Shown one piece after another: positions 1 through 64,000 of a stretch of 64,000 nt of DNA; position 1 is the stretch's first letter; each line of letters opens with the position of its first letter. Source of the stretch: Podarcis gaigeae (lineage: Eukaryota); the NCBI GenBank assembly GCA_964106915.2, contig OZ066916.1. One strand, written 5' to 3'. Below the pieces are notes generated by a model. The model did not search any database. It was given only the letters and a program-made list of their open reading frames with translations, and was not told the origin of the DNA. The position numbers and the translations under genes are program-made.

Positions 1-85
1 CCCATCTGCCCCAGCCAGCATGACCAATTGTGAGGGAAACTGTAGTCTAACAACATCTGGAGAACTACGGGTTCTCAGTTCCTGC
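1..85. mobile_element. Short hAT-type MITE fragment (same family as 17565-17703)
   Basis: Shares tgtagt...aacatctgga...ggtt motifs with the other copies. Confidence 0.5.
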
Positions 86-391
86 TATAGACAAAGTGAC
101 CTTTACCGTCGTGACGTATGGCACAGCTAAGCATTCCAGTTAGTCTTCTCCCTTGGAAATGCATTGCAATCTCATTCATACAGTAGACAATTCACCACAC
201 AATTCTCCTGGGATTTCCTTTTATATGGCATTCTTTATTGAGACAAGAAGGATTTCCTCATGGAAACTGTAAGTCATTGCCCCACCTTTTCCCCTCTAAA
301 CCTGGTAGGTTAGGAGATGACCGTTCCATTCAACTCTCAAACCTCAAGGTAGTTTTGCTAATAGATATGTATTGCCATCTTCCATTTGCAG

Positions 392-589
392 AGATTTATT
401 GTTGTGGGTTGTTAAGTGCAAGAAAAAGTGACTGCACAGGCCTGCCGCCATCTATGCTAAATAACCCAGATGCTCCTCAGTCTCGAGGACAATATAGGAT
501 AAAGATGAAAGGAAACATGTCCTTGATCTGCTGGTACAATAAAGGCTACTTTCGGTTTTTGACCAACGCTTATTCTCCAATTCAACAAG
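392..589 (+). CDS. PGBD5: PGBD5 third-from-last coding exon ([67 protein letters not shown])
   Basis: Translation matches vertebrate PGBD5; acceptor ttgcag at 386-391, donor gtaagg at 590; 198 nt, phase 1 to phase 1. Confidence 0.96.
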
Positions 590-842
590 GTAAGGGCTCA
601 GAGATGCTACATTGCTTGGGGGTGGGACCTGGACCTCCAAAACAAGTTATGAACCCAGGGCAATTAAGGGTCAAACTAGATAGGACATTAACTGTGTCTT
701 TGCATCCAACATGCAAATTCTGCCCCCCTCCCCCTAAAAAGGGAATAGCACCAGCTCTGGAGGGTTGATAATTATCAGGATCAGAGCATACTGCATGTTA
801 ACCACAAGTGACAACCAACATGTTTCTTTTTCATTGAAACAG

Positions 843-948
843 GTGTCATAATTAAGAGAAAAAGTGGAGAGATCCCTTGCCCGTTGGCAGTAGAAGCCTT
901 TGCTGCTCATCTTAGTTATATCTGCAAATATGATGACAAATACAGCAA
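843..948 (+). CDS. PGBD5: PGBD5 penultimate coding exon ([36 protein letters not shown])
   Basis: Acceptor aaacag ends at 842, donor gtaagc at 949; in phase with both neighbours; not shown in the ORF track. Confidence 0.96.
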
Positions 949-1839
949 GTAAGCAAGTCGTGGGGTGGTGGGAACTTGAGGATGAATGCCATACTGTTGG
1001 AATAAGGGTACTACTTTCAGAAGAAAGTAGATACCTGACTTTGCCTTCACTGACTCCAGCATGGACAACAAAGCCAAGCATAAAACTTCATTCCCAACTT
1101 GTCTGAATATCTTCTAAGAGAGCTGGGTCACGGCAGGGATGTTTTTCAAACAGCTTATCTAAGAACCAGATATAGGCACTGTCCCTCAATAATTACACCC
1201 TGAGCTTCAGTGTGGATTTGTGGCTAAGAATAAAAATTGGTTTCTACCACATAGAAACAGCATATTTCCAATGTGCAGAAATGGCACGTAGCACACCCCT
1301 CCCTGGGTTGTAGTACTTCACACTGCAGCTGAGGGACCACATTTTTACATGTCCCCCCATGTGAAAAGCTTATTGTACTTGGAAAACTATTGGGTCAGGA
1401 AATTTTACCCTTTTCAACTGCTTTTCAGTTCTGAGATACATTTGCACAGGGATAAAAATACTCAGAGGTGACTCAAGACATGCTGTGGGAGACCCATGGC
1501 TGGTTTTCCTAACATTTTCCCCACTTTGGAGAAGCTATGGGGAATTTGAATTTTGTTTAGAGTAGAGGAAGAGGGAAACAGTGCATTTAAAGCTTTCACC
1601 AGTACTACAGTTCTGCCAAAAAATCCCTCCCCCCCCCCCCCGTGCCTGTTCCTTTTTGTTCTGAGATAGAAACTTCCATTGGTGTTGTAAGTGGTTTTCC
1701 TCCACAGCCCTACAGCAATTTGTGAGGTGGAGTTGTCAAAGGGGTTTAAAAAAGCCTTTCCCCCCCTTCCTACTCCATGGTTCTAATACTGCTTCCCAAC
1801 CCAGCTGCTGCTGTTAAAGGGAGGAAACTGACAGCTTCT

Positions 1840-2200
1840 TATTTATTTATTTTGACGATGTAATAATCATAAATAAATAATAATAAAAATGTGCACCCCA
1901 CCACCAAGACCATTCTATTGTAACTATCCAACATCCCAAAATTTCAACAACTCTTGCAATGGTTTGACCCCCTTCCGTTTGAACAGTACAAATTCTGCAA
2001 TATCTCCTCAAAATCATTTCTCCTTCATATTCCCCGTCTTACCTTAATGGCACATGTTAATTTATCATTAATAGCCATATCCCACACCTCTTTATACCAT
2101 TCTTCCATTTTATATTCTGCTTGCCCTTTCCACTTCCTAGCTATAATAATTTGTGTAGCTGTCAATAAGTTTGTGAGCAAGTCCTTCATAGCCTGAGAAC
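1840..2200 (-). mobile_element. 3' end of an L1/Tx1-clade LINE (ORF2 C-terminus plus A-rich tail)
   Basis: Peptide LLTATQIIIARKWK...EEWYKEVWDMAINDKLT resembles non-mammalian L1 ORF2 C-termini; (TTTA)n tail at about 1840. Confidence 0.6.
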
Positions 2201-4745
2201 CTTCCACCAAACAGACTTCTTAAACACATTGAATCTTTGACTGTCTTAGTCATACAATCTAGGAACCAAGCTGGGCAATTCTTTCAGATTGTTACAAGAT
2301 GGTTTCCGCCACATGGTGTCTAGGTTCCAGAGCAGCTTCAGCTCAACCTTTGTCACCACAAGAAGGTATCAGGTAGAATGCATAGCTCTTCAAAACCAAA
2401 GTAAACCTTTTGCAACTCAGCAAAGCGTGCTTACGGCCCTTTATATGATAAGTCAGAACCGGAGCTTGTGATAGGCCAAATGGAACTGGCCACGGTGTTA
2501 ATCACTCAGTGGCAAACACCCCCCTGCCTGGCAACAAGCTGATTAGCATTTCAATTGGGAATTCCAGGAAGGGAAAGGCAACCTGGCCAGAATTCAGTTT
2601 TGCTTCTTGGCTGTGACAGAAAGAATTAAATCAAATAAATGCTACATATAGATACACTATTAGTAGAATTGGCTGCTTTGCAAGGTTTGCTGGCTCCCAA
2701 AATGGAGCTTAGGCACTGTAAAATGGCAGCAACCATGACACGCAAACTCAAGATAATCACCATTAGAGAGTGTAGTTTTATTTATTACCATGGTTGATTT
2801 CTGTTCCATGCTTTAACTTGTTTCCACACAGAATTAGCCTATCCTTTTCTCCCATCTAAAGGGATCACTGTTTTATCCTGAACAGGATTGTGGCACCCTA
2901 AAGGAGCTACCAGCATGGTCCTGTCTTGTTATTCGTTTAAATAATCTGTGATTATATATTTAAACTTATTTCCAACCCACCTGTCATCACATACCGGTAC
3001 CAGGGTGAGATAAGATTTTTTATTTAAAAAAATCAATTACAAACAATGAACAAGCAATAAGTACAGGAGCAGATGAGAGCACAAGAGTCAGTAACAACAG
3101 TATTGAAATCTAGCCAGTTTTCCACACAAGCCTGGAGGAAATCTTTCAGCAAATCTTTTGAACATGTGACACAATTCTTCTACATTGTTTACAGTTTTGT
3201 ATAGATGACACAGATTTAGAAATGGCCATTAACTTAGACAGCAACCAGCGATGTCAGTGGTACCACCAAGGCCATCACCAAGTGTCCAGAAGGCATCAGA
3301 GCCTCTACTTCTCTTACTGCCCCACTGGTCATGAGGTGGAGAGGAGGATTACTTTTCTCTCTCTCCTGAAAAGTAAATAGAGCTGAAGGAGGAAGTTGGA
3401 AGTGTGGCACTCTTTCCCACTTCCTCTTGCAGCTCTATGTGTCGTTCAAGACTCAGCTTAATCCCACGGGATCTGACTTTCACCCGTTTCTTTTGGAAGA
3501 ACAAAGTGTGTGCACATGCACTTCCCTGTTTCCATGGGGAATGGGGAGAGAAGTGACCAGAGTGGTGACCATCATATTCATTCAAAAATCCAAATTATGT
3601 TCACAAAACTCAACTGTTCCCTAATCATTCTCTGGGTGATTTAATAAAATGTGGATGTGAGCAATTATGACTAAAGCTTACATGTTACATGCAGGTCAGA
3701 GAGGCTCATCTGTTTAATAGATGTTGTATGCAGAGATGGTAAACCTTGAGTCTCTTCCAGAATTACGGTTCCAAGTTGACACTTGCCACTCTTCTCTGTT
3801 CACAAGGTTTCTAACCTACTTGAGTAACAAAGCAATAGTTTGTTAAGAGGGCTACTTTGGTTAACTTTTTCTACAAAGGATATATTTGTGGTATAGTGTT
3901 TAAGGAAGTGCATAGTGCTTTTATTTTCTTTCTGTCTAGTTTTGCATGTTATGTTTTCAAATTTGAAAATAGGGTTTCTTTACCTGCACAGTAAAATGAT
4001 AAAGTCCTCAAAGAACTACCCAGTATCCATTTTTCATATAGAAGAACTAGCTATTTGGTGTATCTGGGACAGTTAAGCCCAGCCTTTGTGCTCAGAGGCT
4101 GTTCCCTATCCCGATTCAAATAAAATGCCATGGCAAGCAGTTTCCAAGTACAGGAGCCTCCCTGTTCCATGGAGTAAAAAAAGGGAGGAAAGTTCTCACT
4201 CTGGTCTTCTTTGGCATAACTTCAGTGTCTTGGGGGCTTAGCTGAAAAAGAAAGGACACAAATAGTGACAGCACAGCTGCGAAAGACAGACAGTGGAACC
4301 GGAAACTCTGTGAAGAAAATAGGATTGCAGGCTGGGAAATGGGGCAGAGGATGGGGGTGAAGAGGCATCCATTTGGCCGAGGTTCTACAGGAAAGGGAAA
4401 GGACTTGGCAAAAACAAATTTGGGCAGCCTTTCTATAGGCTGCTTCTTCAAGGGCCATTATGCCAATCTCTTAGAAACTGAATCCCACCCCCACCCCCCC
4501 AACAACAACAAAATGGTTCCCTGTGGTCACTTTAGTAGGTGTGTCCCAACCAAAATACTGGTCTGGAATACACAAGTGGTAGAAAAGTGAAAAAGTGTTC
4601 TTGTTTTATGGCATTGCCATTTTATTTTCACCAATGCCCTAAAAAGGCCTCTTAGAAAAAAGAGAGAAAGATGCTATCTTCATCTAAAGAGAGACGAGAC
4701 CTTCTTATAAATGGGCTACTTCAGTTGAAGTATATCCAAACATAG

Positions 4746-4879
4746 GTTGCATATACATCAGGCACATTACTTTCCCCAAAGAATTCTGGGAGCTGTAGTT
4801 TGTCAACAGTGTTGGGAATTGTGCCTCTAAGAACTACAGTTCCCAAGATTCTTTGGGAGAGGAATGGTGTGTAGGCAAC
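4746..4879. mobile_element. Short fold-back MITE
   Basis: Internal inverted repeat ccccaaagaattctgggagctgtagtt / aactacagttcccaagattctttggg; degenerate termini gttgcatatacatca / tggtgtgtaggcaac. Confidence 0.55.
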
Positions 4880-5407
4880 TATAAAGTCATTTTATAAGAA
4901 TCCTTATGGATTTCTGTATTGGCCCCATTATAGGCAAATGGCAGGAGTTTAATGAAGATTTTTTCAAAACAGCCAAAGAAAGAACCCATTTCGTGCAATT
5001 TAAATGAAATTTGTAGGCTTGAATGTGTGTTTATAAAGTATTTCCCTGAAGCAATTTTTTTTGTAATCAAAATACCCTCAGCCTCTTAGTGAAAGAGCAA
5101 GAATATAAGCAATCGAAAGCAGCCCTTCGAAATAGTTAACAGCGTGCCCAGTACACTCACGCTTGAAAGCAAATGCTAAGTCTGCACAAATTAGGGAGCA
5201 AATAGAAGAAAGGTGTTTGAGTCATCCTTTATATTGAGCGAAAAGCAAGTGTAGTTTGGGTCCAGTGTAGCAGGTACTAACTGCTGCAACTCTTCATTCA
5301 TTTTAAATAAAATAGTGGGGCATAGACACGTGGAGATTTTGTTCCCTCCATCTCACTCACATTAAAACTAGAAAGTGGTAGCGGGGGGGAATCAAACTTA
5401 CAGTAGG

Positions 5408-5409
<2 letters not shown>

Positions 5410-5440
<31 letters not shown>
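5410..5440. repeat. (GT)n microsatellite
   Basis: Direct reading. Confidence 0.95.
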
Positions 5441-5442
<2 letters not shown>

Positions 5443-6805
5443 CACACAAAACTTAACATTGAGCAACAAGTGCATGGAAGTAGTTCAACCCTTTGGATGA
5501 ATTTGTTATTTAATAGCAGCTCTATCTCATCTCCCCAGAAGATCTTGCTGCTCACAACATCAACCAGTATACAACATTCCTGTTTATTTCACACATGATT
5601 TTTTCAGTTGACCATGAAAGCATCCCTAGTCAGACACCACATAGGAAGATCCTGGTTTTAGACAAACTTTTGGGGCATGGCTGACTTCACTGGGGTGCAA
5701 TTCTAGAGCTCTTCCATGACCTATTTACACATGGAGCTTGTTGAAAGGTGACTGAAGAACATTTTGTACCGAGAGAGGAAAACTGTCATGAGAGGACGTG
5801 TCATGTCAGGATACTGCAGTTTAGAAGAAAAGCTCATAAATTATGTTTGACGGGGGAATTGATTCCTTTTACTTCTCCAAGTCACAGCACAAAGTTAAGG
5901 TACTGTGCTAGGCACTGAAATCAGGAACCGTTTAGTCTTAATCTTCTCCCATATTTATAAAAAAAATCCATTTAAAAAAAATTCAAAGCAGTTTACCAGT
6001 TAAAATGAATACAAAAATGTAAACCTTATCACCAGCCAACTGTTTTGGAAAATACTTTTCTCAGTTGTCAGCATAAGCCTGGCTGCCAAGAAAAGTCTTT
6101 GGCAAACATTTAGAAGTTAAAACAAAAGGTGCTTGTGGAATCCCTGTTGGAGAAGCATTCCACAGGAGAGGGTCAATAACACGGAAGGCTTGGTTTTGTG
6201 TTGATGTCAAATGAGCGTCACCAACAATCCCTAAATCCTGTACGAAATGTCCAAGGCCAATCACATGAAAACAGTTGGCACTGAACAGTGTTTTTGCATT
6301 GATGCTTTTCAGGCAACACAAAATGTGCTTTCTCAGGTGCAGAATTCAATGGGCTGCTCTTCAGCAGCAGTGTCCATGCACCAGTGTGTGCTATGAGAAA
6401 ATCTAGCAATATCAAACATCATTTTTGTCAGTCTCTGCCATTCTAGTTTAAGCTGCCTGTTGGTCCAAAAAGCATTAGGAGCTTGGGATTGCCAAACAAA
6501 TACCGTCCTTTCTGGTGGCTATGTTGCTGTGGCAGAATAAAGTCCTCTCTCCCAGTTCACCAGCCTATGGAGAAATTGGCAAGAGTCATTTCTTTAAATA
6601 TTTTTTACCATCCAACCAACAACCCCCCTATTCCCACTGCCATTCATTGCCAGATTTCTTAAGTGTAAGACATAGACAGACAGAACGTTCTTCTGTCTTG
6701 TGTATAGATTCTGTCGTTTTTAGGGCACAGACCCTTTACCTTATCTCAGAAACGTTTTCATGACTGTTTGATTCCCTCCCATCCCCTTTTTTGTGTGCTT
6801 TCCAG

Positions 6806-7001
6806 GTATTTCATCTCTCATAAACCAAACAAGACCTGGCAGCAAGTGTTCTGGTTTGCCATCAGCATTGCCATAAACAACGCCTACATCCTATACAAAA
6901 TGTCCGACGCCTATCACGTGAAAAAGTACAGCCGGGTGCAGTTCGGCGAGAGACTTGTCAAAGAGCTACTGGGATTGGAGGATATTTCACCTTGCCATTG
7001 A
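6806..7001 (+). CDS. PGBD5: PGBD5 last coding exon ([64 protein letters not shown])
   Basis: Polypyrimidine tract and ccag acceptor ending at 6805; AA|G completes Lys; TGA at 6999-7001; matches the PGBD5 C-terminus. Confidence 0.96.
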
Positions 7002-8358
7002 TGCACCATTCCCCGTGGCTTAGGTCAGGAGCGGGGAAGAGGAGGAAGACGGCGACAACTCTGGAACGCCAAAGTGAGGACCTTGCAATCACAGCAGCCA
7101 TGCTGCTCCCCCATGTGACAAAGTGACCAGGGAAACCATGAATGTGGTGTGGTGGGCTTTGATGAAGGCCCCACCAGTATCCCTAAGGCCCTAAAGAGTG
7201 CCATGGGCACTTAACGCATCAGAAGCAAATTTAAGTTAGCAGCTGTTTCTTAATACTATTTGTTAAACAGGGTGTTAATTGTCACATGAGGCCCCTTTCC
7301 CTGTCCTCTCCCAAACTGAGGTGGCTCAATTGTTCAGACGGGGCATTACTGTAAAGCATATTCAGTTTTTTAAAAATGTGTGATCCACGGTGTCCTGTGT
7401 TTGCAGATGCTCAGCGCCTGGTGAGAGGTCACGGAGAGGTCGCTAAACAGAGATACTGAAAAATGTATAAATCTATTTTGCAAGCCTATGGTTAGGCAAC
7501 GGCAGTGGGGACTTAGATGACTGACGAAGATTTTATTTTCTTGCAATGCTTTTGGATTGTAGGAGGGAATATAATTTAGGAGGGGAAGAAAAAAAACAAA
7601 ACAATTTTTTTAAATATAAAGGAATAGCCAGAAATTGGTGGCTTTGCCTATCAAAGCTAATGTCATTTCGCCTTAAAGTCAGTGTGAGCTTTGAGGCTAA
7701 CTTCAGTGATGCCATAATGCGAGAGATTTAATTTAATTTTAAACACAGTATATTCTTTTCCCAGCATCAAAGCACACTAATACAAAAGATAATCTAACTT
7801 TTCGTTAACTTTTAGTATCTGCAAACATACACAGGATCCCACAGCACAAGCAACAATGAAAAAAGCAGAACCAGAGGCTTCCCACTGCTCTTTCTTTGCA
7901 GATGCATATCCCATATCTGAATTTTTCATTAAAATACTGCTGACAGCACATAATGCACTATTGCGCAAGAGCATCTTTGGATTTGGACCATAATGTAATG
8001 CACTACCCCTCCACCGCACCCTCCTGGTAAAGACTGTTTTAGCATACCTTTTAGTTAATATTTGCACAAACCTGGCAGGAAATAATAGTTCAACATGTTT
8101 TGTTGTGTGCTCAGGGTGTGGTCCTGTAAGACTTCTTTGAAGTGGAGACTTCCTATAATAGTTACACATTTGCAGAAATTACACATCTGGAAAAACCATG
8201 TACTGAGGTTTTGAAATCAACCACGATCCAAGCACCTATAGCTCTCACAAGGGCAACATGACAAATAGGTGGATTGTGAGTAGGGAGGCTACTTGGAAGT
8301 TTATGGTACTAGTGGCCAAGAGTTGCAAGAGGACACAATAAAAGGCTTTCATTAAGGT

Positions 8359-8460
8359 AGGGATGGCCAACCTATTGGTCTCTGCTCCCATCAGCCCCAG
8401 TGGTGATGGGAGCTGTAGTACCACAAATACCTGGAAGGCCATAGGTTCCCCATCGCTTGC
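8359..8460. mobile_element. Short hAT-type MITE, degenerate
   Basis: tagggatggccaacct...gggagctgtagt...ctggaaggccataggttccccatc; same family as 17565-17703. Confidence 0.5.
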
Positions 8461-9745
8461 ATAGAGCATGAGCTCAGTATAAACACCTTCCATCAGCAAA
8501 GCGGCAAGATCTCCTCTGGGAAAGTGTATTCATGGGCTTTCCAAGGAGGGCCTGAATTCTTCTACACTCACTGGCACTAGTGGTTTTTAAGGGCTAACAT
8601 TCCTGAGAGATGGGGAGGGGTAGCTTGTTTTACCCAGAACTCATCCTCTCCTAAAGGCCATACCATAGAGCAAGGAAATCTGGCTGCATTATAACTCCTT
8701 AAGGAAAACCGTGGTACTATTATATGGAGAACGTTCCACCCACCCATTCTTTACATAGTCAGGGATGTAGCCTGACAGGATGCTGTTCTTGCAGCCTCTC
8801 AGCCCAGTAAGATTACTAGAGAGTATACACACACATATGAATTTCCCTGTAGAAAATAGTAATGCAGAAAGGCTCTCCTTTCTGTTTTTCTCAATTCAGT
8901 AAATGAGGCTCAACTCAGCGGTGTCTGATTCCAGGGTCAATTCCTGCCTCTGCCCTCTTTTTCCTCCCCCTGGAGTCCTACAGTGCACCAATTTGAAAGG
9001 TGAGTGAAGCGAATAAGGCTTCATGGCAGACTTCCTACTTATTCTGAAGGTTTCTGTATTAAATAATCTTCCAAATATGTTGCACCCAACCAGTAATGCT
9101 TCTTCTCTTACATAGACACAAGTTAAATTCCCACTGGAATTAAGGACTCCACAGAGTTCAGTGTGGGTCATAGGATCAAGATATACTTACTAGAAATCTA
9201 TAGCAACAGCCAGTCAGATGTTTTAACAAAATTCTTTTCTTGTATAAAAATTTCCACCAGGTCTTAGTTTGGCCTCAGGGATTGGCCCCTGATATTTTTT
9301 TTTCCTTGTAGTTAACACTGGTTATTAGATTGTACAGCTTTGGAGTGAGAAAAAACAAAATGGCAGCCATATATTGTTCAGTTCCCACCTAGACACCCTA
9401 CTCATTGGCATGTGATGGTTTCCTAAATGCGTTTCAAAAATATATTATTACACTCACCCAACTATTCTAAGTTGTGAAAAGGTCCAGCAGTATAGAGCTT
9501 GGATTCCTTTAGGAGGAGGTCAGCCACTGGAGGTTTACTGCTGTTTTCTAATGTTTACATTCATTTACAAATATACATCTTGAGCTTAAACACTCCAAGA
9601 GCGTGCCAAAGCCCACTGCTCTGCTGTCAGGTCTTGGGAGATAAACAACACCCTGGGAAGCTTACAGAGCCCTAACTCAGCTCTTTGCATCTGGGTGTCC
9701 TCAGCCTCAGTTCTATGCATGCTTACCTGAGAGTAAGCCCCAATG

Positions 9746-10173
9746 AGAGGAATTCAATTCATTTTGCATTCACCTTTAAACTACCTAATTTGCACTTTTT
9801 TTGAACGATATGTGAACTGAAAAACAGTAATCCTCCAAGATTCACACTTTGAATTTTGCAGGGCAGTTGTGTCAAGTGATGTGTACAGAAAAGCATATTC
9901 TAGGGTAAAATGGGCATAAAAATGCATATATTCATGAAAATAGCATACGCAAATGCTTTTTATCAGGGGAAACTGCTTTGCCAAAAAATGTGTATATTAG
10001 TTAAAATTGCATACAAAAATGTGTTCATTTGGAGAAATGCATACTAAAATGCTGACAAAATTTTATTAGGTTTTTATTTTAAAAAATCACAGGTTGCAGG
10101 AATATGTAGAACTGAATTTAAGATTTAAATTTAAGAGGAACTTTGAGAACTGGAACTGATTTGTCTATTCCTA
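9746..10173. mobile_element. AT-rich hAT-like MITE nested in an older short element
   Basis: Colinear with 12805-13537 (ctacctaatttgcact, aaaatgcatatatt, gcaaaattgcatacaaaa); splits a ctatgcatgcttac...aggattgca element (about 9706-10228). Confidence 0.55.
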
Positions 10174-13159
10174 GTCCCCGGGAACCCAATGAGACTTATT
10201 TCTGAGTGATATATATAGGATTGCACTGTAAGGTACTAATAATCTAACTGCACAAAAATGTTGTGGCCAACTCAGACTCCAGTCAGCCTTTGGGATGAAG
10301 CCAGAATTTAATTCCTCCTCTCCCTCTTTCCCCAATTAATCAGACAAAAGTGCTAGGAAGTTATCTGAAAAGGGCTGTGTCTATTCACCTTCGCTAGACT
10401 ACTCTCAAAGAATTTGACCAGGACATAGATTTAAATTCCTCCCACTGAGATCAACAGAATTTGAAAGTGTTCCATTTCTGACTAGATCATGAGGGCATCA
10501 CTATTGTGTGCTTGAGTTTCTGCAAGATACTGCATAAAGGATGGAAGTCTTGCAAGCCAACATCTGTAATGCTGGTGAGTTGGGGAAAGCAAGTTGATTC
10601 CTATACAGTTTCAGCTCATTCTTTGCCAACATGAGAAATATGAACCTGCCCTTCCCAGCTGACCAGCATTTTATATGTTGGACTGTAAAACCTCCTTCTT
10701 GTTTAGGATTTCAACCTATGCATAGGTCCCACTGAACGCACTGGGATTTACTTCTGGGAAAGCATACACAGGCATTTGGCTATTATTTCCTCTGGATAAA
10801 ATAGTAACTATGTTGATCTGCTATATTAGTAACCACGTAAGCACTCAGCAGGGATCTTTGCCAGTCTCATGTCTGGGAGCTGTTCAACAAAGGGGGGCAG
10901 AAGCGAATGAAACATTCTTATCACATGCTGAATGCCACAAAAGTCAAGTTGACCAAAGAGATGGAAGAGTGAAAAGGCTGCCTGTTTGAGGTAACTGGTT
11001 TTCCCTCTGCTAATGTCTGTCACTCAGCACTAGAAGGAGACATGGAAGCAACCGTCTGCATGTGTAACTGATACAGGGACACATCTGGACGTAGCTTTCC
11101 ATACATTTTGATGCTTATCCGGAACCCATTCATAGGTGCAACCCCTCCCCACCAATTGCTGCATGTACACAACATCCTACTCAGGCCTAGAGTTGGATCA
11201 GGGCCTTTGGGCATTGTTGCAGCTCAGCCATTCAACATGGGAAAAAAGTTGTCATGGCAATGCAAGATATAAACCACACACCATGCACAATAAATTATCC
11301 TCTGAGTATCGTGTCGCCATGCTCTGTTAAGATGTTCCTTTGACTATTGTTTATTATTATGGAATGGAACATCTTCCTGCTCATGAGTGTTGTTCGGGAA
11401 CTTTTTTGAAAACTCTGAATGCTTAGTGGGACACTGACTCCGGACTGCCCCCCCTTTCCCATTTATATGTTTGACAATTAAATGGTGGGGGGTTAAAGCA
11501 TAAACCTGATGGGCTCCACTTTTTGCTCTTCCTAGCCATCCCTTCCAGGCACTACTTTTGTTCGGTTTAAAAAAACCCACAGAAATCCTTGTTCCTACAT
11601 GCAGTTCTCTTGTGCCATTTAATAATTGATTTGGGGATCTCACGATTTTTCGTTCTTGTACATTTATGAGGATATAGCTCCCTAAAGTTTAGCAAGAGGG
11701 CAGCAACTCAAAAAGAAGCCACTTTAGAACTTTTAATTGATGCTTCCCTACAGAAGGCTTTGTTCTGCTAACAGGTGCTTAGCAGAATCTCATCTGACCT
11801 GGCAGTTAATGAGACCTCTCCTAGCTTCTTCCTGTGCTTCCTCCAGGTATGGACTGCCAGTTCTGGTGCTCATTTCAGCAGTGATTCAGGATGAGGCCGC
11901 ATCGTTTCAGCATTTTGTACTTTGATGACACCTCCCAGTCACAGAGTTCAAGAAAGTGCTTTTTTAAAATAAATAAATAAATGCACTAATGAACTATTCA
12001 CTGGAACACATGGAAACGCAAGAGCCTTTTTTTGCCCTATAAAATGTGGAATAGAGAAAAGAAGTTAAGATTAAGAACTGCATTTTAAAAAAAATTACAT
12101 TTCCTGGGTTGGCCACTCACAAATCCACCCTTGAATATTGGAGTGGCTCTATCTAGTGTATATGACGGCCAAGTGTCCACAATTGAGCTTACAGCTTGTT
12201 AGTAGTAGTTTCCATCAATTCTCTTATGAGATCTGGCGGCATTTCTGATGTTTACGACCACTCATTTTTGCATCAGAAGTTATATTCCATGTCCAAGATC
12301 CTAGTGAATCTTAGGACACCATTTTTGACATTCTAGCAGTACTTCTTTACTGCCTTCTGCTACCAATATATGAGCTGGAGGTGTCTCTGAGCATTGCATA
12401 TCTAACATGAAAGCCTAATAAGATGAAAGGGTTGAGCCTGTTGAGCAGCTGGCTGCCTATTCTCTGCAGTAATTCATATTTACTTCTCATGAGCTTCCAA
12501 AGCTGTGTGAGATCTCCATGCACTAGAAAGTTATGGTTCTGAATACTATGTTCAGAATAGACAAAATGCTTTGTGTTCTTTTGGCTGGTAGTGTTTTGGC
12601 TGGTAGTCTTTTCAGTGTTGCCCACTGCAATGGGACAAAATGTAGGCTTTTCAAATAGAAAACTAGCAGAAAGGAAAATGGAAGGTGGCCCGGCTAAGCA
12701 ATCGTTGCCTGCAGGAGCTACCAAGGGCCACAGCCTAATGAAGTGATTGGAAATGAGGACATTAATAAAACTCTGCAGAAATGTTCTTATAGGTGAGGTT
12801 CCAATAGGGGTGGGGTAAAAGTCAGTTCAGTTTGCAATTTAATGCATGCCTACCATAATTCACACTCATTGAAATAATACATGACTAAAATGAAGCTATC
12901 CTTTAAAATTCACACTTCTCCAAATTTTGTGATCTTGTGGTCCAACCAGGAAACAAACAAAAAATCCAAAATACACACATTAGAGGAAATAGCGTATAAA
13001 AATGCACATTAGTGAAAACAACATTAAAAATGCCTTACGGATGGGGAAATCATGTTGCAAAAATGTGTGTCTTGGGCAAGATTGCATATAAATATACATT
13101 AGGAGATGTGCACACTGTGGGCTCATCTCATTTTTGTGGCAATATATATATATATATAT

Positions 13160-13420
13160 ATGCAGGTTTTGGTGTCCTCGGGTGTCTTCCCGTGTAAAAG
13201 TTGGGGTGTCTAGGCGACGTTTCGACGAGGTCTCACTCGTCATCTTCAGGCTGGTGCTTTCGGCTTCTTGTTACTGGAACAAGAAGCCGAAAGCACCAGC
13301 CTGAAGATGACGAGTGAGACCTCGTCGAAACGTCGCCTAGACACCCCAACTTTTACACGGGAAGACACCCGAGGACACCAAAACCTGCATTCCTGTACCC
13401 GTGAAAATCTACGAAAGCAA
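13160..13420. mobile_element. Penelope-like element remnant: inverted pseudo-LTRs with perfect 113-bp arms, inserted in (AT)n
   Basis: 13160-13272 is the exact reverse complement of 13278-13390 around a 5-nt loop; CTGAAGATG...CGAAACGTC signature; 30-nt tail; (AT)n on both sides. Confidence 0.8.
13296..13340 (+). ncRNA. Minimal type I hammerhead ribozyme motif (PLE-associated); mirror copy on - strand in the left arm
   Basis: CUGAAGA (13301-07), extra U, stem II GACGAG/CUCGUC, GAAA (13327-30), C-GUC; predicted cut after C13334; stem I only 2-3 bp. Confidence 0.6.
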
Positions 13421-13646
13421 ATATATATATATATATATATATAATGAAAGTGATTCAGACATGCGCTGAACTGAATTCAAGACTAGAAATATAAGAAAAA
13501 GAGATAAAAGCAAAACTGATCGACTTGCCCCTTCCTAGATTCCAACCTCCAGAGGAAGATCTGTAGCCAACAGCTCTGCAGCTAAACCTGCTCAATAAAT
13601 AGATACCTTTCAAAGTTAAACAGTGAGCTCTAATATTGATGCTCAG

Positions 13647-13771
13647 CAGTACTTTTCTTCTAGAAAAAAAGGTGTCAGTACTCACCATGAAGTTGTTACA
13701 GTGCTTTTCTTTTAGAAAAAAGAGGTGCAGGTATCGCATACCGTTGAGTACCCCTGGGGAAAAAAGCACTG
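13647..13771. mobile_element. Short hAT-type MITE
   Basis: TIRs cagtactttt / aaaagcactg; TSD atgctcag / ctgctcag; related copy at 41752-41896. Confidence 0.65.
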
Positions 13772-13948
13772 CTGCTCAGTGAGGTTCATAACAGAAATAT
13801 TAGAAGTAACACTTTATCATTGCATTGTAACAAACTATTAGTATGTATAGATTTGAAAGAGCTCCTTAGTCTTCCTTCCATTGTGTCTTCTCATACTCTC
13901 TGTGAAAGAGCCTTCTCAGATATAAAGCAAAATAACACCCTGTAATAA

Positions 13949-14173
13949 TTACAGGTAGGTAGCCGTGTTGGTCTGCCATAGTCGAAACAAAATAAAAAAA
14001 TTCCTTCAAGTAGCACCTTAGAGACCAACTAAGTTTGTTATTGGTATGAGCTTCTGTGTGCATACACACTTCTTCAGATACACTAAGTGTTCATGCACAC
14101 GAAAGCTCATACCAATAACAAACTTAGTTGGTCTCTAAGGTGCTACATGAATGAATTTTTTAATTTTGTTTCA
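13949..14173. mobile_element. Second Penelope-like (reptile Neptune-type) remnant with inverted pseudo-LTRs and degenerate hammerhead motifs
   Basis: gtagccgtgttggtctg...gcaccttagagacc signature; arms at about 13986-14053 and 14103-14172; 12-bp direct repeat accctgtaataa at 13937 and 14174. Confidence 0.75.
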
Positions 14174-15170
14174 ACCCTGTAATAAGTTTAAGAGTCAAGA
14201 GCAGAGGGGAAAAGGGGAGTTGTGATCCACTGTTCGAAGAGAGTAGCAAAGCCAGCAATATCCCAGATATTAATGTAGGCTTTACTATGGATTTTGAAAG
14301 ATGTGGCAGACTTTCCTAAGGCTTACAGCGCAATCCTATGACACATTGACTCAGAAGAAAACTTCACTGATCACAGCCTCACACAGTGTCTTCTCCAACT
14401 TTCCCAGATTTGGATCTTGGGATGAACCTCAAAAGTGTTGATGAGCTGATACCATATGATGTTGCAACAGACCTTTTTCTTTTGGCCACAAGGCTAATAA
14501 TCCATAGCCACACTGCAGTTCACTGCCTTAGAAAACAAATTCAACCTGACTAGGATATATGAGCTTACCAGAGAATTTTCAATGGGTCTTGAGCATTAAA
14601 ATCCACCACCACAGCCCACATACAAATACCCTGAGGCAATGGCAGATTTGTCCAAGTAAGAAAGCAACACTCATCCTCTGCAAAAACACTTATTACATCC
14701 ACAAGTCTGCCTTTGAAGTTAAGTTTACTTAGATTTTTAAACTAAACAGTCAATTCCTATGCACCCAAACCCACTGATCTCAAGCAGTTCAATTTTCTGT
14801 TATTAAATGCTATTTCTTTTTAAAACAATATCTGTACCAAGATACCTTGTTAACATGTGTGTCACAAGCCTTGATTTTTTAAAGCATCCTTAAAAGCCAT
14901 TTTCGACTTACACTCCCGTAAGTGCTTAGACCAGCTCAACCCCTCATGTTACACCAGTGCAAGTATGAAAATACAAATCATTTTCGAGCATTGAACTTTG
15001 GCCATTTAGGTATGTAGGCATGTGTGTAAATTTCATCCAAATCAAGACAGGGTATATTGATGGCAATCACTGTGACAGGGCAACCTATTGTGGCAAAGAT
15101 ATCAGAGGTATCCCATCAGCCACCATGCTTTTTACTGTATGCTGCATTTTTCTTTTTGGTAAATTCTATT

Positions 15171-15521
15171 GGGACGCGGGTGGCGCTGTGATCTAAACCA
15201 CTGAGCCTAGGGCTTGCCCATCAGAAGGTCAGGGGTTCGAATCCCCACGACGGGGTGAGTTCCCGTTGCTCGGTCCCTGCTCCTGCCAACCTAGCAGTTC
15301 GAAAGCACGCCAAAGTGCAAGTAGATAAATAGGTACCGCTCCAGCAGGAAGGTAAACGGCATTTCCATGCGCTGCTCTGGTTCACCAGAAGCAGCTTATT
15401 CATGCTGGCCACATGACCCAGAAGCTGTATGCCAGCTCCCATGGCCAGTAAAGCGAGATGAGTGCCACAACCCCAGAGTCATCCACGACTGGACCTAATG
15501 GTCAGGGGTCCCTTTACCTTT
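15171..15521 (+). mobile_element. Sauria SINE, full length
   Basis: gggacgcgggtggcgctgtg head, B-box ggttcgaatcc, (acctt)n tail. Confidence 0.9.
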
Positions 15522-16039
15522 TTATTGTGCTTAATGGGATCTTGGTAGGCTTTTTAAACTGCACATGGCATCAACAGCTCTCTGGAGCCCTGTTCAAGTA
15601 TACCTACATATCACAATGAAGTAGAACTGTATTAGATGTGGTGTGTATAAAATGTCACTCCCTTCAACTATTCATCTGTTTCCGGAAATAGATATTTGCC
15701 ATCATGTGTGTTATGATTTAAACAGGAGAACAGCCCTGTTTCTTGATAACCTGTTACTGTTGTACTGGGGCAGGAGGTTTACTAGATGAAGACAAGAGCT
15801 ATCTAGGCGCAGATGATGGGAGATGGCAAAATCCTTCTGAGCAGAAGAGAAGACGGGAACAGCACAAATTGGGTAGCAGCACGGGATGCTTTTATCCCAA
15901 GCAAGGAAGGGACAATGCTGCAGCTAAGTTTGAGGCAGCACTCAGAGGGGTCTCCAGAGGGCAGAAATGCTAGTGAGCCTGCCTTCCCCACCTCTGATCA
16001 GAACTTTTGGTGCCATTTATGGAACCCCAAAGGACAGAG

Positions 16040-16212
16040 CGTTGGGAAGTGTGGCTGGAGCATCTATTTGGCATGTGGGAAATTCTAAATTCAGTAGCTG
16101 GCATCTCCAGTAAGGGCTGGCCTGGGAGTTACCTGAAACCCTGGAAAGACCGTACTGAGCAAAATGGACCAAATGAACAGTCTGACTTAGTATAAGGCAG
16201 CTTCCCATGTTC
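16040..16212 (+). mobile_element. Old tRNA-derived SINE with CR1-like tail
   Basis: Tail tctgacttagtataaggcagcttcccatgttc; related inverted copy at 60230-60372. Confidence 0.5.
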
Positions 16213-17317
16213 CCAGTTTTGTAGCAATGCTTTACAAATTAATCTGTATCAAGGTGTACAATTAGCAGAGACTCCACACTTTGCCGCAAGCATGGAACGC
16301 TGCTGCTCATGCAATTGGTACAGGGAAGATGCTGGACATTCAACTCAGATTGTTCCCACTATACACTTTATGGCTTGTTTTGTTTCCTGGGCTCTGATTC
16401 TGTAGCCACTTTGTAATCTGACCTGGAGAGAGGTTTATTTACAAAATCTGGAGAGCAAAAGTGAAACTGACCAAAAAAAATATATTATTATTTTTCTGGC
16501 CAAACTAAACCAACTTAGCAGTTATGATATGATGGCTGATATAAGTGGCTTGGCCTGTGGGAGGAGGTAGTCTAAGAGGAACCAGAAGTGCTGAGAAATC
16601 TGAAAGGAAGAGTTGGGTTTTAGTGGCTTCCTTCACCAATTTCAATTGTTCAGGCTTAGGAATGTCTCAGTTTCTGGTTATTCAGTCCTCTTTTCCCCAT
16701 AAAAAACACAAACAAACCCTACAAGCCAGCCTTTGCAATTTCCCCTTTGGTGCACTAGAAAGTTATGGCTGAGATAGCACCAGTCAAGGCACTAAAAAAA
16801 GATATTGGGATTTGTTGTCACTTAAACAGGCAAAGGCAACACAGAGGAGATTGTGTTCTGGAAGGAAGCCCTATGAGCTACAATTTTTTTTTTTAAAAAA
16901 ACTTTTAGTTCTTTCCACCTTTGCAACTTACATTCCATCAAATGAAATGACTGTACAGAACACTATTGTAGTGCTGTTGTTGTGAAAAGTGCATTCAGCT
17001 ACCCTTGTATTATCAGGCTATGTTCACAACACGACAATGATAGCAGTTCAGTTGCAAGCTTCCATTTTCTTCCCAAAAAATGTTCTGTTAAACAATGTCA
17101 ATTATAGATTTAAATGTGCGGTGCTGTTTTGTTTACCATTTGGTTTGAAACTTTTAAGATCAATTTTATACATATATCTATCTATCTGTATTTGTTCAGG
17201 AAATGCATGTGTGGGGATCCTAACAGAATGTTCCCATCAGTATTCCTGGCTCCTTGGTTCACGTGAGGACCTAAATTTTGTGACTATGGTTTTTGTTCTA
17301 CACAAAGGCACGCTTGC

Positions 17318-17323
17318 AATAAA
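17318..17323 (+). terminator. Candidate distal polyadenylation signal of PGBD5
   Basis: AATAAA at the end of a UTR-like AU/U-rich block. Confidence 0.4.
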
Positions 17324-17564
17324 ATTTTTACAAGTTTTCTACACCATAAGCTAAATTCTGAGTTCCAAAATGTGAAGTGTGGTAACAAAACAACTGAATG
17401 GATTTATAGTATCACTCTGATATCTTGTCATGTGATTTTCCCCTTCCCAATGCAAAGTTTGTTTACAATCAACAACTTTGAAATACAGTCAAATATAGAT
17501 TATATCTTCTCCTGTCTCATTTTTGCTGGAGGGAAGGGTGGAGGACATGATTAAACATCTGAAG

Positions 17565-17703
17565 CAGGGATGGGAAACTTCTGGTCCTCCAGATGTTAAT
17601 GGGACTCCAATTCCCAGCATCCCTGACCATTGGCTATGCTGAATGGGGCTGATAGGAGTTGTAGTCTATAAACATCTGGAAAGCCACAGGTTCCCCATCC
17701 CCA
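17565..17703. mobile_element. Short hAT-type MITE
   Basis: TIRs cagggatgggaaac / ggttccccatccc; TSD atctgaag / atctaaag. Confidence 0.7.
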
Positions 17704-18119
17704 ATCTAAAGAATCCCCTCAGCCACGAAGAACCAACCTGTTCAAAGCTCAAATTTGATACCTGACAGTTTGGATAAACAAGTGGTATGTTTCTTGTTAC
17801 TTGGCCGTATTTGTTTTAGCTGATGGGGTTCAGTATTTTGACAGTATGTGATAATTGCCAGGCAAAGGTATTTGATCTTTGAGAACTTTTATTGGAAAAA
17901 CTGGTAGGATCTGAAAATTGTCAGCTTGTGGCATTTGATCAACAATTTCCAAGCAGTCAGAAGCACTCAAATTTCTAACTCAAATTTTGAAGTCAAACAT
18001 TTTGAAATTATATTAATTTCATTATCTTAATTTTAAATGCCCAGAATTTGGCTTAAGCAGATGCACTGCTTTTTCATAAATTCCATTCTCTCCAGTAGCA
18101 TGCTGGATTTTTATAGTTA

Positions 18120-18361
18120 CAGTTGTACCTCGGAAGTTGAACACCTTGCAACTCGAACATTTTTGGCTCCCAAATGCCGCAAACCCGGAAGTGAGTGTTC
18201 TGGTTTGCAAATGTTTTTTGGAACCCGAACGTCCGACATGGCTTCCAATTGGCTGCAGGACCGTCCTGCAGCCAATCGGAAGCCACACCTTCATTTCCGA
18301 ATGTTTTGGAAGTTGAACGGACTTCCAGAATGGATTCCATTTGACTTCCGAGGTACCACTG
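18120..18361. mobile_element. Tc1/mariner (Tigger-like) MITE
   Basis: TIRs cagttgtacctcggaagt / acttccgaggtaccactg, flanked by TA on both sides. Confidence 0.85.
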
Positions 18362-19029
18362 TATTTCTCTTTTTTAAAAGCATACCAAGTGGGGTATGTA
18401 GACATGATTTGCAAGCCACAAGATGCAGCAGGCTCAAGTGGAGCCAGAACTAGGAACCAGTTGCTTGCGATGCTGTGCTGGGAAGGCAAATTACAATTCC
18501 TGATTCATGCTATCCAGCTAAAAATATCTGAACACATGGCTGAAGATACTGTGTGTCCCTGTCATTGGCAACGGCACCAGCAGTAACACATTAGATCTGA
18601 GAGTTCAGCACAGGAGATTTCACTGGAAGAATGGCCTAGGACACACACAACCAATTAGGCAAGCATTATGTGCAATGATTGCAGACACACTGGAATGCAT
18701 CCAACTGTGGCTTTACATTAGTGCCAGGCACTTCAATTTGCACAATGCGGTGGTAATTGGCAAAAACTGTTTATCTCATCTTACGCACAGAAGCCACTAT
18801 TGGGCGCAATCCAGCCTCTTCTGTAACTCAATGAATTCCATCTCATACATGAAGGCTTTAATTATTAGAGCTCACATCTGTTAAGTCACATGTTGTGACA
18901 TTTGGAATGTAACGGTTTCAGCAATATAATAATAGTTTTTGCATTGATACACCACCACCTTTCCACCAAGGCCCCCAAGGTTTGTAGTACTTACATGCAG
19001 GAACATGGTTGCTTTCCTTCTTAAGAAAG

Positions 19030-19142
19030 CACAGGGAGCGTGTGGACCTCCTGATATTGTTGGACTCCCAGTTTCTATCACCCGCAGTCAGCTACAGGAT
19101 GACGAAGGCTGTACATCTAGGGTCACAGGTTACCCACCCCTG
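19030..19142. mobile_element. Short hAT-type MITE, degenerate
   Basis: cctcctgatattgttggactcc...acatctagggtcacaggttacccacccctg; same family as 17565-17703. Confidence 0.5.
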
Positions 19143-20932
19143 CTCTGAGTAGTGCTGCATGGTCCTATTTCTAAAAAGGTTGGTGTTTTTCTGCATCGTT
19201 TGGATATCTTTAGAACTGGGGTGGGTGCAGAATTTTGATTTTACCTTATCACAGCAAGGTGACCGTGGACAGGGTGTGTTTTTCTTTCTGGTAAACATTT
19301 CACCAACCCTCTGCAGCCTCCCTGGCTGTCCACGCCATCTGAGAGAAGGGGGGCTTCGTGGTCTCTTCCGCAGGGCTTTAATTGAAATATGGGCACCTGG
19401 GCAGGCTGCAGAGTGCAGTCCATTTGTAGAATGAAAAGCAAGGGCACTCGCAAAAACCCTTTAGCCACCTCAAAACTATGGTAAGTGCAACCCCACCCCA
19501 CAACCCCGCTGCACCTGACCCATGAGAATTGCAGAAGAAATTCTCTCTTGGTAAGTTTTGAATGCAATTTATTTTCTCATTAACTGGTGAAGGGTTTTCA
19601 TTAAAGCCCCAAACAATTATCCCCCATGCCACCCTACAGGATAATAATGCTCTCTAGATTGTAATCTACACTGGAGGGTTTCCCAATCCTCTGAAGCAGA
19701 TTTGGGCGATGCAAGAGAGAAGAGGGGGAAGTCCACCAATGCAAGGACACCATTGACTACAACTGTGCCTAGCATTTTAATTCCCTGGTTGGACAAAGAG
19801 GGGAAATTATGGTTTTCAACAGCAAGCATCGATTGTGAAGGGCATACATGTGGCAGAGTTATAGGTAGGGAGGTGAGAACAGGTGAAAACACTGGAAATC
19901 TACTACTTGGCAGGCCAACTATTGCTCTGCAATCCCTCCACTTTTCCAGATACTTGGTTTCTGGATACTTGGTTCCAGGAAATAGCAACAGGCTATTCTA
20001 ACATTTGATACAAATCGTTTCTCAGCTGTGGCTTGATGTGAAAGTTAAGGGGAGAGATAAGTTTCCGGAGCTCAAGTTGTCCTGAGCAAAGAAAGGCAAA
20101 CTTTTACACAACTTGAAATCTGTTTCAAAGTTGTAATGAACTTCAGCAGTTGTTAGAGATAGTAATATAGTATTACATTAGTAGAAATGGCCAGGAATTG
20201 GAGGAGGTGGAAATAGAATGTTTCTGGTGAGGAAGTCAGCTTCCTCTTCAACCTACATTAGATGCAACAATACTGTCTAGTGGGTATGGTGGAAGCCTTC
20301 TATGTTCAGCAACTCATAAAGCAAATCCATGAAATCGAATCCAAAGCACCACAAACCAATTCAAAGCATCCTTGGTGTTTTTCAAACACCCACCGACCAT
20401 GACAAATCTCTAAGGGAGATTCAGAAGCGGTTTCAGATCCAGCATGAAGGTTTGCTGTTCAAAGTGAAAACCAAAAACCAAATCCAACGGATGCACCTCC
20501 ACGACTGGAAATGCCTCAAGCATTCTTTGGATCTGCAAAATTGGTTTACAAAAACACAGGCCCGGTTTGCACACTCTATTAAGCTACAGCTTATATGAAA
20601 CTTAGGATTCGTGTGAATGAGCAGAATGCTGGTGCAAAAATCCCTGCAGATGTGCCTCCCACACACCTTCCTTCACCGCATGGAAGAAACAAACCAGGAA
20701 CTGGCTTTTTTTAATGTGCAGACTAGTGCTTGTAGTTTATTACTTGTGTAACAAAACACAAACATACCGCCATGGCTTGTTAGGAGAGAAGCCACCCACA
20801 AGGTTCACATGTAATGGCAATCCAGCCTCTTTTGGTTCACTCCATTCAGGAAAGGAAGCAATGCGAGGGAGTGCTGCACATGTTCACTTTAAAACCATAG
20901 CTGAATTTAATTTATGGTTAAAAGCAATGTCC

Positions 20933-21165
20933 GAAGAAGAGTTTGAATTTGATATCCCACTTTATCACTACCAAATGAGTCTCAAAGCGGCTAACAATCT
21001 TCTTTCCCATCCTCCCCCAGAACAAACACTCTGTGAGGTGAGTGGGGCTGAGAGACTTCAGAGAAGTGTGACTGGCCCAAGGTCACCCAGCAGCTGCATG
21101 TGGAGGAGCAGAGATGCGAACCCGGTTCCCCAGATTACGAGTCTGCCGCTCTTAACCACTAAGTC
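20933..21165 (-). mobile_element. tRNA-derived squamate SINE (Squam3-like)
   Basis: Minus strand reads tagtggttaagagcggcagactcgtaatctggggaaccgggttcg (A/B boxes), then a gggtgaccttgggccagtcac core and a (TTC)n tail. Confidence 0.7.
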
Positions 21166-21293
21166 ACTGTAAGAATGCTGGCTAGCCAAGGAGATCAAGT
21201 GGTCTTAGCTGAAGTTCATGTATTCTGGGGCCAGTTCCTGAGTGTACACAAAAACAGAATGGCAGCAAACCTCGCTATCTTATCTATAAAGTA

Positions 21294-21299
21294 TTTATT
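21294..21299 (-). terminator. Candidate polyadenylation signal of GALNT2
   Basis: tttatt on + is AATAAA on -, followed on - by GU/U-rich ctgtttttgtgt; about 2.8 kb after the stop. Confidence 0.6.
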
Positions 21300-22661
21300 T
21301 CCTTAAGTTAAACAAACAGGTTTTTTTCCCCCCAAGGATGGTTTCCATCTATAAAATGAACAAAGTACAAGCTCTGTACAGCAGATTTTAAAGAACCAAC
21401 TGAAACGACAGTTTCCAAATGACATCTGATTTGCAAAACAAAATTCACATGTACCCCCATCATTTTTGCTTTGAAGACACTCAGATAAGGTTAGCACAGA
21501 GATAGCACTGCAATTTGTTTCCAAGTCTCCTAGTGATTTATTATAAAAGGAAGAGGGGTGGGGGTGGGGGAGAGATGTTGGCTACTTCTGATACCCAAGG
21601 TCAATATCTGCCACTGACTGCAACTGCACACCCTCCGTTCATGTCAAAGGTTTTCACACAGTGCCCCTTAGTACACCCCACTGACAGAGGATCTGTGCAG
21701 CAGCAGTCGTTGGTGCATAGCACCAGAAATCCATAGACTTTAAAAAAGGATGAAGTCACAGTAAATAACTTTGGCACACTGTGTCATGTAAACATAGCTA
21801 ACACCACATTACCATATTTCCATTCTCATCCAACACCCACAATTTGCGGTCTCAGCATGGAGATACTGTCTGCGTAGGATCTCTAGAATTTTAAGAACAT
21901 ATTCTCATTTTATAATACATAGACGACATTAGAGTTTCTGGAGTGGGGAGATATTATTAATAAAACTTACTAGCAACTCTGGTTAGGTTAACAGTCAAGG
22001 CAGCAAACTCCTATTATTTCAGAAAACAGCAGCTGGTTTGCCTGCTAGCTTTTATATCACAAGAAAAAAAAATGTTAATATTTTAGCTCCCCTTCATTAA
22101 GTTCTTTTCCCAGAAGCGCTGGATCATAACCAGTTGGCTGTATAGTTGCGAGTTGAATGCATAGTCCCTCAAATATTAAAATATCACCATCTTCATATTC
22201 ACTAATATTTTTCATGTCAAGTGTTGTTGGGTGGCTGAAAATAAAGCGAATCTTGAAAAAATCAAGTCCAAAGTTTCTCTCTTTTTGTTGCCAAGGTCGT
22301 ATGTAAATAGGATATACATGGGAACTTGCAGTGTGGGAGAAGGAAATTTGGTCTGGAAGAGGATTATATGCACAAATCCACATTGAAGGAAAAAGCAATG
22401 TGGATTCAAACCATGTAGAATTCATATGACATCTGTGAATACTACCTGCAGAGATCACAAGCATGTCATATAACAGTTTATCAGCCTGTTTTAAACCGGT
22501 ACTGCAAATGTCAAAGCCTTTGTGTCAATGGAAGCATTTTGTGGCAAATACTGCAGCTACAGGGGAAAATACAGTTTATGGAATACTCTTATGACCCATG
22601 TAGCTGGAAGAGAACACTGTCAAAACATGATTGCATAATAATTTGTCTTTGTCCTTTGTAA

Positions 22662-22675
22662 TCACTAGAGGGCAC
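22662..22675 (+). promoter_or_regulatory. CTCF-like motif
   Basis: tCACTAGAGGGCAC versus consensus CCASYAGRKGGCRS. Confidence 0.35.
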
Positions 22676-24071
22676 CGTTAAAATCTTACATAAGCTGTGT
22701 TTTTAAGAAGGGGGGGGGGGGGTTACAGGCAAAGACGTCAGAGTAACCCCGGACATTACTTTGATATAAAAACAGCAGTTGGATTGAAATGGCTCCTTCC
22801 AATGTATTCAGAACATTTCCCTCCAGCCAAGTTTGAAACACCAGTTTAAAACAGGACACAGGTGTAAAGAAAAAACCCAGACCATGATAACTCCCGCCCC
22901 CCCCCAAAAGCAGAGGCGTAACAGCTGAAATGTTGATATTTAGTAGGTAGCTGCCCATGCTTCCACGAGAAGGCTATTGTGATCTTGTGCTGTCAGACAA
23001 CTTTTTAAAAGGAGAAAAAGAAGCACGTCTTGATAAGAACACAACCTGAAGACCAAACGCTCCTAGCTGCATTATTTTAAGAAGGCCAAACTATTTTTTT
23101 TTAAGTAGCCCCAAATTGCCCAATACAAATACCAAGTTTATAGATATCCAGAGCACATGGCATGAATTCCCCAACTGGAGGTGACAATGTTGGTGAGATG
23201 AAGCGTGCGAGCTCCTTTCTGCCATTTGATCATCCTCCTCTGCAGAGGTCCGACATTTCCCAGGAGGAGGAAGCGCAAAAAACAAAATAAAAAATAGGCA
23301 CACTTCACAAAGCAGAAACATCCAGTGTTTGCATGAACACAACTCAGCAGCACAAACCTGCATCTTCACAAAGTTTTGTTCTTCTACCAACTGTCCAGTC
23401 CACTTCCCAGAAAAGTGTTAAATTGCTTTTCTTTGTTCTGTTTGTTTTGTTTTTTGGATAAATTACAGGATGATGAAAAATCGATAGAAAGTTGAAAATT
23501 TTGACAATATATATTTTATATATATATTTATATATAAACATATAGAATGTTTATATTTAAGAGTTCTGTCATAGAAAAGTCCATGGTGAAATATACCAAG
23601 TACACATGGCAAAAACCTTCAAAATGCTTTGATTTCTGGAAACCACGAACACTGATTTCTATGTAAAATGGAGACTGCCAATGATCTTCTCCAAACCATT
23701 TGCTTCCCTCCCCATCAGTCCCTCCCTCCCTCCCTCTCTCCCACCACCCTCCCCCTCTTCTGTGTGTTGAAAGCAGTTTCCTACTACTGTACATCTGTTT
23801 TTCCTAGGAATCTTAGTCATCTGCTGTGGAAGGATTTAGCTTGATGCCGGAAAGGAACTGGTGAGCCTTTGCGGTGGAAGGGAGCGAGTCGTGCAGCAGC
23901 TACGTCTGACCAGGCAATGGCACGGTCCCCAGTTCACTTGCTTCACTTTTGTTCACTTGTCGCCTACTTTCAGACAAAGATGGAATACTGAGGTATATAA
24001 AGTATCAGTAATGCAATCAAAATGTTGCCCAAGGTTTCGGAAACGGGAACAGTCCTCCTGAGCAAGCCCTA

Positions 24072-24227
24072 CTATTGCTGCAGGTTCAGGGTGAACTTCC
24101 ACTGCTGCGACAGCGAGGGGTTGCAGACTTCAACCGTCAGACCACCGTTTTTGGCATTTCGGCTGTCTAAGCAGAGGTTACTGCCCACGTGCCTCAGTTT
24201 CGCGTTGCTTTCAATTTGTTCCCATTT
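24072..24227 (-). CDS. GALNT2: GALNT2 exon 16 ([51 protein letters not shown]), ricin lectin gamma repeat
   Basis: ccag acceptor; 156 nt; TAG stop followed by a second TAG; matches the GALNT2 C-terminus. Confidence 0.97.
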
Positions 24228-24230
24228 CTG

Positions 24231-24250
24231 GAAGAAGAAGAAGAAGAAGA
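24231..24250. repeat. (GAA)n repeat, forming the (TTC)n polypyrimidine tract of GALNT2 exon 16
   Basis: Direct reading; abuts the acceptor. Confidence 0.9.
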
Positions 24251-24667
24251 AAATTTAAAAAGTCACTCCACTTAGATAAACGTTGATTTTAAAAGCCAGT
24301 ATTTTCTAGGGTTATTTTGTCTACCATCTATCTTCCTTACAGCAAATAATTGCAACTCCTTAAAGTCACTACTGTTAAATTTGCTTTGCAAACCTGCTGT
24401 GGCTGTAAATTTTCCTTCAGCATTGTCCATGCAAACTTCCCAAATGGAAGCTGAAAGCCCCTGGTATACTGGAGTGGGAGATTACATACCGGGAGGTGAA
24501 TGAAACCTAAGGATTTAGTTATACTAGACAGCTTGCTGTAAGAAAGGCCAGCCATCAGTTCTACTGTTTGTGAAATGTTCTCCCCAGGGAGGCTTACCTT
24601 CATTATATACCTTTAGGCACCGGGCGAAAACATTCCTCTTCAACCAGGCCTTTGACTGAATAACATG

Positions 24668-24981
24668 CTGTCTCCACCCCCATCGTTCAGCCCGGACACT
24701 GAGATCCAGTGCTGAGGACCTTCTGGCGGTTCCCTCATTGCAAGAAGTGAGGTTACAGGGAACCAGGCAGAGGGCCTTCTCGGTAGTGGCGCCCGCCCTG
24801 TGGAACGCCCTCCCTTCAGATGTGAAGGAAATAAGCAACTACCTTACTTTTAAAAGACAACTGGAGGCAGCCCTGTTTAGGGACGTTTTTAATATTTAAT
24901 GCTGTATGGTTTTTAACACTCGATTGGGAGCTGCCCAGAGTGGCTGGAGAAACTCAGCCAGATGGGCGGGGTATAAATATA

Positions 24982-25032
<51 letters not shown>
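24668..25032 (+). mobile_element. L2-clade LINE 3' end with (AAT)n tail, nested in an older L2 tail (about 24583-25150)
   Basis: agggccttctcggtagtggcgcccgccctgtggaacgccctccc...gccgcccagagtggctgg-like end; (AAT)n at about 24982-25032. Confidence 0.75.
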
Positions 25033-25034
<2 letters not shown>

Positions 25035-25158
25035 TGTGTTTGTGGGAGTGGGTGAGGGGGTTATTGTTTTGTTTTTATTATGTATTTATTGTTTTATGTT
25101 TCATTTATATGCTGTGAACCTCCCTAAGATCAACGTATGAAGAGCATTATACTACGAC

Positions 25159-25270
25159 TGTTGTTGTTTAGTCGTTTAGTCGTGTCCGACTCTTCGTGAC
25201 CCCATGGACCAGAGCACACCAGGCACTCCTGTCTCCACTGCCTCCCAGAGTTTGGTCAAACTCATGTTAG
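25159..25270 (-). mobile_element. BovB (RTE) LINE 3' terminal fragment
   Basis: ttgttgtttagtcgtttagtcgtgtccgactcttcgtgaccccatggacc is the BovB 3' end; flanked by a tatactac duplication. Confidence 0.8.
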
Positions 25271-25272
25271 TA

Positions 25273-25317
25273 TACTACTACTACTACTACTATTACTATT
25301 ACTACTACTACTACTAC
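25273..25317. repeat. (TAC)n microsatellite
   Basis: Direct reading. Confidence 0.9.
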
Positions 25318-25506
25318 AATGAGTCTCACAGCAGCCAATCCAATGGGCAAAGTGATTCAATGACACAAACCCAACAGTGCTCTACTGGCAGAAATCCAGC
25401 AGACATATATAATATCCTATGGAATGGTAGATGGCAGAACAAGGCACAGGGAAGAGGAATAAATATCTACAAGCGTGCACATGATATTGGTGTGCCCTCA
25501 GCCCTA

Positions 25507-25683
<177 letters not shown>

Positions 25684-25939
25684 TTATATTCATGCAAAAT
25701 GTTTGCAAAACATTTCATGTACCTGATTGTTACAAAATTCTTCTAATATGAGAAAAGGCTCTTACAAAGACAGAAGTGTCTGTTATGAAATGCAAATTGC
25801 TGATATTCCTCTCTCTCTCTCTACCTAGGAGAAACATTTGAGAACTCTGCCCCAATGATTTTAGATGGTGCTTTGGAATCCAATATTAATCCTGGAATTG
25901 TGAATCTGGAAGTGCCGTACTGGAGAGAGTTGTCCTATA

Positions 25940-25956
25940 CTGCCCTCTGCTGGCGG
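25940..25956 (-). promoter_or_regulatory. CTCF motif (strong match)
   Basis: Reverse complement ccgCCAGCAGAGGGCAG fits CCASYAGRKGGCRS at every position. Confidence 0.5.
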
Positions 25957-26139
25957 TACAGCACATCATACAGCTGGATCCTACCTTCTGGGAATACCTA
26001 AATGAATGAATTGAATGAATTTTAAGGTTTTGCTTCACCCCTATAAGAAAGTAAGAAACAGGAAAGACTCACAGACAACGTTTGAACTGCCAGTGACATT
26101 TTATACCCATCTCTCTTATAAAACCTGTATTTTAGCATA

Positions 26140-26485
26140 CCAGTCAAAGGCAACTATGGGGTTGCGGCGCTCATCTTGCTTTTCAGGCTGAGAGCGCCGG
26201 TGTTTGTCCACAGTTTTCCAGGTCATGTGTCCAGAATGACTAAATCGCTTCTGGTGCCACGGAACACCGTGATGGAAACCAGAGCACACTGAAACACCGT
26301 TTACTTTCCCGCCGCAGCAATACCTATTTATTTACGTGCACTGGTGTGCTTTCAAAGTGCTAGGTTGGCAGAAATTGGGACAGAGCAATGGGAGCTCACT
26401 CCATCGCAGGGATTTGAACGGCCAACCTTCCAACTGGCAAGCCCAAGAGGCTCAGTGGTTTAAACCACAGCGCCACCCGCGTCCC
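26140..26485 (-). mobile_element. Sauria SINE
   Basis: Ends in cacagcgccacccgcgtccc, the reverse complement of the head. Confidence 0.85.
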
Positions 26486-28237
26486 TTTCAGCACATACAC
26501 CAGGCCATTTCTGATGACTATCGCCCACATAGGCAATGCATATTGAGGGTCTCGTTACATCTCCAACTTGCTTTGAAGTGCAATTTCCCATTATTGGGAT
26601 CAAGATCGACCTCTCCGCTAACTACACTGTAAGAACCCAGCTCTTCCATAGGAATATTTCAAATCCAGAACTGCAGCAGCGCCACTTCATTTTCAGTAAA
26701 GAAACATGCAGCCTACTTCTGGGAAGTGGCAGCAAATGAAATCTGATTGTACTAGGAGTCAGATTAGGACGAAGGCACTACTGAGCAATTGACTTAACTA
26801 ATGGGGTTTGGCAAAGAAGCCATTTTGTAACAGTGTTTTAAAATGATTAATGTGCAAGTCAGCCCCTGAATGAAAATACTGAAAAACTATGTGAAGCATG
26901 AGATGTTAAAGGGTATTACAAGCATATCTTTCCCAAGTAGAAGGTTGTACGTTTAACGAACAATTATTCTTGGTTTTCATTCCATCAGCTTAATTTTATT
27001 TCCCACATGATCTGACACGCCTAAGTGGAGACTCGCTCCTCAACTATTGGGGCAGCTTAAAGTATTTCCATAATGGAGCAACACTCATAGTGAATGGGGG
27101 GGGGGGGAGGGAGGGAGACAGTGTGGAAAAGGATTGAGGCAAAACAAATGTAGAAAAAAGGCTGTGGAAGAAATTAGCAGGCTAGGCTGGAGGGAAAGGA
27201 GGGCTGCAGAGAATGAGGGCTTCCGAGTTGCAGACAGCATGGGTAGCCAAGAGGAGAATGGAACAAGGAGGAGGCATTTAATGAATGGCTGCAGTTAGAA
27301 AAAGATAAAATTATCATGCTTAAGGAGAAGGGCCAGGAGCTAAAGGAAAGCGTTCTGCTTTGACAAAAAGGCAGGAGTGATCTGAATTGTGGGAACTGTC
27401 TACTTTCCTTAAGTTCCACTCCTGCCTTTGACCACAAGATGGTGCCATTCCCAAACAATGACCTTCACAAGCCAACGGAGAAAAAGCAACTGAAGTTGCA
27501 GTGCTAAGTTGCAAGATGAGAACAATTTGACTGCAACTCTGCTGCAGGAAAAGATGACCACAGGTACTTAATGCATCCATTGCTTGAGGTCTGTTGTGTA
27601 TGCATGCTCCACTTCCCCTTCAGCCTATGGAATTTGTGCTCCTGTAGCCATGCCAGATATTTTATTTCTTTTCACTCAGCCAAACTATCCCCTATGCACT
27701 GCGTGGGATATGGAAATAAATACGTAAGTTTATTGACATCACCTCTGCACATCATCTCAACGTGAAGCAAAAAGGCATGAATTTTGAAAATGTCAGCTTT
27801 GTGTTCTCTTGTTTAAGGCACCATTTCATTGGTAGCTGTTTAATTATGTTTAACCCTGAGGTTCAAGAGCTGTTAATGGAAATCAGTGTTCTAAAAGTAA
27901 GAATGTCTCTCTCACACGCATATACACTCAACCCATTCATTCACCCACCTTATCCTCAACATGAAAAAAAAAAAATGCTTGCAGGCCAAGTCTCAGAAGG
28001 ATGAAGTAATACTTCAAATGTCTATATGTTAAGTTTCTGTATCTGCACAAACAATGAGAAGTTAAGCCTATTTACAGCCCACAAAAGTTAAATTATCCAG
28101 TATCCTTTCGTTTGTCGTGTCATATCTCCTTAACACAAACGGAAATCCACAAAGCCATATTTGGCAAACGTCAGAAGGAAAGGTGAGAAAACACAATTTA
28201 ACAATGAATTTCCAAATAGGCAGGTCTAAAAGACTTA

Positions 28238-28555
<318 letters not shown>

Positions 28556-29451
28556 CTACTCTATGTTTGAGTAAAATTCAGAGGTAACACAATGCAATTC
28601 TTTTCTAGAGCTTTCCTGTTGGTAGCTCTCTCAGCCTCCACCAAAACGGCATTTTAAATTCCCCTGGATTTGAAGATAAATGACGCAACAGCAGCCAACT
28701 GCACCACATGACGTTTTCCAATAAGCAGGTCTTCAAACACAGTTATGGAGGTACAGCAGAGAGCAGAAAAATACTCAATGTGCTGTGCATCTCTCTGCCT
28801 TGTATGCTTTAATATAGGCATTCAAAATATTCTTTCAAATCCCTTTCTCCCCATAACACACCTGATGAAGCAGCTAAAATAAACTGAACTGCATCCAGAA
28901 TGACAGTTGACAAGAGATGAGAAATTACTTCACACTGATCTGGTTTAAAGTAGTGTCAGGGCAGAAACTCCCTTAACTAAGCATGAATTAGTTATTCCTC
29001 AATGTCTTTTCACCCCACCCTGTTAAATTCACATTTATATGCACAATAGGAAAAACAGGGATTCTATCTACTTTAGTAATTATGAGTATGAAATAAGGAG
29101 TTGATAAGAAATAAGGAGTTCCAGATTATTTCCCTAGAAGTGACCACACACAGAAGAAGAAAAAAATTATCCATGTGACTTTTATATAGTATGGGAAATA
29201 CATGGCTTGAACCAGAAACGTTGTGGTTGGGGCCCAGTCTAGTAAGCCACCTGGGTTTGTATATTCCAATCTTCAGCTGCTTTTTAGGTGCAGATGGGAA
29301 TAGGGACATGAAATTGTTAGCTTTTGTGATTGGCAAGCAGCGGCTGGCTTCTGAAGCAGCCTCCTATTCCAGCCTAGGCCAAATGGCAGAAAGGCAACTT
29401 TGCTTCCCGTCCCGGCCAACAGTACAGGACACCACTTTGAACTCCTTAGAT

Positions 29452-29587
29452 CAGGCATAGGCAAACTTGGCCCTCCAGGTGTTTTGAGTCTACAATTCCC
29501 ATCATCACTGACCACTGGTCCTGCTAGCTAGGGATCATGGGAGTTGTAGGCCAAAAACATCTGGAGGGCCAAGTTTGAGGAAGCCTG
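29452..29587. mobile_element. Short hAT MITE, young
   Basis: TIRs caggc...aaacttggccctccag / ctggagggccaagttt...gcctg; perfect 8-bp TSD ccttagat. Confidence 0.85.
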
Positions 29588-29865
29588 CCTTAGATGAAAG
29601 GTAGGATAGAAATGAAATAAACAAACAAACAAACATGTATATGCTATGTGTTGTGTTTTTAGTTGATGTGGATTTACAAAAGCAGCAAACCTATTCCTAG
29701 CAACACTGTCACACTTGATGTACAAGCCGCATTTTGAAGGTATTAAAACAGATGGACCAAAGTCACAAAATAAAAGTTAAATGAGGAAAGGATAGTCGTC
29801 GTCCCCACTCCCCAATTTGCTGAAAAGCAACAGCAAACATCATTTGTATAAAATAGATGACTCAC

Positions 29866-29949
29866 CTTAGCTCAGGGTACACATTTTCAAGATACCATTT
29901 GAATGGTTTGCAGTTAAGTCTCCTTCTCAACTCCATTCGGCTTTGAATA
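29866..29949 (-). CDS. GALNT2: GALNT2 exon 13 ([28 protein letters not shown])
   Basis: atag / gtgagt boundaries; 84 nt. Confidence 0.97.
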
Positions 29950-30009
29950 CTATTGAGAGAAACAGTGTTTATCAGCTATATTTAAATTGGCACAATCTAA
30001 AAAGAACCA

Positions 30010-31375
30010 TTGGTTCCTATCTCAAGGGTAGTTCTGTGTTGCTGGACGAAGAGCATCACTCAGGGTGCCACCTTGTGGTCAAAGGCAGAAAAGAGAACTT
30101 GAGGGAAAGCTCCCAGAGTTCTAGCCAAGCTCCAACAGGTTGCTCAGACAAGACACAGAAACATACAGCGAGAGAACAAATGCCCACTTTCCTAACAATA
30201 ACAAAATGGGAAAAGCATGTTAAGCTGGATAAACTATGGTGATTAATTGGAGCAGCCAAAAACAGGGCGAGACCTGATGCCCCTCACCCAGCAACACAGA
30301 ACTACCTTTCAGGTGTGAACCAACGCTTCTTTCTCTTGTTGCTGGAGAAGAGCTTCAATGAGGAACATGTTAAATAGAAAGTACGAGGTTTGTTCTTCCA
30401 CCCGAGATCCCTCACTCCACTCCCCTGGATCATATTCGGGGTTAACGAAGGGATCCAGTGAGCCCAACGCTGGTGCTAGAGGAGGGCGTCGCAATAATGG
30501 ATAAATATTAGCTGTCCCTTGGGGAATGTCAAAAGGGTTAAGGGAGTCTGGAGCAAGTTCAGCCCAACGTGGGGGTTGAATGTGGATGGGAGACCCTTTT
30601 GTGGTGGAGCTGCGACTGATCACACTGTCCGTTCTGTGAAGGCAAGACAGAAGTAGGTTTTGCCACAGGCAAGTCAGAAAGGATAGCAGTAATGTAACCC
30701 CTTAGCTCCACATACGTATCTGGCAACAAAGCTTCCTTTATTTGTTGCGAGAATGTCAGTAGTAAGCTGAAAGATAGGGAGCCTGAGAAGCAGTTTGTAG
30801 AGCGCTTCAAACAGGGATTTTATTGGGCACAGAAGGCTGAACGGACTGAATAGAGGGATGCAGGGGAGGGGGAAGGAGTTAAAAACAACAACACAAAACC
30901 ATAAACTGCCCATCCTCAGAGGGCCGGGGAGAATGCAAAACCTCTAAAAGGGAACGCTGCGAGTTGTCACACAGTATCCTCAAGCCCTCACTCTTTATAA
31001 GGAAAGGGGCAGTCACTAGCCTCAGTCAGGAGGTCTGAGTGCTGCTAGGAGGCATTCCTAGATAATAAGAGCAATTGGCTTCACATCCATTTGCTGCTTC
31101 CCCTACAGAAGCCTCAGTGGCTTTCAGGTTTTGTGTTGCTCTGCAGATTGCCGGTTGGTTAGTGCCAGCTGAGGCCACATTCTCTGGCAAGCCGACTACC
31201 ACTAGAGCAGCAAGGAGGAGCCTGAGAGGCCAGGAAGCAAAGTTCCCTTCAGGGAGAGAGCTAAGTGCAGAAAATTCTGGATTCTGGGAGCTTCCCTCAC
31301 ATCTTTCTTATCTTTGACCATAAGGTGGGACTGAAACCTTCACTGATGCCCTTCTCTGGAGACATGTGAAACTGT
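30010..31375 (-). mobile_element. Internally deleted DIRS-like (tyrosine-recombinase retrotransposon) element
   Basis: Outer inverted repeats 30010-30124 versus about 31277-31375, plus an internal complementary region 30276-30323 pairing with 30010-30057 (39/48 identical). Confidence 0.5.
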
Positions 31376-31489
31376 ATTTCTATAGTCAACGATACTTTTA
31401 GCATTAACTTTATAATATTTCAAATCCAGGCCACCTCCGAAATGCAATCTCAAAACGCACTAACAATAGGAAAGGAGTAATTACACTTA

Positions 31490-31621
<132 letters not shown>

Positions 31622-32773
31622 TTATTAATGTGGCAGGGTCCTTATTCCCTTCTTATCTGAGTACTGCAGATCCTTGAACATTAAAGATGCTGCAGGAACC
31701 AAAATAATAGACAAGTTTCATTCTTTCCCTCCTTTAGGTCATGATCTTACTCAAGAAAACGAGGATCTTCCTTCTCCATTGACCAAGCGTTTGTAGAAAA
31801 ACCGATTTCCGTGCCATTGTCAGTAAGATACATTTTGAGGTTAACATGTTCACAACTAGCATGGCATGTTCCTTTCCGATTTGTATTTTTATTGCTCCCA
31901 GTTATATTGTTTGAGGATTCATTTTGATCTCATGTCCTACTATACTTCTGATACACTTAGCATCTAATCAGTGTTGGCTAACCCAAGGACCTTGATACCA
32001 AATATGGGCATATGTGCACTCTTCCTCTTTTATACTAACAACTCTGACATACTCGGCTACATTTTGACTCCCAATTTTTTCTTGTTGCCTTAGAAACATG
32101 CTGAAATCCAAAGACCTTTATTAATTCAATATGTATTGATTCATGCTCACCGGAATTTATTCAAAACCTTCTGTTTTATCTTAACAGGCAATAAAATAAT
32201 TATTGGTGGAAGTACTTACACAAATATTTGGCAATATACTTTCATTTTTCTGACTGCTGCCCTTCCTAACCATGAACATGGTAGCTAGGTCTTACTAGTC
32301 ATGTTCAGCTTTGCTTTTTCTACACTGCCCTGAAATTAACTTCTAAAAGATTTGCTATATCAGTGACATCAACCCCATAACCTTCTAACTACAATTAGAA
32401 CTTGTCACACTTTCAATGGTTGGTTGGTTGGTTTGATCATCGATAGTGGCAATATCGTAATTCCCTAAATTGATTTTGTATCCCAGCACTTTTCTATAAT
32501 ATGGTTACTTTCTTTAACAACCTTTTCGACTGATGTCATTGGTCTTTGAAGGAGAAAAACTATACCACCAGTGTAGCACAGAATTTTTGCCCCACACCAG
32601 GCAATGTTTGCTAAAGGTTAGCACATTTAGTTATTCTGACAGTAGTTTAAGCTGCAAAGACTTTTTAAAAGCCTCAATAGCATTTTACTCTTTGATAAAG
32701 AGCTCTGCCAGCTAATTATAAGCTAATCATCTTAGGTTCCATTGGTTTACTTAAAGCAATCTCTTGACCGTTA

Positions 32774-33022
<249 letters not shown>

Positions 33023-34353
33023 TTAAATCCCTGAAAATTTCTCGGGATTTTCTTTTATCCTGAAAAAAGGGAGTTGAGAGAGCTTTTATTACTTGATTGA
33101 AAAAAGGAAATACTGTGATGGGAGAGGGGCTGTGCATGCACAAATGTGCAGGAATATCTGAATCAACATTTCCCATTTATTTTCTTCCCTTTTTTGTTCT
33201 TTAATATGGATTTGTAGGCTATGGAAACTGTGCGGTTGCCTAGTCTTCTGAGGTTATTATCCCATTTTGCTTCAGCAATTTGTGCAAACTGAAGCAACAT
33301 CACACTAGAAGAGCAAGAATGAATGATAAGAAACGCATCAATGTCAGGGGTGGTGGGACCCATTTGTGCAAGAATCAAGCTCGTCTCTCCCACGTGGTTT
33401 CTATATTCTTATAGACGGCAGCAATGTAGATGGCAACCACTTCCCTCAGAATCAATAAGAACAACATTGCTACTTCTGTTCCAGTTCTTTCTACCCTGCG
33501 CTATTTTTATGTGCCCCTCGTGTCAACACTTATGGCAAACCTGTTACTTCACCTCTCAAATTCCCATTTTGGATCAGGTTAATTTACTCCCTTTCTTTCC
33601 TAATACAGTAAAAAGGACAAGCTTATGTCATCAGTACAAATTATTTAAAATGCCCACCCACTTACAATTAGGTAATTAAAAATGCTTAAATTCCAACATT
33701 CAATAGGCTACCATAACTATGTGAGCATTCGTATTTCTTGGCTCTTACATTAACACCTTGAAATAAGGACCAATAACTAAAGTGCTAGCATGGGGGGGGG
33801 GGGGAATCAATATTTGACGGTGTAATAGAACTATAAAATCACAATCCATCTTCGGCTAAGGTGCCAAGTGTCTACTAGGAATGATAATCAAAATTAATTA
33901 GCTCATCCCTCAAGTAATGACTTTACAATAGATTCCTTAAAGTATTCACAAGAAAATTAAACCCATGAACTGTGTGTGCCCAACTTTAAGTTTTAAAAAG
34001 TGTGGAATGTTTTTTAAACCCTGCTAAATGACACACTTTTGCAACATTTTAATTAGCACAGAATGGTGTTTCCAAATTATGCATGACTTGTTTAAAGGCT
34101 AAAATCCCTTTAGTTTTTGTCTGCTTCTCCCTTGTAAAAAGAAGTCCTCTCAGCTTTTATTTTTCAACATAAAGCTCTAATTTTAGAATGCAGCCCTGTT
34201 GTGGCTGAATTTTTGCCAATAATCCACTTAAAGTATTAGCTGTCATTTTAACCCACTCCAGACAGTGAACTAAAGGCCATGAACTCACAAAAATTAGGTT
34301 ACAGTATAATTTGCTTTTCTTCAAGAGAGAATTCTATGCAGAAAGATTCTTAC

Positions 34354-34457
34354 CTAGATTTTCTCCACCCCATACATCCATCATCATATCATATTTTCCC
34401 AGCTCTTCAAAATAAAATTTGTCCATCACAAAGAGTCCACCAGCTATCATTGGTGTT
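34354..34457 (-). CDS. GALNT2: GALNT2 exon 10 ([34 protein letters not shown]), WGGEN motif
   Basis: ttag / gtaaga boundaries; 104 nt. Confidence 0.97.
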
Positions 34458-35343
34458 CTAAAGAGACAGGAGGGATAAAAGAGGGAAACTGAACATTACA
34501 TACTGGCACAGGTTAATCGGATACGAAGACTCTTCAACAAAGCATTTTCTGTTCATACCTTAAACAGGCCATTTTGCTTAGTTCTAGCTATCTGCATATG
34601 CTACCGCTCTGAAACACGTTATCACGTAACTAATGCAATTAAGACTGATTCCTGGTTAACCATTTCTCAGATTTCTTGGAAGCAGATGTGGCTATTCCTA
34701 GAAACTGAAAAATGTTATCTACTTGCAGCTTGTTCTGAAACAGACCATAGGTAGCCAGAAACTAGGATCCCTAGTTCAGATTATACAAGAAGCTGAAATT
34801 CAAACTTAAAGTGAATTCTGCTACAGTCTTCCTTTGGACTGTGCAGAGAGAAGTGGGGGAGAAGCTTGAGAGTCCAAGGATTGTTAAGGCTCCTTCCTGC
34901 TCCTGCATATTATCATAAATTAGTATGATGTGCCCTAGAGCAAGTTATAGCTTAAGATATGTGAAAATATAACTCTTTGCCCTCTGAAGTTCTTTAAGTA
35001 TTTTACAAACCAACATACAAATCTATCCCATTTATCGATTTAAATTCAGGATAACGTGTATTCTGCTCAAAACGTTCTTCACCTTAGATATGAGTTATGT
35101 ACATTTGGTTATTCTGCTTCTTGTGTTCATGGAGAGGGATAACAACTTATGTGGCACACAAATCCCACACCTCTGACCACTGGAATTCTAAGAGATCCCC
35201 TGCCAACCTTTAAGCGTATCATTCTGAAGGAAAGGAAATTTACATTAATTTAAAGTGACAGCAGATATCCCGTGAAAGAGAGTTCTATGCAGAGAACTAA
35301 ATTTAGGATCTGCATGGAACACACACAGTGCAACAGTTTAAAA

Positions 35344-36342
35344 CGGGGTGGCTAACCGTTTCTTGGCCCAAGGACTATCTATTCACCCTTGGCCAGCCCT
35401 CTGAAGGGTACATACCATGGTGTGGCCAAAGTGGGTGTGGACAGCCCTCTCTTGCTCTCTCACACATGCCACACACCACCTCATGCAAACCACACACCCC
35501 AGAGGCTGCTCTCATTTCCCACGTAAAGTTCAGACTGCTGCCATTTTATTTCTGGCGTGGGTGGGTGGGTGGGTGTGGGGCACTCAACCACACCAAGCTA
35601 AAAATGAATCCTGTTTTTGAAAACATGTTAAACTGAAAACCAAAACCAAACTTGCCAGTATCAAGCACAAATTGAGATGGGAGGGGAGTCAAGCTGGGAA
35701 AACACCTTGCCGGGAGGGGGGGGGAATCAAAGCAGCAACCACATAGACTGCACTTTGCACATTCAACCTTTCCTTTTTTGGATTTCTTTTCCTTGATCCC
35801 AAGGAGATGCAAAGTGCAGCTGGGACCAGTCTCAGCAGCCTGGCTCCACCCTCATTCCAAACTTGCATCTTCTCTTCCTCCCCGCAGGCAGTGGGTGCGG
35901 AATGCAAGGGAAAGGGGAAGCTCATCCTTAGAAGGCTAAGGGATGATATGTTGACTGTGTTACATTTTGTTTGCTTCAGAGTGCTGTTCCCTTCTGGGAA
36001 GGGGCTGACAAGGGAAAAGGAAAGGAAGGATGCGCCACCAGCAATCCATTGCAAGATCATAGCAAATCTCTGTTTTTGAGCTAGATAACCATATCTGCTC
36101 ATCCTGCCCAGCAAGAGCCAGTGACTTCAGCTACTCTAGGGAACATATATATGTCTTCATTCATTAGGCATTGGCACAAAGGATGCTAAGCATTGCAGAA
36201 GCTCCCTTAAAGAGGAAGGAGCTCTTAATAAAGGAAGTGGCAGCTGCCTCTTGCAGTGACTGCACAAAGGAAATTCAGCCCTGCCAAACAATAAAACACA
36301 AACAGCCAAACACCCATGAAACACAGTCTCAGTGCCATTATT

Positions 36343-36381
<39 letters not shown>

Positions 36382-36473
36382 ATAAAAAAGCTGCAAAAAT
36401 TGAGGGGGTCCCCAAAAACCCACCAGAAACCCTTCTGGGAGGCCAGAGATTGCTCACAGGTTAGCCATCCTTG
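35344..36473. mobile_element. Non-autonomous hAT-like element, about 1.1 kb
   Basis: TIRs cggggtggctaacc / ggttagccatccttg; perfect 8-bp TSD gtttaaaa (35336, 36474). Confidence 0.65.
36344..36382. repeat. (TTG)n microsatellite
   Basis: Direct reading. Confidence 0.95.
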
Positions 36474-37013
36474 GTTTAAAAGTTAATAGTTTAAAAGTTC
36501 AATAGTAATAAGAATCAAACTGTGTACACAAGAATAATTTGTATGCTCACTTTATGCTATTTGGGTAAAGCAGCAACTAAAGAATGAATTAAATTAGTAC
36601 GCTATCCGTTTTGTGAGACCCCTACTGTTTAAGGAGTCTTGTATTAACTAATTTTCTATATTACTTTATTGGTATGTTGTGCACAACAGAAAATCACTAA
36701 GCTTCATAAAACAGTTTTCAATTTCTCCTTCCTTGAGGGCAGTTCAACCTCACCTTAAACGTAAGGTTATACCTTTTTATGTTTTGCAATGGTAAGTCTC
36801 AGATAACTCAATATCACTACCACAGCAAAGCTCTGGTATTTAATACACAGTGAGCAATATTTGACTTCAAGTACCAGCCTGCCATATTTCAAGTTGAGAC
36901 TTTAATTTGCAAGACTTTCCTCCTGCATTTAGAGTTTGTGATGTGCAAAGTAATTCAAGAGCAGTCTGCCAAGCATAACCTGGGGAGATGGTAACTCAAA
37001 GTTGCACTTACTA

Positions 37014-37181
<168 letters not shown>

Positions 37182-37894
37182 TTACAAAAGTGCAGATCGG
37201 ATATTGCAACATTTTGTTTCTTTTAGTTTTTGGACCCGTGGTTTAGAACAGACAAAAGTTTGCTTTAATCTATGGTTTCTCGTTTGCATGTAATGACAAG
37301 CAAGGGTTCTAAAGTTAAATTAAACAGTGTGGAAGTCCTGTTGTGCAGGAGAATGCAAGAACAGGAAGAATGCATGAGATTTCCAGCTCATTCACGTAAC
37401 ATGGAACCATGCACAGTTTGTAAACAACAGCTAAGGGTTTAACAACAAATGCATCTTTTGAGGTTGTTTGTTTCCTCTCTGCTGATGAAGAGAGGAAACA
37501 GTGTTATGAATGAATTGGGGACCGTGTTGTTTTGCTGCAACAAAGCACAATGAGCGAGCCAAGAACAAATATTGGCTACAGACCGAGGTAACAATTCCAG
37601 GTTAAGATGTAATATTATACAGAGGTCCTGGCTTGTCTGTTCCTCCCTGTGTGCACTTAGAGGGTCAAAGTGACCAAGATGAGAGCCCATTACTGGGATG
37701 CGCAAGAGAGACCGCTGCCTCCGCTCTGGCTGGGCTAGGGGAAATCAGAATGAAATTAAGGCTGCTTTTCCCTGTGCATTTGTTCAATTACTAATGCTAA
37801 ATTAGGAAAATAGTTGTGAGACATAAATTATTCCCACTGCTCTGCAAAAACAGTCAGAAATAGCTTGCAACCATAACTACTGGCGTTATGGTTA

Positions 37895-38216
37895 AAGGTA
37901 AAGGTAAATGACCCCTGACAGTTAAGTCCAGTTGCGGCGCTCATCTCATTCTCATTCTATAGGCCGAGGGAGATGGTGTTTGTCTGCAGACAGCTTCATG
38001 TGGCCAGCATGACTAAGCTGCTTCTGGCAAACCATTTACCTTCCCGCCAGAGCAGTACCTATTTATCTACTTGCACCACGTGCATTCGAACTGCTAGGTT
38101 GGCAAGAGCTGAGACCGAGCAACGGGAGCTCACCCCGTCGCAGGGATTCAAACTGCTGACCTTCCGATCGGCAAGCCCTAGGCTCTGTGGTTTAGACCAC
38201 AGAATCACCTGCATCC
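37895..38216 (-). mobile_element. Sauria SINE
   Basis: (aaaggt)n tail; TSD tggcgttatggtta / tggagttatggtta. Confidence 0.85.
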
Positions 38217-38364
38217 TGGAGTTATGGTTAGGAGCTTGTAAATAGCTTGCAACTACTAACCATAACTCCAGGGTCACATGCGCAGAGACCAGCTGTTAGC
38301 TGTTACAGAAAATCTGCTGATATGGAGCTTACAGACAAGCTTCAACTAACAAAGAATCAGTGAT

Positions 38365-38545
38365 TACAGTGTAGGGCTAGGATTGTGAAGACCCAAACTG
38401 AAAGCCCCAGATTGACCTTGGGCCAGCCACACACTCTCAACCTAGCCTACTTCAAAGGGTTGTTGTGAAGTTAAGTAGGGAGGGGAAGAACCATGTTCTT
38501 CAACTTGTTCTCCTGGGTGGAAAAGCACAATTTAAATGTAATAAA
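38365..38545 (+). mobile_element. Old CORE/Squam3-like SINE
   Basis: tgaccttgggccagccac...cctagcctacttcaaagggttgttgtgaag core. Confidence 0.5.
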
Positions 38546-40287
38546 GAGAGACAGATATTCTTGTTACCCCAGATGATTGCAATAATGAATATTCTGAATG
38601 TGCCACAACAGTGTAATTTATAATCCTTTTATAATTGCTGGATATCTGACACCTAAAAAGTTAGACAATTATGCATTTCCAAACTTTCCTTTGATGAAGA
38701 ATTATTTTATTTTCCCCAGAAGGAAAGCGGCATACTTTTGGAATATGTATTTCCCAAGTCATACCTAAACACCGTCCAGAAGCATTTTAATATTTTTCTG
38801 TAATTTGAGACTTTGTACAAGAAGCCATTTTATTTCCCTAAGGCTAAGGGACTCTGCTTATCTTGCTAGACTATACACAAGGGGACTGGAAATTGGTTAG
38901 AAGTATCAGAATAATTCACTGAATTTCAGTTGAAAATGAAGTCCAATGGTAAAATGTGCATAATAGGCTAATTAGTATGATAGAAGCAAAATGAGTCTCA
39001 ACTGTTTTTTCTACATGTGTATACATGTGCTGTTCTTATTCATATGCCTTCCTCTGCTTAGCAGATCTGTAGGCTATCAGAAGCAATATACCAATTAAGA
39101 TACAAGCTCAACTTACTTTCATTGTACTTAGATCCTTCATCAGAAAAGCATTTTGCATACTAATTTTACATGGGCACTAATTGTAGTGTTGTGATCACTA
39201 AAATGCTTTTTCAAATAGCAATTTGGCACAGAATGTTCTTAATCAAAACAGTAGAATAAATGCAACTGCTTCCCAGCTTTTATTGAGCCAGAAGTTGTAT
39301 GCACGAGAACAGGCATTAGGGGGCTCTTCTGGAGCAAGAACGAAAAACATCGAGCATAAGATATCTTGAAGGGCTGGCAGGATTAAGGAAAGTAATCCGA
39401 CATGGATGCATCAGCCCAATTTGATCAGACAAGTTCCACCTACTTTAAGGCTAAATGGAAATTGTGTACCAAGATGATTTTTACAGCTAAAATGGCCAAC
39501 ACCATAAAGAAGTCTCCCCCCCCTTTCATAAGGAAATTAAGTCACCATCACCTGCTCATAATGATTATCTGAAACTAGAAGACATGAATGGTTTTGAGGG
39601 GAAGGACTCAAGGATATGGGAAGGGAAGAGAAAGGGCTTTTCTGTTCCCTTTTCCCTTTCCCGAAACCCAGTTCAGCCCTTGTAAAACCTGATCAGGACT
39701 GTAAGATAACTGTTTCAGGTTTACAGAAGCCCTCTTACGAGGAGTGGTGATATACTGAACATTCTGCTTGTTCTTCTTGTTATTTTATTTGTTGCTTTCT
39801 CCAAAAGATCTCCAAAGCTAATTACAGCAATAAACTTCACACAAATGTAGTTCATACAAATGCAACATTTAAAATCAACTAACAGAGAGAAAGTAATAGC
39901 AAAAGAACTAGGCATCGTATATTCTGTTTCCATGCATGCTACTCTGGCATATAGGGACTTAAATTTGAGGTAGAAACATCCCACTTTATATCCCCTGAAC
40001 ACTCCTGTTTTCACGGCTTAAGTATAGCCTTACATTTTTGTGACGTTATTATAAAGATCTGCCATTTCTATCAGATTTTTCAATTCAGAAAGTAGCATTT
40101 CTTTTATAAAAAAAAACCAACCTAACTTAACAGGTATTCATTCAAAACTATGCCATAAAAGACCTGCTTCAATAAGAACACCCCAACTCTTTTTACGATT
40201 TCAGCCGTGTGTCGTGTGTTGACATGCTTTGGTGTGTTCACATTTAGGGGTCCTGGGAAGATCGTATGTTCCAGTGAAAGTACATAC

Positions 40288-40375
40288 CTCCTTTTAAATC
40301 AGCCGATGCTCCCACATACTGGAAATTGTCCATATTAATCACATCAATTATAGGAGACACAACTCGGGTCTTGTC
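40288..40375 (-). CDS. GALNT2: GALNT2 exon 8 ([29 protein letters not shown])
   Basis: ttag / gtatgt boundaries; 88 nt. Confidence 0.97.
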
Positions 40376-41751
40376 CTAAAATAAATATTTGGAGGGGGGT
40401 GGAGTCAGTGTAAAAGATTCAGAGACGGAAAGTCGTTAAAACTTTTTGAAATGGATGGAAATTGTCACAAAATCCATACAAAGGCAATCTACTTTTCTAA
40501 TTATCCCTCCCTTGAAATGTATTTGCTAGAAAATTTTTCTCTATATTTAAGTTTTCCTTATGTCCTCAAGCCCCATTGTTCATTCTATACTTTATTTATG
40601 TGAAAAGTAGACCTGGATACTGAAGGCACCATTCACATGGCAAGCAACCGTAGTCTCAAAGCTGATGGCACCTGCCATCAAAGTCATAAATTTATTGGTA
40701 TTGTATCTTTCCTATAAGAAGTGTTTAACCTCTAATGCATCTGTTGGAGAGAGATTAGGCAGATGAGTTGATCAAGAACCCTCAAGCGAGCCTTGGATCT
40801 GAGCAGGAATTTGAATTTCCCCCCACATCCAAGGCCAATAATCCAGCTGGTAGGAGGATCATGAGGATCTGGGGAAGGATGAGGGCAACACAGTGGGATG
40901 GCACCAAATAAAATGGGTCAGGAGACAAGGAAAGGAACAGTCCAACCTGTTTGGGTGTGTTCAGGAAAGCAGAGGGGGGCTAATTATGGAACCCTACAGC
41001 TATTTCTCAATAAAATGTGTGCCAGGGAGGTTAGATGGCAACCAAGAGGAACCCCCAGGTAGCTGTGGGGCACAGGGAGCCCTGTGAAAAAGAGTGGAGG
41101 CCTATTCCTCTGTGTCTAGGCTGTGCATGATCGCCAAGCATGCAAGAAAAAGCAAGGAAGTGCTAAAGGTCCTGTGTACGACACACACAACTATTCACTT
41201 CTCTCTCTATCTTCTCTGCCCTCCCCTCCATTTCTTGCTTTGACTCCTATGACCTGCCTCTTTCTTCTTCACTCCATGGCCCCCTTCCCTCTGCTTCCAT
41301 TGAGTGCTTGTCCCTTCTCCTTACTTGCCTCTCTAACCCATCTCTTTCTGTATTTTTCAGCTTGGTCTTCAGTCCTCCACCTTTTGCTTGCTCCCCCAAA
41401 AACCAGCAGAGCCAAGTACTAGCACAGTTAAGTCTTAATGGTAAAAATGCAGGTCTTGAGGCAAGTGAGCAGCTTTACCCACCAGCTCCCTCACCTTCGT
41501 GTTTATCTTGGTTCATCCTCCTCTCTGGCTCTCTTTGTGAGTGCACACATGTGCACTTTTTAAATATAAAGATGTTTTACACTTGTGCATACCTCAGGGC
41601 TCCCTCCCCCCTGAGTCTCCCAATACCTCCCTCTTGAGTATGGTAGTGCTGTTTTGGCTACATAAGCAATGTCCCTTGAAGACTAAAAAGAGTTGTAATG
41701 ATGATTACAACAAGATTATGCTTACTCCTATTATACTGTCTATCCTACACT

Positions 41752-41896
41752 CAGTGCTTTCCCCACCAAGGGGTACTCAGGAGTACAAGGGTACACAGTA
41801 CCGGCACTTCTCTTTATTATTATTAAAAAGTGTAGTATGTCCTGTAACAACTTCATGGCAAGTACAGGCACCTATTTTTCTAGAAAAAAAGCACTG
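41752..41896. mobile_element. Short MITE (same family as 13647-13771)
   Basis: TIRs cagtgcttt / aaagcactg; shared internal ggggtactca and gtaccggcac motifs. Confidence 0.55.
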
Positions 41897-41916
41897 CTAA
41901 TGCTACTATAAAAGTA

Positions 41917-42153
41917 CAGTGGTACCTCGGTTTTCAAACGTCTCCGTTGACGAATGTTTCGGAACTTGAACAATGTAAACCTGGAAGTAAATGCTTTGGT
42001 TTTCAAACTCGCCTTGAATAGGAAATGTGGCTTCCGTACTGAGTTTTCCGTATTGAGACTTCCATTTTGAGGCTTCCGTTTTGAGTTTTTGGACGTTTCG
42101 GAACTTGAGCGGTATTCCAGAACGGATTACGTTCGAAAACCGAGGTACCACTG
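41917..42153. mobile_element. Tigger-like MITE
   Basis: TIRs cagtggtacctcggttttc / gaaaaccgaggtaccactg; TA TSD. Confidence 0.85.
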
Positions 42154-42942
42154 TATAACGTTTGCCCAGTATCATTGCCAGTTATTAAGTAAACCATTTC
42201 CAAACTGTCTGTAACAATAGCTGATTATAATATAAAAAATTCCTGAATTCAAAGTAACACCAAACAGAAGTGACAAAACTTGCCTGCTGTTAAAATAATC
42301 AGCTTTACAATAATGCATAACACAAAGGAATTTGACTACATTTTCTTGGAAAGAACCTCCAAACCCTTGTGGTTGCCTTTTCTGCAATTTTCCCAGTCTT
42401 ATGGTATGCTTCTTGATATGGGTTAAGTGTGTATCCCAAGTGTAACTATGCTATAGTAGGATGGCGATGTGATACAACCATTGTTTTCAAACACTTTCCT
42501 AATACCTAACAGAATTGAGGTCAAATCAATTGTTGGCTGACATGTCAACTATTGCTAGGTTTAATTATGTGTCCTACTAAACCAAGAACTACCCTCAGGA
42601 ATTCTTTATTTTAAATCAATGATTATTTACAAACAATTCTGATCTAATCATGTGAGGGGCAAAATGTACAAATCTCCCTGCCTGAAATACTACTTTTTCA
42701 AATTTCATTTCATTCATTTATTTGGTTAATTTACAGACCACCCTTCATCGAGTTATGATTACAGGGTTGTTCACAATACAGTAAAAAAACCACTATCCAT
42801 GGATGAAATCAGGAGTTCACAACTCTTTGTATCAAATTGGCATGCTAGTTAGTACACTGGGAATTATTTTGGAAGAGCGGTTTGAAATGAGATGCAGATT
42901 GAAAACAGCCACTACAAATGATTTTAAGCACCACAAAATTCA

Positions 42943-43176
<234 letters not shown>

Positions 43177-45772
43177 TCAGTTTAGTAATTCAGTTCAAAA
43201 AGAATCAGACTACTGACAAAGGGCAAAACAATTGAGTTTACTTATCATCCTGCTATACTTACACCTTCTACAACTTCTAGCCGAGGCTGTTGTTGGGTGA
43301 CAGGACAGTGAGCTAGACAGCCCATTAGACCAGATCCTAATAAACCTCTCTTGTGACTAATACAATCGCACTCGGCTTTCCTATTTTCGTGTTACTGAGA
43401 TTCACAACTGCCTTGTGTGAAGCATGAATCTGGTGTGCTTGTGGATGGACTTGTGCCGGTATTCCAAACTGGGCCAACAACTTCCCGCATCCTAACCACC
43501 GTGCGTATCCAGAGGTTGCAGCGGAATGAGGGAAGTCTCCCCTCTTCACATCATGGTGCCTGAAAATTAGGAGTGCCGCTGTAGCAAGTTCCTAAGCACT
43601 AAGGACATTATGGAACATAATTTTCCCAGCATCCCTGGTACCTGGGATGTTGCTGCAGCAGCAGCATTCTAAATTCCAAGCACCATGGAGGAAAAAGAGC
43701 ATCTCCCTTCCTGCACGCCGTTATCATTGCTCCTGAAGTGGAACGCTGCAGTCGCCATAATAAGGGGACCATGGGGGGAAGAATTAGGGAATCAGAGAGT
43801 GCTGTATTTCCAGGGATGTCAACAGGAGCACAGCACAGCCCCAACTGAGCTCTGAATTAACATAATTATTAGTTTGCTTGGGGGAAACAGCTCTATCTGC
43901 TGAGTCCAGCTCTAAACTAACCTAAAGTGAAATGTTGCCCATCACTACTTTACTTGGAAGCACTTAACACAAGAGGAAAGGGAAAACTTTCAGCAAACAC
44001 ATAAGCCTTGATATCTTACAGTGTTTCCATTTTTACATTCATCCAAAGTGTGTGATAAATAGCCTTGCAAGCATCACACAGACGCTAGTGCATTGCAGTT
44101 TGAATTTTTAATTTGCTTATTTCTCTCTACACCATATTGTGCTTTGTTCATCTAATAAGCTACCCATGTGTGCATCACTTCATATAAAGACTGAAAAGAC
44201 TACAAACATCCATGATGTAGTAATTAGATGTAATCACACATTCCAGTGCAATCCTCATTACTTTCTAGCTCTAATTCTTATGTGTTAGGCAGTCCCTCTC
44301 TGCTATAAAACTGATAATAGGAAGAACATTTTAGAATAATTTACGCTGAGATATTCACAACCTTAACCCTTTTCACGCCTCAGGGAACAACACTACTAAT
44401 GAGCTGTTAAAAATTGTATAGACCACACAGTTTAAACAAAACCAGTGGGGTGTTTTGTAAATCAACTCCAGTTTAAATTATTTTTTAATATATTTTGGTA
44501 GTATAAGGTCATGATAACTATACAAGGAAGGTATCTGGGATAAATAACCAGTCACATTATTAACAGATAACCACCAGTACTCTAGGTCAAAATGATGCTC
44601 ATGTTTCAGAAATAGAGAATATACAGGGGGGAAATACTGCAGTAAGAAATAACGGAAAACTTAGGAAAGGCAAATTATATAATTTAAAATTACTTGCACA
44701 TTTCATGTTCAACAAATCTCTTCAAAAGCACTCTTCTGGAGGTACTACCTCTTGAACTTTTCAACTCCTTCCCACCTTTTTGTTTCATTTGCCCAGGGGG
44801 AAACTTTTCTTCTGATAATATTCTCCTGAATTTTTTTTTTAAATACTGCTCTCTCAGAGATGTTTTTTTATGATCCAATAGCAGTACTGAAAGCTGCCTA
44901 TCTCCTTAACTTAGGAGCAATTATAATTTTTATGCACGAACCCAACAACACAGTGCCTTAACCCACCTTCCACTACCCAGTGGTCTGAATAACTTGCCAC
45001 TCTTTCTGCCTTTGAACATACAGCTTATAATAGTCAGTGTTGCATTTGGTCGTATACTTATCTATACATTTGTTAGGATCAATATAATAATTTTACTGTT
45101 AACCTCAGCTGACTATACTTCTCTCTTTCTCTCCGTCATATTTGCAAATATCTGTTAATAAGATAGTAGTAATCAATCATATCCAGCTCTTAATGACAGG
45201 TTATTGATTTTATTACTCTGTTTCTCAATGGCTGAAAACTAAGGTTTTGTATATTTTTGGCTAGCTTACAATATGTACTTTTTAATATCTTATAGTGCAA
45301 TTATTATGCATGTCTTTTCTTTTTTTTAAGAACCCTGTGCATTTTTTCAGCTCAGGAATCAATTGAGATGTGAATAATGAAATGCTATTTACGCCTCTAC
45401 CTGATCTTGCCAAACATTTCATTAAAGCTACTTTGTGAGCAATCTATACATGTTATGAACTCCAAAAGAAAACAAAGTTTTAAGTTCAGCACAAGAACAT
45501 CATTTAAATTTCACAGAATATAAGAACACTAGAATATTGCCACTGAATGATGAATTTGTTCAAACTTTGTAACAGAAGTTCCTGCAGATGCAACTATGCC
45601 ACTACTGACTATGAACTGGAAATACCTTCCATCTTTTAACTGCCTCCTCGGGTATATGTTGCACGGTTACAGGAATTTTGTAGATAATACAGCAGTTATC
45701 AAATGTAATCAATAAATTAATTTCTAGCTCACCCTTCCTCGCAAAGGAGTCTAGGGTAGAAAAGACTCCTTC

Positions 45773-46001
45773 TGGGTCTTCTCAGTAGTGGCGCCCTCCC
45801 TGTGGAACACCCTCCCTTCAGATGTCAAGGAAATAAACAACTATCTGACTTTTAGAAGACATCTGAAGGCAGCCCTGTTTAGGGATGTTTTTAATGATTG
45901 ATGCTTTATAACTTTTTTATATTTTGTTGAGAGCCACTCAGGCTGGCTGGGGAAACCCAGTCAGATGCGGGGGGGGGGGGGGGAGAGAATAAACAACAAC
46001 A

Positions 46002-46042
<41 letters not shown>
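45773..46042 (+). mobile_element. L2-clade LINE 3' end with microsatellite tail
   Basis: Same family as 24668-25032; (ATT)n at about 46004-46042. Confidence 0.7.
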
Positions 46043-46043
<1 letters not shown>

Positions 46044-46674
46044 GAACAAAGCGTGGTCTAGCCATCCACAGAGAACAAATTAACATTGACTTTGAAAGTT
46101 TCCATTCTACTGGAATGCCGCTGACGGTTTTATTGCTGCTGGTATTACAAATTACAATTTTTTTATTTCCTGACAATACATGTTACACCTACAAGGCAAG
46201 ATTCAATAATCATCTCCTACCATTAGGGAAGAAAATAAAAACATTAATTCATATACTTCTGAATGCTTAACTACTTGCGCTTTACAATCTTTTGCAGATA
46301 ACTAGGAGGCCAGGGATTCTAAATGCTTGTAACTTAGTTTCATAAAGAGCACCGACGATGCGGTTCAACTGAACAGTCAGTCTTTCTAACTTATGGCAGT
46401 AGAACAAAGCAATTAGACCACCAGCTTTCCACACTTGACTTCTAAAGCCTCTATATAGTTAGGAAGCTGTTGATTTAGGAAGGGCTCCAGGCCTCCAGTA
46501 CTGTGAAATGAGAGCATTTATAAAGTGAGCCAGAAGACAGAATAATAAAAGACTATCAAATTAAATAGCTGTCTCTTCCGCTCTATTCAGTGCATTTCAT
46601 TTCTCTACGTACCATACCTGCAACAAGAGCATGTTTTTCCTAATAACAAAAGTAATTCTGCCTGGAATTCTTCA

Positions 46675-46791
<117 letters not shown>

Positions 46792-47182
46792 TTAATCATT
46801 TGTTCATGTTGGCTCAAAAAACAGATGCGGAGAGTAACAATCAAAGACCTACAACTACCCAGGTTTTGGAGCTAAGAAATACCTGATAACTTCTTTTCTG
46901 GGGCAAACCTGCTTTACAGGACATAACTATGAGCATGGACAAAAAAATTCAGCTGAATACTGCTTAAATTTGTTTTTAAACATTCTGCTTTTAAATAGTG
47001 TTTTTTAATGTTTTTATTGTTTGATTATCATCTTTTTAAGGTACGCTGCTGTGATATGTTGTGTGATTTACAGGTATATAAATCCCTCTATAAATAAATA
47101 AATAAATAAATAAATAGATGGAAACTCAGCTCAAGCAACTAGATAGATCAATTGCTTGTGATCACAAGTCAAATTGCTGTAT

Positions 47183-47475
47183 TAGCAGCACTGAAGTGAG
47201 CTCCCCGGGTTGCAAGCCTAGGCAGTGTGTATGGAGGTCCTGGGCTGCCCAGACAACAAGACACACACACCCCGGCCTTGTTGATGTGGTCCAAAGGAAA
47301 GCAGAGCAATATGCTTGGCACCAGCTTGGCTGCAAGAGTTGCTGGGTGGAGGTGTACAAGGTGCCACCCAACTGCCTTAGGGACACCACTCTGGATTTGT
47401 GCAGGGTGTTAGCTTTTTCTACAACCCCAGGGGTGCACCCCATTGTTTCTCAAGACGGATGGATGCCAACAACAA
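47183..47475 (+). mobile_element. Short retroposon with RTE-like 3' end
   Basis: Ends in tctcaagacggatggatgcc(aac)n; family not certain. Confidence 0.4.
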
Positions 47476-47614
47476 GCTATTTCATTCATGACATCATAAA
47501 GAAAGTGTTAGCTTTGGTTGCTACAGACTAGGTAGGACCCTGACAAATACGTGCCAACCACAACCACAGAGAAATCCACTAGAGGTTCAACAACTATTTC
47601 AATATGTTATTTTA

Positions 47615-47755
<141 letters not shown>

Positions 47756-47813
47756 TTATCACCATATATCACCACATTAGAGCAGCCCCTTGCAGGTGAA
47801 GAAATTATTCTCA

Positions 47814-47948
<135 letters not shown>

Positions 47949-48169
47949 TTAGGCCTCTTATGTTTAGCAGTGCCATCTAAGCAAAGATGCTTACTGAAAG
48001 ATTCACAGCAGGCATCCATATTATATCTTGCAGGAGAGGAGGAATGGCAGAAAAGTCTGATGAACAATAAACTGCAATTCCATATGCTAAAATAAGCTCA
48101 GGAACAGCGTTAAAGATTGTGATTTGAGAACTGGTGGGGGAGTTCTGGGGCTGTTCTGTATGGCTGTTC

Positions 48170-48226
48170 TGCATGACTAGATGACCCTCACGGTCTCTTC
48201 CAACTCTACAATTCTATGTTTCTATG
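48170..48226 (+). mobile_element. CR1 3' terminal fragment
   Basis: gactagatgaccctc...tcttccaactctacaattctatg is a typical CR1 tail. Confidence 0.65.
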
Positions 48227-48454
48227 TGTGTAGTATTCTGAATGTTGCTGACATTTGAGTACATGTCACAGAGTACCAATTGTCATATAGGCCTCTGTAG
48301 AAATGTTATCCTTATGTTGCAAGAATTGTGTTTTTGAAGCGTTCCCTTGCATAGGTGCAAGGTCTACTTCTGTTCCTAGGCATAATGGAGAGGATACCAA
48401 CTTTTGTAACCACTCAAAACTCCCACATCATCTTTGCCCACTTATTATTATAGT

Positions 48455-48655
48455 AATTTCTTATTTATATGCTGCCATCTGACTGGGTTGCCCCAGCCAC
48501 TCTGGGTGGCTTCTAGCAAACTTCAGTGAAACATCACACATAAAAAAACTTCCCTATACAGGGCTGCCTTCAGATGTCTTCCAAAAGTCAGATAGCTGTT
48601 TATTTTCTTGACATCTGCTGGGAAGGCGTTCCACAGGGTGGGTACCATTACCAAG
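48455..48655 (-). mobile_element. L2-clade LINE 3' end, inverted relative to the 45773 copy
   Basis: ccccagccactctgggtggct...cagggctgccttcagatgtctt...gcgttccacagg. Confidence 0.7.
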
Positions 48656-49178
48656 ATCCATGCTGCACTAAGAGTTATCATTTCTGTGTGAGGTGGCATT
48701 TTGGCAAGGCAGACTCTTATTAGGTTGAGGACCTTCGAAAGAGGAAGCTCATCCTAAATGGCTCAGACAGTCCTCAACAGTGGATAAATCAAGCTGTGAA
48801 TCATCTGCACAACGGTATCCCATTAACCCTATTGTCAAACTGAAAAAGTATAATAATCACAAAATGCTTGTAGCTTAAGAGCAGTGTGGTGCACCAGTTA
48901 TGTTTAAATCAATTCCTACCAATGACAGCAGAAAATTGTGTCTAAAGCAATTCATTTGATCAGCTTTAATAGCCCAAGTTGAATATAGGCCTTCTAAAGT
49001 GAACCAAATCCTCAAAATATTTGAAGGGTCCATATAAAATTAAGCTGCTTAAAAGTCTCACTGGCAATATGACTGAAAAGCCTTGTTAATCCTTTGTTTA
49101 TTCCACTCCAGAATTAATCGGGGCAGGTAGCCTTCATGCATTTCTAGGCCTCTTTTAAACACATGACACAGGAAGGAA

Positions 49179-49228
<50 letters not shown>
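49179..49228. repeat. Compound (AT)n(GT)n microsatellite
   Basis: Direct reading. Confidence 0.95.
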
Positions 49229-49735
49229 TTTTTCTCCATGCATAGCAGGGCAGGTACTTTTATCTTTAGTCTATTTTATACGTTCCAATAGACCCTCAAG
49301 TATTTTAAAGCTTCTGTCTGAATAGAGGCCAATCCTTACATTATATTATGAAAAGCTTGAATACTGAAAGACTACAATTTTAGTGAGGGGGCTAAAAGAA
49401 GCAACTAATGGGGAAATAAGGAGCTGACTTTGTTTTGCCAACTTGTAAGGGAGTTTACCTTGGATATGAAACCACATGACAAATAGGCATAGCTTTGGAA
49501 GACAAACTGATACCATGAACAAGGTAGCAACACTGAACCTAGTTAATCAATGATCCCACCAAAGGAGCCAAGCCTTAGTTCTTAATGAGGTAGAAAACAT
49601 TTGTCTATATGATTTTAGATGGCATGTGGACCTCCTATGAATGAATGTGTCCCACTTTAAAAAGGTTAATATGGGGGGGGGGGAGAGGCAAAGTTACTTA
49701 AAGGAAGCCAATATATACAGCAAATTGGTACTTAC

Positions 49736-49889
49736 TGATCATGTCTAGTATCTGGTACACTTCTGTCCATGCGCAGCTTATCACTTTCCACTTGATTAAA
49801 CTTATTACGGGCATACGGGTCTTGGCCAGCTTTGACCATGGTGACTCCAACATAAGCTTCCTGGTCAAAATCTTGCCACCTAACTTTCC
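49736..49889 (-). CDS. GALNT2: GALNT2 exon 3 ([52 protein letters not shown])
   Basis: ttag / gtaagt boundaries; 154 nt. Confidence 0.97.
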
Positions 49890-50728
49890 CTAAGAAAAGG
49901 AAAATCTGGTGTTAACAGATCAAACACAAAATGCTGGTTTTGTAAAGACAATATACAATTAACAGAGAAGCACAGTAAAATTTCTAAATAGTCAGAATGG
50001 TGGGTGACATCTTTCCTTCAAACTCAACAGGTTCCCCCTCCCCTCCAGTCACACACCGGCCACGTTTGTATTATTGAATTTTGGTTAAACGAGCCAAGAT
50101 ATGCAAACATTTCAGGCACATATATGCAGCCACTTGCTTGCCCCTTTGTTCAATCACTCTTGCACAAGCAACCCCAAAAGCTCCAGTTAACCACAGCTTC
50201 CTATTCTATCCAAAGTAGGAACTTCCAAAGAAGTCAGAATATGAAACATAATTTAAGTTGGCTGGCATGTTCAGATATAACAGAAAGTGGGGTTAACTGC
50301 AGCATTCCGGCTTGTTTCTTTATTCATTCACATGAAAGGAAAAACAAAATGGCTGCATATGGGTGCCTGGAGCTCATGCAGATCCTGGCTTTGGGACTCC
50401 AAACATGGCTAAAGAGTCTTCCATGCCAGCCCTATCAACAGCATTTTGTTACAAGGTTCTGCAAGTACCATGCACTTTGTTGTAAAATAATAACAACAAC
50501 TGTGCACCAGCTGCTCAGTTTTAAAACCTATTGCAGAACTTGTGAAAAACTTAAAAGCGGGGCAAAACTACATGTTGCATTAAATGCATTAAGGAAGTTA
50601 AAATGACAAAAAAAAAATTGAACTAACTTAGCTGGGGCTGGCCCTGCCATTAGGCACAGTGAGGGGGCTGCCTTAGACAGCAGATGCAGAGGAATGTTGG
50701 AAGACAGGGCTGTATGTCTAGCTCTATA

Positions 50729-50978
50729 CAGTGGAACCTCTACTTACAGACGTAATCAGTTCCGGAGGTCCGTCCGTAAGTCAATCCAGGTCGCTGGTAG
50801 AAGTGCCGCTGTGCGCAGGTGCAATTGGCAGTAGTGTGCTTTTGTGCATGTGTAGACAGCTGCAGCCGCTTCTGCGCGTGCGCAAATCACGGCAAACCCG
50901 GTATTTACTTCCAGGTTTGCAGCGGTCGCATGTTGGATCGGATCCAAGTAGAGGCGGTCGTAAGTAGAGGTTCTACTG
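50729..50978. mobile_element. Tigger-like MITE, CpG-rich, nested in an older element (about 50635-51226)
   Basis: TIRs cagtggaacctctacttac / gtaagtagaggttctactg; TA TSD. Confidence 0.85.
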
Positions 50979-51531
50979 TACTCCCTTAAGCTAGCCTGCT
51001 GCCCTCAGCTGTAGTGAACACTACTGTGTCCGCAGTAAGATTCAGTGATCTGTCGAGTCTGCTTCTGTGCATGGAATGCACTTTTATGGAATGTACTTTT
51101 ATATCTGTAAACCGCCTTGCGATCCTCAGATGAAGAAATGTATTGAAATAAATTTAAATAAAGAAACAGAATGGAAAGCGCCATCTTCTCATTCTCTCAG
51201 GCAGCAAGCATTTTGGTCTGGTTCTGAATTGCTGGGACGGTGACAGACCAAGAGGAAGAGGTTTAAGGCTTTGCTCCTGCCCGATGCAAGTCACATCCCC
51301 CAAGCTGCAGTGACAAACAACAGTTCAAGAGGGAGACTGTGAGCCTGGTGTGTGCATGTATGCATTCGTGGGGGTTACCTTTTCCCTAATACTGTGACCG
51401 TTCTAATCCCTCTCCTCTCTCAGCAGTGGCCATTCAGGCCTGAAAACCCAGTCGCTTTAAATGCAATTAAGCTTTTAACATAATGTGTATTTCGGACCTT
51501 AAAAGGGTTCTTTACCCCAGCGACTCGGCTT

Positions 51532-51628
51532 ACTGTTCTTTCTTTCTTTGGTGATCACTCATAGCTGAGTAAGATTGTCTTCCATGAACACGGTCTTAAC
51601 AGTGAGTCGTAAGTGACTGTGGAGGCCA
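51532..51628 (-). mobile_element. RTE-like retroposon 3' fragment
   Basis: ttctttctttctttggtgatcactc...gagtaagattgtcttcca...gtgactgtggaggcca. Confidence 0.4.
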
Positions 51629-51978
51629 CTGACTTGTCCACAAACTACTGGAGATGAAGTAATATGATTTCATTCCAGCTAAGCCAGTTGACCCTGATGG
51701 GACTAAATCTGCTTCGATCCAACAACTCTAGCCTTACAAGTTAATGAACTGAATGAGTAGGTGCAGCAAAGCATCATAAACCACTGATAAACCTACATAA
51801 GATCTATCCCTCCCCGCCCCTCTCTCTCTCTGGAATGCATTATCATAAAAAATGCATACGCACAAATGATATGAAGCACAAGTAAGGGTAAACTGTCTCC
51901 ATTTCAGTTTGGCTCAGATACACCTGGTCAGCAGATACACATGGACTACTGAATTTAACAGGATCTATCGGGGTTCAA

Positions 51979-52340
51979 GGGACGCAGGTGGCGCTGTGGG
52001 TTAAAGCCTCAGCGCCTAGGACTTGCCGATCGAAAGGTCGGCGGTTCGAATCCCTGCGGCGGGGTGCGCTCCCGCTGCTCGGTCCCAGCGCCTGCCAACC
52101 TAGCAGTTCAAAAGCACCTCCGGGTGCAAGTAGATAAATAGGGACCGCTTACCAGCGGGAAGGTAAACGGCGTTTCCGTGTGCGGCTCTGGCTCGCCAGA
52201 GCAGCGATGTCACGCTGGCCACGTGACCCGGAAGTGTCTCCGGACAGCGCTGGCCCCCGGCCTCTTGAGTGAGATGGGCGCACAACCCCAGAGTCTGTCA
52301 AGACTGGCCCGTACGGGCAGGGGTACCTTTACCTTTACCT
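51979..52340 (+). mobile_element. Sauria SINE, young full-length copy
   Basis: Intact head and B-box, many retained CpGs, (accttt)n tail, perfect TSD tatcggggttcaag. Confidence 0.93.
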
Positions 52341-53094
52341 TATCGGGGTTCAAGTCTATTTGGGTTCAAGTTATACGTAGCACTTAAAGATGCTTCAAAT
52401 GCATAAGGTGCTAAAAGAGGATCCCTTTGAACTCTGAAAGGAAAGATTTCTAGATCTTGCATTAACTCCACTATTCTAACATTCCAGTAGAATAAGAAAT
52501 GTCCTAAGGCTTAAGCCACTTTGCAACTATTCCTTATTTCAGCATTTGTACCCTGCTTTTCCTTCCAAAAAGGAAGCTCAAATAAGCAGCGTCTGATTAA
52601 GGGCGAGTCCTACACCAGAGAGGATGGCAGAACGTTCCTATTCAGCCCAAAGTGAATTATGGCTATGACTGAATAATACTGAGCCTGCTGGTGCCCAGAG
52701 GCATAACTGGCAAAGGAATGAATCAATCATGGTACAATGCAAAAAAAAGGGGGGGGATGTGGGGGGGGGGAATGAAATGCAAGTTCCAGTATTACACCAT
52801 AGTAGTTCTCTGTTAACAGTTAAGCAATCGAAACCGGTACTTGCATTCATACTTGGCATGCGCCTGATAAGATTACAGGAAGAATCCATCCTAAAATAGG
52901 TTGTATCATATGACAAGGCAAAAGAGACTCAACTTCTCCTTAAATACCAGTTTAAATAGAAGTTAGCATGGGACCTCAAACAACCAACAGGTCCAAAACT
53001 GGGGGAGTTGTGGCCTTCACTTTTTAATGGAGACATTAAAAATTAGTAACATTTCATTATTATATTAATAATATTCCTGAAAGATAAGAGTGCA

Positions 53095-53172
53095 AGAATG
53101 TAACAGGAGCCCTGTTGGATCAGGCTAGTGGCCCATCTGTTCTCACAGTGGCCAACCAGATGCCTGTGGAAA
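53095..53172 (-). mobile_element. CR1-type 3' fragment
   Basis: gagccctgttggatcaggctagtggcccatct...ctcacagtggccaaccagatgcc. Confidence 0.55.
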
Positions 53173-55894
53173 TCACACGAGCGGGACCTGGGGGCACTGT
53201 TACTTGTAAAGCCTGTGTGCGCTCTGAAGTGCAGCCATTGATTAATTCCATAATCAACAAAAATATTCCACAAAACGTAGCATTAGCTTCATGCATAATT
53301 CAGTTTACAAGTTATAGCACGCATCATGACAGACCTGCTTTAAGGAAGCTCTGCTGCCAATGAAACATTTAAGAACTTGACTTTAAATATGTCATCCTTA
53401 CAATTGTTAATAGCAACGAAGTTATTTATAACATGAACTAGGTAATGTGCCGTTTTATTACACAATCAGTGAGACCAGTATTTGTTTTCTACTCATCCAC
53501 TGCACTTTTTTTCAGAGGTTACAGCAATGCAGATAAACACGATAGTATAAATTTGAAATACTCTGCTTAACTGTGACATTTCTCCAATATAAGCACACTG
53601 CAAAACACACAAACTCAATCTCACGAAATATGTTCAGCTTCCAGAGCACATCTTCTGAGTGCAAAATGACATTTGCATTTCAAAGTAAAATTTGATTTAG
53701 GGAGCATTTATCCTTTTACCATCTCAGAGCCAATTACTTAGCAGCACCTCTATCAAGCAAGTTTTGTTTTAAATGTCTTTCTTGGACTTTTGGCCCAGGA
53801 ATCTGGATCCTTCATGGAACCCAATGCTATTGTAACCCTAAAAACACTCTTTTATTTGATTCTGGAGGCCATTAGGGGGTTGTTTTTGTTAAGCTGAAAA
53901 ACATTAGCAGGCAAGAAGTGGTCTGAAAAACAGATAGGCCATTTACTTGAAATACTTTTTAAATATACATACTTAACATCAACTTGCTTACCAATTTGTA
54001 TATTTAAAGACATTTAGTTTATATGCAACACACTGCAATAAAATAAACTCTCTCATCAATGTTAACATAGCAACATGAACTATTGTTTCACCTTGGATTT
54101 GGAGTCCTTCCACGACTGCAATGGATGTGAACTCAGCAAGAATGAGAATGTAACTACAGTTCTAATACAAGAGGGAGCTACATTCAGACACACTGCTTCA
54201 GGCACAAAGCATCTAGTTAACTGTGCCTAAGGAGACTCAAAGCCTTGATTCATCCCTGAATTCAGGTTGACAGATTCAAAAAGAATTTGGGTCAGTTTTT
54301 GCTGGTTGCTGTTTATTTCAGCAAGGTGACACTATAAACACTGCAGAGAAAAGGAAGCATATTTGCTTATTTTGAAGAGTATACTGCTGGAGGGACATGG
54401 TAAGAGATAATGAAGTGTTTCAGAAACCTGTATTAACTCTGGGTTGCATTCAGTTGTGTCCTTCCCCTGATGAGAGAGTATTTGATCCAGTGGAGACTAG
54501 AGGGGGTACAATCTTTGCTGGTTCCCCAAATCAGCTCTTTGCCCCCAAAATTTGCTTTGGAGAGTCAGAAGACCAATAGGCAGCAATGTGAGAAGGGGTG
54601 CAGGAGAAAGGGGGAATCTGCAGAAGTCACATCTTCCCCCTTTCTACTCAACTCAAGCCTCTGCTAGGTCAACTAGTCTTGTATCAGCAGAAGAACATTG
54701 CTGGATGCAAGTCTACCTTCACCTCATTTCTAATGTCATGCTTTGCTCCCATCTAGTCCTTCCCAACACTTCAGAACACGGATCAGGCAGCCTGTCTCAG
54801 ATTAGACATCATTAGAAAACAGATTCAGAAGTGACAGGCCACCAATAAGGTACTCAGTGCAAAGCAGTACTGATTACATTCTCTGGTAATAGGATAGGAC
54901 GTAAATGGAGGAGCCAATACTGGGAAAGTAGCCAAAGAGGAAATATTAGTTATAAAGGGTGCTTAGATTTATTCAACCTTTGTTAGTCTCAACCTTAGTT
55001 TTATTAATATTTATCACAGCTAAAATTAAAAGATTAAAGCATATTAATTACTACTTTATTTAAAAGGTCAACTGCAAGCCTTTCATTACAAAGTGTGTGG
55101 TCATAAAATGTTGGTACAATTTTAAAATGATAGTAGCATTTGCGGGCTGGGACACATTAATTCACAAAGCTGCATAGAAATCTTTCTTTAAGTTGAGTGT
55201 CAAAAGAGAAGCTCAGGTTTTTATGTCCTGCACTACTAAATTCAGTGAACTATAATCCTCATACTTTATTAACAGCAGTGAGGTCATCAAGTTTTGCAGG
55301 ATTCAGAAAATTCTGTTTAGAATTTCAAAACATCGAACATCTGTTTACCTTTTAAAACTTAATGGCTTGCAAAAGCCCATATTCTTTTCTTACTGGTTTG
55401 CGATCTTAAAAGATGAAGCTAGCACACAGAATTATCAATAGACTAAAGCCATTCTGACTGGACATTCCAGTTCAGTCACAGAAGGGACAAAGGGGCACAG
55501 TAATGCTTATTGCTTCAATGCCCGGGGTCAGATTTATATGCCAAAGTGAACATAGGAAGAGAGATGAAGGACGCTCCAAGAGGCTATGATCTTTATCACC
55601 AGGTTAGTAGTAGGCATGTGTGCTTTCTATCAAAGGCTCTGCCAGAGAGATTATTTGCAGCTAACATAAGTGCTGTCCAAGTGTCATTCTAACAACTTGA
55701 TAGCCCACAGTAGGATCAGGTGGACATGCAGATGTCATTCTTATGCATGCCCATTCAGAAGGGTTACTAGTCAGATAACACAGATGTCACTCTAAACCCT
55801 TGGTAGAAGAGTAATGGGTTGGATGAAGTGATAATGAACAAAGCTCTGCTCAGGATATGGGCCTTTCCTGCCTTCATCTCATTGCAATCTGTGT

Positions 55895-56287
55895 AAAGGT
55901 AAAGGTAAAGGTAAAGGTAAAGGTAAAGGTAAAGGTAAAGGTAAAGGGACCCCTGACCATTAGGTCCAGTCGTGACTGACTCTGGGCTTGTGGCGCTCAT
56001 CTCACTTTATTGGCCGAGGGAGTTCACGTACAGCTTCTGGGTCATGTGGCCAGCATGACTAAGCTGCTTCTGGCGAACCAGAGCAGCGCACGGAAATGCC
56101 GGTTAACTTCCCGCCGGAGTGGCACCTATTTATCTGCTTGCACTTTGATGTGCTTTTGAACTGCTAGGTTGGCAGGAGCAGGGACCGAGCAACAGGAGCT
56201 CACCCCGTCGCAGGGATTCGAACCGCCAACCTTCTGATCAGCAAGTCCTAGGCTCTGTGGTTTAACCCACAGTGCCACCCGCGTCCC
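55895..56287 (-). mobile_element. Sauria SINE with expanded (TAAAGG)n tail
   Basis: About 9 hexamer units at 55893-55947; ends gccacccgcgtccc; degenerate TSD tgcaatctgtgta / tgcagcccgtgta. Confidence 0.9.
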
Positions 56288-58064
56288 TGCAGCCCGTGTA
56301 CTCTCTGACAAAGCCATTGCTAAGAATGACAAAACGAGGGGCTATGGCAAGAAGGGGTAACTGGGATAGCTATACAAGATGGAAATGCCTTCCGCTTTCC
56401 TAGGGAGTAGTCTGGATCCAAACCTATTTGTTAAAGTGGATTAATAAGCTAGAAACAGTGCAGCAATTCATTTAAAACCGCCAGGAAATAATGTGTTAAG
56501 CAGGCAGCACTTTGTACTTTAGTGTGCACTTACTAGGAAAAAACAATATTATCAAAATATGGCCTGCTTTCTAGAATAAAAATTAAGCTGGGCTACAATT
56601 TTTCAGAAGAGGAACATTTTCCAATAATTTCTCTTTTTGGGGTCCCCCTAAACTATAAGTGAAATATCATCCCCCCCTTTTTTTGCTGCCCATGAATAAC
56701 ATGGAGAATTTCAGGCACAACTATGGATTTAGTTTTAATATTAATTCTAATTTATTTAAAAAAGAGAGTAATAAGCTTGGCTTCTATTTCTTCTGGTCTT
56801 CTTTTTTAATCCATAGCTCAAACTGCTGGTGAAAGAAACAATACAGTCCCCCCACCCCTCTCACTCACTCAAAATAAAGAACCGAACCTTGAATCTGATA
56901 CGCCATACTATTGTGCACTATTATTGTTTTAGTGTATACACATTTCACTTTCTGTGCTTTAGTACCCCCAAAGCTGTGCACTGACACAGTTTCTCACAGC
57001 TATTCCAGAACAGCCCAGAAGCCAAATATGTGACTAGTGACACATTTCATTTTTCGGAGATTGCTCTTGGCAATGATACGAATCCTAGCCTAGTCAACCA
57101 CAATGTCCAGAAACTTCCTAGCATTTGCTTACGCTGAAGATTCAGTTACGAGTTGCTCATTCTCGAAAACATAGTATAAAAACACTGTCATCTTGATGCT
57201 TTAAGTGTTACCCTTTAGCAAACACTGCCACTTGGGGCCTCTCCCCACAATTGCAATGACCGGGGACTTTACATATTAATGATACTGAGATTTTCAGGGG
57301 CAAAGCTTTCATTGGAGGAAAAAACAGTTATAGCAATTATCACATACAGTCGTACCTTGGGTTGGTTGCCTATAAAGACAGCATGTTTGGGAAGGTGACA
57401 AGGAAGCATAGGGCATTAACGACTCTTTATCAGGGCAGGGCCAACGGAGCTGTACAAGGGCATCATTGGTGGGCCAACCAGAAAGGGAATAATTTTCCTT
57501 TGGGGATGCCACTTCTTTGTTGACCTGCTCCTTTGTTTTTAAAAACCTATGCTCTTATATATTATTATTATTATATTTATAAAATTTGTATACCACCCTA
57601 TACCTGTAGGTCTCAGGGCAGTTCACTGTGGAATGGTAAAGGATACTTATTATCTGCCTTTTGGGACAATAAAGAGGGAGAATGGAAGCTTTTCCGCACT
57701 CCAGAATGAGAGCCGACTGTTGCGGATCTGGCTGCCCTGGCTGGGAAACAGGTGAGGAGCGGGATGTTGTATGCCTTGTATGATTTTCTCTCTCTTCAGG
57801 ATCTAGTTATAAGAAGAAGTTGGTTACCTAAACTTCTCAATCTGGTTTCTACTTGAGGGCGAAATCATCCTGGGGATACCTGCTCCCTGTGATGAGAAGT
57901 GGAAGAGAAGTGCATGCACCCTGGGTGAAAGATGGGGGAGACTTGTTTCATGACTTGGGGGGGGGCGGGGTTGATGCAGGGTTGTCGGTTCATACTTTTG
58001 CAATTTATACTGTTCTGATTAATTTAAAGTATCTTTATTGTTTTGATGCATTTATTGTTCTGAA

Positions 58065-58101
58065 GCTGGGATAGCTCAGTAGAGCATGAGACTCTTAATC
58101 T
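58065..58101 (+). mobile_element. tRNA-Lys(CTT)-derived SINE head fragment
   Basis: gctgggatagctcagtagagcatgagactcttaatct covers D-arm and anticodon arm only. Confidence 0.6.
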
Positions 58102-58488
58102 TACTCTGTCTTTACAATATATCTTTTCTGTGTATTTATATATTAAGAAGTGATGTCTTTATTTGTTAATGTTTTATTGTTGCTGTGCTTAGTTGCTGCA
58201 AAAGCAGCAAACATTAAATCAAAACGTAAAAAAAACAAAATCAAATCCTATACATGCCTGTTGTAGAGTTCATGATGCTGACTCCCAAGTAAATGGATAT
58301 AGGATTGCAGTCTTACAGGTTCTAACATTTTATTGTTCAGTTGTATTTATGATGACTTATCAAAACCTTAAAACACACCTGTCCCCTTCATACATATACC
58401 AAGCATATTTCCTACTCCTGCTATTAGAAGCTAATTTTCAAAACTGGCCCATACTTTACTCTAAAATTAAGAAATACTGTTCAAATAC

Positions 58489-58582
58489 CTGGAGGTAGGG
58501 TCTCGATGTTTTGCAATTTTTCGTTCCCATTATTACTGCGTTGTTCTTTGTTGTTTAATGCATTAACGTTATTTGGGTCATC
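58489..58582 (-). CDS. GALNT2: GALNT2 exon 2, stem region (DDPNNVNALNNKEQRSNNGNEKLQNIETLPP)
   Basis: tcag / gtattt boundaries; 94 nt; ends ETLPP|G as in mammalian GALNT2 and is in phase with exon 3. Confidence 0.92.
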
Positions 58583-60229
58583 CTGAGAAGACAAAAAACA
58601 GATTTGTCATTAAATTCACACTTGACAAAGTTTGTCAAGGAGAGAAATAACTACTTTACTTCCTGGAATCAATAAAATTTTAATTCAAAGTAAAGTGACA
58701 GCCTCAATTAGCAAGAGGGATTATTGAGCAATGGAGCATATATGCAGTCATTTCAGTCATCCACTATATGTGGAACAAGTGAATAGTACAAGATCTATTG
58801 CCAAGGCTACCGCAAAAAATCCTTACGATGACAACAAAAACCATTTACTAGAAAACTACGTACCTTTATAGCTAACACACTGTGGCTGGCCAAAAATTAT
58901 TAAATATCCAATATTCAGGAATGTGCATGACATGCAATGTGTTAAAATATATGCTGGGTAATCAGACCACTTTATCAGAACCGAACACCACAACTGAGAA
59001 CTGTCACATATCTACAGCAAGTTATTTTTCCCACCTGTCTAGATTTTACTAAGCTCTGTTGTGATATTCTACTCCACGTGGGAGTTATTCGACCATGCAT
59101 TAACTTTCCAAACATCTGTTTCTAATTCTGTATACTATGAAAACGAGAAAGTACCCTGTGAGTCACTCCTCCCTCCAAGCAATGATGAAATAAATGAAAT
59201 AAACAGCTTCAAATTCTGAGAAATTTTAAGATGCAGGGCTTGTAACATGAGCTTGTTTTCTGTGTCATAGTTGTTTGATTTGCCTTAGAAGGGATTAGAC
59301 AATATTCCTTAGACTGGCTTACAATTTTATAATGTTAACAGCCGAATTCATTTCTGCGTTTTCACAGAACCAAGCACAAGCTCCTCAGCAACAGAAATTA
59401 CATGGCAGTCACAGTAATCTATAAATTTCCCCCTTCTAATCGCAGGTATATACAGGTGGGGGGGGGAGCCAGGTGCACTTGTCCTAGGCCTTGGAGGGCT
59501 AAACCGGCCGGCTGGGGGGCACCAGAGACTGGCTAGGAAGTGGGCTAGCTTGCTTCTGCATCTATTATACTGAATATGAATACAGCTCAAATCAGTGGAT
59601 TCATTGCTATCTTTAGCTTTAAAAATTGGGCATCCCTCCCCTCATCCCCCTATGTGCACTGCTGTACAATAAAGACAATATATTATGCTAACTTTTGTAA
59701 ATCTTGTGTTTTGAAAACCAGTTCTACCCCAGTGCATTTTTAATGAGTTAACAGCAACTGGAAGAAATACCAACAAAAACCAGAAATGAGTAAATATGCC
59801 TATTTTATGAACTTGTTGGTCCTTATTCTACATCTTGCATGTGAACTTTTCTTCAGAGTCATGCTTTTGTGTTTTGGCCTATTGATTTCCCAATAATCGA
59901 GTTTAACTCAGTTGGCCGTTAAGACTTTAAAGTTTGTGAAATATGAGCCTCTATGTAAACAAAAGCCAAGAGAGAGGGGGGGGGGGAGAAACAGAAATAT
60001 ACTTATCATCATACTGATGGCTCTGTATTGGGGTGTTAGTTTATATCATTTTAGGAATTACTGCATTTGGTACACACCTTTAAATTGTTGCATAAAAAGG
60101 CAACCTGTTTGAAACAGAAGGACCACAAGTTTACTCTTCCCAAATTAAAAATGTTTGTAGTTTCTTTTAAAGGTTAGATTGTATTACATTTGCAACACAG
60201 CAAGCTGTCAGTCCAAGTCAGACTGTAAA

Positions 60230-60372
60230 TTCAGAATTCTACGCTGAATGACAGCAACTCTCCAGGGTTTCAGACAGGAATCTTTCCAAGCACAACCTGG
60301 CGATGGCAGAAATTGAACCAGCAATGTTCTGTGTGCAAATCATGTGTTTCACCACTGAGCTACAGCCCTTCT
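60230..60372 (-). mobile_element. Old tRNA-derived SINE
   Basis: ctccagggtttcagacagg...attgaacc...ccactgagctacagcccttc (reverse-complement tRNA head). Confidence 0.55.
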
Positions 60373-63161
60373 TCAATTGGGGGTGGAGGTAGTGAGAGAA
60401 CTAGAACCATGTTTTCACTATAATCCTAGCCCTGAACATCTGCATTCCTGGAAGTAGGGAGAAAATGATGGGACAGAATATTGGCTGAGGAGATGGCAGA
60501 TAACTGCATAACAAAACAGGCTCCGTTTATGGTGCTATAATCCATAATTAAACGTAATTCTTACTGAACTCAATGGGACTTGGCAATACAATTGTGACAG
60601 GTTAATGCCAACATAGCTTATTTGCTAAATTTAGTTAATTTACACTCCACTTTTAGGTAGAAACAACCTCCCACAAGGCAACTTACAGCACTATAAATTT
60701 CAAGGAATATTGCTTAGATAGAGTTAATACAGCCCCTGCTTTGATTTGCTCATGCTGTATTTTCCCCTATTGTGTTTCCCATGAAACATCTGAATGGAGA
60801 AAAAAGCCAAGCAGAGAACTACACAATCACTTCTACTAGCTGGATATATCTTCACAGAAGTTACAGAGCCAGGGACACCGAGTGGAAAAATCAGAATTTC
60901 CAGTGATAATAAAGAAAAGGGCACCCCCACCCCCACGGGGGCTTTGCCCTTTGAGATATATGACAGTTACTGCCCAAAAATCATGTACAACTGTAATTTT
61001 AAAGGAGACGATGGCAGCAGCCATTTCTCATGAACAGGCTTTAGTAAACTAAGCACAGAAGCCAATTTCTACAGACTCACGCCTGAAGCAAATATATAAA
61101 GGAAGTTATAAGTATTTAGATTAACTGACAAAGACAGCATGACGCACAAGCTTCACAGATGAGAATAATCCCCGTCCTGCAATGTTTTATAGCAATACAT
61201 TTACGTCAGCCCATGTAAAAAATGGCAGATAAAGCTAGGCAAACACTATTAGACGACTATTCAAATGTTCAGCATTGGGGGACTCAACTAATGATGCAGG
61301 AAGGTTTCTTCCACTATGCATCGACTAAGCACTTTTTGTTTCAAGACACAATACAGTTTGGTATGTTGTCTGTTGTAACACAGTGGATTTAAAAGCAGCA
61401 AATCTATCATTTCCGTGGTACCTTAGCTTTTAATTCCTATTTCTTATATACACTAAAGTACAAAAAGAGGAAGGTAACACGATCTGTAGCATTCTACATA
61501 GACAACCAAGGTACAAAATTTATTTGACCGTGTTTCTAAAATATGTCTAGATATCCTGACCAGAATTGATTTGTGCAGATCTGTAGCTCGAAACAGTCTC
61601 TCAGAAAGCCTGCAGAGTGTTTCTGGAATGTTGCAAATATTAATTACAACACCGTATAAGGAGAATGCAGGGTAAGTGGAGGGCAGGGAGGAGTTGGGAA
61701 GGCTAGAATGATTTCACCCCAGCCAGCACTCTCCAATCACAGTGCTTGGGAGCTTCTGTTGATGTTGGGGCTAGTTAGGTAATTCCTGCCTGTGGTCCAC
61801 AAGTGGGCGACCTGTAGCATAGGGGTGCATTTATGCAGCCCCTCGTACTTCCTGAAATTGCCTATCAGAGTTCCTTCCATTTGTTTTCTCCTTGTTTTCA
61901 TGGATTTTAAAAGTCTAGGTGCTTGCTCACCTGGGCTCCTAAAATATGGTGTTATTTTAATCTAAACTTAGGATAGTCAAACCTAGGAAGAGGAAACAGC
62001 TTTTTATCATATATTTTATTATATAAAAATTCAGAGTAGTAATTGAATGCCGTGGGGTGAGGGAACAAAAATCAAAACAGAAAAAGTATCCTTTGGGACA
62101 GTAAATCTTCCCAGCTTGTAAGAACACTAATCTTATAAAACTAACTCATTAAGAATAAAGGGAAAAGATGTTTCAGATATATTCCAAACAGCCAACACAT
62201 TGTAAGAATCTCAAGCAGGGATAATTTGGAAAACACGGGAACATTTAAAAACCCTGTCAATGACTGCAAAATAAATCTTCACTTAATTATGGTCGTTGTT
62301 GACCCACCATTATGTTTAGGTAGTTTAATGCAGCAAAGTTTTCAACTGAAGGTTAAAAAATTCACACTCTAATTGTTTGTATCTAAAATGAGAGTCAGTC
62401 CATATCTGTGCAATTATACACAGACGCTGGATGAATGCTAGGTTTGCTGAGATGAATTTCTCCAGACTGTGTGGAATGTCAATTATACCTTAAAACTGGC
62501 TTCTATAAAATAATATATTCCAAGCCATTGCCATTATTCTGAATAATGCCTAGCACTTTGGTTTTACAAAAAGATTCCCAAAGGATTATTAAAATGGACA
62601 CTGCATAAATATGGAGGCATTGGACAGAATGTCATTTGCACAAGGAAAATAGTTTATGTGTGGATGGTTTAATAAAATCCAAGAACACAATTTAAGATCT
62701 AGTGAATGGATTTATACAATTTAGGATGCTGAATACAAAACACATTTCAGTCACTAGCATGTTCTCCATCCCAAGATGTAGTAAAAGGCAGGGAAAGGTA
62801 AAGTTGGGTTGCGGCTTTTGGGAGGAGTGTCCCTCTGTGTACTTTAGGAAACTCCAAAATTAACTCTGCCCAGAAAGCACATATCTAAGAGAGATCTAAG
62901 TTAATTTCAGAAAGAAAACACATGCCAAAAACTATGAACTAATCCAAGTAAGTTAATCAGCACAAAGAGCTTTTCTATTCTAGTAAAGTTCCATAAAAGA
63001 CAAGAGATATAATGCTCAAAAATGAAGAACAGAATTGCCTTTGCTACAAAAATAGTGGGACAATTTCACAGTTCCTATGAATGGGGCTCCATTTACAACA
63101 ATTTACAATTGCCCCAGCTTCATTGTCCCCATCCCCCCAAATCTGCTCTGAAGGGTTGGGG

Positions 63162-63547
63162 CAGGGGTCAGCAACGTGCGGACCATGGGCCAGATGCGGC
63201 CCACGAAGACCGTTCTACCGGCCAACGAGCCACCCCCGAACCGAGCCGCCCGCTTGGCAAGTCCCCCTTGCACTGCGCTAAACCAGCACAGCGTGACCCG
63301 GGGACTCGCCGAGCGGCGCCAGAAAGTGCATCTGTGCATACGCAGATATTGGAAACCGCGTCTGCGCATGTCCAGATGCCAAAAATCACTTCTGCGCAGA
63401 CGCGATTTCCGGCATCTGCAGAAGCAATTTCCGGTGCTGCTGACATGCGCAGACGTGATTTCTGGCATCATGTTGCACCAGTCCGGCCCATGGACAATCT
63501 CCGTGGAAGTGATCCAGCCCATGGCCGGTAAGCCTTGCCAACCCCTG
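63162..63547. mobile_element. hAT (Charlie-like) MITE, GC-rich with internal degenerate tandem repeats
   Basis: TIRs caggggtcagcaa / ttgccaacccctg; TSD ggttgggg / ggttggag; repeated tctgcgca/gcgcaga units. Confidence 0.8.
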
Positions 63548-64000
63548 GGTTGGAGGTTCCATACTGGGAGGTGGCACAGAACGGAAGGAGAAATAGTGAC
63601 AATCACTACTCCTCTCCCTCTGAGATTGGCAGCCCCCATGAATCACGAGCACTTCTGCAAATAGATGTGCAACTCTGGATCTAAAACACTGTTTATACCA
63701 GATTAACAGGCCATTTCTGGAAAATTAAAAATGCATTGTGTAACAGTGTGACAGACATGAGAACAGCCTGGGATGTGTTGGAAGAGAAGATGCTTGCAAT
63801 TTCTTAAGAGAAGCAATTTAACAGCCAAGTTTTCTACATTCTTGAAACAGCCATCTGTGTGTTTTTATGTCCACTTTCCATTTGTAAATATATGCAATTT
63901 CTTTGCATTTAAGTGGTGCAATATTTAACACATTTGCTTCAAGAACAAAGTCGTACTAATAGAGTTTTCACTGTGGTAGGTTTAGAAGGCTGCAGTGTGT

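What the first reader, a model, noticed from the sequence alone, without database searches (positions are those of the whole stretch)
13296..13340. Hammerhead ribozyme core in sense orientation downstream of PGBD5, preceded by its own perfect antisense copy
Seen: the + strand reads CCAGC-CUGAAGA-U-GACGAG-ugagac-CUCGUC-GAAA-C-GUC-GCCUAG. This has all conserved hammerhead core nucleotides, a 6-bp stem II, an extra U between A9 and G10.1, and a loop-less stem III with the palindrome ACGU. Known: Penelope-like elements carry such minimal type I hammerheads, which typically need to dimerise through the palindrome, and an extra nucleotide after A9 occurs in natural viroid hammerheads. Inference: if the PGBD5 3'UTR spans this site, the mRNA carries a potential self-cleavage site after C13334. 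The upstream antisense arm would normally sequester it, which suggests a latent ribozyme that unwinding or editing could release. Caveat: stem I is only 2-3 bp, so it may be inactive.
Basis: partly seen in the sequence, partly recalled or inferred. Interest (0 to 1): 0.75.

Follow-up and report, generated by a model that had tools for sequence, protein, structure and literature searches.

The report
Young Penelope retroelement hairpin near PGBD5
The small self-cutting-RNA motif is real, but it is the built-in ribozyme of a common Penelope-type jumping gene whose short stub, likely a recent insertion, sits beside a mirror copy of itself that is predicted to lock it shut, so it is ordinary transposon debris rather than a switch for PGBD5.

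Summary
The motif is there (core 13301-13334) and fits the published minimal-hammerhead consensus of Penelope-like elements (PLEs). It lies in a 262-bp insert (13160-13421): a 113-bp perfect inverted repeat plus a one-sided 31-nt tail, between two (AT)n tracts. An ATG inside the ribozyme opens a 39-residue frame that is 62-69% identical to N-termini of Poseidon-type RT/GIY-YIG proteins. The insert ends where the anole Poseidon element starts reverse transcription. The sequence is a high-copy repeat, and a related organism's contig shows the empty site. So this is a 5'-truncated Poseidon insertion with the usual inverted copy and tail.

'Sense orientation' is uninformative, because a palindrome reads antisense-then-ribozyme on both strands. 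Folding the ribozyme would cost about 73 kcal/mol, simulated editing barely changes that, and one transcript carries no dimer partner. Contigs of two probable RNA runs of relatives cover most of the 6.1 kb after the PGBD5 stop, so a long 3'UTR is plausible but unproven. If so, the RNA is likely a double-stranded hairpin, not a latent cutter. This scan noted the same architecture before on other genomes. Ordinary; low interest.

The parts
13142..13161 (.). left (AT)n tract, target microsatellite (last 2 nt shared with the arm)
   Evidence: a related organism has only about 11 letters here at the empty site
13160..13272 (-). inverted 5' copy of the element (ends at +82/+84 from the ATG, lacks the tail); carries an identical hammerhead core on the - strand from 13249 down
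13273..13277 (.). 5-nt loop, pivot of the inversion, 24-28 nt upstream of C3
13278..13390 (+). direct arm: 3' part of the pseudo-LTR with hammerhead and ORF start
13299..13336 (+). minimal type I hammerhead: 2-bp stem I, core 13301-13307, extra U 13308, stem II 13309-13326, GAAA 13327-13330, ACGU palindrome, predicted cut after 13334
   Evidence: fits the published consensus
13307..13423 (+). first 39 codons of the Poseidon-type ORF (ATG overlaps A9/U/G10.1); truncated, no RT or endonuclease here
   Evidence: 69% to P0002, 62% to P0003; chain to RT/GIY-YIG proteins
13391..13421 (+). 31-nt one-sided tail; ends at +115 from the ATG (boundary blurred by a few nt of microhomology with the TA tract)
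   Evidence: tail of 30-40 nt
13421..13443 (.). right (AT)n tract
6786..7001 (+). context: approximate last coding exon and stop codon of the piggyBac-domain gene read as PGBD5
24072..24254 (-). context: reading frame holding the last coding exon of GALNT2 (stop at 24072), converging on PGBD5; 10.6 kb from the insert
   Evidence: (E 4e-26 to GalNAc-T2)

Best explanation
The 262-bp insert is a 5'-truncated stub of a high-copy Penelope/Poseidon-type retrotransposon, likely inserted recently into a (TA)n tract between PGBD5 and GALNT2, and the hammerhead is that element's own motif, predicted to stay locked inside a 113-bp hairpin and so likely silent here. Shown: the anatomy, the ORF start inside the ribozyme, high copy number and the empty site in a relative. 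Inferred from the anole element: the GIY-YIG domain nicked AT-rich DNA on both strands, and reverse transcription began at two internal sites of the element RNA (about +115 and about +84 from the ATG). The two cDNAs stopped or turned 24-28 nt upstream of the core and were joined head to head, which gives a long arm with a tail and a short inverted arm without one. Any RNA read through the site from either side would zip into double-stranded RNA from the loop outward before the core is made, so its likely fate, if transcribed, is that of any inverted-repeat hairpin (editing or dicing), not self-cleavage.
For: Peptide from ATG 13307: E 4.7e-05 against 1.84 billion representatives, matching residues 1-39 of P0002. 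P0002 leads to P0003 (snake, 65% over 97%). P0003 leads to 471 longer proteins, 118 of the 120 listed with an RT domain, among them a lizard protein P0021 (82% over 137 aa) and the anole protein P0017 (40% over 345 aa). [quoted passage not shown] Frangieh 2024: ORF starts at stem II, cut 26 bp after the start codon (here 25), RT starts at +111-118 (here the end is +115, the codon aligned to anole +118), tail 30-40 nt (here 31). Craig 2021: an inverted 5'-truncated copy and a one-sided tail are typical, and (TA)n targets are listed for PLEs; summed contig depth of 114,000-154,000 over the insert in two DNA runs, against 0-49 in the bins 10418-12857; X4 record 29 joins 13130 to 13455 with 33 letters where the window has 324. 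Folding.
Against: No full-length copy of this exact family was obtained at DNA level; the clade call rests on a chain of protein matches from a 39-residue peptide. The empty site is seen in one contig of one related organism; the same-species run X2 showed no listed record across the site, so the insert was not confirmed in a second individual and polymorphism is untested. Loss of a palindrome in the relative is formally possible. Summed depth is not a copy number. Rfam does not recognise the motif. The joining mechanism of the two arms is inferred, not shown. The anole paper states the +111-118 site; I saw no number for its second site.
Confidence: 0.93

Rival explanations
1. Latent, switchable self-cleavage site in a long PGBD5 3'UTR, released by unwinding, editing or the element's protein.
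For: All core nucleotides are intact. Contigs of two probable RNA runs of relatives cover 4143 and 5828 of the 6140 nt between the stop and the insert. The anole relative does cleave when its protein is added.
Against: 72.8 kcal/mol penalty; the editing proxy changes the fold energy only from -259 to -253 kcal/mol; even without the left arm the stem I probability is 0.0015. No dimer partner on the same strand. Absent in a relative. Symmetric on both strands. A single S. mansoni minimal motif showed no cleavage, and dimers only low activity. A documented human cDNA has a 1779-nt 3'UTR.
Confidence: 0.03
2. A MITE or other fold-back DNA element inserted at TA, with a chance or captured hammerhead-like motif.
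For: Long perfect inverted repeat between TA tracts; high copy number.
Against: The arms are asymmetric by a 31-nt tail. The sequence encodes the PLE ORF start in the published register. Motif plus tail at the same spacing also occurs as a single, non-inverted copy in L001 (found with a pattern that required both).
Confidence: 0.02
3. Assembly artefact: a fold-back chimeric read or a misplaced repeat made the perfect palindrome.
For: 100% arm identity; no independent record across the filled site was shown.
Against: The ends fit the published RT start geometry and tail. Unique flanks on both sides join in the relative. An older insert with the same layout and 91% arm identity lies 530 bp away.
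Confidence: 0.02

Closest known systems
Poseidon element of Anolis carolinensis (PAc; Frangieh et al. 2024, PMC11167929)
   Same: ORF starts at hammerhead stem II; cut site 25-26 nt after the start codon; insert ends at the conserved ENLR/ESLR-type codons where RT starts; 30-40-nt tail; AT-rich target
   Different: A different family (its closest long relative P0003 is only 40% identical to the anole protein); only the first 39 codons are present; stem I here is 2 bp; activity not tested here
Minimal hammerheads of metazoan PLEs (Cervera and De la Pena 2014, PMC4209133)
   Same: Matches their >80% consensus letter for letter: CUGANGA, extra H, G10.1-C11.1, long helix II, palindromic 15.2-16.2, no helix III. 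They also report pairs on opposite strands 100-700 bp apart, and similar motifs in turtle and snakes.
   Different: Helix I is at the short end (2 bp, as in their D. virilis and Oikopleura examples); no lizard example turned up in my supplement searches
PLE insertion architecture (Craig et al. 2021, PMC8557442)
   Same: 5' truncation, adjacent inverted 5'-truncated copy, one-sided 30-40-bp tail, microsatellite target that hides the target duplication
   Different: None of substance; this is a very short example
Inverted-repeat Penelope copies as siRNA sources in Drosophila (review PMC3681739)
   Same: An inverted copy that would give double-stranded RNA if transcribed
   Different: Small RNAs or editing were not examined here; transcription in this organism is not shown

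Membership tests
Metazoan PLE minimal hammerhead | Core CUGANGA-H, G10.1-C11.1, GAAA, NUH | tested here: met
Metazoan PLE minimal hammerhead | Long helix II, palindromic positions 15.2-16.2 instead of helix III | tested here: met
   6 bp, probability 0.98-1.0 in the arm alone; ACGU
Metazoan PLE minimal hammerhead | Helix I of about 3-5 bp | tested here: inconclusive
   only 2 contiguous bp, probability 0.0015; 2-bp cases are published
Metazoan PLE minimal hammerhead | Self-cleavage as dimer or with protein | not testable with these tools
   needs an in vitro assay
Rfam hammerhead families | Covariance-model score at gathering threshold | tested here: not met
   no hammerhead family among 15 matches to E=10 (the hairpin dominated that search; the arm alone was not searched)
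Penelope/Poseidon EN+ PLE | ORF start inside the hammerhead, homologous to RT/GIY-YIG polyproteins | tested here: met
   (through a chain of matches)
Penelope/Poseidon EN+ PLE | RT plus C-terminal GIY-YIG without the Neptune Zn-finger linker | tested here: inconclusive
   met in 5 of 5 relatives examined; the insert itself holds no RT or EN (tblastn)
Penelope/Poseidon EN+ PLE | 5' truncation with inverted copy and one-sided 30-40-nt tail | tested here: met
   113-nt inverted arm, 31-nt tail
Penelope/Poseidon EN+ PLE | Dispersed repeat, AT-rich target, empty site elsewhere | tested here: met
   (depth; X4 record 29)
Non-LTR retrozyme | Tandem head-to-tail monomers with a hammerhead in each | tested here: not met
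   one direct and one inverted copy only; no other copy in the window
Host-conserved (domesticated) hammerhead | Present at the orthologous site across species | tested here: not met
   empty site in organism B
MITE | Symmetric terminal inverted repeats to both ends | tested here: not met
   31-nt asymmetry and PLE coding homology

The most novel reading that the evidence does not exclude
The insert lies in a long neuronal PGBD5 3'UTR and gives this lizard lineage a new 113-bp double-stranded hairpin (with an older 91-bp one close by) that changes PGBD5 mRNA fate through editing or retention, or is diced into siRNAs against the ribozyme/ORF-start region of the still-active Poseidon family. Actual cleavage at 13334 would be the far less likely extreme.
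Probability: 0.08. Interest if true: 0.45.

Novelty: new member of a known kind. Interest (0 to 1): 0.13.

Why it matters
As found, it matters little: it is one more young insertion of a described kind. Its ends agree with the in vitro reverse-transcription start geometry of the anole element in a second squamate family, which is a small independent confirmation. It would matter more if the hairpin is in the PGBD5 message and varies between individuals, since filled and empty alleles would be a natural test of whether PLE hairpins affect host mRNAs or feed siRNAs.

Tried and rejected
No whole genome is held for this window, so copies could not be counted or aligned. Rfam gave nothing at gathering score and only generic miRNA-type hairpins and weak matches at E up to 10. 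The word-index protein search with the 50-residue frame found nothing, and Pfam found nothing on it; the full HMMER search did. P0001 is an MFS transporter prediction whose C-terminus runs into a similar stub; it was not used for the clade call. The motif-plus-tail pattern gave 0 viral loci and 1 metagenome locus, L001, a lone copy with no ORF of 150 aa or more. No listed holder is on record as RNA: no evidence either way. Gaps in X2 cover are uninformative. The X15 and X17 contigs stop at 13126 (and X15 resumes at 13456) where the tool skips repeats, so filled or empty could not be read for organisms H and I. Weak blastn hits at 45659-45676 and 53509-53532 (E 0.3, 1.1) show no hammerhead context and are taken as chance. 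The CAG just before the core is unlikely to be a splice acceptor as in D. virilis, since the 25 nt upstream are purine-rich. Cluster membership and names of P0001/P0002 could not be looked up. Lunse et al. on PLE hammerhead dimers is not held; it is known to me only through the review passage. Searches on PGBD5 3'UTR length found no reptile data in the listings; I recall a much longer annotated human 3'UTR but could not verify it. The PDB search of the PGBD5 exon gave nothing.

Full report
Observation. The sequence at 13296-13340 is as described: core C3-A9 at 13301-13307, extra U at 13308, stem II 13309-13314/13321-13326, GAAA 13327-13330, ACGU palindrome, C17 at 13334, and a 2-bp stem I. It lies in the right arm of a 113-nt, 100% inverted repeat (13160-13272/13278-13390, 5-nt loop). 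A strict descriptor fitted to the motif hit 0 of 100 simulated windows and a looser one 0.13 per window; a relaxed one hit 16 of 200. So the motif alone is suggestive, not decisive. Rfam did not recognise it. It does match the >80% consensus for metazoan PLE minimal hammerheads in the supplement of Cervera and De la Pena 2014 (PMC4209133; I read parts 1-2 of 4 of the text and supplement passages). Because the region is a palindrome, the same motif sits on the - strand from 13249. A transcript from either side meets the antisense copy first and the ribozyme second, so 'sense to PGBD5' carries no information.

Anatomy. The unit is (AT)n 13142-13161, inverted arm, loop, direct arm, a 31-nt extension 13391-13421 found only on the right, and (AT)n to 13443. 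Craig et al. 2021 (PMC8557442, passages) describe exactly this for PLEs: 5' truncation, an adjacent inverted 5'-truncated copy, a 30-40-bp tail at one end, and insertion bias for microsatellites. They state that bias for Naiad, Chlamys and Neptune, and list (TA)n as a preferred target in their figure legend.

Family. An ATG overlapping A9-U-G10.1 (13307) opens a frame to the end of the insert. A full HMMER search with the 50-residue frame gave 2 hits among 1.84 billion proteins. P0002 begins with the same ten residues and is 69% identical over 39. P0002 found 1 longer protein, P0003 from a rattlesnake (65%; 62% to the window peptide). P0003 found 471 longer proteins, 118 of the 120 listed carrying the RT domain PF00078. 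They include a wall-lizard protein P0021 (82% over 137 aa) and an anole protein P0017 (40% over 345 aa). [quoted passage not shown] Only 3 of the 123 stored proteins match the 39-residue peptide itself significantly, so the link to full-length proteins is a chain. No RT or endonuclease remnant lies in the window (tblastn with 6 proteins). The host is a squamate by these relatives and, from recall, by the SINE-like repeats.

Mechanism. Frangieh et al. 2024 (PMC11167929; parts 1-2 of 4 and the three readable supplements; the GenBank file could not be read) studied the anole Poseidon. By eye, the RNA in their Fig. S1 translates to residues 11-41 of P0017 with one difference, so P0017 is that family. 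They report that the ORF begins at stem II and that the cut lies 26 bp past the start codon (here 25). The protein nicks AT-rich DNA on both strands, reverse transcription starts inside the RNA at +111-118, and the tail is the stretch between two start sites. Here the long arm ends at +115 (the codon aligned to anole +118) and the short arm at +82/+84. I infer two cDNAs primed at those two sites and joined head to head 24-28 nt upstream of the core; how they were joined is not shown. They also found that the ribozyme did not cleave without protein, that cleavage was not needed for insertion in vitro, and that no RNA-seq reads began or ended at the cut site.

Copy number and age. Four of 24 listed runs were laid on 7002-14300. 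In the DNA runs X2 (organism A, the best-matching label) and X4 (organism B), summed depth over the two bins holding the insert is 114,000-154,000, against 0-49 in bins 10418-12857. That marks a high-copy repeat, though the figure is not a copy number. X4 record 29 joins 12936-13130 to 13455-13674 with 33 letters where the window has 324: the empty site, with about 11 letters of tract. With 100% arm identity this points to a recent insertion. Loss in organism B cannot be excluded, and no listed X2 record spans the site, so presence in a second individual is unconfirmed.

Can it cleave here? The whole insert folds at -259.3 kcal/mol. Stem II probability is about 1e-20, and forcing the ribozyme fold costs 72.8 kcal/mol. 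Reading all 13 left-arm A's as G, a rough proxy for full editing, gives -253.2 and leaves stem II near 1e-20. In the right arm alone stem II forms (0.98-1.0) but stem I does not (0.0015). The left arm is made first and pairing starts 23 nt before the core, so co-transcriptional folding would favour the hairpin as well (inference). Minimal motifs are thought to need a dimer; a single S. mansoni motif showed no activity and dimers little (review passage). One transcript here carries just one sense copy. Editing of right-arm A's would hit the core itself (10 A's in 13301-13334).

Is it in the PGBD5 message? The stop is at 7001 and GALNT2 ends on the other strand at 24072. Nine poly(A) hexamers lie on + before the insert, and a human cDNA has a 1779-nt 3'UTR (PMC3902484, passages). 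On the other side, listed contigs of two runs guessed to be RNA, from organisms H and I, cover 4143 and 5828 of the 6140 nt up to the insert and continue beyond it. RNA status is a guess, the strand is unknown, the runs were chosen for holding the stretch and no silent control was laid. This is a weak hint for a long 3'UTR or read-through. If transcribed, the closest precedent is siRNA production from inverted Penelope copies in Drosophila (PMC3681739, passages).

Internal comparison. About 530 bp downstream lies an older insert of the same layout in the opposite direction: arms 13981-14071/14085-14175 at 91%, a degenerate hammerhead core on - from 14077, and a tail of about 30 nt ending near 13950, where 145 contigs in each DNA run have loose ends. 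Earlier notes of this scan report the same architecture on other genomes; none exist for this sequence or place. I make no claim that this family is absent from print: searches listed nothing on it, but Repbase was not searchable.

Verdict. The PLE attribution is right and now specific (Poseidon-type stub with inverted head and tail). The latent-PGBD5-ribozyme reading is not supported. New member of a known kind, interest 0.13.

Noticed in passing
window 13951-14175: A second, older PLE-like insert of another family with the same layout in opposite orientation: 91-nt arms at 91%, degenerate hammerhead on the - strand from 14077, about 30-nt tail at left; very high copy; contigs of organisms H and I run into its ends, so it is probably shared with them.
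   Followed up: partly
window 13273-13277 and 14072-14090: In both inserts the inversion pivot lies at or just upstream of the hammerhead core, which may mark the 5' end of the copied RNA; earlier scan notes report the same trend.
   Followed up: no
window 7002-14300: Near-continuous contig cover in two probable RNA runs of relatives, with depth rising from about 6 to 14-21 away from the PGBD5 stop: possible very long 3'UTR or read-through from GALNT2.
   Followed up: partly
P0001 residues 194-240: A predicted MFS transporter whose C-terminus runs into a stub of the same PLE family (62% identity): possible exonisation or gene-model artefact.
   Followed up: no
L001 5001-5111: A lone hammerhead-plus-tail copy with the same spacing in a metagenome contig, no long ORF nearby; probably animal host DNA.
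   Followed up: partly
window 15171-15521, 26223-26485, 37996-38216, 51999-52341, 55932-56287: Several copies of a SINE-like dispersed repeat (76-89% alike); from recall a squamate SINE.
   Followed up: no
window 29452-29587 and 30001-30332: Two further inverted repeats with 58-nt arms at 81% inside GALNT2 introns, MITE-like.
   Followed up: no
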